Shown here piece after piece: positions 1 to 64,000 of a stretch of 64,000 bases of DNA (positions are counted from its first letter, which is position 1; each line of letters opens with the position of its first letter). Below the pieces are notes generated by a model, which was not told the origin of the DNA, searched no databases, and was given only the letters and a program-made list of their open reading frames with translations. The position numbers and the translations under genes are program-made. Origin of the DNA: Vulcanimicrobiota bacterium (GTDB taxonomy: Bacteria; Vulcanimicrobiota; Xenobia; Xenobiales; JADMJV01); assembly GCA_050250895.1 (NCBI GenBank), contig JBFWNU010000001.1, forward strand, positions 3,744,149 through 3,808,148, in the 5' to 3' direction.

Positions 1-1184
1 CTGATGTAGTGATAGCCCATCTCTTTGTCGATGAGCTCCCAGGTGAGGGGGGCCCAGCCGTAGGTGCGGGCGTGGTGGAGGATGCCGCGGGACTTGAAGT
101 CTTTGTAGAGATTCATCATCTCGGTGAAGGCCGCCCGGCGCTTGAGGCGGGCACGGGCCTCTTTTTGCGCCGTCTGCCAGAACTCGCTATCAAAGGTCGA
201 ACCGCCCTGATAATAATAGGTGATCACGTCTTCCATTTCGTTGACGGCCTGGACGAACTGCCGGTTACACTCGTCGGCGGGCACGTTGTTGACGATGAAA
301 TCATAGAACAGGCGGGCTGCGAAGATGTAGAGGAAAATCGAGTTGGCCACCAGGGGCTCGAAGAACAGGGCTTTGTTACCGTTGCGAGCGATACGGCCAC
401 TGATCATGTGGTTGCTGTAATAGCACTTGAACCGGTACTCTTTCTCTTCGGCCTCTTTGGTCTCGAGGACTTCGGCTTCGAGGAGCTCGCGCATGGAGGC
501 TGAGGCCACCTCTTTCGGGGTGATTTTGTCGTTGTACATGTAGCCATAGGTCTTGCGTGACTTCAGCGGCACTCCGAACATCCAACCGTGCTCGGTAGCG
601 ATGTGGTCGGTGTAGGGCTCATAGTCGAAGTCGGTGACGCTGTGGATCAAGCAGCGGTTGACCGGCGAGCAGTCGCTGATGGTATAGCCAGAATAGTCTG
701 CGGGAAAGCCCATGCAGTCGACGATATAGTCGAATTCGTGGTCGACTCCGTCGATGTTGACGGTCACTCCGTTGCTGTGGCTCATCAGCGACTTGACATC
801 GCCTTCCATCACCTTGAACTTCTCGGGCCAAATTTCGGGCAGCCGCTCGTAGCAGAGATCTTTGAGACGAAAGTTGTTGAAGTGGATGGCGATGTTGCCG
901 TCGAGCAACGGGTTGACCCAGCCCTGGCCGCGCCACTTCGTGAACTTGCTGCCGAACTTCAGGGTGGCGTCGAGCTTCTCCAGGTCGTTGGCCAGCGAGA
1001 AGTGCAGACCCCGCTCGAGCACACCGACGAAGCCGCCGTTGGTGCTTTCTCCGATGCCGATGATCTTCTTGGCTGGATTGTGGATCGATACGACATCCCA
1101 CTCGTTGGACAGCCAGGTGCAGAAATGGGTCAGGGTCAACAGGCCTGCGCTTCCAACTCCGATAACACCAATTCTCTTCTTCAT
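1..1184 (-). CDS. Tryptophan-halogenase-family flavin-dependent protein (3' end beyond window edge)
   Basis: Absent from ORF track; translated by hand from ATG 1184: MKRRIGVIGVGSAG (GxGxxG), IGIGEST, DATLKFG, DCMGF, GWMFGVPL, FFEPL. Open to position 1. Confidence 0.8.
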   Translation of the reverse strand, partial: MKKRIGVIGVGSAGLLTLTHFCTWLSNEWDVVSIHNPAKKIIGIGESTNGGFVGVLERGLHFSLANDLEKLDATLKFGSKFTKWRGQGWVNPLLDGNIAIHFNNFRLKDLCYERLPEIWPEKFKVMEGDVKSLMSHSNGVTVNIDGVDHEFDYIVDCMGFPADYSGYTISDCSPVNRCLIHSVTDFDYEPYTDHIATEHGWMFGVPLKSRKTYGYMYNDKITPKEVASASMRELLEAEVLETKEAEEKEYRFKCYYSNHMISGRIARNGNKALFFEPLVANSIFLYIFAARLFYDFIVNNVPADECNRQFVQAVNEMEDVITYYYQGGSTFDSEFWQTAQKEARARLKRRAAFTEMMNLYKDFKSRGILHHARTYGWAPLTWELIDKEMGYHYI

Positions 1185-1454
1185 CGCAATCACTCGCCCT
1201 AACGCTGGTTTGAGGACTTGCTCCCCACGGGTTTCCGCTTCTCGGAAGTTCCAGCGGGCTCCTTCCCGCCCATCCGGGGCGCCCGTAGCCCGGCCAGGTC
1301 CGCGAGAGAATACGGAGCCATGAGGTAAGCCGTCTCAGGGAAGAGGACCGAGCGCGCTAACTTTGGGTGAACCGAGCGCACCACCACCAGGTTATCGGGC
1401 CATTCCTTGGATTCCAGGGCGCGGTTCAGGTCCACGTGGCCGCGGCCACGGGCG

Positions 1455-2018
1455 CTAGGTTTTGGTGCGGTTGGAACGCAGACGAAGAATACCCAGCACC
1501 AGCAGGATGATGGTGGCTAACCCCGTGGTCGCCGCAATGGCCAGACCGTTCATGACCAGGGCGAAGATTTCCGAGTCCATCCGGTCCGAGACGGCCAGCT
1601 GGGCCGGCGGCTGGTCGGGTTCAGAGGTGCCCTCCAGGCGGTAGTCGCCCGGGTTAGAGACATCGAAGCTGAAGACGCTGCGACCGGTGCGGTCACCGAA
1701 GCTATAGGTCGTGGTCCCTCGCGGGGGGGTCAAGGCAATGTCCTTGCCTTCGGGACCGGTGACCGTCAGTTCGTAGCCGTTGAAGTTGGCGTACTCGTCG
1801 CGGGTCTCATAGAAGATCGTGTAGGTGCCCGGTCGCTCGAGATGCAGGGTCGTGCTGCCGGGAATGGCCGCTGGCATGAGGCTCTCGCCCAGGCCCATGA
1901 TGCCGTGCCAGAGGCTGTAAGCGAAGAAGGCAAGACCGCCGACTGCAACCAGGCCTGAAAAGACGAGAAGAGCGATGCCGAGGGGATCTTTAGGCTTGCG
2001 TTCTTCCATCCTGGCCAA
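1455..2018 (-). CDS. Hypothetical membrane protein (two TM helices flanking a soluble beta domain)
   Basis: 187 aa ORF with N- and C-terminal hydrophobic segments. Confidence 0.7.
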   Translation of the reverse strand: MARMEERKPKDPLGIALLVFSGLVAVGGLAFFAYSLWHGIMGLGESLMPAAIPGSTTLHLERPGTYTIFYETRDEYANFNGYELTVTGPEGKDIALTPPRGTTTYSFGDRTGRSVFSFDVSNPGDYRLEGTSEPDQPPAQLAVSDRMDSEIFALVMNGLAIAATTGLATIILLVLGILRLRSNRTKT

Positions 2019-2079
2019 TTCGCGAAGGCCGGCCAGATCCCTAGAGAGGGAAATGCCGTCGTTAGACTAAGCCTGGGCG

Positions 2080-2967
2080 ATGCGGTCTGTTCTTCGCTGG
2101 GGGATTTATTGCTGGTTGCTGTCAGGCCTGGCCTGGGCTCAGGCACCCGACTACAGCGGCATGGCCGAAATGCCCGGCCGCTTCACCTATTTCGTGGTGC
2201 ACGACACCAAGGCTGGCGTCGAGCCGCCCTGGGCCGCTCGGGTGGGAGTGCTGCGCCTGTCCAAAGACGGCAAACCCAACTACCAGTCGCTCAACATCAC
2301 CAACTGGGGCCCAGGCCAGGAGTTGCCCAACGATATCGAATGTTGCTGCCCGTTGCCGGGGCGTGCCGGCGAGTTTTTGGTGGCGGAAAGCGGCTACTAT
2401 CATGGACGCTTCGGCCGGATATTCCGCCTGCGGGTTCAGCGCGTGCCCGGCTCTGAACTCTATTTCGGTGAAGTCCTGGGCCATTTTCAGTTCGACCAGC
2501 CGGGGGCCGACGGCGATACCGAGGATGCGCGTCAGCTCGAGGGGATCGCGTGTATCGAGCAAGACGGTCAGCTCATACTGGTGCTGGGGCGCCGGGGGGG
2601 CAACGGTCAGCCCGGCGAACTGATCTGGGGACCGCTGGCCCTCGACCCGATGCGCTTTGGCCCTACCCAGGTGCGAGCGCTCGACCTTGGCGACCACCGC
2701 TTGCGGGCCTGCAGCGACCTGCTCTGGCATCGGGGCGAACTGCTCTGCGTGGCCAGCTACGACCCGGGCAACCTGGGACCGTTTCAATCTTTCGTCTACT
2801 CGCTGGGAAAACGCGATTGGCAGGTCGATCCCCAACGCCTGTGGGTGCTCGACGGCTTGAAGGTCGAAGCCCTGGCTCCCTGCTCGCTGCCAGGTAGCGA
2901 ACTGTGCGTGGGGACCGACGACGAGGATTATCAGGGGATCTGGCGACCGCTGGGGGAGAGACCCTGA
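2080..2967 (+). CDS. Secreted hypothetical protein (possible beta-propeller)
   Basis: Signal peptide ending AWA; stop overlaps next start (TGATG). Confidence 0.7.
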   Translation: MRSVLRWGIYCWLLSGLAWAQAPDYSGMAEMPGRFTYFVVHDTKAGVEPPWAARVGVLRLSKDGKPNYQSLNITNWGPGQELPNDIECCCPLPGRAGEFLVAESGYYHGRFGRIFRLRVQRVPGSELYFGEVLGHFQFDQPGADGDTEDARQLEGIACIEQDGQLILVLGRRGGNGQPGELIWGPLALDPMRFGPTQVRALDLGDHRLRACSDLLWHRGELLCVASYDPGNLGPFQSFVYSLGKRDWQVDPQRLWVLDGLKVEALAPCSLPGSELCVGTDDEDYQGIWRPLGERP

Positions 2968-4292
2968 TGTGGGCGGTGGCCTTCATCGTCTTGCTCGTCT
3001 CGGCTAACGCGCTGTTTGTGGCGGCCGAGTTTTCGACCGTGGCCTCACGCAAGACCCGGCTGGCCTCGATGGCCGAGCGGGGCGACAAGACCGCCGGTTG
3101 GCTGCTGGGCGTGGTCGGTGACTCGGTGCGACTCGACCGCTATGTGGCTGCGGCTCAGCTGGGCATCACCTTGTCGAGTCTGGTGCTGGGCTTTTACGGG
3201 CAGACCCGGCTGGCGGTGCGACTCGAGCCCTATGCTCAGGCGGCCGGCCTGCCCGAGGGTTCGGTGACGGCGGCGACGGCCACCGCCGTGTTACTGGTGT
3301 TGACCGGGCTGCAGGTGATTTTTGGCGAGCTCTTACCCAAGTCGCTGGGGTTGCAGTTTCCCGAGCAACTGGCCAGGCTGGCTTCCTACCCCATGCGGGC
3401 GGCCACCAGCTTGATGAGTCCCCTGATCAGCTTCTTCAACGGCAGCGCCCGCCTGCTGATGAAATTGCTGCGCCTGCCCGAGCACAGCGGTCACGGCCAT
3501 CTCCATTCGGCTGACGAGATTCGGATGCTGGTGGGCGAGAGCAAGACCGGCGGCGTGCTCGACGAGGTCGAGTCGCAGTTGCTCGACAACGCTTTGCGGG
3601 TGCGTAACTACACCGCGCACCAGGCCATGGTTCCGCGCAATCGCCTGACCATGGCCTCGGTCGACACGCCCCTTTCAGAATTGCTGAAGTTGGTAGCCGA
3701 GTCTCCGTTCTCGCGCCTGCCGGTCTATCAAGACTCTCCTGACAAGGTGGTAGGAGTGGTCCATATCAAAGACCTGCTCGCCAACAGCCGAGCTGCCGAG
3801 CCGAGACCGGTGAGCGAACTCGTGCGGGAGGCCCCGGCGGTCCCCCACACTTTGACGGTCAAGAAGCTCATGGCCCGGCTGCAAAAGGACCACTTTCACA
3901 TGGCGGTAGTGCTCGACGAGTATGGCGGCACTGCCGGAATCGTCACGCTCGAGGACTTGCTCGAACGGATCTTCGGCGATTTCCAGGATGAGTATGACCC
4001 GGTGGCTTTTCCGCTGCGAATGGTCGGCGAGCGAATCGAAGTGTCCGGCTCGGCCTTGCTCGAGGAACTCAACAGCTGGTTCGACCTGGCCCTTTCCAGC
4101 CTCAAGTCCGACACTCTGGCCGGACTGATGCTTGAGCACCTGGGGCGGCTGGCCAGGGTGGGTGACGAGGTTCCGCTCGGAGGGTTGTCTTTTCGGGTCG
4201 ACCAGCTGCGCGACAGAGCCCTCGAGAAGGTATCGATCCCAGCCGATCACAACCTGGTCCAACGCTTGCGCAAGAGGGGGTTGCTGTCGTGA
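2967..4292 (+). CDS. HlyC/CorC (CNNM-CBS-CorC) family transporter
   Basis: NALFVAAEFS, QLGIT, GELLPK, FSRLPVY, VLDEYGGTAGIVTLEDLLE. Confidence 0.92.
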   Translation: MWAVAFIVLLVSANALFVAAEFSTVASRKTRLASMAERGDKTAGWLLGVVGDSVRLDRYVAAAQLGITLSSLVLGFYGQTRLAVRLEPYAQAAGLPEGSVTAATATAVLLVLTGLQVIFGELLPKSLGLQFPEQLARLASYPMRAATSLMSPLISFFNGSARLLMKLLRLPEHSGHGHLHSADEIRMLVGESKTGGVLDEVESQLLDNALRVRNYTAHQAMVPRNRLTMASVDTPLSELLKLVAESPFSRLPVYQDSPDKVVGVVHIKDLLANSRAAEPRPVSELVREAPAVPHTLTVKKLMARLQKDHFHMAVVLDEYGGTAGIVTLEDLLERIFGDFQDEYDPVAFPLRMVGERIEVSGSALLEELNSWFDLALSSLKSDTLAGLMLEHLGRLARVGDEVPLGGLSFRVDQLRDRALEKVSIPADHNLVQRLRKRGLLS

Positions 4293-5560
4293 TCGCCTTT
4301 CTCGCTATCGTCATCCTGGTGTTGCTCAACGGCATCTTCGTGGCCGCCGAGTTCGCCATTGTAGGTGCCTCCAAGACCCGGCTGGCGACCATGGCTGAAG
4401 AGGGTGACACCGCGGCCCTCAAAGTGTTGGCCATCCGTCGCGACGACGACCGCATGAATCGCTACATCGCTACCGCCCAGGTCGGCATCACGGTGGTTAG
4501 TCTGGGCCTGGGAATGGTGGGCGAGCCGGCTCTGGCCGAAGGCCTGGCCCACCTCTTCCATCGCGACCATCACGAGGCCTGGTTGACCCTGGTGGCCATC
4601 TTGTTGCTCACTTACCCTCACGTGGTGGTGGGCGAAATGGTGCCCAAGGCCCTGGCCTTGCAGTCGGCCATCCGCACGGCCATCGTTCTGCGTCCTCTGA
4701 TGGCCCTGGTCGAGAAAGTCTTCCTGCCGCTGGTCGTGGCTCTCAACGGCATGGGCAACCTGTTGCTCCGATTGTTGCGGGTGCCGCCGGCCGACGAAAG
4801 CCGGCACCTCTTCTCTCCCGAAGAGATCGAGATGGTGGTCAAAGAGAGCCGCGAGGGGGGGCTGGTAGGGGCCTCCGAAGAGCTGATGGTCGAGAACATT
4901 TTCGACCTGTCCGAGCGCACCGCCGGGGACGTGATGACGCCCCGCACCAGAGTGATGGGGATGGAGCGCGATTTGACCCTCTCCCAAGCCCTGGACCGCG
5001 TTTGTGAAACAGGCTATTCTCGGCATCCCGTCTACGGCGAGAGCCTGGATCATATCGACGGTATTCTCTATACCAAAGACCTGGCTCGCCACGTGGTGGC
5101 CCGGGGCGAGCAGGGAGACCTGAGCGAACTGCTTCGGCCCGCGCGCCATGTGCCTGCCTCCACCGGGTTGGAAGAGTTGCTCGAAATCTTTCGCCGCGAA
5201 CACCTGCAGTTGGCGGTGGTGCTCGACGAATACGGAGGGACAGCCGGGCTGGTCAGTCTGGAAGACGTCTTTGAGGAAGTGATCGGAGAGATTCAAGACG
5301 AGTTCGACCAGGAGGTGGACCCGATCGCGCGTCAGGAGGACGGCAGCTACCTGGTCCGCGGCGACGTGTTGCTCGAAGAGTTGACCCAGCACCTCGGCCG
5401 CTCCTTCGACCATCCCAGCGTCAAGACGCTGGGTGGGTTGGTGCTGGAACTCAAAGCGAACGTGCCGGTGGTGGGCGACATCCTGGAGTGGGAAGGTGTC
5501 AAGCTCGAAGTGATGGCGACTCAGCGCAAGGGAGCGGGGCTTGTTCGACTAATCCTCTAG
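4289..5560 (+). CDS. HlyC/CorC (CNNM-CBS-CorC) family transporter, tandem paralog
   Basis: NGIFVAAEFA, GEMVPK, YSRHPVY, VLDEYGGTAGLVSLED; GTGA overlap with upstream gene. Confidence 0.92.
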   Translation: MIAFLAIVILVLLNGIFVAAEFAIVGASKTRLATMAEEGDTAALKVLAIRRDDDRMNRYIATAQVGITVVSLGLGMVGEPALAEGLAHLFHRDHHEAWLTLVAILLLTYPHVVVGEMVPKALALQSAIRTAIVLRPLMALVEKVFLPLVVALNGMGNLLLRLLRVPPADESRHLFSPEEIEMVVKESREGGLVGASEELMVENIFDLSERTAGDVMTPRTRVMGMERDLTLSQALDRVCETGYSRHPVYGESLDHIDGILYTKDLARHVVARGEQGDLSELLRPARHVPASTGLEELLEIFRREHLQLAVVLDEYGGTAGLVSLEDVFEEVIGEIQDEFDQEVDPIARQEDGSYLVRGDVLLEELTQHLGRSFDHPSVKTLGGLVLELKANVPVVGDILEWEGVKLEVMATQRKGAGLVRLIL

Positions 5561-5562
5561 GT

Positions 5563-7665
5563 ATGACCGAGCGACGGCATCAGGCACTGATGGGCCTGCT
5601 GACTCGACTGAGTCGGGCCCAGACCGAGCGCGAGGCCTATCATGAGGTCGCGCGGGCGTTGGCCTTTCTCACTGCGGTGGCGCGAGTCAGCCTGGCCGTT
5701 GTTTGTCCCGACGGGCAATCGGTCGAGGTCATCGCTCTGTCGGGCTGTGCGGCCGAACTGCCTCAGGGCAAGATTCTGCCGCTGGAGCATACGGCCATGG
5801 CCCGCGCACTTGAGCTCCGGCGTAGTTACGCCTGGCGGATCGGCTCCCACCCCGAATTTCTCGAGAACGACCTCCTGGCCGACCCGGGTCTGCGCGAAGC
5901 GATCAATTTTCCCCTGATCGTGGGAGAGAGCGCCATCGGGACCCTCAACCTGGCAGGCGGCAGCCTGCACCAGAACGACCTGCATACCGCCTACGAGGTT
6001 GCCGCCATGCTGGCAGCGACCCTGGAACGGTTGAAACTGGTGCGCCGGCTGGCCGTGGAACTGGAAGCCGAACAGGTCTACATCAAGAAGCTCGAGGTGC
6101 TCTCGGAGCTGTCTGCCAAGCTCTCCGGTGCAACCTCAAGAGACGAGGCGTTCCGGCTCGTCTTCGAGCGCCTGGGTCGTATCCTACCGGTGGGCCGAAT
6201 GAGTATCGTCTCGTTGAGTGGTCCAGACGAGGTGACGGTGGTGTTGGTCGATGGCCATCAGGCCGTGCCCGTGGGATCTCGTATACCCCCCAGCGCGGTT
6301 GGCTTGTCGCCGCTGGTGAACCAGGCGCGCCCGGTTTTCTTACCCGACCTGTCGAAGTCTTCGTCTCCGGTCCATCAGACCCTGGTCAAAGCGGGCTTTC
6401 GCTGCGCCGCCTCGCTGCCGTTGATAGCCTTGGGAAAGGTGGTGGGAGCTCTCAATCTGGCCTCTTGCGATCCCGACTTGCTGGCTCCCAAGTCCAAGGG
6501 TCTGCTCCAGGTTGTCGGTGTGGGACTGGGAGCGACCATCGAGCGGGTGGCCGCCGAAGACCGTCTGCGCGAGGCTCAAAAGCTCGAGAGCCTGGGGGTG
6601 CTCTCGGGTGGTCTGGCGCACGATTTCAACAACCTGCTGGGGGTGGCCCTGGGCAATCTGAGCCTGGTGCAAGACAGCCTTAGCTCGGAGCATCCTCTCC
6701 AGGCCGAGCTTGGTTGCATCCAGCAGGCCATCGAGAAAGGGGCAGGCCTGACGCGCCAGATGCTCGCCTACGCCGGCAAGTCGACTCCCGAGACCTCGGT
6801 GGTGGATCTCAACCAGGCCGTGCTCGATCTTTCCGGGATGATGTCACCCACTCTGGGCAAGACGGTCGAGCTGCGGTGCGAGTTGAGCCAGCCCGGCCCC
6901 ACGGTGATGGGCGACTCTTCCCAACTGCAACAGGTCCTCTTCAACCTCATCACCAATGCCCGTGAAGCCATCAATGGACAGGGCATCATAACCCTCAAAG
7001 TGGACACTCTGAGCGTGAGCGCCGACGGCGGCTGGCAAGTCGAACCCGGACGCTATGCCTGGATCAGCTGTCAGGACACGGGCTGTGGCATCGCGCCCCA
7101 GCACCTCGACCGAGTCTTTGACCCGTTCTTCACGACCAAGGCTCGCGGCAGCGGCCTGGGTCTGTCGACCGTGCTGGGGGTCGTGCGTTCCCACAAAGGA
7201 GATCTGCGGGTGCGCTCGCAACCCGGTCAGGGCTGCCTGGTCGAGGTTCTGCTGCCGATGGTCACCGAAGCGCCTCGCCAGGTGACCGGCTCCGGCCCGC
7301 TGGTCTACGTGGTGGACGACGAGCAGCAACTGCTGAGAGTAGCCAGCCGCATGCTCGAACGACTGGGGTTCGAGGTATGCACCGCCAGCGACGGTCAGGA
7401 GTTGCTCGATCGTTTGGTCGAAGAGACCCGCCCGGTGGCGGCTGTCTTGATGGACCTCTCCATGCCGCGTATGGGAGGCCTCGAGGCTTCGCGCCGCTTG
7501 TTCGAATCGCGAGGCGAAGTGCCCATCGTGCTCATGAGTGGTTACGATCGCGAGGACAGCCTGCGCGACGGAGTGCAACCCAACGTCAAGAACTTCCTGG
7601 CCAAGCCGTTTCGTCTGGAAGGGTTGCGGGCGGCCATGCAGGCCGCTGTAGAACTACCGGTCTAG
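5563..7665 (+). CDS. Hybrid sensor histidine kinase (2x GAF, HisKA, HATPase, receiver)
   Basis: LAHDFNNLL H-box, NLITNA, FDPFFTTK, GSGLGLS, receiver VVDDE...MDLSMP. Confidence 0.92.
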   Translation: MTERRHQALMGLLTRLSRAQTEREAYHEVARALAFLTAVARVSLAVVCPDGQSVEVIALSGCAAELPQGKILPLEHTAMARALELRRSYAWRIGSHPEFLENDLLADPGLREAINFPLIVGESAIGTLNLAGGSLHQNDLHTAYEVAAMLAATLERLKLVRRLAVELEAEQVYIKKLEVLSELSAKLSGATSRDEAFRLVFERLGRILPVGRMSIVSLSGPDEVTVVLVDGHQAVPVGSRIPPSAVGLSPLVNQARPVFLPDLSKSSSPVHQTLVKAGFRCAASLPLIALGKVVGALNLASCDPDLLAPKSKGLLQVVGVGLGATIERVAAEDRLREAQKLESLGVLSGGLAHDFNNLLGVALGNLSLVQDSLSSEHPLQAELGCIQQAIEKGAGLTRQMLAYAGKSTPETSVVDLNQAVLDLSGMMSPTLGKTVELRCELSQPGPTVMGDSSQLQQVLFNLITNAREAINGQGIITLKVDTLSVSADGGWQVEPGRYAWISCQDTGCGIAPQHLDRVFDPFFTTKARGSGLGLSTVLGVVRSHKGDLRVRSQPGQGCLVEVLLPMVTEAPRQVTGSGPLVYVVDDEQQLLRVASRMLERLGFEVCTASDGQELLDRLVEETRPVAAVLMDLSMPRMGGLEASRRLFESRGEVPIVLMSGYDREDSLRDGVQPNVKNFLAKPFRLEGLRAAMQAAVELPV

Positions 7666-8294
7666 TCTTTACTCTGGTCTAATCCCGGGCTCGAGTGTCC
7701 GAAGCCGGCGCCGGTTTCCTGGCCGGCCTCGGCACCCAGGTTTTGGCCGTTGACAGCGATCCGCTCGAAGCCATCGGCCACGTATTGGCTCTGACCCTCG
7801 CCTTCCTTGTGCAGGACCTTTCCCTCCGAGTCCTTGAGGGTGAAGTTCTGGGAGCCGATGTGCAAGAAGTCCTTGCCTTCTCCGCCCTGGAAGCTGGCCT
7901 GGTTGTTGCCCTGGTCGGAGTCGAAACCGTCGTAGAAAACCTGGTCGTCGCCGGGGCCGGTGTCGACGGAGGCTTTATTCTTCCCTTTGCCGGGCAGGAC
8001 CGTCACGTCGTCGTTTCCGCCGCCGGTCTTGACGTCGAAGTTGGTGTCGCCGTCGCCACCCTGCAACTCCACCGAGGTGTCTGTGGTTGGCTTGTCGGGC
8101 TTGGGCGCGAAGCCGTTGGCCAGGCCCGCCGCCAGCGCCTGGCCATTATTCGAGGGCGCCTCGGACTTGCCCGAGGGCTTGGCCGGCTGGGATTGGGTCG
8201 AAACCCGCGGCTTGGATTGGCAACGCTGGCGGGGATGAAGGACCTGGGCTGCGCGTTGAAAGAGCGGTGTGTGTGAGCGTTCGATGAGAGGCAC
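7662..8294 (-). CDS. Hypothetical protein with Gly/Asp RTX-like calcium-binding motifs
   Basis: GGDGDT, GGGNDD, GPGDDQ, GGEGKD motifs after a Pro/Ser-rich N-terminus. Confidence 0.6.
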   Translation of the reverse strand: MPLIERSHTPLFQRAAQVLHPRQRCQSKPRVSTQSQPAKPSGKSEAPSNNGQALAAGLANGFAPKPDKPTTDTSVELQGGDGDTNFDVKTGGGNDDVTVLPGKGKNKASVDTGPGDDQVFYDGFDSDQGNNQASFQGGEGKDFLHIGSQNFTLKDSEGKVLHKEGEGQSQYVADGFERIAVNGQNLGAEAGQETGAGFGHSSPGLDQSKD

Positions 8295-8394
8295 TAGCTA
8301 TCTCCTGTGTTGTGTGTGCCTCTAGCATAGCCTGTGAGGACCGAGCCGGTAGGGGGACAGATGTTAAGAAAATACGGACTTTCTTAAGGGTTTG

Positions 8395-8979
8395 TTAATT
8401 GCGGGTAGCGAGTCCCGCACGAATCTCCAAGCGATGGTCCTGGCGGTTGCGACTGCGGGGGATGGAGAAAATCAGGCGAAACACGGCTTGACCCGGCACA
8501 GGAGCCAGGAACTCGGCCTGGTCGAGCTGCCGGGCCAACACGCGACCTCCGCTGAGATAAGTCGAGAGCGGCTGGGGGCCGCTGCCGAAGTCATGTTCTT
8601 CGATGGGCTCGACCGTCGAAGGGATGGCCACCGGCAGTCTCCGCAGGTGCAGTTCCGAGCCTTGCTGGAAGAACACCAGATAGGCTTGCCAGACCGGGTT
8701 GCCCTGGTCGTCGCGAACGACGTGGCCGTCGGCGTCGCGATGGGTCAACAACGAGATCGCCTCGGGGGCCACCGTGAGGCTGTCCCAGTCGGTCTCGCGC
8801 CCGGCCCGCTTGATGGCCTCTTTGGCCACCGAGGCCTGGTTGCGGATGTCACTTTCGGCCCCCGAGGTCACGAAGGCTTCGGCGCTGGTCTCGAAGATGA
8901 AAAAGACCGTGGTCAGCAAGATGGCCAACAAAGCCACGGCCAGGACCATCTCGAGCAGAGTCAGACCCCTTCGTCTCAC
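8395..8979 (-). CDS. Prepilin-type N-terminal cleavage/methylation protein (PilW/GspJ-like)
   Basis: RRRG-LTLLEMVLAVALLAIL class III signal. Confidence 0.85.
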   Translation of the reverse strand: MRRRGLTLLEMVLAVALLAILLTTVFFIFETSAEAFVTSGAESDIRNQASVAKEAIKRAGRETDWDSLTVAPEAISLLTHRDADGHVVRDDQGNPVWQAYLVFFQQGSELHLRRLPVAIPSTVEPIEEHDFGSGPQPLSTYLSGGRVLARQLDQAEFLAPVPGQAVFRLIFSIPRSRNRQDHRLEIRAGLATRN

Positions 8980-9377
8980 GGCTGCAGTAGCGACTCCAGT
9001 TTCACCCGACTCTGGGCGGCCCAGGCCACTTCGACCAGTACGGCCACCCCCGCCGGGTCGGCGGCGGTGGTCACTTTGATGTCATATCGCTGACCGTCGA
9101 CTGCCAACGACGGGTAGGGGGCGGGTGGAAATCCGGTAGCCGCGTCCGGTGGCTGATTGGCGGCGCCATCGAAGCTGAACCCGACGGGTATGTCGCTTAG
9201 ACCACGGCTCTCTTCGAGCACTTCGTTGGCGATCTCGTTGGCCTGCGACATCTGGTTCGAATTGCGCAGCAAGCGCAGGCCGCTGCCGAACAGGCCCAGC
9301 AGTCCTAAAATGGCGATGGCCACCACGCCGATGGCCAACATCACTTCCAGGAGGGTCAGCCCTCTTATTCGTTCCAC
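8976..9377 (-). CDS. Prepilin-type protein (PilV/GspI-like)
   Basis: IRG-LTLLEVMLAIGVVAIAIL class III signal. Confidence 0.85.
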   Translation of the reverse strand: MERIRGLTLLEVMLAIGVVAIAILGLLGLFGSGLRLLRNSNQMSQANEIANEVLEESRGLSDIPVGFSFDGAANQPPDAATGFPPAPYPSLAVDGQRYDIKVTTAADPAGVAVLVEVAWAAQSRVKLESLLQP

Positions 9378-9846
9378 GTCTTGACCTGGAGTTTCCCGTA
9401 GATGATCAGGGAGTTGGTGCCGGGTTCGAACAGGTCCTCGAGATAGGTTACCCGGCTGCCTCCGTGCAGGTAGACGTTGCCCTTGCCGGGGGCGCCATCG
9501 GCCACGACGGCGCCGTTCACCACCAGTTCATGGTCGACGGTGAGGTTGCCGTTGGTATAGACCAGGCCCTCAAAGAAGGCGTGGCCGACGCGTTCCGAGT
9601 CGAAATTGCTGGCCAGATTGCGGACCGCCAGCAAAAGAGCGATATCCTCGGGCTTGCTGGGGTCGACCATGTCGAGAACGGCGTCGACCGCGTGAGCGAT
9701 GTTCATGTCCGGGCTGGCGCGGAACGTGTCGAGCGTCGGGATCTTCTCTGCGTCTGGCAGCCCTCCGAAGAAGTTTCGCAGGTTCGTCACCTTGGCCAGA
9801 GCGAAGCAATTCCCCGCCTCGACATACCTTTGATGGTAACAGAAAT
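9365..9846 (-). pseudogene. C-terminal remnant of a PilX-like/pilus-associated protein
   Basis: FEGLVYTNGNLTV...VNGAVVA beta-helix-like tail directly upstream of two pilins; no convincing start, abuts the tamB stop. Confidence 0.5.
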
Positions 9847-9848
9847 TT

Positions 9849-12800
9849 CTAGAATCGACTACTCGTCTGAAACCAGAAGCGCGGGCTGCCCAGTTCGTCG
9901 AAAGCGGCCCGCACCAGCAGGTTGTAAGCAAACCGCCACTCGATGCCGTAGAGGTTCTCGGTGTCTCCGTTGGAGCGGATGACGCGGGTCAGGGTCAGCA
10001 GGAAGCGGTCTTGCTCGTCGAGCGACTTGGCCAGTTTAATGACGTAATCGGCAGGAGGGATATAGTCGAACGAGACCTCGGTCAGCGAGAAGGCGCGACC
10101 GATTCCCTCGGTCAAAGGGCTGGTCAGAAATCCGGTGAGATACGAAGTTCCCGCCGTGGTCAAGAAGTTCCCAACCGAAGGGTCGGTGGAGGCGGTGGTC
10201 TCGCCGGTCAAAGCCGAAGGAAGCCCACCCATGACCAGCAGCCGAGAAATCTCGGACTGGGTGAGATAAGGCTGGGAGCTGTAGGAAATGCGCAGGTCGG
10301 GATAGACGCCGCTGACCGTGGCGTAGATGCGATAGCCGCCAAGATCGGTCTGAGCCACCACTCCCTGTAGTTCTGGGATGACGGGTCCGGTCCAGCGGAC
10401 TTCGCCGGTGCGCAACTGCAAGCGGATGTCTGAAAAGGGGATGCGGATGGTGCCGCGAGAGAGCGCCAGAGTTCCAAACAGGGAAGGCATGGGTTGCTCG
10501 GGTTGACGGCGGACCTGCAGGTCGCCGCCCACTCGCACTCTAGAGTCCATGGCCTCGGCCCACACATCGTCGCCCAGACTCACGTCGAGATCCATTCCTA
10601 CGGGGGGCAGCGACACCTCGGACTGCACGCCCTCACCTTCCACCGCTTTGACCGGAAGGTCGATGTTGCCCTGGGGAATATCGATGCTGCCTACCATGAC
10701 CGGAACGACCGTCTGGCCATCGGCCGAAGGACGACCCTCCACCGCCAGGTCCATGGTGAACTTGCCCGAGAACAGGTCGGGCAGGCGCAAGGGCAGGTCC
10801 TTTCCGAACAGGCGCGCGTCGATATAGACAGGCTCGAGGCCGACCAATTCGGCTTTGCCGCCGGCCTGGATGGGCTGGCCGTTGAGCTGGGCCTGGAAGC
10901 TCTCGATGGCGTAGCGGTTGATGATGGCACCGTCTAGATTGCGACCAACCGGCGAGACCTCGGCCTCGTCGGCGCCGATGCGGTCAAACGTCAGCAGGCT
11001 GTTGAGGCCGCTGAGTTCGCCGAACGTCTCACCCTGGATCCGTCCGTCGCTGACCTGCACCTGGCCGGTCAGGTCGGGCGCGTTGAGCTGGCCCTGGAGT
11101 GTGAGGTTGCCTTCCAGGTTGCCGGCCGTTTGATAGTTCTCTCCCAGAATCGCCTGGGCCAGGGCCAGTCCCTTATCGACGAGGCTCGCCTGCATCTCGA
11201 CCTGCGAGTCGCGCCGGAGTTCGCGGCCCTGCCAGACGGGAGCCAGTCGATCCTGGGGTACGGGCTCGGCCTGACGCCAGTCGAACTCGGCCCAGCCGTC
11301 CAGGCTCAGGGCGTGGTCGGGGCTGGGAGTCGGCCCCAGGAACACCCTGGCAGGCTCGCCTCTAGGCCCCTGAAAACGGACTCGACCGTCGCCTTCGCTG
11401 GCCAATCCTACGATGGTTTGGACCACGGACACGCCACCCAGTTCGGCCTGATCGGACTGGAGGAAGGCTCCCAGTTCGGGCCGCAGCAGCGGTCCGCTCA
11501 GGTTGACTTCGAGGCTGTCGATGTTGCCCTGGGCTTTAAGCCAGTCGGGCAAGAAGCTACTCAAAGGGATGCCTCCGGCTCCCAGGTGGAGTTCGCTCTC
11601 GGGGCGGGCGTCAGGCGCCTGCATCAGAGCCAGATTGGCCTCCCCCTCGAGGTGGCCCTGCCGCTCTTCGCCCTGATGGAAGTCGAAGGCAGTCATTCCC
11701 GCCACCAGGCGGCCGGCCGTGCCGTCGCGTCGATAGGCGATCGTGGTCGGCTCTTCCAGGCTGATCTTGCGGTCGCCGCTCTGCAGCTCGAAGTCTTGCA
11801 GCTCGAGTTGATAGCTGGGAAGGCCCGGTCCCGCGGCCAGCAGGTGGTCGCGATACCACTGTCCCTCCAGGGTCAGCGTTCCGCTGGCGGTGACCCGCGC
11901 TGGTCCTGACTGCTGATCCATCAGCAGAGCCACGGCCCGGTCGGTGAGATGGGTGGCCTGGGCCCGAAAAGGCACGCCGGCTCGTCCAAAGTCGGGCCCG
12001 TCGGGCGAGGTCAGATAGCTCAAAAGTGGCTGGGTCGGAAGCCCTGCCGAGACCGCGCCCGAGGCGGTGACCACGCTGTCTTCCAGGCGGGCGTGAAAGC
12101 CCTGGTCAGGAATGCGGATGGCTACCCGGTCGCCTTCGATGCGAACTTGCACGCCATGCTCGGGGTCGGTCACCAGTTCGTCATCCCGACGCTGGATTCG
12201 CCCCAAGACCAGCTCTTCGATGGTCACCCCCCGGTAGTCGACCGCCTCGGACTCGAAAGCCACATAAAGGCTCGTGCCCTCCAGGTGCGCGGCCGCGTCG
12301 GCGTTGCCTTTCAGGTCGTTTCTCAGGCGAGCCAGCGGGAAGCTCTCGGCCCAGAAGTCCCCCTCCAGCCGACCGCTGGCGGTGCGTTTGCCTCGACCTC
12401 GCAATTGGGCGTCGCCGCTCTGCACCAGCAGGTCGCTCAGGCGGATTTCCCCTTGTTGGCCGCTGAAGTCGAGGCGGGCCAGGTCGATGGGGATGGTTTG
12501 GTCGGCCAGTCGCAAGCCGCCGTTCTCCAATTCGACGGTCCCGGCCAGGGACGGACTCGAGGGGCTGCCCCACAGGTGCAGGTTGTTGCTCGAAACCAGA
12601 CCCCAGGGAATCAGTCCTGCCATGCTCTCGGGGGCCAGCAAAGCGAGTTCGCGGGCCGGCCAGTGAGAGACCTTCAGGCGCAGGTCGACAGCCTGAGCCG
12701 AGACCTTGCCCTGAGCCGAGATCATGTCGGGGCCAAACTCGCCTCTTTCCAGCCGAGGGTCGAAGGTCTGGCCCGACAACAAGAGATTGAGCGATTGGTC

Positions 12801-15407
12801 GAGGCGAGCCGCCATCGAGTAGTAGTAGCGTTGCTCGGCCCCGGGGCGTGAGAGAACCATCCAGGGAACCTCGACTCGTCCGCCGGGTTGGGGATTGCTC
12901 CAGCTGCCGCCCAGGTGACCTCGGGCCGAAACCAGCCCCGACTCGACCTGGAAAGGCAATTCGATCGTATTGAGGGTGGCCAGCCAGCCCAGATCCAGGC
13001 CGGCGGCGATAAAGTTGAAATCTAATCGGCGGGTGGCCAGGTTGGTGGTCCCGTTGACCAGCACCGAGTTGTGCCCAGGAAAGGGAAAGCTGTCGTAAAC
13101 CACCGGCTCCAGCGGCGGAGCCATGTTCGGCCCGAAGAATTCATAGGCATGACCATGATAGCCGATCACCGGCAGGTCCACCTCAGGGGTAAAGTGAGTC
13201 TCCCAGGTCAGTAGATTGCGCTCGAGAGCCAGCAAGTTGCCGCGCAGTCGACCCTCACCGCTCAAGAGCATGCGGTCCACCGCGAGCTGAGTGGGTTGGA
13301 GCGTTCCATTGTAGACCAGTTGCAGGTCGTTGAGGCTGCCGTAGCCCGCCCCCTGGGCCAGCACGCGTCCCTGGCCCGGCTGCAAGGCGTCGACCCAGGC
13401 CAGGGCCCGCACGCCACCATCCGGGCGGCGCTGGCCCTGAGCCACCAACTTCAGATTGGGCGCCTCGGCCGCAGCCGCGAACACGGCCGCGCCGTCGCCG
13501 CGGCCCAGCACCTTGACCACCCCGTCGCCGCGCGACCCGTTGAGTTCGAGGTTGCTGCCTCGGGCCACCAGGTCCACGCTCTGCTCGTTCAACCACACCT
13601 CGGCGGCCATTTCCACCGAACCACCCAGGGCCTCGGCCCTCAAGTCGGGCAGCAGAAGCTGTTGCAGGTTAGCCGCGAAAGGTCCCCGCACTCCGCTGGC
13701 CTGATAGCCGCCGTAACTCACGCTGCCGCCCTCGAGATGCCCTACCGCGCGCAGGCTCTCCAACTCATCCAGGTCTCCCCAGAACGTGGCTCGGCCGGCC
13801 AGGTTGGCGCTGGCCCCCCCGCCCGACCAGGCAAACCCCGGCGTGTTGGCGACTCCCACCACTTCCTTGGTCTCGGGATCGACGAAGGTGAAGGGCAGAT
13901 TGACGGTCGAGCCAGCTCCGCTGGCCGACCCGTCATAGACCATCACGGTCTCGCGGCTCGCCAGAAATCGACCTCGGGCCTCGGTCAAGCCCTGGCTCCA
14001 GGCGCCCAGCCCGCGCAGGCTACCCTGGCCAAACACCAGCGGTTGCTTTTGGGTGCCCACCACGGCCACGGAAAAATCGGCCTCTTCGGCCACGCCCGGC
14101 ACCATCTCAGAGACCCGGGCGCCCTGCCCCTGCAGGTGCAACAACACCCCGGGCTCACCCTCCAGAAAGGCCAACCCGCTGCCGCTGAAATTGCCCAGCG
14201 GGCTCTGGGCTTGGATCTCCTGGAGGGTCAGCAACTGGTCGACGAGTTCGAATCTGGCCTTGACACGCTCGAGCGGACGCCCTTCGACGCGCAGGTCCTG
14301 GCCGGTCACAAGACCCTCGATGCGAGGCCGCTCGGGGGTGCCCTCGATGGTGGCATCCAGGGCCACCTTGCCCTTGGCCGCCGGTGCCTGAGCCACGATC
14401 TCACGGGCCCGAGCCAGATCGAGTTCGGGCATCTGCAGCGAGAGATACAGTCCCCCCAATCCCGCTTCGCCCCAGAGCTTGAAGGGGCTGTCTTTGACCG
14501 TGCCGGTCAGTCCTTCGGTGCTGACGGTGCGGCCGGCCACCTCGAGCTTGCCGGAGAGATGCTCGACCCCCACCGGCAGGCTGGGCACCTGGGCGCTCAA
14601 GTCGTGCAGTTCGAGTTCGCCCACCGCAAACGCCTGACCGGCCAGTCCTCCCCAGCTCTCGGCCTGGCTGTGCAGGGTCAGATCTCCGCTGACCCGACCC
14701 TCTTCGATCAGGGCCGAGCCCATGCCGGTGAAGGGGGTGAGATCGAGGTCTTCGAAGGTGGTTCGCAGATGCACCCCCGGGGGGTCAAAGCGCACCGAGC
14801 CCACCACCGGCATGGCCTTCTCGGCGTTCATCGGTCGCACTCGCAGGTCGAGTTCGGCTTGACCCTCGTGAAACTGCAAAAAGCCATCCACCTCGGACAT
14901 CTCGTAGAGCAAGCCCAATCCCCGCGCGTCGCGATAGATAGCGTAGCCGTCTTCGAGGGTGATGCTGCCCTCGTAGAGGCTCAGGAAACCCCCGCCTTCA
15001 CTGGTGCTCTCAGGCAGTAGCCCGGCCAGGTTGAACTGGCCCGCTTTGTCCACCACCAGACGTAGGCCCGGCCGGGTGAGCACGATTCCATCGATCCCGC
15101 GGGCCCAGTGGTCGGTGAGCAACCTGCGCAGGTTGAAATCGATGAGCATCTCGTCGGCGGTGATCACCGGCTCGCCCTGGGTGTTCGTCACGCTCACATC
15201 CTCGAGGCGTACCGCGCCCAGCCCCAATCGAGCGTGGCTAAAGCGGATGTCTCCATTGATCTGCTCGCGCATGGGCGCTAACACCAGCCGCGCCAGCGGC
15301 TCGAAGAAGAGAAAGAGCCCGACCACGGCGAGCAAAAGCAACGCTGCCAACACCAGGCTGCCCCGGAGGAAGATCTTTTTTAGAAGCGGCAGGTTGACTT
15401 GGGCCAT
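9849..15407 (-). CDS. tamB: Translocation/assembly module TamB/AsmA-like protein
   Basis: 1852 aa, N-terminal membrane anchor, repetitive beta-rich body, C-terminal DUF490-like region (SSQPYLTQSEISRLL). Confidence 0.8.
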   Translation of the reverse strand: MAQVNLPLLKKIFLRGSLVLAALLLLAVVGLFLFFEPLARLVLAPMREQINGDIRFSHARLGLGAVRLEDVSVTNTQGEPVITADEMLIDFNLRRLLTDHWARGIDGIVLTRPGLRLVVDKAGQFNLAGLLPESTSEGGGFLSLYEGSITLEDGYAIYRDARGLGLLYEMSEVDGFLQFHEGQAELDLRVRPMNAEKAMPVVGSVRFDPPGVHLRTTFEDLDLTPFTGMGSALIEEGRVSGDLTLHSQAESWGGLAGQAFAVGELELHDLSAQVPSLPVGVEHLSGKLEVAGRTVSTEGLTGTVKDSPFKLWGEAGLGGLYLSLQMPELDLARAREIVAQAPAAKGKVALDATIEGTPERPRIEGLVTGQDLRVEGRPLERVKARFELVDQLLTLQEIQAQSPLGNFSGSGLAFLEGEPGVLLHLQGQGARVSEMVPGVAEEADFSVAVVGTQKQPLVFGQGSLRGLGAWSQGLTEARGRFLASRETVMVYDGSASGAGSTVNLPFTFVDPETKEVVGVANTPGFAWSGGGASANLAGRATFWGDLDELESLRAVGHLEGGSVSYGGYQASGVRGPFAANLQQLLLPDLRAEALGGSVEMAAEVWLNEQSVDLVARGSNLELNGSRGDGVVKVLGRGDGAAVFAAAAEAPNLKLVAQGQRRPDGGVRALAWVDALQPGQGRVLAQGAGYGSLNDLQLVYNGTLQPTQLAVDRMLLSGEGRLRGNLLALERNLLTWETHFTPEVDLPVIGYHGHAYEFFGPNMAPPLEPVVYDSFPFPGHNSVLVNGTTNLATRRLDFNFIAAGLDLGWLATLNTIELPFQVESGLVSARGHLGGSWSNPQPGGRVEVPWMVLSRPGAEQRYYYSMAARLDQSLNLLLSGQTFDPRLERGEFGPDMISAQGKVSAQAVDLRLKVSHWPARELALLAPESMAGLIPWGLVSSNNLHLWGSPSSPSLAGTVELENGGLRLADQTIPIDLARLDFSGQQGEIRLSDLLVQSGDAQLRGRGKRTASGRLEGDFWAESFPLARLRNDLKGNADAAAHLEGTSLYVAFESEAVDYRGVTIEELVLGRIQRRDDELVTDPEHGVQVRIEGDRVAIRIPDQGFHARLEDSVVTASGAVSAGLPTQPLLSYLTSPDGPDFGRAGVPFRAQATHLTDRAVALLMDQQSGPARVTASGTLTLEGQWYRDHLLAAGPGLPSYQLELQDFELQSGDRKISLEEPTTIAYRRDGTAGRLVAGMTAFDFHQGEERQGHLEGEANLALMQAPDARPESELHLGAGGIPLSSFLPDWLKAQGNIDSLEVNLSGPLLRPELGAFLQSDQAELGGVSVVQTIVGLASEGDGRVRFQGPRGEPARVFLGPTPSPDHALSLDGWAEFDWRQAEPVPQDRLAPVWQGRELRRDSQVEMQASLVDKGLALAQAILGENYQTAGNLEGNLTLQGQLNAPDLTGQVQVSDGRIQGETFGELSGLNSLLTFDRIGADEAEVSPVGRNLDGAIINRYAIESFQAQLNGQPIQAGGKAELVGLEPVYIDARLFGKDLPLRLPDLFSGKFTMDLAVEGRPSADGQTVVPVMVGSIDIPQGNIDLPVKAVEGEGVQSEVSLPPVGMDLDVSLGDDVWAEAMDSRVRVGGDLQVRRQPEQPMPSLFGTLALSRGTIRIPFSDIRLQLRTGEVRWTGPVIPELQGVVAQTDLGGYRIYATVSGVYPDLRISYSSQPYLTQSEISRLLVMGGLPSALTGETTASTDPSVGNFLTTAGTSYLTGFLTSPLTEGIGRAFSLTEVSFDYIPPADYVIKLAKSLDEQDRFLLTLTRVIRSNGDTENLYGIEWRFAYNLLVRAAFDELGSPRFWFQTSSRF

Positions 15408-15520
15408 AAGGCTTTTCGAGCATAGCCCAAACCATTAGAGGCAAGACCATCTTCGTGGATAGCCCCCCCCTATCCCACGGTATGGGGAGGACCGCCCCTT
15501 CGGGGCGAGAACCCGAAACA

Positions 15521-16774
15521 ATGCGAGTCCTGATGTTGCTCATACTCCTTCTTGCCGTGCCGGTCCTGGGTGCCGAGCAAACGAGTTGCCTGGTGTGTTC
15601 GGTCGAGGAGGGGCAGATTCACTTCGAAGACTGTCCTGTATCCCAAGAAGCCAACGGCCAGACCGTCTACTTTTGCAAAGAAGAGTGCCAGGCTCGCTTC
15701 AACTCCAATCCCGAGGATTGGCTGGCTCGCTACGCGGCCCTTAAGACTCCCGCGGCTACGGGGGGCAAGATGCCCGCTTTCGAGTTTCCGCTCGAACCGG
15801 CCGGCGTGCTTGCCTCCGAGCACCTCCAGGGCAAGGTCTTGCTGATCAACTGCTGGGCCACCTGGTGCGGGCCCTGCATGGAAGAGATGCCCGCTCTGGT
15901 CAAGCTGCAACAGAAGTACAAAGATCGGGGTCTGGTGGTCATCGGGCTTTCGTTTGACGAACAACCGGCCCAGTATCGCCAGGGTCTCGACAAGCTCGGC
16001 CTCAACTTCGTGTCGGTGCTGGCCAAGCAGCCCAAGGTTGCGTCTTTCCTCGAGCAGGTCGGTCCGGTGAAGGCGATTCCGGTGAGCTTTATCGTCGACG
16101 GCCAGGGCACGATCGTCCATCGCCTCGAGGGCTCTCGCACCTTGGAAGAGTTCGAGGCCATGCTCGAGCCGCTGCTTCCGGCCGCTCCCGAAGAACACGC
16201 CTCGGGCGGCTCGCTGACACCCAGTTGACCTGGCTGACCCGGTGAGGGTCGCGCGGTCCGTGGGGCCGCCTCTATCGCAGAACACCGCTGGACCTACACT
16301 ACCCGGGTCGTACCCGGCATCGAGGTCGACCGGGCCAAGTGGCGCAATACCCTGGTCTATCGACTCAACGATGACCTGCAGATGGGCGTCGAGTACAACC
16401 CTCTCGGCCAGGACCTGGGCCTGCTGGTCAACTGGCGCCTCGTGCGCGAGACCTCGTCGAGTCCCGCGGTCGTGCTGGGGACCAGCTCGGACCGCATCGG
16501 CACGCCCAATGGCCGGGCTTACTATCTGACCCTTTCCAAGGAAGTGGCTGACGGCCTGGGTGTCTATGTGGGAGCGATGTACGGCGAGTTCGACGACAAA
16601 GTCCGTATCCCGGCCGGCGTTTCCTACCAATTCGATGACCACTGGTCGACCCTGTTCGCTTATGACGGCGTCAACGGCCATCCCATGGTGACCTACAGCT
16701 GGGACCGCTACAACCTGACGCTGCTCTTCGTCGGCTCGCGTCACCCCGGCCTTTCCTTCGGCGTCGGCTTCTGA
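15521..16774 (+). CDS. Putative selenoprotein: signal peptide + YHS + TlpA thioredoxin + U-P-G-U + outer-membrane beta-barrel (417 aa if both TGA are recoded)
   Basis: Track ORFs 15455-16228 and 16382-16774 share one frame; TGA 16226 and 16235 separated by CCT GGC; 48 sense codons follow with no in-frame start; C-terminal Phe. YHS (CLVC...YFCKEEC) and WATWCGPC domains are secure; the readthrough is inferred. Confidence 0.7.
16244..16272 (+). promoter_or_regulatory. Candidate bacterial SECIS hairpin
   Basis: GCGGTCC-GTG-GGGCCGC stem-loop (16253-16269), G-initiated loop 22 nt after the second TGA and 31 nt after the first. Confidence 0.55.
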
Positions 16775-16804
16775 GGCCTGGTAGGCTGGAGTGGGTTTGG
16801 GCCG

Positions 16805-17234
16805 GGCTGGCTAGAGTACGGGACGTGGTGGTGCCGTACCCCGGGTTTGGCTGGGCCGGGCGAGTACGGCACGTGGTGGTGCGGTACCTGGGCTTGTCCC
16901 GGGGCTGGGCGGAGTACGGCGCGTGGTAGTGCCGGATTCGGCACCTGGTGGTGCCGTACCGCGGGTTTGGCTGGGCCGGGCGGCGTACGGCACGTGGTGG
17001 CGCCGTACCCCGGGTTTGGCCGGGCTGGGCGGAGTACGGCACGTGGTGGCGCCGTACGCCGGGTTTGGCTGGGCCGTGCGAGTACGGCACGTGGTAGCGC
17101 CGGATTCGGCACCTGGTGGTGCCGTACCGCGGGTTGGGCTGGGCTGGGCGAGTACGGCACGTGGTGGCGCCGGATTCGGCACGTGGTGGCGCCGTACCCC
17201 GGATTTGGCCGGGCTCGGCCCTGCCTAGCCAGCC
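16805..17234. repeat. Modular palindromic repeat array 1 (7 units)
   Basis: Core GTACGGCAC-N6-GYGCCGTAC plus a G-rich linker; units at 16814, 16862, 16912, 16983, 17032, 17080, 17150; bracketed by inverted GGCTGGCTAG/CTAGCCAGCC. Confidence 0.9.
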
Positions 17235-17422
17235 AAGCCCACCAAAGCCCGCGATGCCAGCCAACGCCCGCCAGGCCAGCCCAAGCCCAAAAGAAATTCT
17301 GACCCACCGCGAACAAAATCCGTGCCAGCTCCGTCCATGGGTCGAACGAGGAGGGACTCTGCTTGGACATCACACTGACCCAAATAGGAAGGCGGTCGGG
17401 CAGCTTGGAAACACGAGTGAGC

Positions 17423-17944
17423 ATGGAACGCCCCCAACTGCTCGACCTGGTCACCCGCTTGCAAGGGGGCGACTCGGCGGCGCTCGAGCCGTTTATCCAG
17501 GCGACCCAGCAGGCCGCCTACAGGCTGGCGCTGTCGCATTTGCATGATGCGCAGCTGAGCCAGGACGCGGTGCAGGATGCTTATCTGGCGGTCTACCAGA
17601 ATATTGGCAAGCTGCGGGACCCGAACGCCTTTCGCACCTGGTTTTTTCGCATCATCACCAACTGCTGTCGTGACCTGGCCCGCAAGCGCAAGCCCGAGGC
17701 GACGCTGGAGGCGGTGGCCGAGCAGGCCGCTCCGGCGAGTTCGCCCGAGGACAAGCTCAGCGTGCGTCAGGCGTTCGACGAATTGGGCCAGCAAGACCGC
17801 ACCATTCTGACCCTGCGCGAGGTCTGCCAGTGCTCGTATGAAGAGATGGCCAGCACCCTCGAGGTGCCGGTGGGCACCATCAAGTCGCGGCTGGCCAAGG
17901 CGCGCCAGCGTTTTCTCGAAGTGTTTATGGGAGGGAAATCATGA
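17423..17944 (+). CDS. ECF RNA polymerase sigma-70 factor
   Basis: DAVQDAYL, FRTWFFRI (region 2); SYEEMASTLEVPVGTIKSRL (region 4). Confidence 0.93.
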   Translation: MERPQLLDLVTRLQGGDSAALEPFIQATQQAAYRLALSHLHDAQLSQDAVQDAYLAVYQNIGKLRDPNAFRTWFFRIITNCCRDLARKRKPEATLEAVAEQAAPASSPEDKLSVRQAFDELGQQDRTILTLREVCQCSYEEMASTLEVPVGTIKSRLAKARQRFLEVFMGGKS

Positions 17945-20037
17945 CCGAAGCAAAGTTCGAGCAATTCTCGGCCTGGCTCGACGGATACGAGCCGGCTCCC
18001 GAGGGGGAATGGGACCAGGCCAGCCTGGCTCTTGAGCAACTGGGTGAAGAGCTGCGTAAAGAGCAGATTTTGCCCGAGGACTTCGCCAGGCGAACGGCCG
18101 AGCGGGTGTTGACCACCGTGCCGGTGCCGTGGCTGCTGCGGCGGGTGTGGAGTCCCAAGCCGCTACCCTTTGCCTGTCTGAGCCTTAGCACCGTGGCCAT
18201 GCCGTGGCTGGCCAGCGCGTTGGGGCGGCCCTGGCAGCTCGGTCTGGCTCTGGGGGTTCTCTGGTTTCTGGGGGCAAGCCGGTTCTTGCCTCGAGGTAAA
18301 GCGGGTGAGGGTGGGCTGTTGGCTCCAGGCTGGTGTTTGGCCGGTGTGGTCTCGGTGACCGGTGGCCTGGCCGCCTGGATGCTGGCCGTATTTGGCAACA
18401 ACCTCGAGCGTTCCCTCGGTTCGAGTCTGCTGGCTATCCTGGTGGCGCTGGGGTTGGGAGGCCTGATGGTCTCTCAGCTCGGTCGCCTCTATCGCGAGTC
18501 GATGTTGCGACTGGCTCTGCGCAGCCGCTGGCTGGCCATGGCAGTGGCTGGAATGGTCGGCGGCCTGAGCGGCAGTTTGTTGGGGCTGGTGCCGAGGTTG
18601 TTGACCTCTAACCTCTGGTTCGCCTACGGCCCGGCCACCGACCTGGTTAGCTGGACCGGCGACTGGTCGCGGTTGGGGGCTATGGTTGGCCTTTTGCTGG
18701 GCGTCTTGAGCGCGGCCACGGTCGGCTATGACGAATTGCCGAAGCCCGCTGAAGAACTGGGCCGCCTGGTCAAGAAGGCCATCATCGGCGTGCTCATCAG
18801 TTCGGCCACTTTCGGCCTGGCCGGCTGGGCTGTGGTTCGCCACGTGCTCACCGTGCAGATGGTCGAGCCCGAGTGGGTGGGCCAATTGCAGATCGCGATG
18901 ACCGAAGAAATGATGGCTCCCATCAAGCCCGAACAAAACGGTTATGCGGTGCTGGAGGAGGTGCTCGACCGCGAGGCCGCTCAGGCCAGTAAGGCTCCTT
19001 ATCTGGCTCTGACCGATTTCTACCAGGTGAATCTCGAGCATCTGCCGCCCGAGTTGGTGGGACCGGTAGGTCAGGCCGTGCCCGCCTTCGAGGCCATCCT
19101 GCCTCGTATTGGCGAGGCGGTGGCCCGTCCCGAATACTCGAGTATGGCGGTCTACGGCTTTGGCCCCGAGGCCCAGACACCTGACTTTCAGACCCAACGA
19201 GGCATCGTCAAAGGGCTGGTGGTGCTGGGCCTGTATCGTGAGTCTCAGGGCGACGTTCAGGCGGCTCTTGACGCCTATCTGCTGGCTCTTGATTTCGGAA
19301 CTCGCGAAAGCGGAACCGGTGTGCTGGTGCACGAGATGGTCTGTGTCAACAACGTCCTCGACGTGGGTGGCCCTTTGACGGCTCTGGCCAACAGCGGTCA
19401 GCTCTCCCCGGCTCAGTGGCGCCAACTGGGAGCTGGGGTCGAAGGCTGCAAGTTGGATCCGCTCCACTTCGGAAAGGCCATGGACCACGAGTATCTGGCC
19501 GTGCTTCGCCTCTTCGACCGCAACACCAGCGATGAGTTCCCGGGTAGCGCCCCGGCCTTTCTGCTCGAGAGCGAGCGTACTGCTTATACCAACCTCTTCT
19601 TCGGTCACCGCAGCAGTTTCTATTCGCTAAACAGCACGGCCACCTTCGAAGAAGTCCGGGCCAGGTTTCCTTTCTCGGTGGTGATGCCGTCGCTGTTGCC
19701 CAACATCACGCGAGCCCAGTCGTTGTTCTGCGAGGCGCTCACCCGGCTCGAAGGCCTGCGCACGATGGCGGCCCTCGAGAACTATCGTCAGCAACGCGGC
19801 CACTATCCCGAGCAACTCGAAGCACTGGAGCGGCCGGCCTTTGACTACCTGGCGCCGCGCAAGAAGAATCGCCAGGCCGTCAGCGGGCCGATTCCGGGCG
19901 TGACCGAAGCCGAGCGCCTGGGGCTCGACGACCTGCCGACCCTAGCGTACGAGCGCGTGGGTGACAGCTATCATCTGGCGTCACGCAATCAGGATTGGGA
20001 CAGGTCGAAGTGGTCTGCGAAAGGCGTCTTCCGCTAG
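17941..20037 (+). CDS. Multi-TM membrane protein, probable anti-sigma factor with large extracytoplasmic domain
   Basis: ATGA-coupled to the ECF gene; short cytoplasmic N-terminus, several TM helices, GspG-like LENYRQQRGHYPEQLEAL near the C-terminus. Confidence 0.6.
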   Translation: MTEAKFEQFSAWLDGYEPAPEGEWDQASLALEQLGEELRKEQILPEDFARRTAERVLTTVPVPWLLRRVWSPKPLPFACLSLSTVAMPWLASALGRPWQLGLALGVLWFLGASRFLPRGKAGEGGLLAPGWCLAGVVSVTGGLAAWMLAVFGNNLERSLGSSLLAILVALGLGGLMVSQLGRLYRESMLRLALRSRWLAMAVAGMVGGLSGSLLGLVPRLLTSNLWFAYGPATDLVSWTGDWSRLGAMVGLLLGVLSAATVGYDELPKPAEELGRLVKKAIIGVLISSATFGLAGWAVVRHVLTVQMVEPEWVGQLQIAMTEEMMAPIKPEQNGYAVLEEVLDREAAQASKAPYLALTDFYQVNLEHLPPELVGPVGQAVPAFEAILPRIGEAVARPEYSSMAVYGFGPEAQTPDFQTQRGIVKGLVVLGLYRESQGDVQAALDAYLLALDFGTRESGTGVLVHEMVCVNNVLDVGGPLTALANSGQLSPAQWRQLGAGVEGCKLDPLHFGKAMDHEYLAVLRLFDRNTSDEFPGSAPAFLLESERTAYTNLFFGHRSSFYSLNSTATFEEVRARFPFSVVMPSLLPNITRAQSLFCEALTRLEGLRTMAALENYRQQRGHYPEQLEALERPAFDYLAPRKKNRQAVSGPIPGVTEAERLGLDDLPTLAYERVGDSYHLASRNQDWDRSKWSAKGVFR

Positions 20038-20055
20038 CAGCCAGAATGCCCGCCA

Positions 20056-21324
20056 ATGCAGAGCTTGGTGGGCATTCTGGTGGTAGCAGCGGTGGTCGTG
20101 CTGTTGGCCCGCCGGGCCGAGGTGCGGCTGGTGCTCCTGGGGGGAGGCTTCGTGCTGGCCTGCCTGGGCGGCCAGCCGCTCTTGATCTTCGATGTCTTTG
20201 CCCGGGCCATGGTGGCGGGCCTGGTCGCTCCCATCTGCGCCGCCATGGGTTTTGCGGCGGTCATGACCCACACGGGTTGCGACCGCCACCTGGTCGAGTT
20301 GTTGGCCCGGCCCCTGCGACGGGCGGGAGCAGCCGTGGCCGCCGGGGGGATCGTGGTGGCCTATCTGGTCAATGTGGCCGTGCCCAGCCAGACCAGCACC
20401 GCGGCGGCTGTGGGACCGATTCTTGTTCCTTTAATGCAGGCTAGCGGTTTGTCACCGGTGCAGTCGGGGGCGGCGCTGGTGCTGGGCGCCTCTTTCGGAG
20501 GCGACCTGCTCAATCCGGCCGCCCAGGATCCGATGGCCATCGCCGGCACCACCGAGCTTTCCGCTCCCCTCATCTATGCCCGGGTGTGGCCTGCCAGCTT
20601 GCTCGGACTGCTGGTAGCCGCGGCCGTCTTTCAGTGGCAGGTGCGCAAGTCGCTGTCCGCACCCCGGGCCCTCGACTCCCACGGACAGGTCCATCTGGGT
20701 AAAGCGCTGGTGCCGCTGCTGCCGTTGACCCTCCTGCTTTTGGCCTACGCAGGACTGCCACCCCTGGGCTGGTTGCTCGAGGCCCCGGCTGGAGAGGCCT
20801 GGGAAGCGGTGGCCTCGGGCCTTCCCGTGGTGCGAGCGATGCTGCTGGGCGTGCTGGCCATCGGTTTGCTCTGTCGCGAACCGAACGTCGTTCGCGAGTT
20901 CTTCGAGGGGATGGGCCGAGCGTACGCCAGCATCATCTCGCTGACCATCGTGGCGCAGTGCTTTGGAGCCGGCCTGGCGGCGGTCGGTCTGGCCGACCTC
21001 ATTCTGGCGGCCGTGTCCGGTCACGCCTGGCTGACGGTGAGCATGGCCATCCTCTTCCCTCTGGCTCTGGCCCTCTTATCGGGGTCGGGCTCGGGGCCGA
21101 TTCTGACCTTTGCCCAGACCTTGCTGGTCAAGCTCGGGCCCGGCCACGAGCGGCTGGCCGCCATGGCCTGCCTCTCGGGAGCCTACGGGCGCACGGCTTC
21201 ACCCGTTTCGGCCGTGGTCATCTATTGCGCCGGACTGGTGAATGTCGACCCACGAGAACTGGTGGGCTGGGTTTATCAACCGCTGCTGGCGGGAGCGGTG
21301 GTCTCGTTCTTAGTGGCTCTTTGA
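20056..21324 (+). CDS. dcuC: C4-dicarboxylate transporter, DcuC family
   Basis: Highly hydrophobic; PICAAMGFAAVM, VPSQTSTAA, GRTASPVSAV. Confidence 0.75.
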   Translation: MQSLVGILVVAAVVVLLARRAEVRLVLLGGGFVLACLGGQPLLIFDVFARAMVAGLVAPICAAMGFAAVMTHTGCDRHLVELLARPLRRAGAAVAAGGIVVAYLVNVAVPSQTSTAAAVGPILVPLMQASGLSPVQSGAALVLGASFGGDLLNPAAQDPMAIAGTTELSAPLIYARVWPASLLGLLVAAAVFQWQVRKSLSAPRALDSHGQVHLGKALVPLLPLTLLLLAYAGLPPLGWLLEAPAGEAWEAVASGLPVVRAMLLGVLAIGLLCREPNVVREFFEGMGRAYASIISLTIVAQCFGAGLAAVGLADLILAAVSGHAWLTVSMAILFPLALALLSGSGSGPILTFAQTLLVKLGPGHERLAAMACLSGAYGRTASPVSAVVIYCAGLVNVDPRELVGWVYQPLLAGAVVSFLVAL

Positions 21325-22011
21325 GATCAGGTTCGAGCGCACCGCCGCCAATTGCTCGGGGGTGACTCCCAGGCCGAACAGGTAGGGTTCGATCCCGCCG
21401 GCCTGGTCCACAGCCTTGAATACCTCGGCGATCCAGTCCTCTTGCACCTTCAGTTTGGGGGTGATGCGACGCGAGTGGATATAGTCGTCGAGGATCACCT
21501 CGCGGGGGGTTCCCAGGCTTTCCAGCAGCAAGGCGGTCAAAATGCCGGTCCGGTCTTTGCCGGCCGAGCAGTGAAAAAGGAGGGGATAGGTGTCGGGCTT
21601 GGCCAGGAGGGCGAAGAAGTCGCGGATCAGGGGTCGATTTTCTTCGAGATAGGACCCATAGGCTTCTCGACCCAGCCCATGGCTGTTGGCCATGGGCCAA
21701 TGGAGCTTCTTGAGAGGCGCGGTCAGATAGGTTTTGTCGGGCCCGTCCCTGGTGATCTCGGAGTCGAGCCGCAGTTCGAGAATCGTTTTGAGACCCATCC
21801 CCAACAGCTTTTCGGCATCCGCTCGCGACGCGAAGCAGAGGGCTCCGCTCCGGATCAGTTTGCCGGAGGCGACCGTTCCGCCAGCCGCGGGCAAGCCTCC
21901 CAAACCTCGGGTGTTGCGCGTGCCGTCGAGGGCGATGCGCCGGGCCTCGGGATTGGAGGGAAAGGCCAGGGCCGGGGCCACGGCCAGCAAAAGTAGCAGC
22001 CAGACTCTCAT
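21310..22011 (-). CDS. Secreted tyrosine-protein phosphatase (Y_phosphatase3 family)
   Basis: Signal peptide; NTRGLGG; FHCSAGKDRTG P-loop. Confidence 0.9.
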   Translation of the reverse strand: MRVWLLLLLAVAPALAFPSNPEARRIALDGTRNTRGLGGLPAAGGTVASGKLIRSGALCFASRADAEKLLGMGLKTILELRLDSEITRDGPDKTYLTAPLKKLHWPMANSHGLGREAYGSYLEENRPLIRDFFALLAKPDTYPLLFHCSAGKDRTGILTALLLESLGTPREVILDDYIHSRRITPKLKVQEDWIAEVFKAVDQAGGIEPYLFGLGVTPEQLAAVRSNLISKSH

Positions 22012-22499
22012 GGCTTGGGCAGGTGGGGTTTGACCAGGGCTTCGAAGGCTTCCAGCGGCTGGGCGCCGATATGGTGGGCCACGATGGTTCCGTCGGGGTC
22101 GATGACCCAGGTGGTGGGGATGCCCTCTACCGGAGGCAGCTTCTCGAGAAAGCTCTGCACCTCGGGAAGGTCGTGCATCACCACCGGGAAGTTGAGCTGC
22201 AGGCGCTCGGCGCCTTTCTTCATCTGTTCTTCAGACTGGTCATAGGAGATGCCCACCAGCTGCAGTCCCTGGTCTTTGTATTTCTCCTGCAGCTTGACCA
22301 GGTCGGGCATCTCGCCCATGCAAGGTCCGCACCAGGTGGCCCAGCAGTTGATGAGGATGACCTTTCCCTTCAGGCCCTCGGCCGAGATCGCGCCGGACTC
22401 GTGCGGAAAGCTGAACTTGGGGACAGGCCCGCCGGTGGCTTCTTGAGCCAGGGCGGGGAGGGCGCACAACAGGAAGAGACAGAGAATTCTTTGGATCAT
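22008..22499 (-). CDS. TlpA-family disulfide reductase
   Basis: Signal peptide; INCWATWCGPC; GIPTT. Confidence 0.9.
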   Translation of the reverse strand: MIQRILCLFLLCALPALAQEATGGPVPKFSFPHESGAISAEGLKGKVILINCWATWCGPCMGEMPDLVKLQEKYKDQGLQLVGISYDQSEEQMKKGAERLQLNFPVVMHDLPEVQSFLEKLPPVEGIPTTWVIDPDGTIVAHHIGAQPLEAFEALVKPHLPKP

Positions 22500-23479
22500 T
22501 TCGTTGCTCCTAACAGCGGATGGGGGGCCGGGACGTCCAACCATTCTAGCCCGGTGAAACCAGCCTGGCGACACATAGTTTCGAGCTGTTCCCGGGTGTA
22601 GACATCGCCGTCATGGGTGTGAACCAGCATGTTGAGACCAAACAGGAACGGGAAGAGGTTGCCCCGATTGGAAAAGTCGGGAATCATCTCGGCAATGATC
22701 AGCACTCCGCCCGGTTTCATCGCTTTGTAGACCCGTTGGAGCAGCTCTTCACATTGGCGATCTCCTTCGGAATGAAGAATGTGGCCAAGGTAGGCGAGGT
22801 CGAATTCTTGCTCGCCCAAATCGACAGTATGAAAGTCTCCCACTCGAAATTCATAGCGGTCTTGCACGCCGTGATTTTTCGCGAACAGACGGGTGACCCG
22901 GTCGAGCACGGGCTGCAGATCCACGGCCGTGACCTGGGCCTGAGGAGCCACTTCGGCGGCCGCAATACTCCAAACTCCCGAGCCGGCCCCGATGTCGAGC
23001 ACTCGCGTCCGGCTTGCCGCCCAATGACGGGCGGCCGCCTGGGCGGCCGGGTAGTTGAGGTTGAACAAGGCGTCGACCCAGACCGCAAAGAACTCGCCCC
23101 GATCACCCTCGAGGGCCGGGACCGGCGTCGTCCCGCTCACTACCGCCGGGGTCAGCTTGGACCAACTCTCCCAGGACATGTCGGATTGAATGGTCAGACC
23201 CCCTAGATAGCTGGGGCGCCCTTTGACCAGAAACGCCTCTGAAGCCTCGGAAAGACGAAGTCTGTCGCCCTCACGTTCGAGTAGTTCCATCGACCACAGG
23301 GCGTCGGTCAGGAGCCGCACGCCCCGGGGCGAAGCCCCGGTGCAGGAGGCCAGTTCCTCGACCGTCTTGGCACCGGAGGAGAGATGAGTGAAGAGGTCGA
23401 GTTCGACCGCGGTCGAGAGCGCCCGGGCGGGCACGTGGGCGAAGGTGTAGCGTAAGACTGTATCGGGTGTCACTGGCAT
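22496..23479 (-). CDS. SAM-dependent O-methyltransferase (family 2, with dimerisation domain)
   Basis: AVELDLFTHL winged helix; VLDIGAGSG; GDF; HILH. Confidence 0.9.
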   Translation of the reverse strand: MPVTPDTVLRYTFAHVPARALSTAVELDLFTHLSSGAKTVEELASCTGASPRGVRLLTDALWSMELLEREGDRLRLSEASEAFLVKGRPSYLGGLTIQSDMSWESWSKLTPAVVSGTTPVPALEGDRGEFFAVWVDALFNLNYPAAQAAARHWAASRTRVLDIGAGSGVWSIAAAEVAPQAQVTAVDLQPVLDRVTRLFAKNHGVQDRYEFRVGDFHTVDLGEQEFDLAYLGHILHSEGDRQCEELLQRVYKAMKPGGVLIIAEMIPDFSNRGNLFPFLFGLNMLVHTHDGDVYTREQLETMCRQAGFTGLEWLDVPAPHPLLGATK

Positions 23480-23553
23480 GGCCCAAGCTACGATGACGGA
23501 CTGCCATCCTCCTGGATGCAGGGGTTTTGGATACAGAGGCCAAGTGCTTGAGT

Positions 23554-25908
23554 ATGATCGGCGTCCGTCAAGGTTTGCAGCGCCGAGCCGATCAACTCGG
23601 CGAACTCTACGCGTTGACCGAAGCCGTCTCTCGGGCTGTCCGGCTAGAAGAGATCTACGAGGTTGCCATGGCCGGGTTACGCAGCGCGCTGGGTGCTGAC
23701 CGCACTGCAGTCTTGCTGTTCGACGCGCAACAGCAGATGCGCTTCAAAGCCTGGACTCATCTCTCGGATAGCTATCGCCAGGCTGTCGAGGCCCACTCGC
23801 CCTGGGCTCCCGACACCGTCGACCCCCAACCCGTCTTCGTACCCGACATCCTCGAAGACCCGAGTCTCGAGCCATTCCTCGAGGTGGTCACCCAGGAGGG
23901 CATCCGCTCGCTGAACTTCATTCCCCTGGTGGCCGAAGGCAGGCTGCTGGGGAAATTGATGCTCTATTACGACCAGCCGCGAGAGTTCGAAGACGACGAG
24001 AAGAGTCTGGCTGCTTCTTGCGCCTCGCAGATCGCATTCGGCATCGTCCGGCAGCTCAGCCAGGACGCGTTGCGCCACAGTCAACAACGCCTCGAACGAG
24101 CCCTCGATGCCGGACACATGGGCACGTGGGACTATGAACTCCACAGTCAGCGAGTGGTCTGGTCGCCCCAGGTCGAGGCTATCCACGGCCTGCCTCGGGG
24201 TAGCTTCGACGGAACCTTCGAAGCGGCTATCAGCGCGGTGCACCCTGACGATCGCGAGCGCGTCATGGCGGCGCTCGAGGCGGCGGCCCAGGGAAAGGTC
24301 GCCTTTGATGAGGAGTATCGGCTGGTCTGGCCCGACGGCAATGTGGTCTGGGTGCACGGCAAAGGCGATGTGGTGCGCGACCGCGACGGAGCCGTCGCAC
24401 GCCTGGCCGGCATCTGCATGGACGTGACCGAACGCAAGCACCGCGACCTTCTGCTGGCCGGGCAGAAAGAGGTCAAGGAGCTGATCATTCGGGGAGCTCC
24501 CTTACCTCAGGTGCTCGACCGTCTGGCCCGGCTGACCGAGAGCCAGGTGGAGGCGGTCAGCGCTTGCATCTGGTTAGTCGACCAGGAGCCGCACCCCCCG
24601 GACGGCCTGGTCCTGGGCTGGAGTCTCCCCTTGCTAAGTTCCAACGGCGAAAAGCTGGGCGTCTTTGCTCTTTATCGCCTCGAGCAACACGAGTCTCTAC
24701 TGCAGGACTTGCAGGTGTTGGAAGTGCTCTCGCAGACCGCCGCCATCGCCATCGAGCGACACCGGGCCGAGCAGGCCCTGCTGCTGGCCAAAGAGGCGGC
24801 CGACGCCGCCAATCAAGCGAAAAGCCAATTCCTGGCTAACGTCAGCCACGAGATTCGCACTCCCATGAACGGCATCGTTGGCGCCGTGGGTCTGTTGCGC
24901 CAGACCGCTCTCGACGCCGAGCAGAACGAATTGCTCGACATGGTCAAGATGTGCTCCGAGGTGCTCTTGACGGTCATCGACGATGTCCTCGACATCTCGA
25001 AGATCGAGGCCGGCGAGTTGCGTCTGGCGAGAGAGTCGTTTGATTTGCAAGCGACTCTCGAAGAGTGCGTAGCGCTGATGCGCGAGCCCGCCTCGGCCCG
25101 GGGCCTGACCGTCGGCCTCGAGACGGCCGATCTGCCCCTCGTGGAGGGCGATGCCATGCGCCTGCGCCAGGTCGTGCTCAACCTGCTCAACAACGCCGTC
25201 AAGTTCACCAATGATGGTCGCATCGACCTGCGGCTGCGGTGCCTGCGCTCGAACGTCGAACAGCTCGAAGTGCGGATCGAGGTCGAGGATACCGGCATCG
25301 GCATCTCACCCAGCCAGCGCGCTCGCTTGTTTCGCCCCTTTAGCCAGGTCGACGTCGGCTCGTCGCGGCGCTATGGAGGGACCGGCCTGGGTCTATCCAT
25401 CTCCAAGCAACTCGTCGAGATGATGGGCGGGACGATCGGCCTCGAATCCGAGGTCGGACGTGGCTCGCTCTTCTGGTTCACCGCGACCTTTCCCCGGGCC
25501 GCCCAGTCGACCGCACCCGCCACCACCTCTCCCCGGCCCGGCAGTTCAGACTTGCGCATCCTGGTGGCCGAAGACAACCCCATCAACCGTCGCGTGCTGC
25601 TGATGCAGCTGGAAGAGCTTGGCTACCAGGCCGAAGCTGTTTCGCACGGAGGCGAGGCCCTGAGCCTGCTCTCCGAGAGCGAATTCGACGTGGTTCTCAT
25701 GGATTGCCAGATGCCCCAGGTCGACGGCTACGAGGCCACCCGTCGGCTTCGCGCCCGGGCCGGCCACCAGCCCGTGGTGATCGCCCTCACGGCTCACGCC
25801 CTCGAGGGCGAACGAGAGAAATGCCTCGAGGCCGGTATGGACGACTATCTCCGCAAGCCCGTGCCTCCCGAGGAACTCCACTCGGTTCTCGAGCGCTGGG
25901 CTGGCTAA
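23554..25908 (+). CDS. Hybrid sensor histidine kinase (GAF, PAS, HisKA, HATPase, receiver)
   Basis: VHPDDRE PAS; FLANVSHEIRTPMNG; GGTGLGL; MDCQMP. Confidence 0.93.
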   Translation: MIGVRQGLQRRADQLGELYALTEAVSRAVRLEEIYEVAMAGLRSALGADRTAVLLFDAQQQMRFKAWTHLSDSYRQAVEAHSPWAPDTVDPQPVFVPDILEDPSLEPFLEVVTQEGIRSLNFIPLVAEGRLLGKLMLYYDQPREFEDDEKSLAASCASQIAFGIVRQLSQDALRHSQQRLERALDAGHMGTWDYELHSQRVVWSPQVEAIHGLPRGSFDGTFEAAISAVHPDDRERVMAALEAAAQGKVAFDEEYRLVWPDGNVVWVHGKGDVVRDRDGAVARLAGICMDVTERKHRDLLLAGQKEVKELIIRGAPLPQVLDRLARLTESQVEAVSACIWLVDQEPHPPDGLVLGWSLPLLSSNGEKLGVFALYRLEQHESLLQDLQVLEVLSQTAAIAIERHRAEQALLLAKEAADAANQAKSQFLANVSHEIRTPMNGIVGAVGLLRQTALDAEQNELLDMVKMCSEVLLTVIDDVLDISKIEAGELRLARESFDLQATLEECVALMREPASARGLTVGLETADLPLVEGDAMRLRQVVLNLLNNAVKFTNDGRIDLRLRCLRSNVEQLEVRIEVEDTGIGISPSQRARLFRPFSQVDVGSSRRYGGTGLGLSISKQLVEMMGGTIGLESEVGRGSLFWFTATFPRAAQSTAPATTSPRPGSSDLRILVAEDNPINRRVLLMQLEELGYQAEAVSHGGEALSLLSESEFDVVLMDCQMPQVDGYEATRRLRARAGHQPVVIALTAHALEGEREKCLEAGMDDYLRKPVPPEELHSVLERWAG

Positions 25909-25914
25909 TCCCTG

Positions 25915-26646
25915 GTACCCCGGTTGGCCCGGTTGGCCCCGGTTTGGCCCGGTTGGCCCCGGTTTGGACCGGTTGGGCCGAGTACGGCACGTGGTAGCGC
26001 CGAATTCGGCACCTGGTGGTGCCGTATCCCAGGCTTGGCCCGGTCGGCCCGGGCTTGGCCCGGTTGGGCCGAGTACGGCACGTGGTAGTGCCGAATTCGG
26101 CACCTGATGGCGCCGTACACCGGGCTTGGCCCGGTTGGGCCGAGTACGGCACGTGGTAGTGCCGAGTTCGGCACCTGGTGGTGCCGTACCCCGGGCTTGG
26201 CCCGGTTGGCCCCGGTTTGGCCCGGTTGGGCCGAGTACGGCACGTGGTAGCGCCGAATTCGGCACCTGGTGGTGCCGTACCCCAGGCTTGGCCCGGTCGG
26301 CCCGGGCTTGGCCCGGTTGGGCCGAGTACGGCACCGGGTAGCGCCGAATTCGGCACCTGGTGGTGCCGTACCCCAGGCTTGGCCCGGTCGGCCCCGGTTT
26401 GGCCCGGTTGGGCCGAGTACGGCACGTGGTAGCGCCGGATTCGGCACCTGATGGCGCCGTACCCCGGGCTTGGCCCGGCGGGGCAGAGTACGGCACCGGG
26501 TAGCGCCGCACCCCGGGTTTGGCCCGGTTGGGCCGAGTACGGCACGTGGTAGCGCCGAATTCGGCACCTGGTGGTGCCGTACCCCGGGCTTGGCCCGGCG
26601 GGGCCGAGTACGGCACCAGGTAGCGCCGTACCGCCGGCTTTGGCCA
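25915..26646. repeat. Modular palindromic repeat array 2 (9 units), same family as array 1
   Basis: GAGTAC unit starts at 25980, 26071, 26142, 26233, 26324, 26415, 26486, 26535, 26606; spacings 91/71/49. Confidence 0.9.
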
Positions 26647-26835
26647 GTTGCTTCGGCGAGGCCAAGATTCGATAACGAACACACGATCACTAGGGGCTCG
26701 GACGGGAATGGGCTGTCAGGGCTGAGACTGCGGGTCACAGGGCGCGTTCGCTAACACAATTTTAGCAAAGAATCGGCAATAGCCAGCTAAAGTTCTCGCA
26801 ACCTTCCGGACAAGTGGGTGGATGATAATCGTGAT

Positions 26836-27645
26836 ATGAACATTCCAGGCTACTTTGGAGAGCAAATTCGAACTGCCCGCAAGGGGAAGCAGTGGACCCA
26901 GCGCCAGGTTGAGGCCAGGCTCGAACTTCGCCGTGGCAGGTTGTCAGATCTAGAGAACAATCGCCGGCCTCCGACCGCGAGCGAACTCATCGAACTCGCG
27001 CGACTACTCGAGGTTCCGGTGGGCCGTTTGCGGAGCACCCTGGACGAGCCCGAGGAAGATTCTCTGGCTGCGGCCCGGAAGCGGTTCGCACCGAGCAATC
27101 GCTTCTATCCCAAGCAAGACCGTCCCAGTTTTGTCAGACTGGTGGCCGCGCGCCAAAAGTATCCCGAGCAGTGTCGGCAACTCGAATGGCTCATCGGGGA
27201 TCGGCCAGACCTGAGCAAAGTCCAGCTCTACTTGCGGGATCAGGCTTTCGATTCGAGGTTGGAAATGCTCGCGCATCTCCAGTTGCTAGTAGAGGGGGCC
27301 CGTCCCTGTTGGGAGTCTCCGGCGGCCTGGGGATTTGAGTCCGAGACCGTGATTGACCCGGTGAGTGGGCTTGGCATCGGCGGGCGTCGTCGACCCGCCT
27401 TGTATCTGGCTGGGCCGTCGGAGGCTATCATCTTTGCTCAGGTTGGCGTGCTGCTGTCTCGGCGAGCCTGCCTGGACCTGCTGGTGGGGACGCGCTCGGG
27501 CTGGCATTTCGTTGAGTTGGATGGAAAGGGGCACGATCCGTGGACCGATGCTCTGCGGGATGAAGTGTCGATTCCGATCGTTCGCTTCAACGAGGACGAG
27601 GTGTTGCGAGGAGGAATTCAGGGCTGGCTAGCCAGGGCGGCTTAG
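26836..27645 (+). CDS. XRE helix-turn-helix fused to a DUF559/Vsr-like PD-(D/E)xK nuclease domain
   Basis: IRTARKGKQWTQRQV...LSDLENNRR; then DSRLE...Q...LDLL...VELDGKGH...RD...IVRF. Confidence 0.7.
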   Translation: MNIPGYFGEQIRTARKGKQWTQRQVEARLELRRGRLSDLENNRRPPTASELIELARLLEVPVGRLRSTLDEPEEDSLAAARKRFAPSNRFYPKQDRPSFVRLVAARQKYPEQCRQLEWLIGDRPDLSKVQLYLRDQAFDSRLEMLAHLQLLVEGARPCWESPAAWGFESETVIDPVSGLGIGGRRRPALYLAGPSEAIIFAQVGVLLSRRACLDLLVGTRSGWHFVELDGKGHDPWTDALRDEVSIPIVRFNEDEVLRGGIQGWLARAA

Positions 27646-27712
27646 TCCCAGTCAAGGTCCGGGCGGCTTAGTCCCAGTCAAGGTCCGGGCGGCTTAGTCC
27701 CAGTCAAGGTCC
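27635..27712. repeat. Exact 26-bp tandem triplication between convergent genes
   Basis: GGGCGGCTTAGTCCCAGTCAAGGTCC at 27635, 27661 and 27687. Confidence 0.95.
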
Positions 27713-29412
27713 AGGTGGCACTGCTTGTATTTCTTGCCGCTACCGCACCAGCATGGGTCGTTACGACCGGGTTTTTTCAGGCGCGGAGTGGCGTCAGCCA
27801 GGTCGGCGGGGGAGGTCGGCCAGGTGACGCGGGCCTCGCGGCCGTCGCGGAGCGTGACGATCTGCTCCGAGTCGCCCTCGAGATCAAACTCGAAAGCCAC
27901 GGCCATCAGGTCAGTCATGAGTCGAAAGTCGTTGGTAGTTCCGGCTCCCCGGTCGGTAAAGCAATAGGGAACGACATCCACGTCCAAGGTGTGCAGATCG
28001 AGATCGTCGATCTCATCCCGTAGATGCACCGCTTCGGCCCCCTCGAGGTAGGTGACCAGGGCTTCGGGCTTGGCCCCGTCGCGCTCGGCCAGCACGTCCG
28101 AGGCGCTGCGGTCGTCGGTGAAGACCGCCAGGCCGTATTGCTCGGTCTCGCCTCCCCAGAGGCTGAGCAGGACCGGGTTGCGAGTCAGGCCCTCGACCAG
28201 CATGAGCTGCTCCTCTTCGATCTCGAGCCAGGGAGCCGTCAGGGCGAAACTGGCGGCCGTGAGCAGAAAGTGGTGTAGAACCTCGCGGTCGACGCCTTCA
28301 AAGGTCCAGTCGATGCCCTCCAGCAGGTTCTCGACCGTCTCCATGCCACGTTCCACCAGGGGGAGGGCGCGGCGGCTTTCGACCTTGAGACCGGTGTGGT
28401 CGCGCAGCAAGTCGACCAGGCGCCGATCGTCGACCACCAGCGCTTCTGGTCGCTCGTTCTCTTGGAGTGCCTCGTCGACAGTAGAGAAGAGCAACTCGAG
28501 GTCTTCATCGCGAGGACCGGATTGGAGGTTGAGGGTTTCGCCTCCGGGTTCGGACATCACCACCACGATCTCGAGGCCCTCTTCGCGAGGGAAGCGCTTG
28601 ACCAGATAGCGCAGCGCGGCGCGGTGGGGTTCGAGCTTGGTCAGGATCTGAGCGAACTCGGGGCTGTCTCGATCCAGCTCGAACAGGCCTTCAGAGTTCT
28701 TCACGATGGGCTTCTGTTGGCGCCACGACTTGATCAGGCTCTCTTCGCCAGCGGAAAGGTTGACGCCGGTGAGCGTTAGCCGGCGGGCCAGTTCGCTGAG
28801 AGGCAGGGGCTCTTCTTCGAGCAAGGCAGCTACCATGGCTTGCTTGATGTTGAGGCGAGCGGTCTTGTAGACATGCAGGGTGGGAGCCGGGTCGTCGGGC
28901 GGGAAATACCGCTCGAGAGCCCGGTCGATGCCTCGATAGTCGGGTTCTTCAAAGTCGAAGTCGTGTCCGACTGACTGGACCATCTGTTGGTGCTCAGGGT
29001 GGTCGGGGTTGACCAGGGCCTCGAAGGCGGGGATGCCGCCGCAATCTTCGGGCGGGGCCGGACCGGCCGCGGCCAGCAGCATTGGATAGTGGCAACTGGC
29101 CGCGTAGGGTCGAAGGATCTCGATGCCCATCTGCCAGTCGTCACCAAAGTCGTAGCGATAGAGAAAGTCGGGACGGTCGACCAGTAGTTCCCACAGGGGA
29201 ACCCTCTCGTCATTGCTGCCCTCGACAAACTCGGGGTCACCATAGACCTCGCCGTAGATCTCGAAGCTGTGGAGATGCCGATTTTCCCACAGCATGGACG
29301 CCTGCAGGGCCAAATGCAGGTCCAACAACGTCAGGTCGCCTGGCATTCGCAGGTGCCGCACGACTTCCACGTCGGTGTCCAGGAGGGTACAGCGTAGGTG
29401 GTAATCTTTCAT
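27694..29412 (-). CDS. pRiA4b ORF-3-like domain protein with C-terminal SEC-C motif
   Basis: LHLALQ...WENRHLHSF, YRYDFGDDW, PPEDCGG; GRNDPCWCGSGKKYKQCH. Confidence 0.88.
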   Translation of the reverse strand: MKDYHLRCTLLDTDVEVVRHLRMPGDLTLLDLHLALQASMLWENRHLHSFEIYGEVYGDPEFVEGSNDERVPLWELLVDRPDFLYRYDFGDDWQMGIEILRPYAASCHYPMLLAAAGPAPPEDCGGIPAFEALVNPDHPEHQQMVQSVGHDFDFEEPDYRGIDRALERYFPPDDPAPTLHVYKTARLNIKQAMVAALLEEEPLPLSELARRLTLTGVNLSAGEESLIKSWRQQKPIVKNSEGLFELDRDSPEFAQILTKLEPHRAALRYLVKRFPREEGLEIVVVMSEPGGETLNLQSGPRDEDLELLFSTVDEALQENERPEALVVDDRRLVDLLRDHTGLKVESRRALPLVERGMETVENLLEGIDWTFEGVDREVLHHFLLTAASFALTAPWLEIEEEQLMLVEGLTRNPVLLSLWGGETEQYGLAVFTDDRSASDVLAERDGAKPEALVTYLEGAEAVHLRDEIDDLDLHTLDVDVVPYCFTDRGAGTTNDFRLMTDLMAVAFEFDLEGDSEQIVTLRDGREARVTWPTSPADLADATPRLKKPGRNDPCWCGSGKKYKQCHLDLDWD

Positions 29413-29570
29413 TTTCGCAGACGCCTTTCGCCAAGGGGGTTGACCTGCCCTAGGCGGGTGTGGATAGACTTTTTAGGAGCGCTTGCGCTTCCATTCCCCG
29501 GAGCCGATCAGCCGGCTCGAAGGCGAACGGGTCGCCCACGGTTTGCTCAGGAGTGGTATCCTGGTGAAAG

Positions 29571-31490
29571 ATGAAACTCACCCGGCAACTCGAAACGGCC
29601 CTTCAGGCGGCGACGACACGGTCGCTGGAGCTGGGCCATTCGGTCGTGTCCAGCGGCCATCTGTTGTGGGCCTTGACAGCTCAGACGGATTGCGGAGCCT
29701 ATCGCTGCCTGGGCGACGAGCAAGCCGAGGCGGCTCGGCAGAAGGCGGCTGAATTCGAACCCGAGCCGGTGGGCTACGAGGGCCTGTTCTCGACGATTCT
29801 GCTGGTGGCCCTCGTCGAGGCCGAGCAGAAGGCCGCGGCCGACGAGCGACAGCGCCTGGGAACCTGGCATGTGCTCGAGGCCCTGACCGGTGCGGATGGT
29901 GAATGTGGGAGCTATCTTGCGGGGTTGAGCCGGGGCCTGTTCGTGGCCGACAAAGAACCGGCCGCGCCGACCAGGACCCCGCACTCGACCATGCTGCTGA
30001 ACCTGGTGTTCTTGTCGGTGGCAGCTCTCTTCGGAGTGTTGCTGTTGTTGCCGGTGCTGGCCGACATCGATCCCGGTTGGGGACGGTCCTATGCCGACAA
30101 CCTGCTCTATCTGGTCCTGGCCGTGATGGGGATGTTCGGGCTCGTGGGGCTGGGGATGGTGGTCAAAGCCCGGCGTCTGAGCGCACTGGCTCCCAACCAG
30201 TGCCGCCATTGCGGCTTCGAGTGTGCGTTTGCCGCCGCCTTTAGCGAGCCGGGGGACGATGGCACGGTGGTGTGCCGCAAGTGCCAACAAGCCCGGCGGC
30301 GCCGAACGCGCCGACTGGTGGCGGCAGGCTGGGCCCTGGTCGGCTTGCTGGCGGTGGCTGCGACGGTCGGGGGGCAAACGCGTCTAACGGGCTTCTTGTG
30401 GCTGCTCTTATGCTTGCCGGTGGCGGCTGTCCTGCATGAACTGGGCCATCTGTTGATGGCCAGGTTACTGGGTTTTCGACCCTGGTGCATCCACCTCGGT
30501 TTCGGCCCCATGGTCATTCGAGGGCGTTGGAAAGAGCTTGAGGTCACCGTTTCGGCCTTCCCGTTCACGGGTTATCCGGAGCTCCTCTCTCAACCGGGAC
30601 GCTGGCGCTGGTCGCTTTACCTGACCGGGGGAATGCTGGCCAACGCCGCGGCGCTGAGCCTGACCTGGCCCCAGCTTTACCGATTTCAAGAAACGGTGTC
30701 GCCTCTTCCGGCCCTGGCGGCGGCGAACCTGGTCATGCTGGCGATCGCGGTGCTTCCTCTGTCTTACACTAACGATGGAAAGGGTGGCAAGCTGGTCTGT
30801 GAAGTCGAGGCCATTGTGGGAGGCCTGACCAAAGATTTGCCCGTGCTGGCCAACGCTCGACAGGTGAGCCTGTTCCATCGCTATCTGTCGGACTGTCGTC
30901 GGCAACGGATCGACCTGGCCGCCGGCACGCTCGCGGCCCTCGAGACCCTCGACCCTGACCAGCCCCTCTACCAGGTCTTGCGGGCGAATCTAGAGTTGTG
31001 GCGGGGCCGGTTCGAGGTTTATCTCGAAGCCGGTCCGCGGGTCCTCGAACTCGACCTCCCCGAGGTCGAGAAGGCCGACATCCATTCCAAGTTGGCCTGG
31101 GCGCATCTCTATCACGACGAGAACTGGGATAGAGCGGCGCGGCACCTGGCTGCGGCCCGAGCCATCACGCCCGGCGCACAAGCGGCGCTCCAGGCCTGTC
31201 TCGATTTTCGCCAGGGCAAGACGCTCGAAGCTCGCAGCGCGCTGGGACAGGCCATGCGGCGAACCGAGCGTTCGGCACACCTGGCCTCGCTGGCTTGCTA
31301 CGCTGCCCTGTTCGCCCGTCTGGACGGCCATTCGCAGCAGGCCGAAAGCTTCGTCGAGGTGGCCGAACACGCCGACCCTAAGTGCAGCTTGCTGGCCGCC
31401 ATCCGTGACCCGCAGGCGTCGTTGCCGCTACGGCCGACTCCGCCAGAGGCCAAAGGGTGGTCGGGCTTTGTCGAGAAGCAAGCCGGATGA
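29571..31490 (+). CDS. Clp N-terminal domain + site-2 (M50-like) membrane protease + TPR-like region
   Basis: SSGHLLWAL and GTWHVLEAL Clp_N repeats; CRHC...CRKC; LHELGHLL in a TM segment; helical C-terminus. Confidence 0.65.
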   Translation: MKLTRQLETALQAATTRSLELGHSVVSSGHLLWALTAQTDCGAYRCLGDEQAEAARQKAAEFEPEPVGYEGLFSTILLVALVEAEQKAAADERQRLGTWHVLEALTGADGECGSYLAGLSRGLFVADKEPAAPTRTPHSTMLLNLVFLSVAALFGVLLLLPVLADIDPGWGRSYADNLLYLVLAVMGMFGLVGLGMVVKARRLSALAPNQCRHCGFECAFAAAFSEPGDDGTVVCRKCQQARRRRTRRLVAAGWALVGLLAVAATVGGQTRLTGFLWLLLCLPVAAVLHELGHLLMARLLGFRPWCIHLGFGPMVIRGRWKELEVTVSAFPFTGYPELLSQPGRWRWSLYLTGGMLANAAALSLTWPQLYRFQETVSPLPALAAANLVMLAIAVLPLSYTNDGKGGKLVCEVEAIVGGLTKDLPVLANARQVSLFHRYLSDCRRQRIDLAAGTLAALETLDPDQPLYQVLRANLELWRGRFEVYLEAGPRVLELDLPEVEKADIHSKLAWAHLYHDENWDRAARHLAAARAITPGAQAALQACLDFRQGKTLEARSALGQAMRRTERSAHLASLACYAALFARLDGHSQQAESFVEVAEHADPKCSLLAAIRDPQASLPLRPTPPEAKGWSGFVEKQAG

Positions 31491-32056
31491 GATGGTTGCT
31501 GCTGCTGGTAGTGGTCGTTCTGGGCGGGTGCGGATTGGGCGCCGCCCAGCTTCAGGGCGAGTTCTTCACGGCTCTCGAGCAGAATCGAGAAGACCGAGCC
31601 CTCGAGCTTCTCAAGGAACATCCTCAACTGGTCATCGGGGGCAACCAGCTGGCCGAGACCAACCTGCAGTTGGCCATCGCCAACCGTCGGGCCCGAGTGG
31701 CCCTGGCCCTGATCGAGGCCGGCGCTCCCTTGAGCGCCAATCCGAAGGCTAAGGGAAAACACGGCAAGTCGAAGGGGGCGCCGCCGCTGCTGCTGGCTCT
31801 GCGCCAGATCAACAGCGCCGACCCCGACCATCCCTTTCGCAACCTGGCCATCGTGATCATAGAAAAGGGCGCCGATGTCAGAGCCCAGGACAAGAGTGGC
31901 TTTACCGCCCTGCACCACGCGGCCGGCCTGGGCGATGTCGAACTGGTCAAGCTACTGCTGGCCAAAGGCGCCTCGAAAGAGGTCAAGAACGAGGAGGGCA
32001 AGACGCCTCTCGACCTGGCCACGGGCGAGGCGAAAGAGTATCTCTCGACTCACTGA
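31487..32056 (+). CDS. Ankyrin-repeat lipoprotein
   Basis: Lipobox LGGC; GFTALHHAA, GKTPLDLA. Confidence 0.88.
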   Translation: MRWLLLLVVVVLGGCGLGAAQLQGEFFTALEQNREDRALELLKEHPQLVIGGNQLAETNLQLAIANRRARVALALIEAGAPLSANPKAKGKHGKSKGAPPLLLALRQINSADPDHPFRNLAIVIIEKGADVRAQDKSGFTALHHAAGLGDVELVKLLLAKGASKEVKNEEGKTPLDLATGEAKEYLSTH

Positions 32057-32523
32057 GCCGGGGATTCAGCCGTTTGCAGTTGGCGGTATTGGCGCAGCAA
32101 ATCGGCCCGCCAGCGCAGGATCATTCCGAAGGCCAGCAGGAAGAAGAGGGCTCCGGTTTGCAGCGGCGACACCAGGTGCTCGACGTAGCCATGCAGGGCC
32201 AGGCGGATGGCTACCAGGATGAACATTACCCACAGGAAGGCTGGCGAGCGGCGAAGATAGATGGCGTCATCGCGCCACTCCATCTTGGACGTGCGGATCA
32301 TCGGGGTGGCAAAGAAAATCGCGCCAAGCACGAAGGCGGTGGCCGCCCAGGCCAGGGGCACGCGAGCGGGAGGGTACAAGAACATGCCCAGCCCGGTGCT
32401 CATTCCCAGGGGAGGGATGATCAGGGCCTTCAAAGTGACCGGGCGACTCGTCTCGCGCAGCCTCCAGAGCAACACGCCACAAGCTCCCATCAGGGGAACG
32501 GCTATGGTGTGAGGGCCCGTCAT
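32050..32523 (-). CDS. ccdC: CcdC/DUF1453-like membrane protein
   Basis: RPVTLKALIIPPLGMSTG; FFLLAFGMILRWR. Confidence 0.75.
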   Translation of the reverse strand: MTGPHTIAVPLMGACGVLLWRLRETSRPVTLKALIIPPLGMSTGLGMFLYPPARVPLAWAATAFVLGAIFFATPMIRTSKMEWRDDAIYLRRSPAFLWVMFILVAIRLALHGYVEHLVSPLQTGALFFLLAFGMILRWRADLLRQYRQLQTAESPAQ

Positions 32524-32573
32524 CGGGGATCATCATACACCCTAACCGGACCCGGGCCAACCCTGGATCTAGA

Positions 32574-33032
32574 ATGCCAGGGGAAGTTGCTGACATCGAC
32601 TTCCTGGCCACGGCCGGCAAAGCAGCCGCCATTCCCGTGATCCTCAGTGCCGGTGCGACGTCGGGATGCGACGCCGATTGCGGGGCAACCACCCCTTCCA
32701 GTTGCACCTCGATCAATCAACCGGCTAGCTTTCCCCCCACGAACTGCGCTTCTTGTTGCGGCACCTGCGGTTTTTTTGGCACGAGTTGCTCTACCTGTCC
32801 GGACGATCGCGCTACCTGTTTTTGCATGCGGTCGATCAATGTCGTGGGCGGGGCCGGGGGCTCCTGTGCCGGCGGGGACACCGAGGTCGGCAGCATGCCG
32901 CAGTCTTGCCTGAAGGACTTTGAACCGCTGTGCGCCTTTCCGGGCGCTTGCCAGAAGGATTGCAATGCCGCCCGCACGGTGGCGGTGGCCAACGGCTTCA
33001 CCCAATATGCCTGCTGCTTCAACTGCACTTGA
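32574..33032 (+). CDS. Cys-rich small protein, degenerate copy A (19 Cys)
   Basis: Near-identical to 35138-35617 but lacks VPRPAS and one Cys. Confidence 0.55.
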   Translation: MPGEVADIDFLATAGKAAAIPVILSAGATSGCDADCGATTPSSCTSINQPASFPPTNCASCCGTCGFFGTSCSTCPDDRATCFCMRSINVVGGAGGSCAGGDTEVGSMPQSCLKDFEPLCAFPGACQKDCNAARTVAVANGFTQYACCFNCT

Positions 33033-33241
33033 CACCTTGCAAGCAGTCGGCTGCCCGCGACAGCCGCTCTCGAGCTGAAGGGTTCGCGGGCCAATCCGAA
33101 GGCCGGCTCGAGAACCACTCGGGAAAGAACAACAAGGTCAGGTCGGCCAGTTGCTGATAGCGGCCCAGGACACCGCGGATGCGGGTCAAGCACTTGCCGA
33201 CGGTGCTTAACCCCTTGCGCGGATGATAGAGGTCGGGATCG
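33033..33241 (-). pseudogene. Deleted fragments of the glycosyltransferase gene
   Basis: Blocks match about 36155-36266 and 36572-36621. Confidence 0.8.
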
Positions 33242-33839
33242 TTGACGCCGCGATCGTCGGCGTCACGAAGGGGCGGCCCATCGACTCTAGCTGATAGTCG
33301 TTGGGATTGGCCGTCTCGTGGCCGGTCAGCACGCTAGCCGCCTGAGCCATGAATTCATACAACCAGCGCCGGTCCTGGGGGTCGTGGCCGAGGCGAACAG
33401 GTGCTGCAGTGGCCACCTGGGCCAGCGATTTCTCTTGCTGGACGGCATTGAGATACAGAACCGGTTGTTGGTTCGAGTGGGCGCCCATCGCCTCGGCCTC
33501 GGCCGGGCTGAGGAAGTCGGCCAGCGAAACGTAGCCTCCGTTGGCTTTGTTCACGCTCGCCCTACAGCACGGTGACCGGCTGGGAAGGGTCTTTTGCAAA
33601 CAACGCCTTTTGGGTGGTGAGCAATCCGCGGCCGGGGTCGGCGGGCGAGGTGACCGTCAGTTGGCGGGCCAGTTCGTCGATTTTGGCCTGGTCGACCTGA
33701 TGCCCCCAGAGATGGTCGAATATAGTTTCCGGCTGAGGGCAGGGCGTTGCGAGGAAGTTGCCTGGTCAAGGAATAGCCAAGGTTTTTTTGGGGTCGTCGT
33801 CAGCCTGTCGAGTTAGGCTGCTAGTGAAGAGAGGTTTCT

Positions 33840-34838
33840 ATGCAGCTCAGACCAGAATTCAAAGATTACGTTTCGCGCAAATTGTACCTTCCCACCCAGT
33901 GCGTGGTCGAGGGTGCTCGACCGTTCGACCTGCCGGCCGGCCAGGCCGAAGAGCGCCTTCAGCAAGAGTGCGAGACGGCCACTCGCATGCTGGAGATGGA
34001 CAAAGATCTGTATCACCAGGATCGGCAAGCCCTCTACGCCGCGCTGCCTCCTGATCCAGGCAAACATCCAGAAATGGCTCATTTTCGTCTGCGAGGGTTG
34101 GCCGAAGAGCAGCTTCGCTTTCGCGTGGTGGAAGAACGCGTCGAGGACGGACCGCCCGGTATCTTCTCGACCGTTCTATGTCAGGCGCCCGCCACCGTCG
34201 ACGAGTTTGACCCCCAGGGACCGGCCCTGGCTCGGCCCAAGGCCGTGCTCTTCGTCGATACCACTCCGGGCGAGCCGGGAGCGACCGTCTACTTTCACTC
34301 GCTAGTCGACCTCTATCCCCAGTTGGATGCCGAACACACCAGAGCCAGCCACGAGTCGGTCAGACCCGACCGCGCTCGGCTACGCCCGGCGGTGGCTGAG
34401 CGGCTCGAGCGTATGAAATCGGCCGTCGCCCTCCATCGCCTGGGCGGCAACGGGGCGGCCGATGCGTCGTATTGCCTGGTCGATGCCGCTGGTACGCCCG
34501 TGGGGGCAGTGCGCATCGAACTCGAGGGGACAGATCCCTTTCGTGGGCCCATTCCTGGTGTCGACAAGACCCAGGGAAGGGTCAGTCTGGCCGTTCATCC
34601 CGACCAGGTCCACGCCGAGCAGATTGAACTCGATGGCGAGGAGCGCAAGGCTTTGCTAGAAAACATTCTGGCGACGGGCTCGCCGACGCCCGACCGGCAG
34701 GCCGCCACGGACGCTCTTCAGGCCCTGGTGGCTGACGGCGACCTTGGCTTCTATGAGAGGGCCGTCGAGCAGCTTGGCGACGAGGGAAGCTGGCTAGGCC
34801 GAATGCGAGCCGGCGAGCCGCCCTCGCGCGTGTTCTAG
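33840..34838 (+). CDS. Hypothetical protein
   Basis: 332 aa ORF, GAGAGG RBS, host-like codon usage. Confidence 0.6.
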   Translation: MQLRPEFKDYVSRKLYLPTQCVVEGARPFDLPAGQAEERLQQECETATRMLEMDKDLYHQDRQALYAALPPDPGKHPEMAHFRLRGLAEEQLRFRVVEERVEDGPPGIFSTVLCQAPATVDEFDPQGPALARPKAVLFVDTTPGEPGATVYFHSLVDLYPQLDAEHTRASHESVRPDRARLRPAVAERLERMKSAVALHRLGGNGAADASYCLVDAAGTPVGAVRIELEGTDPFRGPIPGVDKTQGRVSLAVHPDQVHAEQIELDGEERKALLENILATGSPTPDRQAATDALQALVADGDLGFYERAVEQLGDEGSWLGRMRAGEPPSRVF

Positions 34839-34861
34839 ACGTGCCACGTCGGGATGTCGAT

Positions 34862-35087
34862 TCATCGGGGTGGCAAAGAAAATCGCGCCAAGCACGAAGG
34901 CGGTGGCCGCCCAGGCCAGGGGCACGCGAGCGGGAGGGTCCAAGAACATGCCCAGCCCGGTGCTCATTCCCAGGGGAGGGATGATCAGGGCCTTCAAAGT
35001 GACCGGGCGACTCGTCTCGCGCAGCCTCCAGAGCAACACGCCACAAGCGCCCATCAGGGGAACGGCTATGGTGTGAGGGCCCGTCAT
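34862..35087 (-). pseudogene. Truncated duplicate of the ccdC-like gene
   Basis: Near-identical to 32298-32523, breaks after FFATPM. Confidence 0.85.
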
Positions 35088-35137
35088 CGGGGATCATCAT
35101 ACACCCTAACCGGACCCGGGCCAACCCTGGATCTAGA

Positions 35138-35617
35138 ATGCCAGGGGAAGTTGCTGACATCGACTTCCTGGCCACGGCCGGCAAAGCAGCCGCCATTCCC
35201 GTGATCCTCAGTGCCGGCGTTCCCCGGCCGGCCAGTGCGACGTCGGGATGCGACGCCGATTGCGGGGCAACCACCCCTTCCAGTTGCACCTCGATCAATC
35301 AACCGGCGAGCTTTCCCCCCACCAACTGCGCTTCTTGTTGCGGCACCTGCGGTTTTTTCGGCACGAGTTGCCCTACCTGTCCGGGCGATTGCGCCACCTG
35401 TTTTTGCATGCGGTCGATCAATGTCGTGGGCGGGGCCGGAGGCTCCTGTGCGGGGGGGGACACCCAGGCCGTCAGCATGCAGCAGTCTTGCGTCAAGGAC
35501 TTTGATCCACTATGTGGAGCCTTTCCGGGCGTTTGCCAGCGGGATTGCAATGCCGCCCGCGCGGTGGCCGTGGCCAACGGCATCAGCCAATATGCCTGCT
35601 GCTTCAACTGCACTTGA
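35138..35617 (+). CDS. Cys-rich secreted or precursor-like protein, copy B (20 Cys)
   Basis: DFLATAGKAAAIPVILSAGVPRPASA leader-like segment followed by a 20-Cys core. Confidence 0.6.
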   Translation: MPGEVADIDFLATAGKAAAIPVILSAGVPRPASATSGCDADCGATTPSSCTSINQPASFPPTNCASCCGTCGFFGTSCPTCPGDCATCFCMRSINVVGGAGGSCAGGDTQAVSMQQSCVKDFDPLCGAFPGVCQRDCNAARAVAVANGISQYACCFNCT

Positions 35618-36812
35618 GACGCTCGAGGCAGTCGGCCGCCAGGCCCAGTCCGCTCTCGAGCGGCCGGTCGGGGCCTGGCTTGCTGAAAGCCTGCGACAGC
35701 GACTCTCTCAGCTGATCCGGTTGGCGGCACCAGAGGCCGTAGCCCAGACGTTCTATTCGGCGAGCGTTGTCGAACTGGTCGTGGGCCAGAGGACAGATGA
35801 CCTGAGGGATGCCGGCGGCCAGAGCCTGCGATAGCGTGCCGATGCCGCCGTGGTGAACGATGGCGTCGACCCGGGGCAAGAGCTGGCTAAAGGGAGCGTA
35901 GTGGGCCGTAAGCACGTTGTCTGGCAGGCGTTCGGGCAGGTTGGCGGCGTGGCGCGTCAGCAGAATGCCGGCCCGGTCGCCACACGCCTCGACGGCTCGG
36001 GCGTAGAACTCGGGCAGATTGCCGAATCCGGTGCCGCCCGTGAAGACGACCACCTGTCGTCCCTGCTGACGGGCCTGGGCCAGAAAGTTCTCGATGGGCG
36101 CATCCAACTGGGTGGCCCCTTCGAGGTCATAAAGAGGAAAGCCACAGAACTCCAGGTTTGCGGGCCAATCCGAAGGCCGGCCCGAGAACCACTCGGGAAA
36201 GAACAACAAAGTCAGGTCGGCCAGTTGCTGATAGCGGCCCAGGACACCGCGGATGCGGGTCAAGCCCAGGCGCCGGCGTAGACGATTGGCGGCCGCGGCC
36301 AAAAGCGGATCGACCAGCAGATGATCGAGCCCAAACCAGAGCAGCCGATCGAGCCAGGCCGGCAGTGGGCGGGCTGACGGGTCAAGCAGGGGAGGATCGA
36401 CATGGGAGCGCACCACCGAGGGCTGCAGGTGCACCGTCACCGCCGGCAGTTGGCGGTAGTCCGCCAGGCACCGCACCGGCAGCGATAGGGTCGTGCCCAC
36501 CAGGACGGTGGGCTGGTCGGTGAGACGCTCGAGCATCGCCTCGAAGTCGCGCTCGAGAGTCAAAGCCAGAAACTTGCCGACGGTGCTTAATCCCTTGCGC
36601 GGATGATAGAGGTCGGGATCGCTGGTGGCCAGGTGATACTCCTCCACCGTGCCCACCGGGTGCAACTCGATTTGAGCGCTGATGACCGCCGCTTCGAAAG
36701 CGGGATTGGCGAAGAACACGCAGTCGTGGCCCCGCCGCTGCATCTCGCGGGCCAGACCGACCAGGGGAAGAACATCTCCGTGGCTGCCGGAGGGAAGCCA
36801 GAAGTACCGCAA
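35604..36812 (-). CDS. Family 1 glycosyltransferase (RhlB/MGT-like)
   Basis: GSHGDVLP; YAPFSQLLP...VHHGGIGT...AHDQFDNA. Confidence 0.92.
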   Translation of the reverse strand: MRYFWLPSGSHGDVLPLVGLAREMQRRGHDCVFFANPAFEAAVISAQIELHPVGTVEEYHLATSDPDLYHPRKGLSTVGKFLALTLERDFEAMLERLTDQPTVLVGTTLSLPVRCLADYRQLPAVTVHLQPSVVRSHVDPPLLDPSARPLPAWLDRLLWFGLDHLLVDPLLAAAANRLRRRLGLTRIRGVLGRYQQLADLTLLFFPEWFSGRPSDWPANLEFCGFPLYDLEGATQLDAPIENFLAQARQQGRQVVVFTGGTGFGNLPEFYARAVEACGDRAGILLTRHAANLPERLPDNVLTAHYAPFSQLLPRVDAIVHHGGIGTLSQALAAGIPQVICPLAHDQFDNARRIERLGYGLWCRQPDQLRESLSQAFSKPGPDRPLESGLGLAADCLERLKCS

Positions 36813-36813
36813 G

Positions 36814-38124
36814 CTATGGAGTCAGGTCGCCGGCCACGAGCCCCTGACTGGTCCCCAGCAAGAATTGACCGTTCTGATTGAGGGTCAACAGCTCGCTGGG
36901 ATACAGGGTGCGCTCGCGCATCTTCAGCACCGAAGCCGAGCCGTCGTTGACATTACCGGTGATCAGGCCGCGCGAGGTGCCGATGATGAAGCTGCCATCT
37001 TCATTGAGGGCGGCGGTGGTGTTCTGGACATAGCCGTCGCCGGAGTGGTCCTCGTCGCCGTCTTCATCGACCCCGTTGGTGGCATAGAGGGTGCGACCGG
37101 CCAGCGTCAGGCTGGTCAGCGAGCCGTCGTCGAGGTCGCCTCGCACGACCCCGCGGCTGGTGCCGGCCAGGAATTGTCCCTGTTCGTTGAGGGCCATTCC
37201 CTCGTCAGCGTAGAGACGTTTGCCGTCCAGGGTGAGATGGCTGGTCGAGCCTCCCACCTGACCTCGAATCAGACCCTGGCTGGTGCCGGCCACGAACCGT
37301 CCCTGGTTGTCGAGCTGCATTCCGTCATCCGCATAGACCCGGCGGCCCTCGAGGGTCACCCGCGACACCGAACCGTCGTCGAGGTCGCCCTGCACCACGC
37401 CCTGGCTGGTGCCGGCGATAAACTGGTTGCCGTCGTTGAGGTCGAGGCCGTCGCTGGTGTAGAGGGTGCGTCCCTCGAGTTGGACCAGTTGAGCCTGGCC
37501 GCTGTTGACCAGCCCACTGACCAGACCGCGGGAAGTTCCGCTCAAGTAGCGTCCCTGCGCGTTGACCTGGATGCCTTCGTCTTGATAGAGCGTGTGCCCG
37601 TTGAGTTCGAGCGAGCGCACCGAGCCGTCGTTGAGGTCGCCCACCACGAGGCCGCGGCTGGTGCCGGCGATGAACTGGCCTCGCTCGTTGATGGCCGAGC
37701 CACCATCGGCATACAGGCGGCGGCCGTTGAGTTCGAGGTAGCGCTGGCTGTCCGGCTGGTTGAGGTTGCCCACCACGATGCCACGACTGGTGCCGGCCAC
37801 GAACTGGCCCGAGGAGTTGATGTCGCCTCCCTCGTCGGCATAGAGCTTCTGGCCGTTCACCTCGAGAAGCAGGCCGGTGGCCTGGCCCGGTTGCGCTTCC
37901 TGGGGCAGCGAAATGCTGGTGGATGGCGGCTCGGGGCCCGACTGGCAGCCGGCCAGGGTGGTGATGGCCGCCAGACCCAGCAGGGCTGCTCCCGCCATCG
38001 ACCACTTCGAGCGCGGAGCCTGTCCCGTCTCGACCACATCCAGGGGCTGGCTGGGAGCGGGGAGAGGCGCGGAGCGGGCTCCGGGAGGGGCTGAAAAACG
38101 GAGGGAAGGCGTGGGTTGCAGCAT
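36814..38124 (-). CDS. Putative lipoprotein with eight ~40-aa GTS(R/Q)G repeats (beta-propeller-like)
   Basis: Lipobox LAGC; repeat LxLxGxxLYxxxGxxxNxxGQFxAGTSRG x8. Confidence 0.8.
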   Translation of the reverse strand: MLQPTPSLRFSAPPGARSAPLPAPSQPLDVVETGQAPRSKWSMAGAALLGLAAITTLAGCQSGPEPPSTSISLPQEAQPGQATGLLLEVNGQKLYADEGGDINSSGQFVAGTSRGIVVGNLNQPDSQRYLELNGRRLYADGGSAINERGQFIAGTSRGLVVGDLNDGSVRSLELNGHTLYQDEGIQVNAQGRYLSGTSRGLVSGLVNSGQAQLVQLEGRTLYTSDGLDLNDGNQFIAGTSQGVVQGDLDDGSVSRVTLEGRRVYADDGMQLDNQGRFVAGTSQGLIRGQVGGSTSHLTLDGKRLYADEGMALNEQGQFLAGTSRGVVRGDLDDGSLTSLTLAGRTLYATNGVDEDGDEDHSGDGYVQNTTAALNEDGSFIIGTSRGLITGNVNDGSASVLKMRERTLYPSELLTLNQNGQFLLGTSQGLVAGDLTP

Positions 38125-38222
38125 ACTTTCATCCTATCAGCCTACGGTGGGGGTGGGGTCGATGAACTGTTAACTTCTGGGGGGAACCAGCCATTTACCA
38201 GCGAACGCGAGGACGCATCCAG

Positions 38223-40592
38223 ATGCGTTTCATCGTTCGCTCAAACCTGATCTCTTTCGTTCTCGACCTCTTCTTCAACCTCGGTCTGAGCTTCTTTTGC
38301 CTATCCCACTTTCGCATTCCCATCGAGGCCCGGGGGACGGCCCTGGCGATGCTGGCCTGGATATACGTTCCTCGCACCATCATCTTCTTCGCCTATCGCA
38401 TTTACGCCATGCTACCGATGGACCGCTGGCTGACCAACAAAGAGGGGGCCGACGAAGCCACCATCATCGAGGCGGCCCGCTCCGCCTATGAGTCACCGCT
38501 CAAGACCAATCTCTTCTACACCCTGCTGGCCTTCATCGGGCCTTACGGCTTTTTCACCTATCGCCTGTGGGCTAGCCCCGAATTCGGCTTGGCCGGGCAC
38601 GGGTTGGTGGCCGGCGCCTTTCTGGCTCTGGGGGTCGGGGTGGGGTCGTTCGCCCTCGGCTATCCCCTCAACCTGGTCATCACCGGAACGGTGGCTAGCG
38701 AGATCTCCCTGGTCATGCGCGAGCGCGGGCTCAAGGTCGAGGCCATGGCCCTGCCCCTGCGCACTCGCATGCTCATCCTGGGAGTCTGCCTGACCGCCAC
38801 TCCCTGTTTCTTGATGCTGTCCATGCAGGCCATGCAGCTCGGCGAGACTGGTGCCGACATCGTCAGCCTGACCGGTCTGGGCTGGCTCTGTGTACTCCTG
38901 TCTTGCTGGGCTCTGCTCTCGACCATTCTGGTCAACCTGACCATTTCGCGTCCGGTGGGCAAGGTCCGCGGGGCGGTGGACCAGATCTTCGCCGGCACCC
39001 GGCCCGAAGCCGTGGCGCGTGTGCCCGTCTCTTATCCCGACGATCTCGGCGTGCTGGCCGAGGGCACCAATCGCATGCTCGACCAGCTCGAATCTTCCAG
39101 CCAGCAGATCGCCGAGCAGATGACCGAACTCGAGCAGGCCAACGAGCAGCTCAAGTCGGCCACCCAGGTCAAAGGCGAGTTTTTGGCCAGCATGTCCCAC
39201 GAGCTGCGCACCCCGCTCAACGCCATCATCGGCTTCTCTCGCATCCTGTTGCGCAAGACCGAGGACAAGCTGCCCGAGCGCCATTACCAGAACCTGGTCC
39301 ACATCCACAAAAGCGGCAAGCAGTTACTGTCGCTGGTCAACGATATCCTCGACTTCGAGCGCATCGAGGCGGGCCGCCTCAATATCACCCATCAGGAAGT
39401 CTCGGCCAAGCAATTGCAGGCCGAACTACTCGAGTCGTTCGAGTCGCAGGCCAAGGAAGAAGGCTATCAGTTGCGGGTGGTGGTCATCGATGGCCCGATC
39501 GTGCTGTGGACCGACCCCGAGCGGCTCGGCCAGATTCTAGGCAACTTCATCACCAACGCCATCAAATATGCCGGCAACGAGGGAGTCATCCGCCTGCGCA
39601 TCGCTCGCGAGCAGGGCGAGATCAAGTTCTCGGTCAGCGACCAGGGCAAAGGCGTCACCCCGGAAGAGAAAAGACGCATTTTCGAGGCCTTCTCGCAGCT
39701 CTCGGATGGCAAGGCCGGCGTCGGGCTGGGTCTGGCCATCGTGTCGCGGCTGGCGGCCCTGCTCGGAGGCCGGGTCGACCTCGAGTCGACTCCGGGCAAG
39801 GGCTCGACCTTCAGCTTTTACCTGCCCGCCAGTAGCGAAATCGGCGCGCAAGGTCTGGGCCGGTTGCTGCCCAAAGGGGATGGACCCGAACTGCTGGTGG
39901 TCGACGACCAGCCCAGCTTTCTCGAGATGATGTACCAGGAGTTCAGCGAGTCGGGTCACCGAGTCCATCTGGCCAAGACCGGCGAAGAGGCCCTGGAGAT
40001 GCTCAAAACCCTACGACCGGACGCCATCCTGCTCGACATCATGATGCCCGGCCTGGGTGGCTGGGAGACCCTGCGTCGCATTCGCGAGAACCCCGAGACC
40101 TCGCAGTTGCCGGTCATTATCACCAGCGTGCTCGACGACAACCGGGTAGGCTTCGAACTGGGTATCAAAGGCTGGCTCACCAAGCCGATCCAGAGCAAGG
40201 ACCTGAAGTCTCTGCTGGGTGGACTGAGCCCCGGCCGCCGGGTCTTGTTGGTCGACGACGACAAGGCCACCACCGACCTGCTCGGCCAGTTGCTCGAAGA
40301 GATGGAGCAACCCAGCCTGGCTGCCCACGCAGGCCAGCAAGCCCTCGAGCTGCTGGCCGCCAACGAAGACATCGCCGCCGTCATCCTCGACCTGGGCCTG
40401 CCCGACATCGACGGCTTCGAGGTGCTCGAGCGCCTGCGTGAACTGCGGGGTAACGCCATCACGGTGGTCGCCTATACCGGGCGCGAGCTGACCGAGCAAG
40501 AATCCAACCGCCTGCAAGACTCGCTGGCCCGGGTGGTCAAGAAGAACGCCAGTAACAGCGTGCGCCGGGCCATTCAGGCGGTGATCCGCTGA
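38223..40592 (+). CDS. Membrane hybrid histidine kinase (HAMP, HisKA, HATPase, two receivers)
   Basis: FLASMSHELRTPLNAIIG; GVGLGLAI; two receiver domains. Confidence 0.93.
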   Translation: MRFIVRSNLISFVLDLFFNLGLSFFCLSHFRIPIEARGTALAMLAWIYVPRTIIFFAYRIYAMLPMDRWLTNKEGADEATIIEAARSAYESPLKTNLFYTLLAFIGPYGFFTYRLWASPEFGLAGHGLVAGAFLALGVGVGSFALGYPLNLVITGTVASEISLVMRERGLKVEAMALPLRTRMLILGVCLTATPCFLMLSMQAMQLGETGADIVSLTGLGWLCVLLSCWALLSTILVNLTISRPVGKVRGAVDQIFAGTRPEAVARVPVSYPDDLGVLAEGTNRMLDQLESSSQQIAEQMTELEQANEQLKSATQVKGEFLASMSHELRTPLNAIIGFSRILLRKTEDKLPERHYQNLVHIHKSGKQLLSLVNDILDFERIEAGRLNITHQEVSAKQLQAELLESFESQAKEEGYQLRVVVIDGPIVLWTDPERLGQILGNFITNAIKYAGNEGVIRLRIAREQGEIKFSVSDQGKGVTPEEKRRIFEAFSQLSDGKAGVGLGLAIVSRLAALLGGRVDLESTPGKGSTFSFYLPASSEIGAQGLGRLLPKGDGPELLVVDDQPSFLEMMYQEFSESGHRVHLAKTGEEALEMLKTLRPDAILLDIMMPGLGGWETLRRIRENPETSQLPVIITSVLDDNRVGFELGIKGWLTKPIQSKDLKSLLGGLSPGRRVLLVDDDKATTDLLGQLLEEMEQPSLAAHAGQQALELLAANEDIAAVILDLGLPDIDGFEVLERLRELRGNAITVVAYTGRELTEQESNRLQDSLARVVKKNASNSVRRAIQAVIR

Positions 40593-40634
40593 GACCCGTT
40601 CGGGTCATTGACCTGAACGAGGCGCAGGTCCACA

Positions 40635-41138
40635 ATGGGCGCGATGATCGTGTGCTGGTTGCGCAACGGAAGACGGGTGCTGGTCAGGCCTCTGGATGCT
40701 GACGACAAACCCACTATTCAAGCGGGTTTTGAGCGTCTTTCGGCTCGCTCGCGCTATAACCGCTTTCTGCGGGCCGTCAAACACCTTTCGGCCGACGACC
40801 TCGAGCTGCTGACGCGGGTTGACCAGAAGGACCACGTGGCTTTGCTGGCTCTAGACCATCACCACGGAGTGGGAGTGGCCCGCCTCATTCGCCTGCCCGA
40901 CCAGCCTCAGTTAGCAGAGTTCGCCATCACCGTGGTCGACAGCCATCAGGGGCTTGGGCTTGGCAAGCTGCTGCTCCAGTTTCTGGCCTATTCGGCGCTG
41001 GCCCGTGGAGTGACCACCCTGCGCGGTTGGGTTCATCCCGAGAACCACGCCATGCGCCATCTGCTGCTGCAGGCCGGAGCCAGGCTCACCGCCAGCGAAC
41101 CCGGATTGCACTGCCTGGATATGGCTTTGCTTGGTTGA
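40635..41138 (+). CDS. GNAT family N-acetyltransferase
   Basis: AEFAITVVDSHQGLGLG; ENHAM. Confidence 0.88.
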   Translation: MGAMIVCWLRNGRRVLVRPLDADDKPTIQAGFERLSARSRYNRFLRAVKHLSADDLELLTRVDQKDHVALLALDHHHGVGVARLIRLPDQPQLAEFAITVVDSHQGLGLGKLLLQFLAYSALARGVTTLRGWVHPENHAMRHLLLQAGARLTASEPGLHCLDMALLG

Positions 41139-41141
41139 CGC

Positions 41142-41444
41142 CTAGTTGTCGGCGTTCTTGGCGGCGAAGTAGCCGCCCGCGCCGAGCAGGGCGCCAGCAC
41201 CCAGGCCGATGGAGACACCCAGCGCCCAGGCCGGACCACCGAAGCCTTTGCCGGTGGCGAGGTCGACTACGAAGCCAACGGCACCGCCGACGCTGCCACC
41301 ACCGAGAGCGGTGATGCCCACTTTTTTCAGCAGGCTAGGCCGAGCGGGCTCGACCGTATCCTGAGGCGGCTGCTGAGCCGGCGGTTGGGGCTGACTGGCT
41401 GCGCTGGTGTAAGTGCGAGGCGTGGCAACGTTAGTGATCTTCAT
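41142..41444 (-). CDS. Small hypothetical membrane protein (Gly-zipper-like)
   Basis: Pro/Gln linker then two Gly-rich hydrophobic helices. Confidence 0.6.
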   Translation of the reverse strand: MKITNVATPRTYTSAASQPQPPAQQPPQDTVEPARPSLLKKVGITALGGGSVGGAVGFVVDLATGKGFGGPAWALGVSIGLGAGALLGAGGYFAAKNADN

Positions 41445-41510
41445 AGACCCAGGATAACCGCGCGCGCGTGAACATGCTTGACCGGAATGTAACCTTTTTT
41501 GCAAGTCGGG

Positions 41511-42425
41511 CTAGCCCGGCTGGACCGCCATCGAGATGATATCCAGCATCGGCTCGCCCGCCTCGGCGATGAAGCGGTAGTGCTTCCAGGGCTGGTTGCC
41601 GCGCTGGGCCTTCACCTCGCGCAGACGCTCGGAGCTAATGGTGGCGTAAAGTCCGACCACCACGTCGGAGTGTCCGCAACCCTGGTCGTGGCACACCTGG
41701 CAGCCGGGGAAGACCAGCTGATGCTGCTGCTCCCCCTCGGTGTAGGCCAGGGTCAGGTTGCCGGATGCGCGGTCCCAGTGGTAGCCGGTGACGGTGACGT
41801 GCATCGGAATCAAGACCCCGGGGTGCTCCGGGGGTGGAGCCGGCGCGTCTTTGAACATCGGGATCGACTTGGCTGGCTGGACCGGCGTTTGAGCCGGCAC
41901 CGGCGCCGCCATGGGCTGTTCTGGGGCCGGGACGGTCGGCATCGGCATGGTGGCCACGTGAGCAGCTCCGCCGCTGGCGGCCATCTCTTTTTGAGCGAAG
42001 AAGGCCTCGCGGGTGGGGTCGATGCGGTTGGCCTCGGCCAGCAGCACGGCGATGTCGGCGTTGGACCGCGTCTCGAGCACCGCCCCCATGCGAGAGGTGT
42101 TGAGCTTTTGCTCGTCGGTCTCGGGACGAAACGCCAGCCCGGCTGAATAGCGACGACGCTCGTCGTCGCCGCTCGACCACATCACCTCGGCCGGACATGT
42201 GAAGTCGGGCAGCTCTTCAGTGTCAAACTCGAGTTCGAGGTTGAGGATCTGGCCCTTTTCGAGCAGGGCCTCGGTCTCGATCTGCAGGCCGCTGGCGCTC
42301 ACATCGAGCGTCAGGGCCCGAAAACCCGGTAGCTGGCGCGATTTGACCCGAATCGAGACTTCGTGCCGCTCGCTGTCGCGGTCGGCGGCGGTTTTTTCTT
42401 TCTTTTTGAAGATCCACTTAAGCAT
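41511..42425 (-). CDS. PilZ domain protein
   Basis: RDSER (RxxxR) and DVSASG (DxSxxG) c-di-GMP motifs. Confidence 0.85.
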   Translation of the reverse strand: MLKWIFKKKEKTAADRDSERHEVSIRVKSRQLPGFRALTLDVSASGLQIETEALLEKGQILNLELEFDTEELPDFTCPAEVMWSSGDDERRRYSAGLAFRPETDEQKLNTSRMGAVLETRSNADIAVLLAEANRIDPTREAFFAQKEMAASGGAAHVATMPMPTVPAPEQPMAAPVPAQTPVQPAKSIPMFKDAPAPPPEHPGVLIPMHVTVTGYHWDRASGNLTLAYTEGEQQHQLVFPGCQVCHDQGCGHSDVVVGLYATISSERLREVKAQRGNQPWKHYRFIAEAGEPMLDIISMAVQPG

Positions 42426-42793
42426 TAGCGTTTCATCGTCTCCTGTCGGATGGCCTCGAGCTCGCTGGCGGTCACGCCCATGCGGATGATGGTGCCTTCG
42501 ATGTAGCCCTGCACCTCGGGTTGTAGTCGGCCGTCAGCCAGGCAGATCTTCATGACCGACTTGAGCGCCTCGAGTTGGAAGTTGCGGTCTTCGAAGATCT
42601 CGTCGAGGGGGACAGGGGGGTCGGTTGGTTTCTCGGTGAGGTTTGCGTCGAGCATACACACGATCTGAGGGTGGGTTAGGCCCAGTTGACGCAACACGCC
42701 GGTCACGGCCTTGACCTCGTTGGGGGTCACTACGTCGTCAGCCCAGACCATCTGGAAAAGGATCTTGACAAAGCCTTGTAAAGCAGGATTCAT
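42425..42793 (-). CDS. TerB-family protein
   Basis: MVWADDVVTPNE and ICLADGRLQPE duplicated TerB motifs. Confidence 0.8.
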   Translation of the reverse strand: MNPALQGFVKILFQMVWADDVVTPNEVKAVTGVLRQLGLTHPQIVCMLDANLTEKPTDPPVPLDEIFEDRNFQLEALKSVMKICLADGRLQPEVQGYIEGTIIRMGVTASELEAIRQETMKR

Positions 42794-42821
42794 TTGGCCC
42801 GCTTCGTTATCGCTCGGCTAT

Positions 42822-42839
42822 CTCCTAGGGCCCTAGGAG
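42822..42839. promoter_or_regulatory. Perfect 18-bp palindrome in a divergent promoter region
   Basis: CTCCTAGGGCCCTAGGAG. Confidence 0.4.
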
Positions 42840-42891
42840 GCCGAGCCGTTTTCTTGAACCTTGAAGGGATGAGCGGCGTAGCGGTGAGACG

Positions 42892-43524
42892 ATGACAAGT
42901 TTTTTCGGCAATGGTCCGCTTTATGTGGCCGGGTGGATGGACTCGGGACCGCTGGCCTACTTCTCGGTGGCGCCCAAGCCGCTGGTGCTGGCGGCTCTGG
43001 CGGTGCCGCTGACTGTCGGGCTGTGGACCCGCTCGCGGGGGTTGGCGCTCTTTGGCGGGGCCGTGCTGCTGGGCTCGCTGTTTTTGATGGGGCTCTTTCT
43101 TCCGCTGGGTTTCTGGGGCGGTTTGGCCCTGGCCGGATACCTGGTAGGCGCGGTGGTGCTGGGACGCCGCTCAGGTCGCGAGGTCCTGGCGCCCTTTGTG
43201 GTGGGAGGCATCGTGTTCGCTTTGGCGCTGGGGCTGGGCTTTCCGGGTTCGCTGGTGTTCAATCCCGTGGTATGCCGGTCCAACCTGAAGAACATCGGCA
43301 CGGCCCTGGAGTTGTGGGCCACCGACCACGAGGGCGAGCGTCCGGCGTCCCTCCAGGAGTTGACGCCGAACTATCTACGCGACCTGCCCGACTGTCATGG
43401 CGTGAGCTATGCCTATGCGGCCCCGGTGGTGAGTTGCCAGAACCCGTTCCACCAGCAACTTGAAGGGACGCCGCCCGGCTACCCCCGCCTGGATGACGAG
43501 GGCGAGCTCAAGACGGCTCCCTGA
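42892..43524 (+). CDS. Membrane protein with GspG/pilin-like C-terminal domain
   Basis: TM helices then CRSNLKNIGTALELWATDH...P.SL..L.P.YL. Confidence 0.7.
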   Translation: MTSFFGNGPLYVAGWMDSGPLAYFSVAPKPLVLAALAVPLTVGLWTRSRGLALFGGAVLLGSLFLMGLFLPLGFWGGLALAGYLVGAVVLGRRSGREVLAPFVVGGIVFALALGLGFPGSLVFNPVVCRSNLKNIGTALELWATDHEGERPASLQELTPNYLRDLPDCHGVSYAYAAPVVSCQNPFHQQLEGTPPGYPRLDDEGELKTAP

Positions 43525-43607
43525 GCCTGTCTTCACAGGTGATGCAAAGGCCATCCTCGCTCCGCTAAGGGGCCAGAAGAGGGGCGGCCGGAGCCGCCCA
43601 GAGCTCC

Positions 43608-43712
43608 CTACATCACCAGGCAAGCCTTGGCAATGATTCCGAGAATCGTTATAATCGTAAAGATCACAACGATCACCCGAACGGGAGTGCAGTCACGGTG
43701 CTTCAACTTCAT
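43608..43712 (-). pseudogene. Degenerate pilin N-terminus (34 codons)
   Basis: AAGGAG RBS; MKLKHRDCTPVRVIVVIFTIITILGIIAK resembles RGFTLxELxVVIxII. Confidence 0.35.
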
Positions 43713-43855
43713 GGCTGCGCTCCTTCCGTTTTATCGCCCTGCTCTTACAGTGCGCCCCGCCCCGAAAGACGAGGATTCGTTGAAGCCACCCCCACACTTC
43801 GACGGGCCGGGTCGGCTCCTGTCGAACGTTTGTCTCGAGTTTTGGCGGGGGTCGC

Positions 43856-44312
43856 TCGCTAGCGAACAAGGCCTGAACAAAGGTTAGCAATTCCATCGAC
43901 GGGAGCCCGGATCGCGAGGCCGAAGATGGCCGGATGTCGGATTCCTACGATTGCTGATGAGCGTCGGGCCCGGTCGCGGCTTGACGGAAATGACGAGAAC
44001 GTAAGTCCGGGATGTTTGACTGGCACGGTTGCGACGCTCTCGTCATTCCCTATCGGCGCTGCGCGCCGCGCCGCTAGGCCCGACTACGTGGAAAGAGGCG
44101 CTCCACGTCTACTTCCCGCAATTTTTAGAGCTGCTGTTTCTCGAGGTCTACCAGGTCGACTGGAGCCGCGGCTGGCAGGTGCTCGACAACGAGCTACTCG
44201 GCAGCGCCGCGACCTCGGCGGTCTTGAGGATATGTTCGACCCGGCCGAGCTTGCCTCCCTTACACCGGTGGCGGCGACCGCGGCTACCTTTGAGGATTTC
44301 CTGTCGGCTCTA
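43856..44312 (+). pseudogene. Decayed duplicate of the Rpn-like gene and its upstream region
   Basis: 43856-43952 matches 44974-45070; hairpin insertion; internal deletion equivalent to about 45203-45912. Confidence 0.88.
43953..44086. mobile_element. 134-bp hairpin mini-element, copy 1
   Basis: Absent from the intact rpn copy (TACGATT-CCC-CGTGG); homologous to the reverse complement of 48726-48858. Confidence 0.85.
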
Positions 44313-44377
44313 TCGACCAGATAGGGCTTCGCATCCGGCGGCCGGGAAAAGGGGACACGCCAGATTGGCGGGCAAGG

Positions 44378-44839
44378 TTGGGGTCGCGACTCTTCATGGG
44401 GCGGTGGGGAAGAAGGCTCGCAAGAAGGTGTTCCGAGACTTTCGCTGCGGGCGAGGTCCAGGTGCTTGTGGCCAGCTCCAAGCTGGTCGGCGAGGGCTGG
44501 GACTGCCCGCCGCTTTCGGCGCTTTTTCTGGCTATGCCAATGGGACGTTCGCCGCGGCTGGAGCAATACATCGGACGACTCACCCGGCCCGACCCCGACA
44601 AACCAGAGCCCGAGGTCCATGATTATCGCGACCACCACGTCGAGCAGCTCGAAGCCATGTTTCTGCGGCGCATCCCTATCTTTCGCCGGGTGCTCGGCAA
44701 CGAAAATCTACCGGTGGAGTTCTTCTCTAGCAACCGTTCGAAGCGTGCCACCATTCGCTACGGGCCCGATCGGGCGCGCTCTAAGCAGCCGATTGTTCGA
44801 GACTCAGCCGACCAATTATGGCTGTTTGATCACGAGTAA
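44378..44839 (+). pseudogene. C-terminal fragment of an SF2 helicase
   Basis: VLVAS..LVGEGWDCP...QYIGRLTR (motifs V and VI) with no N-terminal half. Confidence 0.75.
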
Positions 44840-45051
44840 CCGACCGCCGCTGGAGCTAACTCGCCGTTGTCTGCCGAAGACGCGGCCGATGCGATTTGCT
44901 ATGTCTGGCTCAGGAGCCGAATCGTCGCGCGAGAGCTACAAATGGCCCCGTTGGTGGACTGCAGCACGGTTGTTCGCTAGCGAACGAAGCCTGAACAAAG
45001 GTTAGCAATTCCATCGACGGGAGCCCGGATCGCAAGGCCGAAGATGGCCGG

Positions 45052-46038
45052 ATGTCGGATTCCTACGATTCCCCGTGGAAAGAGGCGCTCCGCGTCTACT
45101 TCCCACACTTTCTAGAGCTGCTGTTTCCCGAGGTCCACCAGGCTATCGACTGGAGCCGCGGCTGGCAGGTGCTCGACAACGAGCTACTCGGCAGCGCCGC
45201 GACCACAGCCCGGCGGGTCGATGTGTTGATGGAGGTGACCAGGCTCGACGGCGAGGCCAGCTGTATTCTCGTTCATGTCGAGGTCCAGAACCAGCATGAA
45301 GCCGGCTTCTCGGCCCGACTCTTCGCTTATCACTATCGCATCCGGCTTCACTTCGGCAAGCCGGTCTGTACGCTGGTCGTGCTCGGCGACCCGAGCCGGA
45401 CGTGGCGCCCGGACAGCCACCAGGAAGAGCTGCTCGGCTGTCGTCATCGGCTGGAGTTTCCGACCGTCAAGCTCGAAGAGCTTCGCCCCGTGATTCGCCA
45501 ACTCGAAGCCAACAAGAACCCGTTCGGCCCGGTGGTCGCCGCCCATCTGCATGTCCGGTCGGCGGGCCCCGATAGCCCGAAGCGGCAGCGCATCAAACAG
45601 CGGCTCGTGCGCCGGCTCTACAAGACCGGCTTCACCCGGGAGCAGATCCGGCAGCTGTTTAGGTTGATTGATTGGTTTCTGCAGCTAAGTCGGGAACAGG
45701 AGGAAGTCTTCTGGACTCAGCTAAGAAGATACGAGAGGAAGAATAAGATGCCGTACATCACCAGTGTCGAGCGCATGGGAATGGAAAAGGGCCTGGCCGA
45801 GGGCCACAAAAAGGGCTTGTCTGAGGGGGTCGAAGTGGGCCACGCCCGGGGTGTGAGAGATTCGATTCGGACCGTGCTGGCCGCCCGGTTTGGCGAGGGC
45901 TTTCTCGAGCAACTCGGCGGCCTTGAGGATGTGTCCGACCCGAGCCAGCTTTCTTCCCTGACGCTGGCAGCTGCGACCGCGGCCACCTTTGAGGACTTCC
46001 TCACGGCTCTTTCGAGCCTCCAGGCGCCACCCGCCTAG
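45052..46038 (+). CDS. Rpn/YhgA-like PD-(D/E)xK nuclease (DUF4351-type C-terminus)
   Basis: DYDSPWKE-like start; RVDVL...HVEVQ; MPYITSVERMG...EG repeats; RFG. Confidence 0.88.
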   Translation: MSDSYDSPWKEALRVYFPHFLELLFPEVHQAIDWSRGWQVLDNELLGSAATTARRVDVLMEVTRLDGEASCILVHVEVQNQHEAGFSARLFAYHYRIRLHFGKPVCTLVVLGDPSRTWRPDSHQEELLGCRHRLEFPTVKLEELRPVIRQLEANKNPFGPVVAAHLHVRSAGPDSPKRQRIKQRLVRRLYKTGFTREQIRQLFRLIDWFLQLSREQEEVFWTQLRRYERKNKMPYITSVERMGMEKGLAEGHKKGLSEGVEVGHARGVRDSIRTVLAARFGEGFLEQLGGLEDVSDPSQLSSLTLAAATAATFEDFLTALSSLQAPPA

Positions 46039-49000
46039 CAGAGCACGGCGGCAAGCCGAAGATAGGGCTTTTCGGCGGTTCGCATTCCTTCGTTCACCCA
46101 GCGTTTGCGCGAGTCTACCAGCTTGTCGATTTCTTCGCGTTCGTCAGCGTAGCGCCGTTCTTCGTCCTGGCGCAGGGCTCGCCCCTTGGCCACGATCTCG
46201 GCGTCGAGGGCCTGATGACGTCGTTCTTGCCATTTCATCAGTCGGCGCAGCTCGGGCCGCAGAGCCTCGCCAACCTGCTGGCCGCGCTCCTGGCGCAGCC
46301 GTTTGAGATGTTCGCGGGCCATCTCGATAGCCGCGGGCAGGCCGGCTGAGAGGGCCGCGCCGTCAAAGTCCTGGCCCGGGTTGGTGAGGGCCGCCAGGTG
46401 GGGAAGCAGCTCGTCGAGTTCGAGAATCTCGGTGCCTCGAACGCCAAACCAGCGCACCAGCACCGGCTGGCTGCGAAGGTTGGATAGCACGGCTTGAAAC
46501 AGGTAGACCGGTCCCTGTAGGCCGGCGATGCGAAGCACAGGCGCTTCGTGGCGGATAAACAGCGAGAGTACGCGGTCGTTGAGCCACTCGGCCAGCGGGT
46601 GCTGGTCCCAGAACAGTTGCCACTCGGGCCAGCGGTCTTCGTCCTGGCGCGAGTCGACCAGGGCTTTCTGAACCAGTTCTCGATCGGTGGTCAGCTTGAG
46701 TTCCCAGTCGGCCTGGCGAAGCTCGGGGGGCAGATAGTGGTAGCGCACCTGGAGGTCCTCGGGAGCGTGGAACGAGAAGCCGCTCAGGTGGTCGTGCCAC
46801 TCGAGCTTGCAATCGAGTTCTTCGAAGGCCTCGCGGGCGTAGGCCAGGTCGTTTGCATAGAGCGAGAGGGGCTCGACCGTCTCGACCTCTGTCTTGCCCT
46901 CCTCACCCAGAAGAAGGGCCAAGAAGTCGGTATCGTCTGGCTCGTCGGGCACCACCGAGTCGGGCGACTCGTGGTTCTCGATACCTTGAGCGACGCGCTG
47001 TTCTTCGAGTTCGGCCTCGTGCAGGCGCATCAGCCAGGCCACATCGCCCAGGTTCTTGTGGGCGGCATTCTCTTTTTCGATCAGGCGGTCGAGCACGCGC
47101 AGGTCGCCCCGCAACTCGCCGTCGCGCGGGATGGTCAGCAAGTAGTGGATGTCGGGAGTCAGCACCGTCAGCAGGTTGTCGTCTTTCCACAGATCGGCCA
47201 GATAGCCGGTGCCGCCGGGCACGCCGTCGTAGAGCACCAGGTAATGGCGGCGGGCTCCCGAGGTGGGGTCGGGCTCGGACACCGCCTTGACCAGCAGGTG
47301 GCCGGGGTTGCCCTTGAAGTGGCGGCGCAGGCCCAGCAGCAGGGAGGCTTCGAACGAGGCCCGGCGAGCGTCGATGTTCTCGGCGGCCATGGGCAAGAGC
47401 AGACGGATCGCCTCGGACTGCACCTCGCGATAGAGCAAGATGGCCTTCGACTTCTCCTTGAAGGTGCCGCGCCGGTACTTGCAGTGAAAGGCGTGGTCGA
47501 TCTTGTCGCCCTCTTGCACCTTGCCGCACTGGTCGCAGACGGTGAAGCCGTCTTCGTGGATGGGCTGGCCAGCCACCCGCAGGTGGCCTCCGGTGGGGCG
47601 ATGCTGGCCGAAGTTGACCTCGCGCAAGGTGACCTTCTGCAGCAGCTCAAAGCCGAAAGGCAGCGACTCGATGAGGCGGGCTCCGCGCATGTGCTCGGGG
47701 CCCACGTCGATCAGGTTGACGGTGGTATAGCGCTCGTTCTGGCGCTCTTCGGTCTCGTCCACCGAGATGCTCTCGAGGGGGTTCGAGAAGGCCGAGGCCC
47801 GGCGAAAGGGCACCATCACCCGCAGCTGGCCGGTGTCGCCAAAGCCGGTGCAAGAGCAGCGCGGGCAGCGCTCGGGAGCCTTGCCTTCGGCCTGGCGGGT
47901 CATGTGGTGGCACTCGGGGCAAAAGCGCCACTGCTCGAACAGCGGCTGGCTGCTGCTGCCGATGTCGATCTGGCGAACCTGCACCTTGCGGCCCTCGGCA
48001 TAGAACGAGTTGAAGGGAGCGAACTCGCGAATGGCGGCGCTGGCGGCTCGCACGTACTCGCGGGTCTCATAGCGCTCGTCGACGGGGCCGTCGTCCTTGC
48101 GCTTGACCACCGAGCGCAGGGTGACTCCCGGTTCGGGAAAGGCATAGTTGGGCAGCACCCCGTCGTCGGTGAGGATGTTGAGGGGATACTTCTCGCGCAG
48201 CTCCTTGAGCAGGCGCTTCAAGACCCGGCGCGAGTCTTCGAGTTCGCGCTTTTCGAGGTCGGGATCGTCCGAGCTGTCGGGGTCTTGCTCGACCTGCTGA
48301 AAGCGCTTCTCGAGGCTCTCGACCTGCTTGCGCAGCTCGTTGCGGCGCTCGGCCACCGCCTCGAAGGCGTCGTCGAGCCAGGCCGGAATGGCCGGCCCCA
48401 GGCCAAACTCTTGCATGGCCTGGCGATTGGCATCGTCGAGCTCGTCGGCGAAAAGCTCGAGAAAGCGGGCCGTCAGCTCGGGTTGGTGTTGCTTGAAGAA
48501 GGCGATAGGACGACCGGGAAACTTCTCGCGGCCGGCTCCCAGGGTCTGGAAGGCGTGGCGGGGCACGGCCGAGAGCTCGTCCTCTTGGGCGGCCCAGCAG
48601 TCGAGCACGAAGGCCACCATCTGGCGCTTGAGCATCTCGGGGGCGTTGAGAAAGCAGCCCGGAGGCAGCACCTGGCCGGCCATCATCTCTTTGGGTTGGG
48701 TGTAGAAATAGAGATCGTGGGGGCGGCGCGTCACCCCAGCGGCGCGGCGCGCAGCGCCGGTAGGGAATGATGAGAGCGTCGCCACCGCGCCCGTTTAGCA
48801 ATCCTGGACTTGCGTTCTCATCGTTCCCGTCAAGCCGCGTCCAGGGTGAGGCCCACCGGGTGAGGGCCATCGACAGACAGAAGGCGTTGCCGGTCTGGCG
48901 GCCGGCCCGGCCCATGCGCTGCAGATAGTTGGCCGTAGCCGGAGGCACCGAGCACACCATGGTGGCCGACAGGTCGCCCACGTCGACACCCAGCTCGAGG

Positions 49001-51981
49001 GTGGGGGTGCAGACCAGCAGGTTGGGATCGCCCGGGGCTCCGCGTTTGAAGCGCTCTTCGAGCAGTTCGCGGTCGGGGCGTTGCAACAGGCCCGTGTGCT
49101 CGGAAGAGACGATGCGGGTGGTGTGGCCCGAGCGATAGATGCGCCCGTAGTAGCTCTCTTGGATGGCAGCCGGCTCGAGGCGTCCGTCGCAGCGAAAGCG
49201 AGGGCAGCGCTGGCCAACCCAGCGGTCGAGCGAGGTGGCGGCCAGGGTGGTGCGCTGGCCGCAGTGGGGGCAGACCACCTGGCCCACCTGGCGGCTGGCC
49301 CACATGGCTTCAGGACGCAACCCGCTGGCCTGGCCCTGGCCGCTGGGCAGGGTCTCGAGCAGGCCGTGCTGGTCGAGGCGCTTGACGGCCAGGGCATAGA
49401 GCGCGCCCATGCCGTCGTCTTTCTGGGGCGCTCCCAGGCAGCGCGAGGCCCAGTCGCGATACCAGTGCAGCGTGCTGCCCCGGTAGGTGTCGAAGATGTC
49501 GTGGCTGCTGTGCGAGTGAAGAAAGCGCGGCAGTCGCGTGCCGCGAGGAAAGGGCGACAGCAGCGGGTTCTTCTTCTTGCTCAAGAAATAGCTGTTGCCG
49601 TCTTTTTCGATGAAGCCTCGCAGCAGCGGATGCAGCACCGCTCCGCGCACCCTCAGGCGGTGCAAAAAGGCGTCGAGAAAGTGCCGCACGGTGGCCTCTT
49701 CGAGCTTGCTCACGGCCACCGGTCTGGTCTCGATCAGGTCCTGGGCCAGGGCGGCGGCCGCCGCATCCAGGCGCTGGGGGTCGAAATAGACGGTCGAGCA
49801 GCCGGTCTTTTCTAAGGTGCGACCGACCCGGGCGCTAAAGCCGTATTCCATGGCCACTTCCCAGCCCAGGCGCGTCTCGAGCTGGGGCCAGACCCGCTCG
49901 GGAGTGCCCTGCTCGAGGCTCTCGAGGTAGAGGGGATAGTCGTCAAGATCAGAGGGCCAGAAGCCGGCCAGCAGCCGGGCCGGCTCGCCCTCGGCTAGCA
50001 GGGCCTTCACGCATTCGCTCAGCGGCAGGTCGTGGTCGCGCTCTTCGAGCACCCGCTGCAGCTGGGTGCGCAGGTGAAAGCGGTAGGTGCGGGCGCCGAA
50101 GAAGCCGGAGCGATGCGAGGCGTCTTGCACCGAGTCGGTGAAGGCCAGCATCTTTTTGTCTTGATTGTAGGGAGTGTTGAACAACAGCGAGATGGCCACG
50201 CTCGAGAGGGTGGCCGCTCGCGAGCCCAGGATGCTGAGGGCCTTGTCGGCTCCGCACTCGAGGCACTGGCCGGCGAACTTGCGCGGGCCGCTGCCGGGCT
50301 TGGCGGTCTCGTTGGAGACGGCCACCGGAATCTCGCCTTCGGCCGCCTCCTGGGCGTAGTGAAAGCGCATGGTCGAGGTGTTGAGCATGTGGGGGAAGGC
50401 GCCGTCGGAGCGGGTCTGGTTGAGCAGCAGAAAGCGGGCCTGCTTGTTCTCTTCGAGAAAGGCGCGGCCGATCTCGGCGGTGGCGGTGAGAAAGCGCTGC
50501 TCGCCCACCCGCTCGAGGGTGCCCACCCCGCACACTCCGCACTCGTGGCAATAGACGATGGGCAGCCCGTGCTGGCCCGGCTGGCGACGCCGCTCGTCTT
50601 CCCAGAAGAAGCGAAGCTCGGGACCCACCTCGCGCAGCAGGCGGCGCAGCTCGCGAATCCAGACTTGCACCTGGCAGGTGAGAAAGGGGCGCAGCCGGCC
50701 CTCTTGCTCGTGGCGGGCGTGGGAGACCAGGGCCAGAAACGAGTCGAGGGCGTGGGGGCGCACGTCCTCGGGCAGCTCGCCAAAGTCCGATTCGAGGCGG
50801 GCCAGGTCTTCGCACAGCTCGTCTTGCGAGCGCAGCTTTCCCCCCAGCGAGGTCAACAGGCGGCGCAAAAATGTGTGTCGCTCGAGCAGCTTGCCCAGTG
50901 CCAGCGGGTCGGTTTGGGTTTGGCCGAGCCATAGCGCCGACTGGCTGGCCAGGTAGGTTTGGGGGTCGGGATAGCTCTCGAGCAGCAGCTGACTGGCCTG
51001 GTGGGGTTCGGGCACCCGTGAGATGGCGTCTTCAGGCTTGGGTAGAGGGAAGCGCTCGGCCACGCTCTGGCGCGACTCGCCCACCACCGACAGCTCAGAA
51101 AAGGCCCCTTCGCCGAAGACCTGGCTGGCGAAGTCGAGCAACTGGCGGGTCGACTCGGCCTGGTGGCGCTCGCCGATGGTGGCCGAGGTGCCCACGCAGC
51201 AGAGGCCTCCGGGCTGGATGGCCAGGCGCGCCTTGAGGCGCCGAATCAGGCAGGCCACATCGCTGCCCTGGGCGCCGTCATAGGTGTGCAGCTCGTCGAG
51301 CACCAGATAGCGCAGGGTGTCGGGCGTGTTGTGGGCCCACAGGGCCCGGTCGTCGGGGCGCTGCAGCAGAAAGTCGAGCATCTTGTAGTTGGTCAGCAAG
51401 ATGTCAGGAGGCGACTGGCGCAGTACCTCGCGGTCGTCGACCAGGTGCTCGGCGTCTGCCACCCGGTGTTGCCCCTGGCCGCCCACATAGAGCCCGGCCG
51501 TGACCTGCCCCTGCAGGCGCTCGTCTTCGGCCAGAATGCCGGCCAGACGGCGGGCCTGGTCGGTGGCCAGGGCATTCATCGGATAGAGCAAGATGGCCTT
51601 GATGCCCCGCTGCTCGCGAGTGCGATAGCAGTGGTCGAGGATGGGATAGAGAAAGCACTCGGTTTTACCCGACCCGGTGCCCGTCACCACCAGCGTATGG
51701 TGAGGTTGCTGCCCTTTGCGCGAGTGCAGGCGCAGAAAGGCCTGACGCTGGTGCTCGTAGGGGGTGAAGTTTGGCCGGATCTCGAGAAAGAGCTGGGCCT
51801 TGGGATCGGCCTGCTGGAAGGGTAGGCGCAGGTCGAGGTAAGGCCCTTTGAAAATGCCCTCGGGGCCGGCCAGGTAGTCGAAGAACGCCTGCTCGAAGAC
51901 CGGGTCGCTGAAGCTGAAGGTGGTCTTGAGGTAGTCGAGCAGGGTCTCTTTGAGTTGGGCCGCTACCAGCGAGGGGAACAT
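46035..51981 (-). pseudogene. DEAD/DEAH helicase with DUF1998 domain, frameshifted by a 133-bp insertion and apparently fused to an SNF2-helicase tail
   Basis: TGTGSGKTE, LYPMNAL, LDELHTY, TSAT, TLELGVDVG, QRMGRAGR, YDGVPGGTGY; removing 48726-48858 restores LSMALTRPHDLYF. Confidence 0.85.
48726..48858. mobile_element. 133-bp hairpin mini-element, copy 2
   Basis: Interrupts the helicase frame; possible CCG duplication; homologous to 43953-44086. Confidence 0.85.
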
Positions 51982-52075
51982 TCCAGGAGGTTGGACCTGT
52001 CAGGCGTGGTTACCTGCTTGCGGGATGTCGACGTGGAACATAAGAGCAGAGATGGCTGGAGCTTTGGTCTGGGCT

Positions 52076-53023
52076 CTATTGCGGGAAGACAATAATACTT
52101 TTCTTATTCAGACTTCGGTGTGTGTAGATGAGAATTATCACATTGAAGGTGGTGTCGAAGGCTTCGGCCAGACACTCCTGGAAAAGCCCGTTCTTGTCTT
52201 GGAGGACTATCTGGCGCGGTCTAGTCATTCGCCTACCGATCGGCAGAAGGGAACCAAATGGGTGGTCCAGGGTGATTATATGGTCTTGAGGCGGATGGAA
52301 CCTCGCTGTGAAAGACGGAGAAGGCTCGATGCGGCGTACCGTGGCTTGGGCGCCGAACCCCTCCACATACTCAATCGGCTCGAGCACGTAGACGATACAC
52401 TCTCGATGATTGGTCCGAGCGAACTCGCGGGCGGATGCGTAAATGGAGGCACCGAATTTCTTCGCCAACTTGATTGGTGTCTTGATTTCGAGTGGACTGT
52501 CAGCAGCAAGCTGAGCGTAGGTATCTCCTTGGAATAGAACAAATCTGGCGAAGTTGTTCGCTTCTCGTTCGAACTGGTCAGAGATCTCGGGCGCGAGCGT
52601 CTGCTCACAATCCTGAAACAGGCCAAACATCTGGCGGTGCGTAGGGAGTTGATGGTGACCGGCTTCGTGGAGCTTAATGAAATTTCTTTTGGAAGCTCCC
52701 AAAGTCTCGTCGATGTGAATGACTCGTTCCTGGGCGTCGTACAAGCCGAGTATCTTGGACAGCGCTGACTTGACCTGTGTTACGATCCTCGTTGCCTTTG
52801 AAGCCAAACGAGATGCATTAGCTTTGAAAAAATTCAAAATGTTTGTGGGATCGAATATTCCTTTCGGGGCAACTTTGACGGCGGCTGCCGCCAAGAGTTG
52901 GTCAACGGGGGTGGGGAAACGGTTCCATGCATCCGCCGCGTCCAATAGCCGGCGGGCGTGTTCCTGGACTTTACGAAGGTCAGCGTGCTCTAGCCAGCTA
53001 TCGTTGGGACGCATCGTCGGCAT
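52076..53023 (-). CDS. ImmA/IrrE-family metallopeptidase (CapP-like)
   Basis: HEAGH...EREANNFA; C-terminal HTH/GAF-like region. Confidence 0.85.
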   Translation of the reverse strand: MPTMRPNDSWLEHADLRKVQEHARRLLDAADAWNRFPTPVDQLLAAAAVKVAPKGIFDPTNILNFFKANASRLASKATRIVTQVKSALSKILGLYDAQERVIHIDETLGASKRNFIKLHEAGHHQLPTHRQMFGLFQDCEQTLAPEISDQFEREANNFARFVLFQGDTYAQLAADSPLEIKTPIKLAKKFGASIYASAREFARTNHRECIVYVLEPIEYVEGFGAQATVRRIEPSPSFTARFHPPQDHIITLDHPFGSLLPIGRRMTRPRQIVLQDKNGLFQECLAEAFDTTFNVIILIYTHRSLNKKSIIVFPQ

Positions 53024-53372
53024 CTTTCGGGTTCTGGCTTCGAATGAATTTTAGGTAGGCGAGGAGCTGGCTCTCTTCCTCGCTGGTTAGGTGATGTTCC
53101 GCGAAGGTTGCAATGCTCCCGTGTCGCTCGGTCGGTTCACGCTTCTTTGACGGCACCACGTAACCAGCCATTTCCATCAACTTCGGATAGCTGATGTCAT
53201 AAAGCACGGCGAGAGCGTGCAGAATGTTAGGAGAAGGCTTCCCGACTCTGCCGTTTTCGATCTGGCTTAGGTAAGCGTTGGAGACTTCGCGGTTGGTAGC
53301 CTCCTCGACTTGTCGTAGCGTTAGATTTCGGTCGGCGCGAATCGAGGCAAGGTATTCGCCTAAACTTGACAT
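52998..53372 (-). CDS. XRE HTH regulator (CapH-like)
   Basis: LTLRQVEEAT...SNAYLSQIENG; C-terminal TFAEHHLTSEEE..LL.YL.FIR. Confidence 0.88.
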   Translation of the reverse strand: MSSLGEYLASIRADRNLTLRQVEEATNREVSNAYLSQIENGRVGKPSPNILHALAVLYDISYPKLMEMAGYVVPSKKREPTERHGSIATFAEHHLTSEEESQLLAYLKFIRSQNPKDADDASQR

Positions 53373-53395
53373 GATTACGAAAACTCCGAAGCCCA

Positions 53396-53614
53396 CTAAT
53401 AGTGGTCACCAGACTCGAGACCCCTCACGTTCGGGATTGGAGGAACGCTCTCGGAAGGAAGCAGATTCCTTCGAGAAATCGTAACCTCCTTGAGCATTTC
53501 CTCCTTCTTCCACCCGGGCCAGGACGCCATCTTCTCGGCGTGAGAGTCGGCAATACCCCTAACCAATGTTTCATCTCTCCCCGAACTGGCCAGGTTGTCT
53601 GTTGTTTGACTCAT
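53396..53614 (-). CDS. Small hypothetical protein (WPGWK motif)
   Basis: GGGAG RBS, starts 13 bp after the deaminase stop. Confidence 0.55.
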   Translation of the reverse strand: MSQTTDNLASSGRDETLVRGIADSHAEKMASWPGWKKEEMLKEVTISRRNLLPSESVPPIPNVRGLESGDHY

Positions 53615-53627
53615 CTTGATGTCTCCC

Positions 53628-55130
53628 TTAACCGTTAATGGAACTAGTATAGCCTATCTCATTGTATAGATATGCCTTGGCGGATTCCACTATTCTGGGA
53701 TAGGGCGCGCCAAGATACCATTTGAGAATCCTTCCACTCTCGTCCTTTCGTCTTTTACCCATCCGAAATAAGTCCATGTAAATTCTCGGAGCTATTCCAA
53801 CAAAGGGCCGAAAGTTTATCCTGCTTCCATCCTTACATTCGCTGTCAACTTGGATGGCATCATCGTGTAGAGTCTCGGCCAAGCTTTTTGGATACGGCTC
53901 GATGAAGACTACCTCAGCGATTCCGGCGGCGATGATGTGTCGTGTGCATTCGTGGCAGGGAAATGTTGTTACGTACATGACGTGGTCCTGGGTTGATATA
54001 CCTCTACGGGAAGCATCAACGATTGCGAACATCTCTGCGTGAACAGCTCGACCGAATTCGATAAGGTCAGCGAAATGTGCGCCTTCGAAGACTTCCTTTC
54101 TGAGTGGCTCGCTCATTTGAAGGTTTTCCAAAAATTCTAGTAAGCCTGATTGGCTCTTCACCTTTGGGGAGGAAACTAATCTTGCAATGATATCGTCCAA
54201 TATCCGGCGCTTGAGTATGTCATTAGAGTCTTCCCCGGTCACAAAATCTCTCCGGTCAGTGGATTCATCGGCCCAGTAGGCGCCACCGCCTTTCTTTGGG
54301 ACCTCGTTCATGCCCAGAGCCACTACGTTTCCATCCAGGGTGGCGACAGCGGCGCCCACTTGCCTACCAAGTGCTGACGAACGAAGAGCGGCACCGTAGG
54401 CTTGGAACATACAAAATTCTTCTCTCGTTGGAGTTAAATATGGCGCTCCAAAAAGTAGGTGAATAAAACGCTTGACCTGCGCATCTAGGCGCTCCTTTCT
54501 AACACTGAGGTCAAAAAAAACGTCTGCAAGGTGGAACGCGTCGCGAACGCGTTGACCATAGGAGACTCCCTCCTCTTTCCGATCTGTAGCGATTAGTTCG
54601 AGTGCCGTCGCATGGTGCTTCTCGGGTTGCTTCTCTCTACGAGAATCGGCGATTAGTCTAGCAAGACGCTTCGCTCTCGACTCGTGAGGCGCATAGGCTC
54701 CGAGGAGGAAGAACGAACGGCCGTAGATTTGCCGGAACGTCTCGACTTCTTCCCTCCTCTTTATGGAGCGAAAGATGTAGGACCGTGCGGGAAGAGGCGG
54801 AAGTATCCCCTCCTGGTCTGGTTTCTTAGTCTCACCCCAGACCTGTTGCCGAAATTCGAAAATCGCATTGACCGAGAGAAGCGCCAACGCGTCAGCCGCT
54901 CTCACGGAGCTACAAAAGTCCGTACCTCGTTTCATGAGCTTTCTATACCGTTCGTCAGCTGGCAATCTGACGGTGGGTTCATCCGCGGGAACGAGCTCTA
55001 TCAGGCGAATGATCTTGCTTTCGTAGCCAAGGCTCTTCAAGCTCTCCTCGAGAGAGGTCGTCAAGAGGGCAAGATCGGTGCCGATTGGACCGACCAGTCC
55101 GAAGAAGAGTTCCGGCAGCTTTGTGCTCAT
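53628..55130 (-). CDS. Anti-phage dCTP/dCMP deaminase (kinase-like + deaminase domains, AvcD-like)
   Basis: GLVGPIGT P-loop-like N-terminus; RQVGA, VHAEM, TTFPCHEC, IEPYPKS. Confidence 0.9.
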   Translation of the reverse strand: MSTKLPELFFGLVGPIGTDLALLTTSLEESLKSLGYESKIIRLIELVPADEPTVRLPADERYRKLMKRGTDFCSSVRAADALALLSVNAIFEFRQQVWGETKKPDQEGILPPLPARSYIFRSIKRREEVETFRQIYGRSFFLLGAYAPHESRAKRLARLIADSRREKQPEKHHATALELIATDRKEEGVSYGQRVRDAFHLADVFFDLSVRKERLDAQVKRFIHLLFGAPYLTPTREEFCMFQAYGAALRSSALGRQVGAAVATLDGNVVALGMNEVPKKGGGAYWADESTDRRDFVTGEDSNDILKRRILDDIIARLVSSPKVKSQSGLLEFLENLQMSEPLRKEVFEGAHFADLIEFGRAVHAEMFAIVDASRRGISTQDHVMYVTTFPCHECTRHIIAAGIAEVVFIEPYPKSLAETLHDDAIQVDSECKDGSRINFRPFVGIAPRIYMDLFRMGKRRKDESGRILKWYLGAPYPRIVESAKAYLYNEIGYTSSING

Positions 55131-55175
55131 TCCAAGATGATAATCAAAGATTGATGGAATTTCAACTCTTGTCGG

Positions 55176-55562
55176 CTATAATTTGCCTGGTGCGGGGGTG
55201 GTCACCCATTCTATATGACCGCTTCGAAACCAAAAGTGCGAACGACAACCTACGAGACGCCGAATCGACGGCTCAATTGACGTAGTTCCATCGGCGTCGA
55301 GTTGCACTCGCCAGCATGGCCGATCGTCGGGATTGAGGTTAAGATAGAGAATGGCCCCACATCTACAAGGGCAAGTCAGGACGGCCAACTCTTGGAACTC
55401 AGCCTCGACAACGATATAGAGTCTTCGTCCGCTCAACCGTCGGGGGAGTTCGTCCTCTACTAAAATGGTCGAATACCGGACATTTGGACGGCGTGACGAC
55501 CACCAGTCACGAACTCCTATCAAAATGGCCTCGACGGCCTGAACGAGCCAGCTAATCACCAT
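55176..55562 (-). CDS. DUF6527 family protein
   Basis: CPCRCG...L.L...PCW...SIEPSI...GCRSHFW...G.I.W. Confidence 0.8.
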   Translation of the reverse strand: MVISWLVQAVEAILIGVRDWWSSRRPNVRYSTILVEDELPRRLSGRRLYIVVEAEFQELAVLTCPCRCGAILYLNLNPDDRPCWRVQLDADGTTSIEPSIRRLVGCRSHFWFRSGHIEWVTTPAPGKL

Positions 55563-55567
55563 TTGAT

Positions 55568-56902
55568 TCAGGCCGCCGAGAGTTCTGATAGTCCCAGAAG
55601 TGGGACTACGTCCCCCAGGCCCTGTCTCGACGCGATAATCGGGCAGGTCGCACACTCAGGGTCGCAAAAGAGTTCCATGCTACCGAGGCTGAAGCCAACG
55701 CTGGCATATCTTTCGTTGGATTCCTCTCTGAACGGGTGCAACCTTGCCAGCAGCTCGTTCACGGCCAATGATGCGGCTAACATATTCACGCTTATGACTG
55801 CTGGCCGCTGAGTGACTACGCCAGTGATGTAGCCTTCTCCCGCTTGGGCGGCGTAGGCCTCTGGGTCGTCGCGTCGCAGTCCAGCTTCGCTCACCTGATT
55901 CATCGTGAACAGACCCCGGGTCAGCAGACTTGAGCCCCCAGGTTTCAGATAGTGTACGGTCCCACATACATCTTCGATCGGACGATGCCCTCCTAGACCC
56001 TTACGCGTCGCAATCCGGATGCCGATGTCGAAGTAGGGTTGATTGTAGTGTGAGGCAAGCAGGTTGAGCAGGAAGCGGCCATCCACTGAATCCATGCACC
56101 CAAAGACGATGTCGCATTCCCCGACCTCTCTCACTGCAGTCGGTGTCCAGAGATTTTTCTTGATCTGTCGAACCTTCGTCCCCAATCCCATCTCTTCAAT
56201 TCCCCTTGCAAGGACTTCGACTTTTGAACGCTTGGCTTCAGCATCCGCTGCCGTGGAATGCAGGATCCTGTTCAGGTTGCGTACTTCGACGATGTCGTCA
56301 TCAACCAAAACCAGTTCACCGACACCCAGCCGAGCCAACTGAATCGCAACAGGACTGCCGGTGCCAGAGACACCCACCACCGCTATTGAAAGCCGACGGA
56401 GACATTCAAAAGTGCCCTGATCAAAGGCCTGTAAGTGTGACGATGCGAAGCCCAGCCGAGTGTCGCAGTCTGCGGCGGATGGGGATACTCTAATTTCATC
56501 GCCGACCGTGTAGATACTGTCGATAGGAACAAAGGTGTGCTCTCTTGTCAGCACGAGGCCCTTCATAGTTCCGTCGGGTTGCATCCTGACCAAACCGTGT
56601 GGCGCACCCGATAGGGCCCGGAGGCTCGCTAGTAGTTCATTCTCCAGTTCCCGGGCTTCGCAATTCCGCGGCAGCACAACAAGGAAAGCCCCTCCCTCAG
56701 GAAGGGACATCCCGGTTATCAGGCCTGGCAATGACTCCCTCGCTGCGGGGATGATCTCCCGACCGACTATCCGCAGTGTGTTTCTACCGTGTCTGCATCC
56801 ACATCGTATGACCGCAGCGCACTCTGAATTTCCTCGATAGAGGCCCTCTCTCAGACCATCCACGATACATTCAGTCAAAGCGATTACGACCTTTTGATTC
56901 AT
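55568..56902 (-). CDS. ThiF/E1-like adenylyltransferase with degenerate N-terminal JAB-like domain
   Basis: VVGVSGTGS, DDD.VE..NLNR, FGCMDS, C-terminal CATC; no HxH motif in the N-terminal region. Confidence 0.88.
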   Translation of the reverse strand: MNQKVVIALTECIVDGLREGLYRGNSECAAVIRCGCRHGRNTLRIVGREIIPAARESLPGLITGMSLPEGGAFLVVLPRNCEARELENELLASLRALSGAPHGLVRMQPDGTMKGLVLTREHTFVPIDSIYTVGDEIRVSPSAADCDTRLGFASSHLQAFDQGTFECLRRLSIAVVGVSGTGSPVAIQLARLGVGELVLVDDDIVEVRNLNRILHSTAADAEAKRSKVEVLARGIEEMGLGTKVRQIKKNLWTPTAVREVGECDIVFGCMDSVDGRFLLNLLASHYNQPYFDIGIRIATRKGLGGHRPIEDVCGTVHYLKPGGSSLLTRGLFTMNQVSEAGLRRDDPEAYAAQAGEGYITGVVTQRPAVISVNMLAASLAVNELLARLHPFREESNERYASVGFSLGSMELFCDPECATCPIIASRQGLGDVVPLLGLSELSAA

Positions 56903-57294
56903 TTTAGAAGTTCCCTTTCAAGCCAATCCTCTACCAGAATTATATGGGTCTCCAGGCTATCAAACCCAATGCGCCAAGGGTTCTGTTTGCTCCGGTGTCG
57001 CGACCATCTCTGATATGTCTTCGATTCAATGACCTGCTGGGCGTCCGTTGCACCGATTCTCTGTTGGTCCTCTCGAGCGATCCTCGGATGGAAATAGACC
57101 ATGTTGAGTTCTACGTTTGGGTATCCCGTCTCAATTCGGATCGCTGCGGTGGCCTTCCTCACTGTGTAGCCAGGCGGGAGCGGGAAGTCATGAATCAGCA
57201 CCCACCTCGACCCGTCGAGGACCGATTCCCAGGGCAGCCCATAATCGTTAAGAAAGGTCTCGTCGTTAGGCAAGAGGTCGAATTGACGGCGCAT
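56899..57294 (-). CDS. Prokaryotic E2 (family E), no cysteine
   Basis: FPLPPGY, GYP, QRWSRHR, PW. Confidence 0.85.
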   Translation of the reverse strand: MRRQFDLLPNDETFLNDYGLPWESVLDGSRWVLIHDFPLPPGYTVRKATAAIRIETGYPNVELNMVYFHPRIAREDQQRIGATDAQQVIESKTYQRWSRHRSKQNPWRIGFDSLETHIILVEDWLERELLK

Positions 57295-57301
57295 AACTCC
57301 A

Positions 57302-57628
57302 TTACCCTTCCGTCTGGTCCCGAGGCACAGCCTTGAATCTTTCGATTCCCAGGACCGTCAGATCTACTCGCTCGTCCAACTTCACCTTTTTCGGTCGCTG
57401 GTTCGACAGCTTCACCCGAAGAGTGTAGTTTTCCGCGGGCAATAGACCGCCAAGCGTTAGGATATCGCGGCCTGTGGGAGTCGCTTGGCTGATCACGAAA
57501 GCGTCACCATTGATGCGCAGGCGGTATCCCCTCGCGAGAGGGGGCCGCTGTCCTCTTCTGGCATACTCCGCCAAATCAACATCCTGGTCCAGGACGTTTT
57601 CTACACCAGGGTCAACGTTGTGGCTCAT
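57302..57628 (-). CDS. Multi-ubiquitin-domain Ubl ending in Gly
   Basis: TGRDILTLGG...VDL...GIERF...QTEG-stop; AGGAGG RBS. Confidence 0.85.
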   Translation of the reverse strand: MSHNVDPGVENVLDQDVDLAEYARRGQRPPLARGYRLRINGDAFVISQATPTGRDILTLGGLLPAENYTLRVKLSNQRPKKVKLDERVDLTVLGIERFKAVPRDQTEG

Positions 57629-57678
57629 CTTGAGCTGTCCTCCTTGTCATTTCTGTCGCGGCGAAACCGCTTGGTCGC

Positions 57679-57711
57679 ATCATATATGAAGCATGCTTGA
57701 TTTGTCAAGCA
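57679..57711 (-). promoter_or_regulatory. Sigma70-like promoter with overlapping palindromic operator
   Basis: TTGACA (57708-57703), N18, TATGAT (57684-57679); TGCTTGA-N4-TCAAGCA covers the -35. Confidence 0.65.
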
Positions 57712-57801
57712 GAAACTGAAATGTGAACTGTCGGCAAGCGTGCTTGGAAAGGCGAGTTGAGGGTGGTATGGTGGCCGAAATCTGACCGAGGAGGCCGACG
57801 A

Positions 57802-59058
57802 ATGCTAGACCGCCTGGAGAAAGTGAGAGAGGCCCTGGAGCTCTGGCGCCAAGAGAAAACCTGGATGGCAGCACCGACTCCGGACGAGATCTGGGATGGG
57901 GCTACCGAGCTGGCTTGCGAGGCGGGAGTTGGGCCGGTGTCCAAGGCCTTGAGGCTGGACCACGCCAAGCTCAAGCGGGCGAGGAGCGGTTGCCGGCACC
58001 GGCTTTTCTTGAGGTCCGCTCGGGCTTGCGACCAGGTCAGAACCTCGCTTGCGTGCTCGAAGTTGCCCCGGGAGGTGGTCTCCGGGCTAGCATCTCCGGG
58101 GCCACCGCCGCCGACCTCGGCATCATCTTCCGGGCCTTCGCAGGCTGAGCGTGCTGCAGCTGACGCCACACATGCGGATCTGGTGGCCATGGAGCCGGTC
58201 GACGGGCGTAAGGGGATCGACTCGCTGGCTGCGCTGTGCCGGCAGAAGCTTCTCGAGGACCCGTTCTCCGGTGCCGTCTTCCTGTTCATCAATCGACGTC
58301 GGACGGCCGTGAGAGTTCTCTGCTACGATGGCGGGGGCTATTGGCTCGCACAGAAGCGGCTCTCGAAAGGGCGATATGGGTGGTGGCCGACCTCCAACTC
58401 GCCGAGCCAGTCGCTTGAACCGCATCAGGTTCACGCTCTCCTGGCGGCGGCGGCGAGCCCGACGATTCCTAACGCGCGGGTCTGGCGGCCCATCACGCCA
58501 GCTGGCCGAAATTAGTGCCCTTGTCAGCATGAAACTCGCCAGGTTTGCAGAAATCTGCACGCCGTCACGGGGATCCCGCGGCGGAAAGGTTTCTCTTGAG
58601 CAAACGGCGCAACCCAAAGGTCGTGGAGATCTATGTCCAGGAAATCGAGGACATCATCGATGCGACTGCAACCGGTCCGTTGGCCTCCGATGAGCGGGAG
58701 AAGCTTCGTCAGGCGGTCCGCCTGCTACTCGAGCATGTCCGCCCAGAATTTCGAAACTCCGAGAAGCTGAAGACCCTGGTCAAAGACCTTCTGGAAGACC
58801 AGAAGGAAGGTGCCTCGTCTGAAGACGGAGCAGAGCAGCCGCCCCCAAAGAAGAAGCGCAAAGGCCACGGTCGGCGTCCGACCTCAGAATTCACGGGCGC
58901 CCAGAAGGTCCCGGTGGAGCACCAGGAGCTGCACAAGGGCGATGTTTGTCCCGAGTGCAGCCGAGGCAAGCTTCACGACACCAAGAAGCCGAAAGTGCTC
59001 CTCCGAGTTGTGGGTAGCCCGCCGATTCAGGCCACCGCCTACGAGCTACAAAAGCTGC
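57802..59058 (+). mobile_element. IS66-family remnant (tnpA/tnpB, 5' part of tnpC)
   Basis: PVDGRKGIDSL...FLFINRRR...DGGGYWL..KRL (TnpB); KGHGR...CPEC (TnpC start) cut by IS21. Confidence 0.85.
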
Positions 59059-59166
59059 TGTTAGCAACGCTCTCAATTTGATCCACCCAACGCTCAAAAA
59101 GTGATCCACCCCAACACCGTTATCCGGTAAACTGGAGTTGAAAAGACTTCAAGTTCCGGAGGAAGG

Positions 59167-60171
59167 ATGCTGAAAGTGGATCAAATCTATGTTATCAGAG
59201 ACAAAGTAATCAGGGAAGGGAAAAGTCAAAGGCAGGCAGCCCGAGAAGTCGGCTGCAGTCGGAACACGGTGCGACGCTGCCTTGCGAACCTACAGACGAA
59301 GCCCGGGTCACCCCGGCCGAAGGTTCAACGGCCGAGTCCCGTGAGTGACCAGGCGGAGTCGCAGATTGAGCAAATCCTCGCCGAATGGGAAGGGCGCACT
59401 ACTCAGAAGCAGCGGGTGACCGGCAGCCGCCTCCATACCGAGCTTTTAAGCCGGGGGATCCAGGTCGGAGTGACCACGGTCCGGCGGATTCTTCGAGAGA
59501 TCAAACGCCGCCAAGCGGAGGTCTACATCCCCCTCGTTCACCGTCCGGGTGACGAGGCTCAGGTGGACTTCTTCGAAGTCACAGTGGACATCGCTGGCGA
59601 GCGCAGGAAGCTCTGGATGTTCCTGATGCGCCTGATGTATTCGAAGCGTGATTTCGCCTGGCTCTACGAACGCTGCGACCAGCTCGCTTTCCTTGATGGC
59701 CATGTGCGCGCCTTCGCTCACTTTCGTGGCGTGCCGCATCGTTGCGTGTACGATAACCTGAGACCAGCCATGAAGAAGGTCGTGCTCCCGCGCCGGGAGC
59801 TGACCAAGAGCTTTGCAGCGCTGTTGAAGCACTATCTGTTCGAGCCCTGCTTTGCGCGCGTGGCCCGAGGCGACGATAAGGGTGGTGTAGAGGCCCGAGG
59901 CAAAGGGGTTCGGCTGCAGCACATGACCCCGATTCCCAAAGGAGAGACCCGCGACGATATTTGCCAGCGGCTGGTCGCCCAGTTGGATGCGCGCGCTCAG
60001 CAGACCAAGCTTTCGGACGGCCGCACCATCCGGGACCGGTTCGTCGAGGAGCATTGCTTGATGTTGCCCGCGGCGCACCCTTACCAGGCCCAACGAACCC
60101 ATCTGGTCTCGGTCGACAAAACCTCGATGGTTCAGGTTGAAGGGGCGCGCTACTCGCTGCCGAGTGCCTGA
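59167..60171 (+). pseudogene. istA: IS21 transposase IstA, truncated
   Basis: HTH, PGDEAQVDF, VYDNL, KGGVE, RYSLP, then a premature TGA; istB absent. Confidence 0.85.
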
Positions 60172-60305
60172 GCAAGGCTCGATGTGACGGCCCACGTCCG
60201 GGTTGAGGATGTCGAGTGTAGCTGGGGACACTCGCCGCCAAGTTTTGTGAAGTCTATTTGGCCAAAAGGTGAGGCCTGACCCGGCGCGGGCCAGGCCTCG
60301 CTGGT

Positions 60306-60842
60306 CTAGAAGGGACACGGCCTCAATGTTGGCTCACCCGGAACGGAGGCCGTCAGCCCGGTGACGAGGATGCCAAGGTTCTTGGATACCTTCTGCATCG
60401 TGTGGCAGAGCGAGAGCATCTCCGACCAGTAGTCGCCCAGAAGAACCGGGGCGTTGTAGCGATAAGCCATGGATTGGCACAAGTCCAGGGCGCCAGCGTA
60501 GGTTCCGGGCAACCGCCACAGGTCCAGGTCCTCCCGCTGATGTCCGGTGAAGCTGGCTCGGTAAACGGTGACGTCCCTGGCTTCAAGCCAGGATACGATG
60601 CCAATAGAGTCCTGCGCCCAGCAGGGGATGGCCACCAGAACACTCCAACCGCCATCAATGTGGTCTTTCCAGTAGCGCTCGAAGTGATCGAGGTCTCGAA
60701 ATCCCCGCCAGCCCAGCACGAAAAGCTGGCCCTGGGGGTCTCCGTAGATCACTCGGGCGAAGTCGCCCTCGTCGTTGAAGTCGATGCCCACGACCAGGCA
60801 AAGGGGAGCTTGGATCGTGGACTGGGTCTCTGGTTCGTTCAT
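60306..60842 (-). CDS. Hypothetical protein (transposon cargo)
   Basis: AGGAGG RBS; VVGID RNase H-like start. Confidence 0.55.
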   Translation of the reverse strand: MNEPETQSTIQAPLCLVVGIDFNDEGDFARVIYGDPQGQLFVLGWRGFRDLDHFERYWKDHIDGGWSVLVAIPCWAQDSIGIVSWLEARDVTVYRASFTGHQREDLDLWRLPGTYAGALDLCQSMAYRYNAPVLLGDYWSEMLSLCHTMQKVSKNLGILVTGLTASVPGEPTLRPCPF

Positions 60843-60867
60843 GTTGATTCCTCCTGTGGCTTGGGTT

Positions 60868-61674
60868 TCAGTCCGCCTGGAGGACGGACAAGACGGTGTT
60901 GACGAGTTCCTCGTCGATGGGCGTGAGCTTGCGGCGGGCGCTCTTCTTGAGCGCCGCTAGCGCCAGTCGGTTGAGGCGACGAGGAATACCCTGGGAGTGG
61001 TCAAAAAGGGCAGCCCGGGCGCTGTCGGTGAAGAGCCCTTCATTGGCTCCGCTGGCTCTGAGGTGGGCCTCGATGTAGCTGAAGGTCTCCTCTCGGGAGA
61101 GGCCCTCCAGGCGATAGTGCATGCGAAGACGGTCCCATAGAGCCAGATGGACGGGCCTCTGAAGTCGTAGCCGCAGGGCCGGGTGGCCCACCAGCACGAG
61201 CACCAGCGGGTCCTGGGCATCCATCTCGAAGTTGGTCAGGAGCCGCAGGTCTTCTAGCAGACCGTCTTCGATCAGGTGAGCGTCGTCCACCAGGATCATG
61301 GTCTTTTTGCGCTGTTCCTGGTAAAGGCGCTGGCTGCGTGTGCTGAGCTGGCGCAAGAGGTCAGAACGGTAACGGCAGGGTGCCAGGCCGAGCCGCTCGA
61401 TGAGTTGCTCGAGGATGCCCTTGGGATGGCGGCTCGAGCCTGCGTAGGCAACTTCGCAACTCATGCGGTCCAAGCTGGCCAGAAAGGCCCGCAAGGCTGT
61501 CGTTTTGCCGATTCCCATCTCTCCGGTGAGCAGACCCACGCCGCCTTCCCAAACGAGCGTGTCCAATTCCTCGTGGAGTTCTTCGAGCTGAGGGTAGATC
61601 AGTAGCTGGTCCGTGGCCAGTGTCTTGGTGAATACTGGGGCCGCCAATCCGTGGAAGTTTCTGTAGTTAGCCAT
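60868..61674 (-). CDS. ExeA-family AAA ATPase (transposon-associated type)
   Basis: GEMGIGKT; LVDDAH; LVGHP; GIPRRLN. Confidence 0.88.
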   Translation of the reverse strand: MANYRNFHGLAAPVFTKTLATDQLLIYPQLEELHEELDTLVWEGGVGLLTGEMGIGKTTALRAFLASLDRMSCEVAYAGSSRHPKGILEQLIERLGLAPCRYRSDLLRQLSTRSQRLYQEQRKKTMILVDDAHLIEDGLLEDLRLLTNFEMDAQDPLVLVLVGHPALRLRLQRPVHLALWDRLRMHYRLEGLSREETFSYIEAHLRASGANEGLFTDSARAALFDHSQGIPRRLNRLALAALKKSARRKLTPIDEELVNTVLSVLQAD

Positions 61675-61897
61675 GGTCTCTCCTCAAGCGTGCCTCACGA
61701 ACGGTGTCTAGATAGAAGCGAATATGCAGAGAGCAGCCCTTCTCGTCGACGGCTGTGGCCAACGCTCGCCGAACGGCCTCGGTCTGTAACGGCGCGTTAC
61801 GGCGAAAGAAATCGAGCACAAGCCTTCTTTCGGCCGCGGTTAGCTCGCGTCCACACAAGGCGGCTTCCACCGCCCCGCAGAATTCAGGGCCGGTCAA
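61667..61897 (-). pseudogene. Probable C-terminal remnant of the transposase partnering ExeA
   Basis: Overlaps the ExeA start; 5' part lost near the IS21 right end. Confidence 0.4.
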
Positions 61898-62082
61898 GCA
61901 CCCCGCAGGCCAATCCTATCGCACCAAGGCCGCCAAGAAAGGTCCGGCGGCGGAGGGGTCCTTAAGTTAAAATCGAACATCAGGGTGGATCACTTTTAGG
62001 GTGCCGCCTGGATCAGATCTAGAGCGTTGCCAACAGGGCGTCCTGTAGAACCTGGGTGAGTTGTCGGTGAGCGCGCTCAGGC

Positions 62083-62298
62083 TTAGCTATTTTGCGCCTG
62101 GCGGCCTGAGGCCGAGTGGACTGGTCCCGCTCCTGCAGACATCAGACGTGCTCTTATCTGAGTATACAACTCATCTGGCCATTTGAGTTTGCTTCGCATT
62201 GTGACGTTGCCGGCTTTCCCGCCCCCGGCTTCGAGGACGTTGAGAAAGTGACTCTCGTGGTCTGAGATTTGTTGCTCGCTGAGACCAATTAACGACAT
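62083..62298 (-). pseudogene. Short winged-helix-like N-terminal fragment
   Basis: GGAGG RBS; GGKAGNVTMRSKLKW..ELY..IR.RL..G; ends close to the IS21 end. Confidence 0.4.
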
Positions 62299-62406
62299 TA
62301 CACACGGACCTCCAAGTTTGAGTAGACTTGACTATCAGTTCCAGGGGCTCCTCCACCACCCTCGCCTGCTCGCTTCGAGGGGCCGACCGGGGTGGGTCGA
62401 ATTCTA

Positions 62407-64000
62407 TCAGAGCTGATCGGCATCGTATCTAAACCTAATCCGTTCCAGTGTCGGGGTGACCTCGTAGTTCCCGCCGCGCTTGGTTCGAAAGCCGAATTCC
62501 GATATCAGATGCAAGGAGCGTTTCGCACGGGAGGCGACAACATAGAGCAAGCGTATCGAATCGTCCCATCCTTCGTCGTCCGAATGAATCACCGATGCCC
62601 ATGCTGGGCAGTGCCCCTTCAGAAGGCCAAAGCAGATTACCACCTCGAACTCCAGTCCCTTCACTGCGTGGCAGCTTGTGACTTGGACGCCTGTCCGGGT
62701 GAAGGAACTCCTGAAGAACTCAAAGTCCATCTCGGTCTCGAGCCATCCGAGACGACCGGCGATAGTTGCCAGGTAAGCGTTGATCGACTCGGCTAGGGGT
62801 CCCCCAGCTTCCAATTTCACAAATTGAGAGAGAAACGTTGTCAGGAGCTCTTTCAGATAGGCGATCCCTGTGTCATGCGGGCGTATCTCGCGTATGACCC
62901 TAATGCACGCTCTTGCCGAAGTGCTCACAACGTCCAAGGAGAACTCATCACTGAGTTCCCTGAGCAGGAGGGCCGCTTCTCCACGCCGCCATCGAATGTT
63001 TCGAGCGTTGGGTTCCCCAAAGTGCAATGCGATGACACGATGCCAAACGCCATCTGACTCTTTGAAAATGGCCGCACCTGGCACATTCACAGGAATGTCG
63101 GGTAGTAGCGCGGCGACTTCTCTGGCGACGGGGAGCAACACCCTCCACTTTGGCGCCAAGACGCAGATTTCTTCAGGCGCCACGCCATTACCAACGTGAC
63201 CCTGGATGAGAGAGGCGATTCGATCAGCGACGTTGTGCCGGCCGTAAGTCAATCGGTCGAAGGAGATACATCCCCTGGTGTCCCGACCATCTCCCATCGC
63301 GACAACATTCAAGTTAGAAACCCGGAAGTTCGTGCAGAAATCTACAATACGGCTGCTAGAACGGTAGTTCCCACTTAGTTCCAGCGGGGCGATCTCTTCG
63401 CGGCAAAAGATCGATTCAAGCTCAGGTGCCGTTTTGACAACGCCGCCAAGAGACCGATATATCGCCTGATCTGGATCTCCTACCACAAAGATTCGGGTCG
63501 AGCCCGAGCCTAGAATCAGACCAAGTATCGAGTATTGAACCTCACTCGTGTCCTGGTATTCGTCGAGGTAGATGCCTTCGAACAGTCGGGCCAGATTCTT
63601 GCAGGCGCACGGAAGCTTCTTCAGGAGTTTGTATGTGTAATACAGACACTGATCGTGGTCGACCAATCCGGCGGCCTTCAATTCCTGGTGATAGTTGTAA
63701 ATGATATCGCGATGAATATCGCGGTCTAGGCCGAGGGCTTCCAAAGGTTCGCCGTTGAGTCCCAACCTGGTCGGGATCTCAATCCAAGGGTCGAGATCGT
63801 GTCCCGCTTTGAGGCGGTCTAGGATTTCTCGAATAGTTCCTTCACTAGCCACTCGGAATGATCGTCGCAGCGGTGGGCTATAGCACCGGTATGGATGCAA
63901 GACCCACTCTCGGCAAAATGAGTGGATCGTGCCCACCCATAGTCGAGCATCGCGAACGCCAGCGTCTGCGAAACGTCGCGTGATCTCCTCAGCTGCGCGG
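62407..64000 (-). CDS. UvrD/Rep SF1 helicase (GajB-like), 5' end outside window
   Basis: GTIHSF, DEYQDT, VGDPDQAIY, NYRSS, HAVKGLEF, LLYVVASRAK; frame open to 64000. Confidence 0.88.
   Translation of the reverse strand, partial: RAAEEITRRFADAGVRDARLWVGTIHSFCREWVLHPYRCYSPPLRRSFRVASEGTIREILDRLKAGHDLDPWIEIPTRLGLNGEPLEALGLDRDIHRDIIYNYHQELKAAGLVDHDQCLYYTYKLLKKLPCACKNLARLFEGIYLDEYQDTSEVQYSILGLILGSGSTRIFVVGDPDQAIYRSLGGVVKTAPELESIFCREEIAPLELSGNYRSSSRIVDFCTNFRVSNLNVVAMGDGRDTRGCISFDRLTYGRHNVADRIASLIQGHVGNGVAPEEICVLAPKWRVLLPVAREVAALLPDIPVNVPGAAIFKESDGVWHRVIALHFGEPNARNIRWRRGEAALLLRELSDEFSLDVVSTSARACIRVIREIRPHDTGIAYLKELLTTFLSQFVKLEAGGPLAESINAYLATIAGRLGWLETEMDFEFFRSSFTRTGVQVTSCHAVKGLEFEVVICFGLLKGHCPAWASVIHSDDEGWDDSIRLLYVVASRAKRSLHLISEFGFRTKRGGNYEVTPTLERIRFRYDADQL

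Follow-up and report, generated by a model that had tools for sequence, protein, structure and literature searches.

Does the reading frame that passes through two TGA codons on the forward strand of the window (the whole 64,000-nucleotide stretch of DNA that was analysed) belong to one gene, or to two? The frame opens at ATG 15521, reads to ...GGSLTPS and meets a TGA at 16226-16228, followed by CCT GGC and a second TGA at 16235-16237. Beyond the second TGA, 178 sense codons follow in the same frame to ...GLSFGVGF and a closing TGA at 16772-16774. The earliest in-frame ATG, GTG or TTG past the second TGA is ATG 16382, which leaves 48 codons devoid of a start. The first-pass annotation had described this continuation and the start-less stretch, and every element of it is borne out by the sequence. 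Read through, the gene spans 15521-16774 and holds 417 codons plus the terminal TGA, with selenocysteine (Sec) at residues 236 and 239 (U236 and U239); the frame through both TGAs is kept in relatives. Our main reading is that this is one gene for a secreted selenoprotein of 417 residues, in which both UGAs are decoded by means of one hairpin and which ends in an outer-membrane β-barrel. We put its probability at roughly 0.85.

The predicted protein begins with a putative signal peptide, MRVLMLLILLLAVPVLGA (15521-15574), whose cleavage site was judged by eye without a predictor; comparable hydrophobic N-termini are present in all relatives. Next come a Cys-rich, YHS-like domain (CxxC ... YFCKEEC...F...P; 15587-15730) and a TlpA/ResA-like thioredoxin-fold domain (15758-16150) with the active site CGPC (C116-G-P-C119, 15866-15877, in the context WATWCGPC). 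These two domains had been proposed as a YHS domain joined to a TlpA reductase. The reductase part of this proposal stands: the protein has both a CxxC and a thioredoxin-fold match (Redoxin/AhpC-TSA, well over the threshold; Pfam Redoxin, 68.2 bits, cut-off 26.6), and thioredoxin-fold models are the sole matches when the N-terminal part is scanned alone against NCBIfam. Equivalog cut-offs in NCBIfam are not reached (TlpA, 73.6 bits vs 230; ResA, 81 bits vs 170), and, judged by these scores, the domain is TlpA-like and no equivalog of TlpA or ResA. The YHS part stands only in part, as its match is weak and below the Pfam gathering score (PF04945, E 0.0056, 17.1 vs 30.3 bits). The YHS model scores 33.4 bits, above its cut-off, in one relative (L035) and 65.4 bits in another (P0123), and in BLASTP the YHS-like part matches the YHS-TlpA genes that lie upstream in L028 and L092 and, in L088, the N-terminal end of a CopA-type ATPase. 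The UPGU motif formed by the two TGA codons and the residues between them lies ~117 residues beyond CGPC, outside the Redoxin match (residues 80-210).

If both TGAs were true stops, the TlpA protein would end at Ser235 and the barrel would be made from ATG 16382 or a non-canonical start. This is what standard gene callers put out, and the first-pass annotation was right that they would split the gene. The deposited entry for the window protein begins at residue 49 of the downstream part, the TlpA part of one relative (L042) has an entry of its own, 308 aa long, and most database homologues begin after the TGAs. In every case examined, the gene is split or truncated, and the deposited pieces are either a shortened "hypothetical protein" or an unnamed TlpA-type ORF on its own; among the database proteins, the search for full-length fused homologues (229-730 aa) gave a single match, P0155, with W at both sites. 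Against two genes, the 48 codons ahead of ATG 16382 show protein-level conservation under purifying selection, with a dN/dS of 0.09-0.22 in each of the 10 pairs that the five closest sequences form; the first predicted strand of the barrel falls within them. Two genes would also leave the barrel without a signal peptide. As had been claimed, the barrel has none of its own, and in relatives the sole signal peptide is encoded ahead of the TGAs. In two of them (L029 and L031), a 26-residue signal peptide is everything upstream of the TGAs, so that the upstream ORF would be a signal peptide alone. The frame through both sites is maintained in 89 other loci, and a search between the TGAs and the barrel found no terminator-like or promoter-like site. 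We consider two separate genes very unlikely.

A single fused gene could also have arisen as a pseudogene or an assembly error, and two nonsense mutations nine bases apart in a metagenome-derived genome are possible in principle. This explanation is already refuted by the conservation of both TGAs: 88 of the 89 other loci carry the pair as well, the loci belong to several phyla by their record names, and synonymous divergence around the TGAs is saturated (dS 0.8-2.3). We give it practically no weight.

The two sites behave in relatives as Sec positions would. The barrel was found in 9 of 40 relatives, all nine of which carry PS-TGA-PG-TGA-P(G/A)EG in frame. A scan of one genome per species gave 471 relatives; among the best 80 of these, 79 have TGA-Px-TGA and one (L098) has TGC-Px-TGA, with Cys at the first site. 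These 80 distant loci are labelled mostly Acidobacteriota and Armatimonadota in the record names. Across the 81 aligned junctions, the first codon is TGA in 80 (TGC in L098) and the second is TGA in all 81. Other homologues have Cys at both sites (CAGC). Four of them (P0030, P0061, P0096 and P0130) consist of a signal peptide, PTCAGCAGEAR and the barrel; P0088 carries the same motif, and in P0074, P0111 and P0123, the three that were scanned, at least one significant YHS match lies ahead of it. In some homologues (P0014 and P0023), the Sec/Cys pair is absent altogether. The check that had been suggested for the double-Sec reading, a search for homologues with CxxC, CxxU or UxxU at this place, thus returned TGA or Cys at exactly both positions.

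The genome that carries the gene also encodes the Sec machinery, which had been named as a second check. selA (517 bits), selB (383 bits) and selD (358 bits) are adjacent at C1:698421-702633, and a tRNA-Sec with anticodon TCA is at C1:1879539-1879630; selD itself has one in-frame TGA. selA is present in every one of the nine relatives that carry the barrel, the barrel is missing from all 14 relatives that lack selA, and in five of five distant carriers tested selA scores above the cut-off. These observations bear on another possibility, that the TGAs are read through without Sec, either by near-cognate suppression or because TGA is reassigned to Trp or Gly. Two homologues could be taken that way, P0155 with W at both sites and P0025 with C and W, and these may reflect TGG codons or gene calls made with TGA as Trp. 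Against such read-through, the same gene ends in TGA, as do many other ORFs of the window. Further points against it are the full Sec machinery, the presence of selA in all carriers tested, the alignment of the sites with Cys in homologues and a covarying hairpin at SECIS distance. We regard it as highly improbable. Both TGAs are very probably Sec, a judgement that rests on sequence comparison, and the UPGU double selenoprotein of the first-pass annotation is supported: the machinery is there, TGA or Cys occupies both sites, and the barrel has no signal peptide of its own, the one in relatives being encoded ahead of the TGAs.

For the predicted UxxU families, it is accepted that one hairpin serves two UGAs that are 9 nt apart; work in E. 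coli shows that spacing matters, which tells somewhat against the single hairpin predicted here. A GC-rich hairpin had been reported 22 and 31 nt after the two TGAs, and it exists as described. This SECIS-like hairpin (h2; 16253-16269) has a 7-bp stem (16253-16259 paired with 16263-16269), a GUG loop (16260-16262) that begins 31 nt past the first TGA and 22 nt past the second, and a folding energy of -11.0 kcal/mol. PMC13188914 gives as constraints on a bSECIS a loop of 3-9 nt, a stem of 4-16 bp, a G in the first two loop positions, a distance of 16-37 nt from the UGA and an energy of at most -7.5 kcal/mol; h2 lies within all of these for both TGAs. The hairpin of the selD gene in the same genome, with a 7-bp stem and a GUG loop 33 nt past its UGA, has the same shape as h2.

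Within the window's clade, h2 is paired in 35 of 35 cells, with two pairs changed on both sides, whereas slid controls reach at most 60%. The hairpin singled out by the first-pass annotation is thus the one that covaries in this clade. Over all 81 sequences, 55.7% of cells are paired for h2. The conserved hairpin of the other clades is h1 (16248-16266 in the window, -7.1 kcal/mol), which lies 4 nt upstream of h2; over 80 distinct sequences, 95.4% of its 480 cells are paired and none of 500 shuffles reaches its covariation score. We rejected h1 as the SECIS of the window, where it is weak: in the window's clade it is 76.7% paired, no better than shuffles. The register of the conserved hairpin is shifted by 4 nt between clades; this shift and the low pairing of h2 over all sequences count against the SECIS reading. 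In many Pyrinomonadaceae sequences, the minimum-free-energy fold contains a long-range helix in which CCGCUU, right after the first UGA, pairs with GAGCGG; it was rejected too, as column 12 varies (G/A/C/T) while its partner is constant. Positions 16150-16400 matched no Rfam family, even with E values of up to 10 allowed, another point against.

The part of the protein after the Sec pair consists of a PGEGRAVRG... segment (16238-16288), conserved in all loci, and a predicted 12-stranded outer-membrane β-barrel ending in GVGF (16289-16771). The small barrel that had been suggested from the pattern of strands is confirmed by structure prediction and fold searches. The AF2 model has 12 strands, a pLDDT of 91.2 and a pTM of 0.85. 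It matches known 12-stranded barrels at Z 14-16.4 over 149-166 aligned residues at 6-13% identity, the best being KdgM (16.4), the EstA barrel (16.4), FapF (16.2) and a COG4313 channel (16.2); Foldseek returned FapF and KdgM at E ~1e-5. Scans of Pfam and NCBIfam gave no family for this barrel apart from a Pfam match to YjbH below its cut-off (18.5 vs 24 bits); NCBIfam had no match to the barrel part at E 1 or to the piece spanning junction and barrel at E 0.1. In the model, DSSP bridges join the PGEGRAVRG... segment to codons 16214-16219 (model residues 12-13 and 26-27, pLDDT 77-82). The UPGU motif is thus predicted to sit at the tip of a hairpin formed by these two pieces, and this hairpin may be located in the pore.

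Taken across its relatives, the family appears from the alignments to have a constant module, [signal peptide]-(S/T)-(U/C)-(P/A)-x-(U/C)-(P/A)-G-E-(G/A)-R followed by the barrel. In front of this module, going by the same sequences, a TlpA, YHS or other Cys-rich domain is fused, or a TlpA or YHS-TlpA is encoded in the gene just upstream. We did not find the family in Pfam, in NCBIfam or in the 2026 catalogue of 119 prokaryotic selenoprotein families, nor did searches of the main text of open papers, Table 1 of PMC13188914 and PMC12013277 among them, turn up a description of it. Apparently, then, this is a widespread family so far undescribed. It would add a two-Sec family, with 471 relatives at one genome per species, to the prokaryotic selenoproteome and offers a natural example, open to testing, in which one SECIS would serve two UGAs.

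What might such a protein do? That it serves the outer membrane as a redox or metal relay, as had been suggested, is a plausible inference, and domain fusions and neighbours in relatives lend it support. In four relatives (L028, L034, L040 and L092), TlpA is fused or is encoded in the same-strand gene immediately upstream. Six of 81 loci have a P1B ATPase gene no more than 6 kb away, and four of the six ATPases have CPC, YN....P and M..SS motifs, which we take to be the Cu(I)-type signature. Within the same distance, CDF genes occur in 9 of 81 loci and genes for PCYCGC proteins in 7 of 81. CopA-type ATPase, CDF or Cys-rich neighbours together are found in 17 of 81 loci, a raw count that carries no chance baseline and comes from related genomes. 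Within 7 kb on either side of the window's own gene, we found no metal genes, the neighbours being TamB, an ECF sigma factor and an unassigned 698-aa ORF, and this counts against a metal function. On the YHS and TlpA fusions and the neighbours in relatives, handling of a soft metal, probably Cu(I), at the outer membrane has a chance that we would place a little short of even.

A double selenoprotein could also have a job that does not involve metals, such as an outer-membrane redox device acting on peroxides, polysulfides or selenium and tellurium oxyanions, or surface display of TlpA and YHS in the manner of an autotransporter. Type Va autotransporters consist of a passenger, a linker and a C-terminal 12-strand barrel, an order that the window protein resembles. 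Autotransporter 12-stranded barrels are among the best fold matches, in alignments that run from model residues 15-18 and so include the pre-barrel segment. Most known selenoproteins, moreover, are redox enzymes with UxxC, CxxU or UxxU, according to PMC13188914. These non-metal readings are opposed by the existence of passenger-free forms (L029 and L031) and by TlpA occurring as a separate upstream gene that is not fused to the barrel. TlpA-type reductases receive their electrons at the inner membrane, a point in favour of a periplasmic location. The YHS fusions and the CopA, CDF and Cys-rich neighbours point to metals and away from any such job, and we hold a non-metal role to be possible but rather unlikely.

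In the main reading, the chain runs from the signal peptide through the YHS-like domain, the TlpA-like CGPC reductase and a linker (Ser-Sec-Pro-Gly-Sec-Pro-Gly-Glu-Gly) to the 12-stranded barrel. SelB and Sec-tRNA would decode both UGAs, directed by one hairpin in the coding sequence shortly after them, at an accepted distance from both. The U-x-x-U pair would be carried on an N-terminal hairpin, at the periplasmic mouth of the barrel or inside it, and might bind a soft metal ion, Cu(I) being the likeliest, or cycle between diselenide and diselenol. The fused TlpA would hold the pair reduced, and the barrel would move or hold the metal at the outer membrane. In its most specific form, which we offer tentatively and think unlikely to be right in full, U-P-x-U would be a selenolate gate at or inside a 12-stranded channel that passes or traps Cu(I)-like metals, a fused or adjacent TlpA would re-reduce it, and, where the domains are fused, the supply of selenium would determine whether a soluble TlpA or a membrane-anchored fusion is made. 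Such selenium-switched isoforms, which the first-pass annotation had proposed, cannot explain why the motif is conserved: the signal-peptide-only forms (L028-L034) would yield nothing useful on termination. If the gate were real, it would be the first outer-membrane metal channel to use selenocysteine, in a selenoprotein that is common yet unannotated among soil Acidobacteriota, Armatimonadota and Eremiobacterota-like bacteria. The family as such would put selenocysteine on a barrel of the outer membrane beside a dedicated reductase, and would connect the use of selenium with metal homeostasis in soil bacteria that are abundant.

How does the protein compare with known systems? In selenoproteins of the Prx-like/SelL type, UxxU is the active site of the thioredoxin fold; unlike these, the window's thioredoxin fold keeps CGPC and its UPGU stands in the linker before an outer-membrane barrel. 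The predicted UxxU families in Table 1 of PMC13188914 include the Prx-like thiol:disulfide oxidoreductase or SelL type, the metal-binding protein NF041115 and the FmdB family. The window protein resembles all three in having two Sec two positions apart that mirror CxxC, presumably with one SECIS. With the UGC-containing TlpA family and the UxxC selenoproteins of the Redoxin family, it shares a TlpA/Redoxin domain in a secreted selenoprotein, but in those the Sec is in the domain's own redox motif. Its match to the WAxxUGC_long model is weak (40 bits vs a cut-off of 300) and covers the ordinary thioredoxin fold and nothing more. The same Table 1 of PMC13188914 lists two selenoproteins that are outer-membrane barrels, the TonB-dependent receptor of the FCYXU type and the MtrB/PioB-type barrel GSU2204. 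Both belong to different families, of much larger barrels with a single Sec, whereas the window protein has a 12-stranded barrel of ~160 residues with two Sec ahead of its first strand.

Among barrels that handle copper, the fold match to PcoB (PDB 7pge) is middling (Z 8.5, rmsd 4.7, 154 residues aligned), and a Pfam scan of the window protein gave no match to CopB. PcoB/CopB is a small outer-membrane barrel that follows an N-terminal metal-binding stretch and has Met/His-rich motifs. The likeness lies in the small outer-membrane barrel with an N-terminal stretch, and PcoB/CopB itself is found among copper-resistance genes; the difference lies in the Met/His-rich motifs of PcoB, which has no Cys or Sec pair. 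FapF, COG4313 channels and autotransporter β-domains share 12 strands with an N-terminal segment in the pore, and the KdgM/NanC porins are also among the best fold matches. They differ in sequence, with identities of 6-13% and no match of the window protein to a family model, and we know of none of these barrels with a redox pair or Sec. A parallel to the proposed mechanism is in Bradyrhizobium, where the periplasmic TlpA reduces the Cys pair of ScoI and CoxB so that copper can bind. The same logic would hold for TlpA and UPGU, with the difference that the target there, a Cu protein with Cys, is soluble or sits in the inner membrane, whereas here it is an outer-membrane barrel fused to its own reductase.

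The gene under study opens on the forward strand with an ATG at 15521. Its first codons encode a hydrophobic signal peptide, which is followed by a region rich in Cys and a domain of thioredoxin fold that contains WATWCGPC. After GGSLTPS the frame meets a TGA at 16226-16228 (+) and, two codons (CCT GGC) later, a second TGA at 16235-16237 (+). It then continues for 178 sense codons, the last residues being GLSFGVGF, to a terminal TGA at 16772-16774 (+). The earliest in-frame ATG, GTG or TTG past the second TGA is the ATG at 16382, 48 codons on. The first-pass annotation had described this frame, with its start-less 48 codons, as a candidate YHS-thioredoxin-barrel fusion containing two selenocysteines (UPGU), and the sequence agrees with the frame. 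Its domain assignment stands in part: Pfam places Redoxin/AhpC-TSA at residues 80-210 (68 and 62 bits), whereas the YHS match at residues 43-68 is sub-threshold (17.1 bits versus a cut-off of 30.3). The NCBIfam models for ResA and TlpA match the N-terminal part, yet below their equivalog cut-offs, and the 178 downstream residues belong to no family in Pfam or NCBIfam, the sole match being YjbH, below cut-off.

The downstream part was found in 9 of 40 close relatives. In all nine, the stop-to-stop open frame covers exactly the homologous 177-179 codons, and (V/A)PS-TGA-PG-TGA-P(G/A)EG lies in frame upstream of the barrel. In four of the nine, which belong to the window's genus and to another genus in the same family, the part before the TGAs is YHS-like plus TlpA; in the other five (a third genus of the family and a second family) it is no more than a signal peptide, in some cases with a short linker, as in MHDKMLALAFLLALSLPVRAQSTVPS-TGA-PG-TGA-PGEG. 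Where the upstream ORF is 26 residues of signal peptide alone, followed in frame by the two TGAs and a barrel without a start codon, we see no reasonable reading other than read-through. Over the 48 codons before the first possible start, all 10 pairwise comparisons of the five closest sequences gave dN/dS of 0.09-0.22, at dS values of 0.8-2.3.

A more distant scan (one genome per species, peptide GTSSDRIGT as query) returned 471 relatives. Among the best 80 of these, 79 carry PS/PT/PA-TGA-P(G/L/S/V/M)-TGA-PGEG, and the remaining one, locus L098 (4965-5030), has the mixed form SCPL-TGA-PGEG, with TGC at site 1 and TGA at site 2, a possible intermediate between Cys and Sec forms. As labelled, the nearest are Candidatus Xenobia/Vulcanimicrobiota; Pyrinomonadaceae and other Acidobacteriota make up the bulk, and Armatimonadota, Abditibacteriaceae and Bryobacterales also occur; some bins are evidently mislabelled. 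One locus labelled Acidobacteriota (L074) has two junction copies near 6046 and 7919, about 1.9 kb apart and identical over the 60 compared bases from the first TGA onward, which points to a recent duplication of the entire gene in tandem.

For homologs, we searched 1.84 billion representatives with HMMER, using the junction (the region around TGA-Px-TGA ahead of the barrel) plus the barrel as query and reading TGA as Cys, and obtained 200 matches at E ≤0.001. Most of their gene calls start past the TGAs, often at the GTG/ATG of a conserved V/M-R/S-G. Of 19 matches retrieved (the longer ones), eight have PTCAGCAGEAR aligned with the window's PS-U-PG-U-PGEGR. Homologs with Cys or TGA at these sites had been anticipated, and both were found: CAGC at both positions in these eight and TGC with TGA in L098. 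The alignment of CAGC with UPGU is a classical Sec/Cys pair at both positions. A signal peptide alone precedes the motif in P0030, P0061, P0096 and P0130; the long forms are P0074, P0088, P0111 and P0123, and YHS reaches significance one to three times in each of P0074, P0111 and P0123 (3 of 4 long forms scanned). These matches in Cys-form homologs show that the YHS fusion recurs independently of Sec. Other variants at the pair are CALC (P0017) and CPLC (P0139), and P0014 and P0023 have no pair whatsoever. Trp occupies Sec positions in P0155 (W..W; a 1180-nt metagenome contig, VPAWPVWPGEGRAVRG) and P0025 (C..W; PACVGWPGEG). Either the codons are truly TGG or the genes were called under a TGA=Trp code.

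The window's genome (9.5 Mb in 17 contigs; window at C1:3744149-3808148) contains the Sec genes whose presence the first-pass annotation had left to be confirmed: selD, selA and selB adjoin at C1:698421-702633 (L001, L003, L006), all above curated cut-offs, and ARAGORN places a tRNA-Sec with anticodon TCA at C1:1879539-1879630. The organism is therefore able to make selenoproteins. Its selD itself has one in-frame TGA (ACAG-TGA-ASKIRP) and, 33 nt 3' of that UGA, a 7-bp stem with a GUG loop, which may be an internal example of what this organism's SelB recognizes. selA is present in 9 of 9 barrel-positive relatives, the barrel in none of 14 relatives without selA, and 17 relatives have selA and no barrel. 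Five of five distant carriers tested (four Acidobacteriota and one Armatimonadota, as labelled) have selA above cut-off. Because related genomes are not independent, we take this co-occurrence as consistency and not as a statistical test. Within the same order, Sec use seems to track lineage and genome size: relatives G017-G032, G034 and G038 (genera g5-g7; 1.9-3.5 Mb) have no selA at E ≤0.001, unlike all large-genome families, which have it.

Two hairpin registers follow the TGAs, and we compared them over 81 junctions aligned gap-free. The register named by the first-pass annotation, h2 (16253-16269; 7 bp, loop GUG, -11.0 kcal/mol), has its loop 31 nt from the first UGA and 22 nt from the second. 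In the window's clade (five sequences, identity at least 75%), h2 is paired in 35/35 cells with two pairs changed on both sides; slid controls gave ≤60%, and 15/500 shuffles reached its score. Over all 81 sequences, h2 is paired in just 55.7% of cells. The register 4 nt upstream, h1 (16248-16266), is paired in 95.4% of 480 cells (80 distinct sequences), and its pair 30:46 is CG in 36, UA in 31, UG in 4 and AU in 3; slid controls gave ≤62.5%, and 0/500 shuffles reached its covariation score. Within the window's clade h1 was no better than shuffles, and we rejected it as the window's SECIS. With h1 conserved broadly and h2 in the window's clade, every clade retains a hairpin over the V-R/S-G codons, shifted in register. 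Rfam gave no match to the hairpin region. h2 agrees, for both UGAs, with all four constraints of the bSECIS model in section 5 and the Fig. 2 legend of PMC13188914. What emerges is one gene with two recoded UGAs and one hairpin at SECIS distance: the kept frame, the Cys homologs, the Sec machinery and the hairpin all favor the UPGU reading, and a real double-selenocysteine gene is well supported.

Neither barrel nor junction has a model in Pfam (2025 copy) or NCBIfam release 20, and the deposited pieces, split at the TGA, are either unnamed or called 'hypothetical protein'. Table 1 of a May 2026 review (PMC13188914) holds 119 prokaryotic selenoprotein families, among which no entry fits; the nearest are UxxU families of other folds, UGC-TlpA, YHS (GxU) and two other outer-membrane barrel families. 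The family was not found by term search of the deep-Sep paper (PMC12013277) or by full-text search of the main text of open-access literature. It is widespread and apparently uncatalogued.

AlphaFold2 (41-sequence alignment) modeled the downstream part at pLDDT 91.2 and pTM 0.85; its twelve strands span model residue 37 through the C-terminal Phe. Foldseek matched FapF and KdgM at E ~1e-5, and an exhaustive structural search gave Z scores of 16.4 for KdgM and the EstA autotransporter barrel, 16.2 for FapF and the COG4313 channel, and 14-15 for NanC and LpxR, in keeping with the small outer-membrane barrel first suggested. The match to PcoB has Z 8.5. The product is exported and combines a reductase domain with a 12-stranded barrel. 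The 36 residues preceding the barrel, modeled at pLDDT 77-82 from residue 11 onward, contain beta bridges (residues 12-13 and 26-27) that would make UPGUPGEG the tip of a hairpin, which we infer to lie in or at the pore. The matches to FapF and autotransporters reach into this segment, and autotransporter-like surface display is a live rival for the function.

The constant module is motif plus barrel, and the part in front varies: (i) YHS-like plus TlpA in the window's clade, (ii) TlpA alone (L037, L093, L102), (iii) an unassigned ~110-residue domain (GQVVCCxxCW...SCV..GDPT) plus TlpA in Pyrinomonadaceae, (iv) YHS alone (L035, above cut-off; L040, L092) or (v) nothing (L028-L034). A same-strand TlpA or YHS-TlpA gene lies directly upstream in 4 of 10 loci without fused TlpA (L028, L034, L040, L092) and was not found with this query in the other six. 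In the Pyrinomonadaceae forms (L036, L038-L101), the Cys-rich N-terminal ~110 residues (GQVVCCxxCWAEADR ... SCV..GDPTL) are conserved; Pfam offers nothing beyond a faint match to DUF5818. Small Cys-rich secreted proteins with CCxxGASCC repeats or CCP motifs recur upstream.

Within 6 kb, P1B ATPases occur at 6/81 loci, a CDF transporter at 9/81 (directly downstream in five) and PCYCGC-motif proteins at 7/81, a union of 17/81 loci; these are raw counts, uncorrected for a background rate. Four of the six ATPases have CPC, YN....P and M..SS, the Cu(I)-type signature, and the N-terminus of one matches the window's YHS-like part (BLASTP). Against a link to metals, none of these three gene types surrounds the window's own gene. 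Its neighbors are a divergent TamB/AsmA-family protein (9849-15407, -; 1852 aa), an ECF sigma factor (17363-17944, +) and a 698-aa ORF without Pfam match (17941-20037, +), which overlaps the sigma factor's stop codon and may be its anti-sigma factor. Directly 3' of the gene, a 48-49-nt repeat recurs about eight times (16814-17219), every copy containing a palindrome of the type GTACGGCAC...GTGCCGTAC; the stretch looks like a REP-like intergenic array ahead of the sigma factor gene.

In fused forms, termination at the first UGA could yield TlpA as a soluble protein, but the motif cannot be conserved for that purpose. Our best guess for function is soft-metal handling. The Sec pair would sit at the barrel's periplasmic mouth, as a diselenide/diselenol or as a soft-metal site. 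YHS and the Cu-ATPases that neighbor some loci suggest Cu(I) as cargo or ligand; a purely redox role is likewise a live rival. In the TlpA-Sco system, TlpA keeps the copper-site cysteines reduced, and here TlpA would play the same role for the Sec pair.
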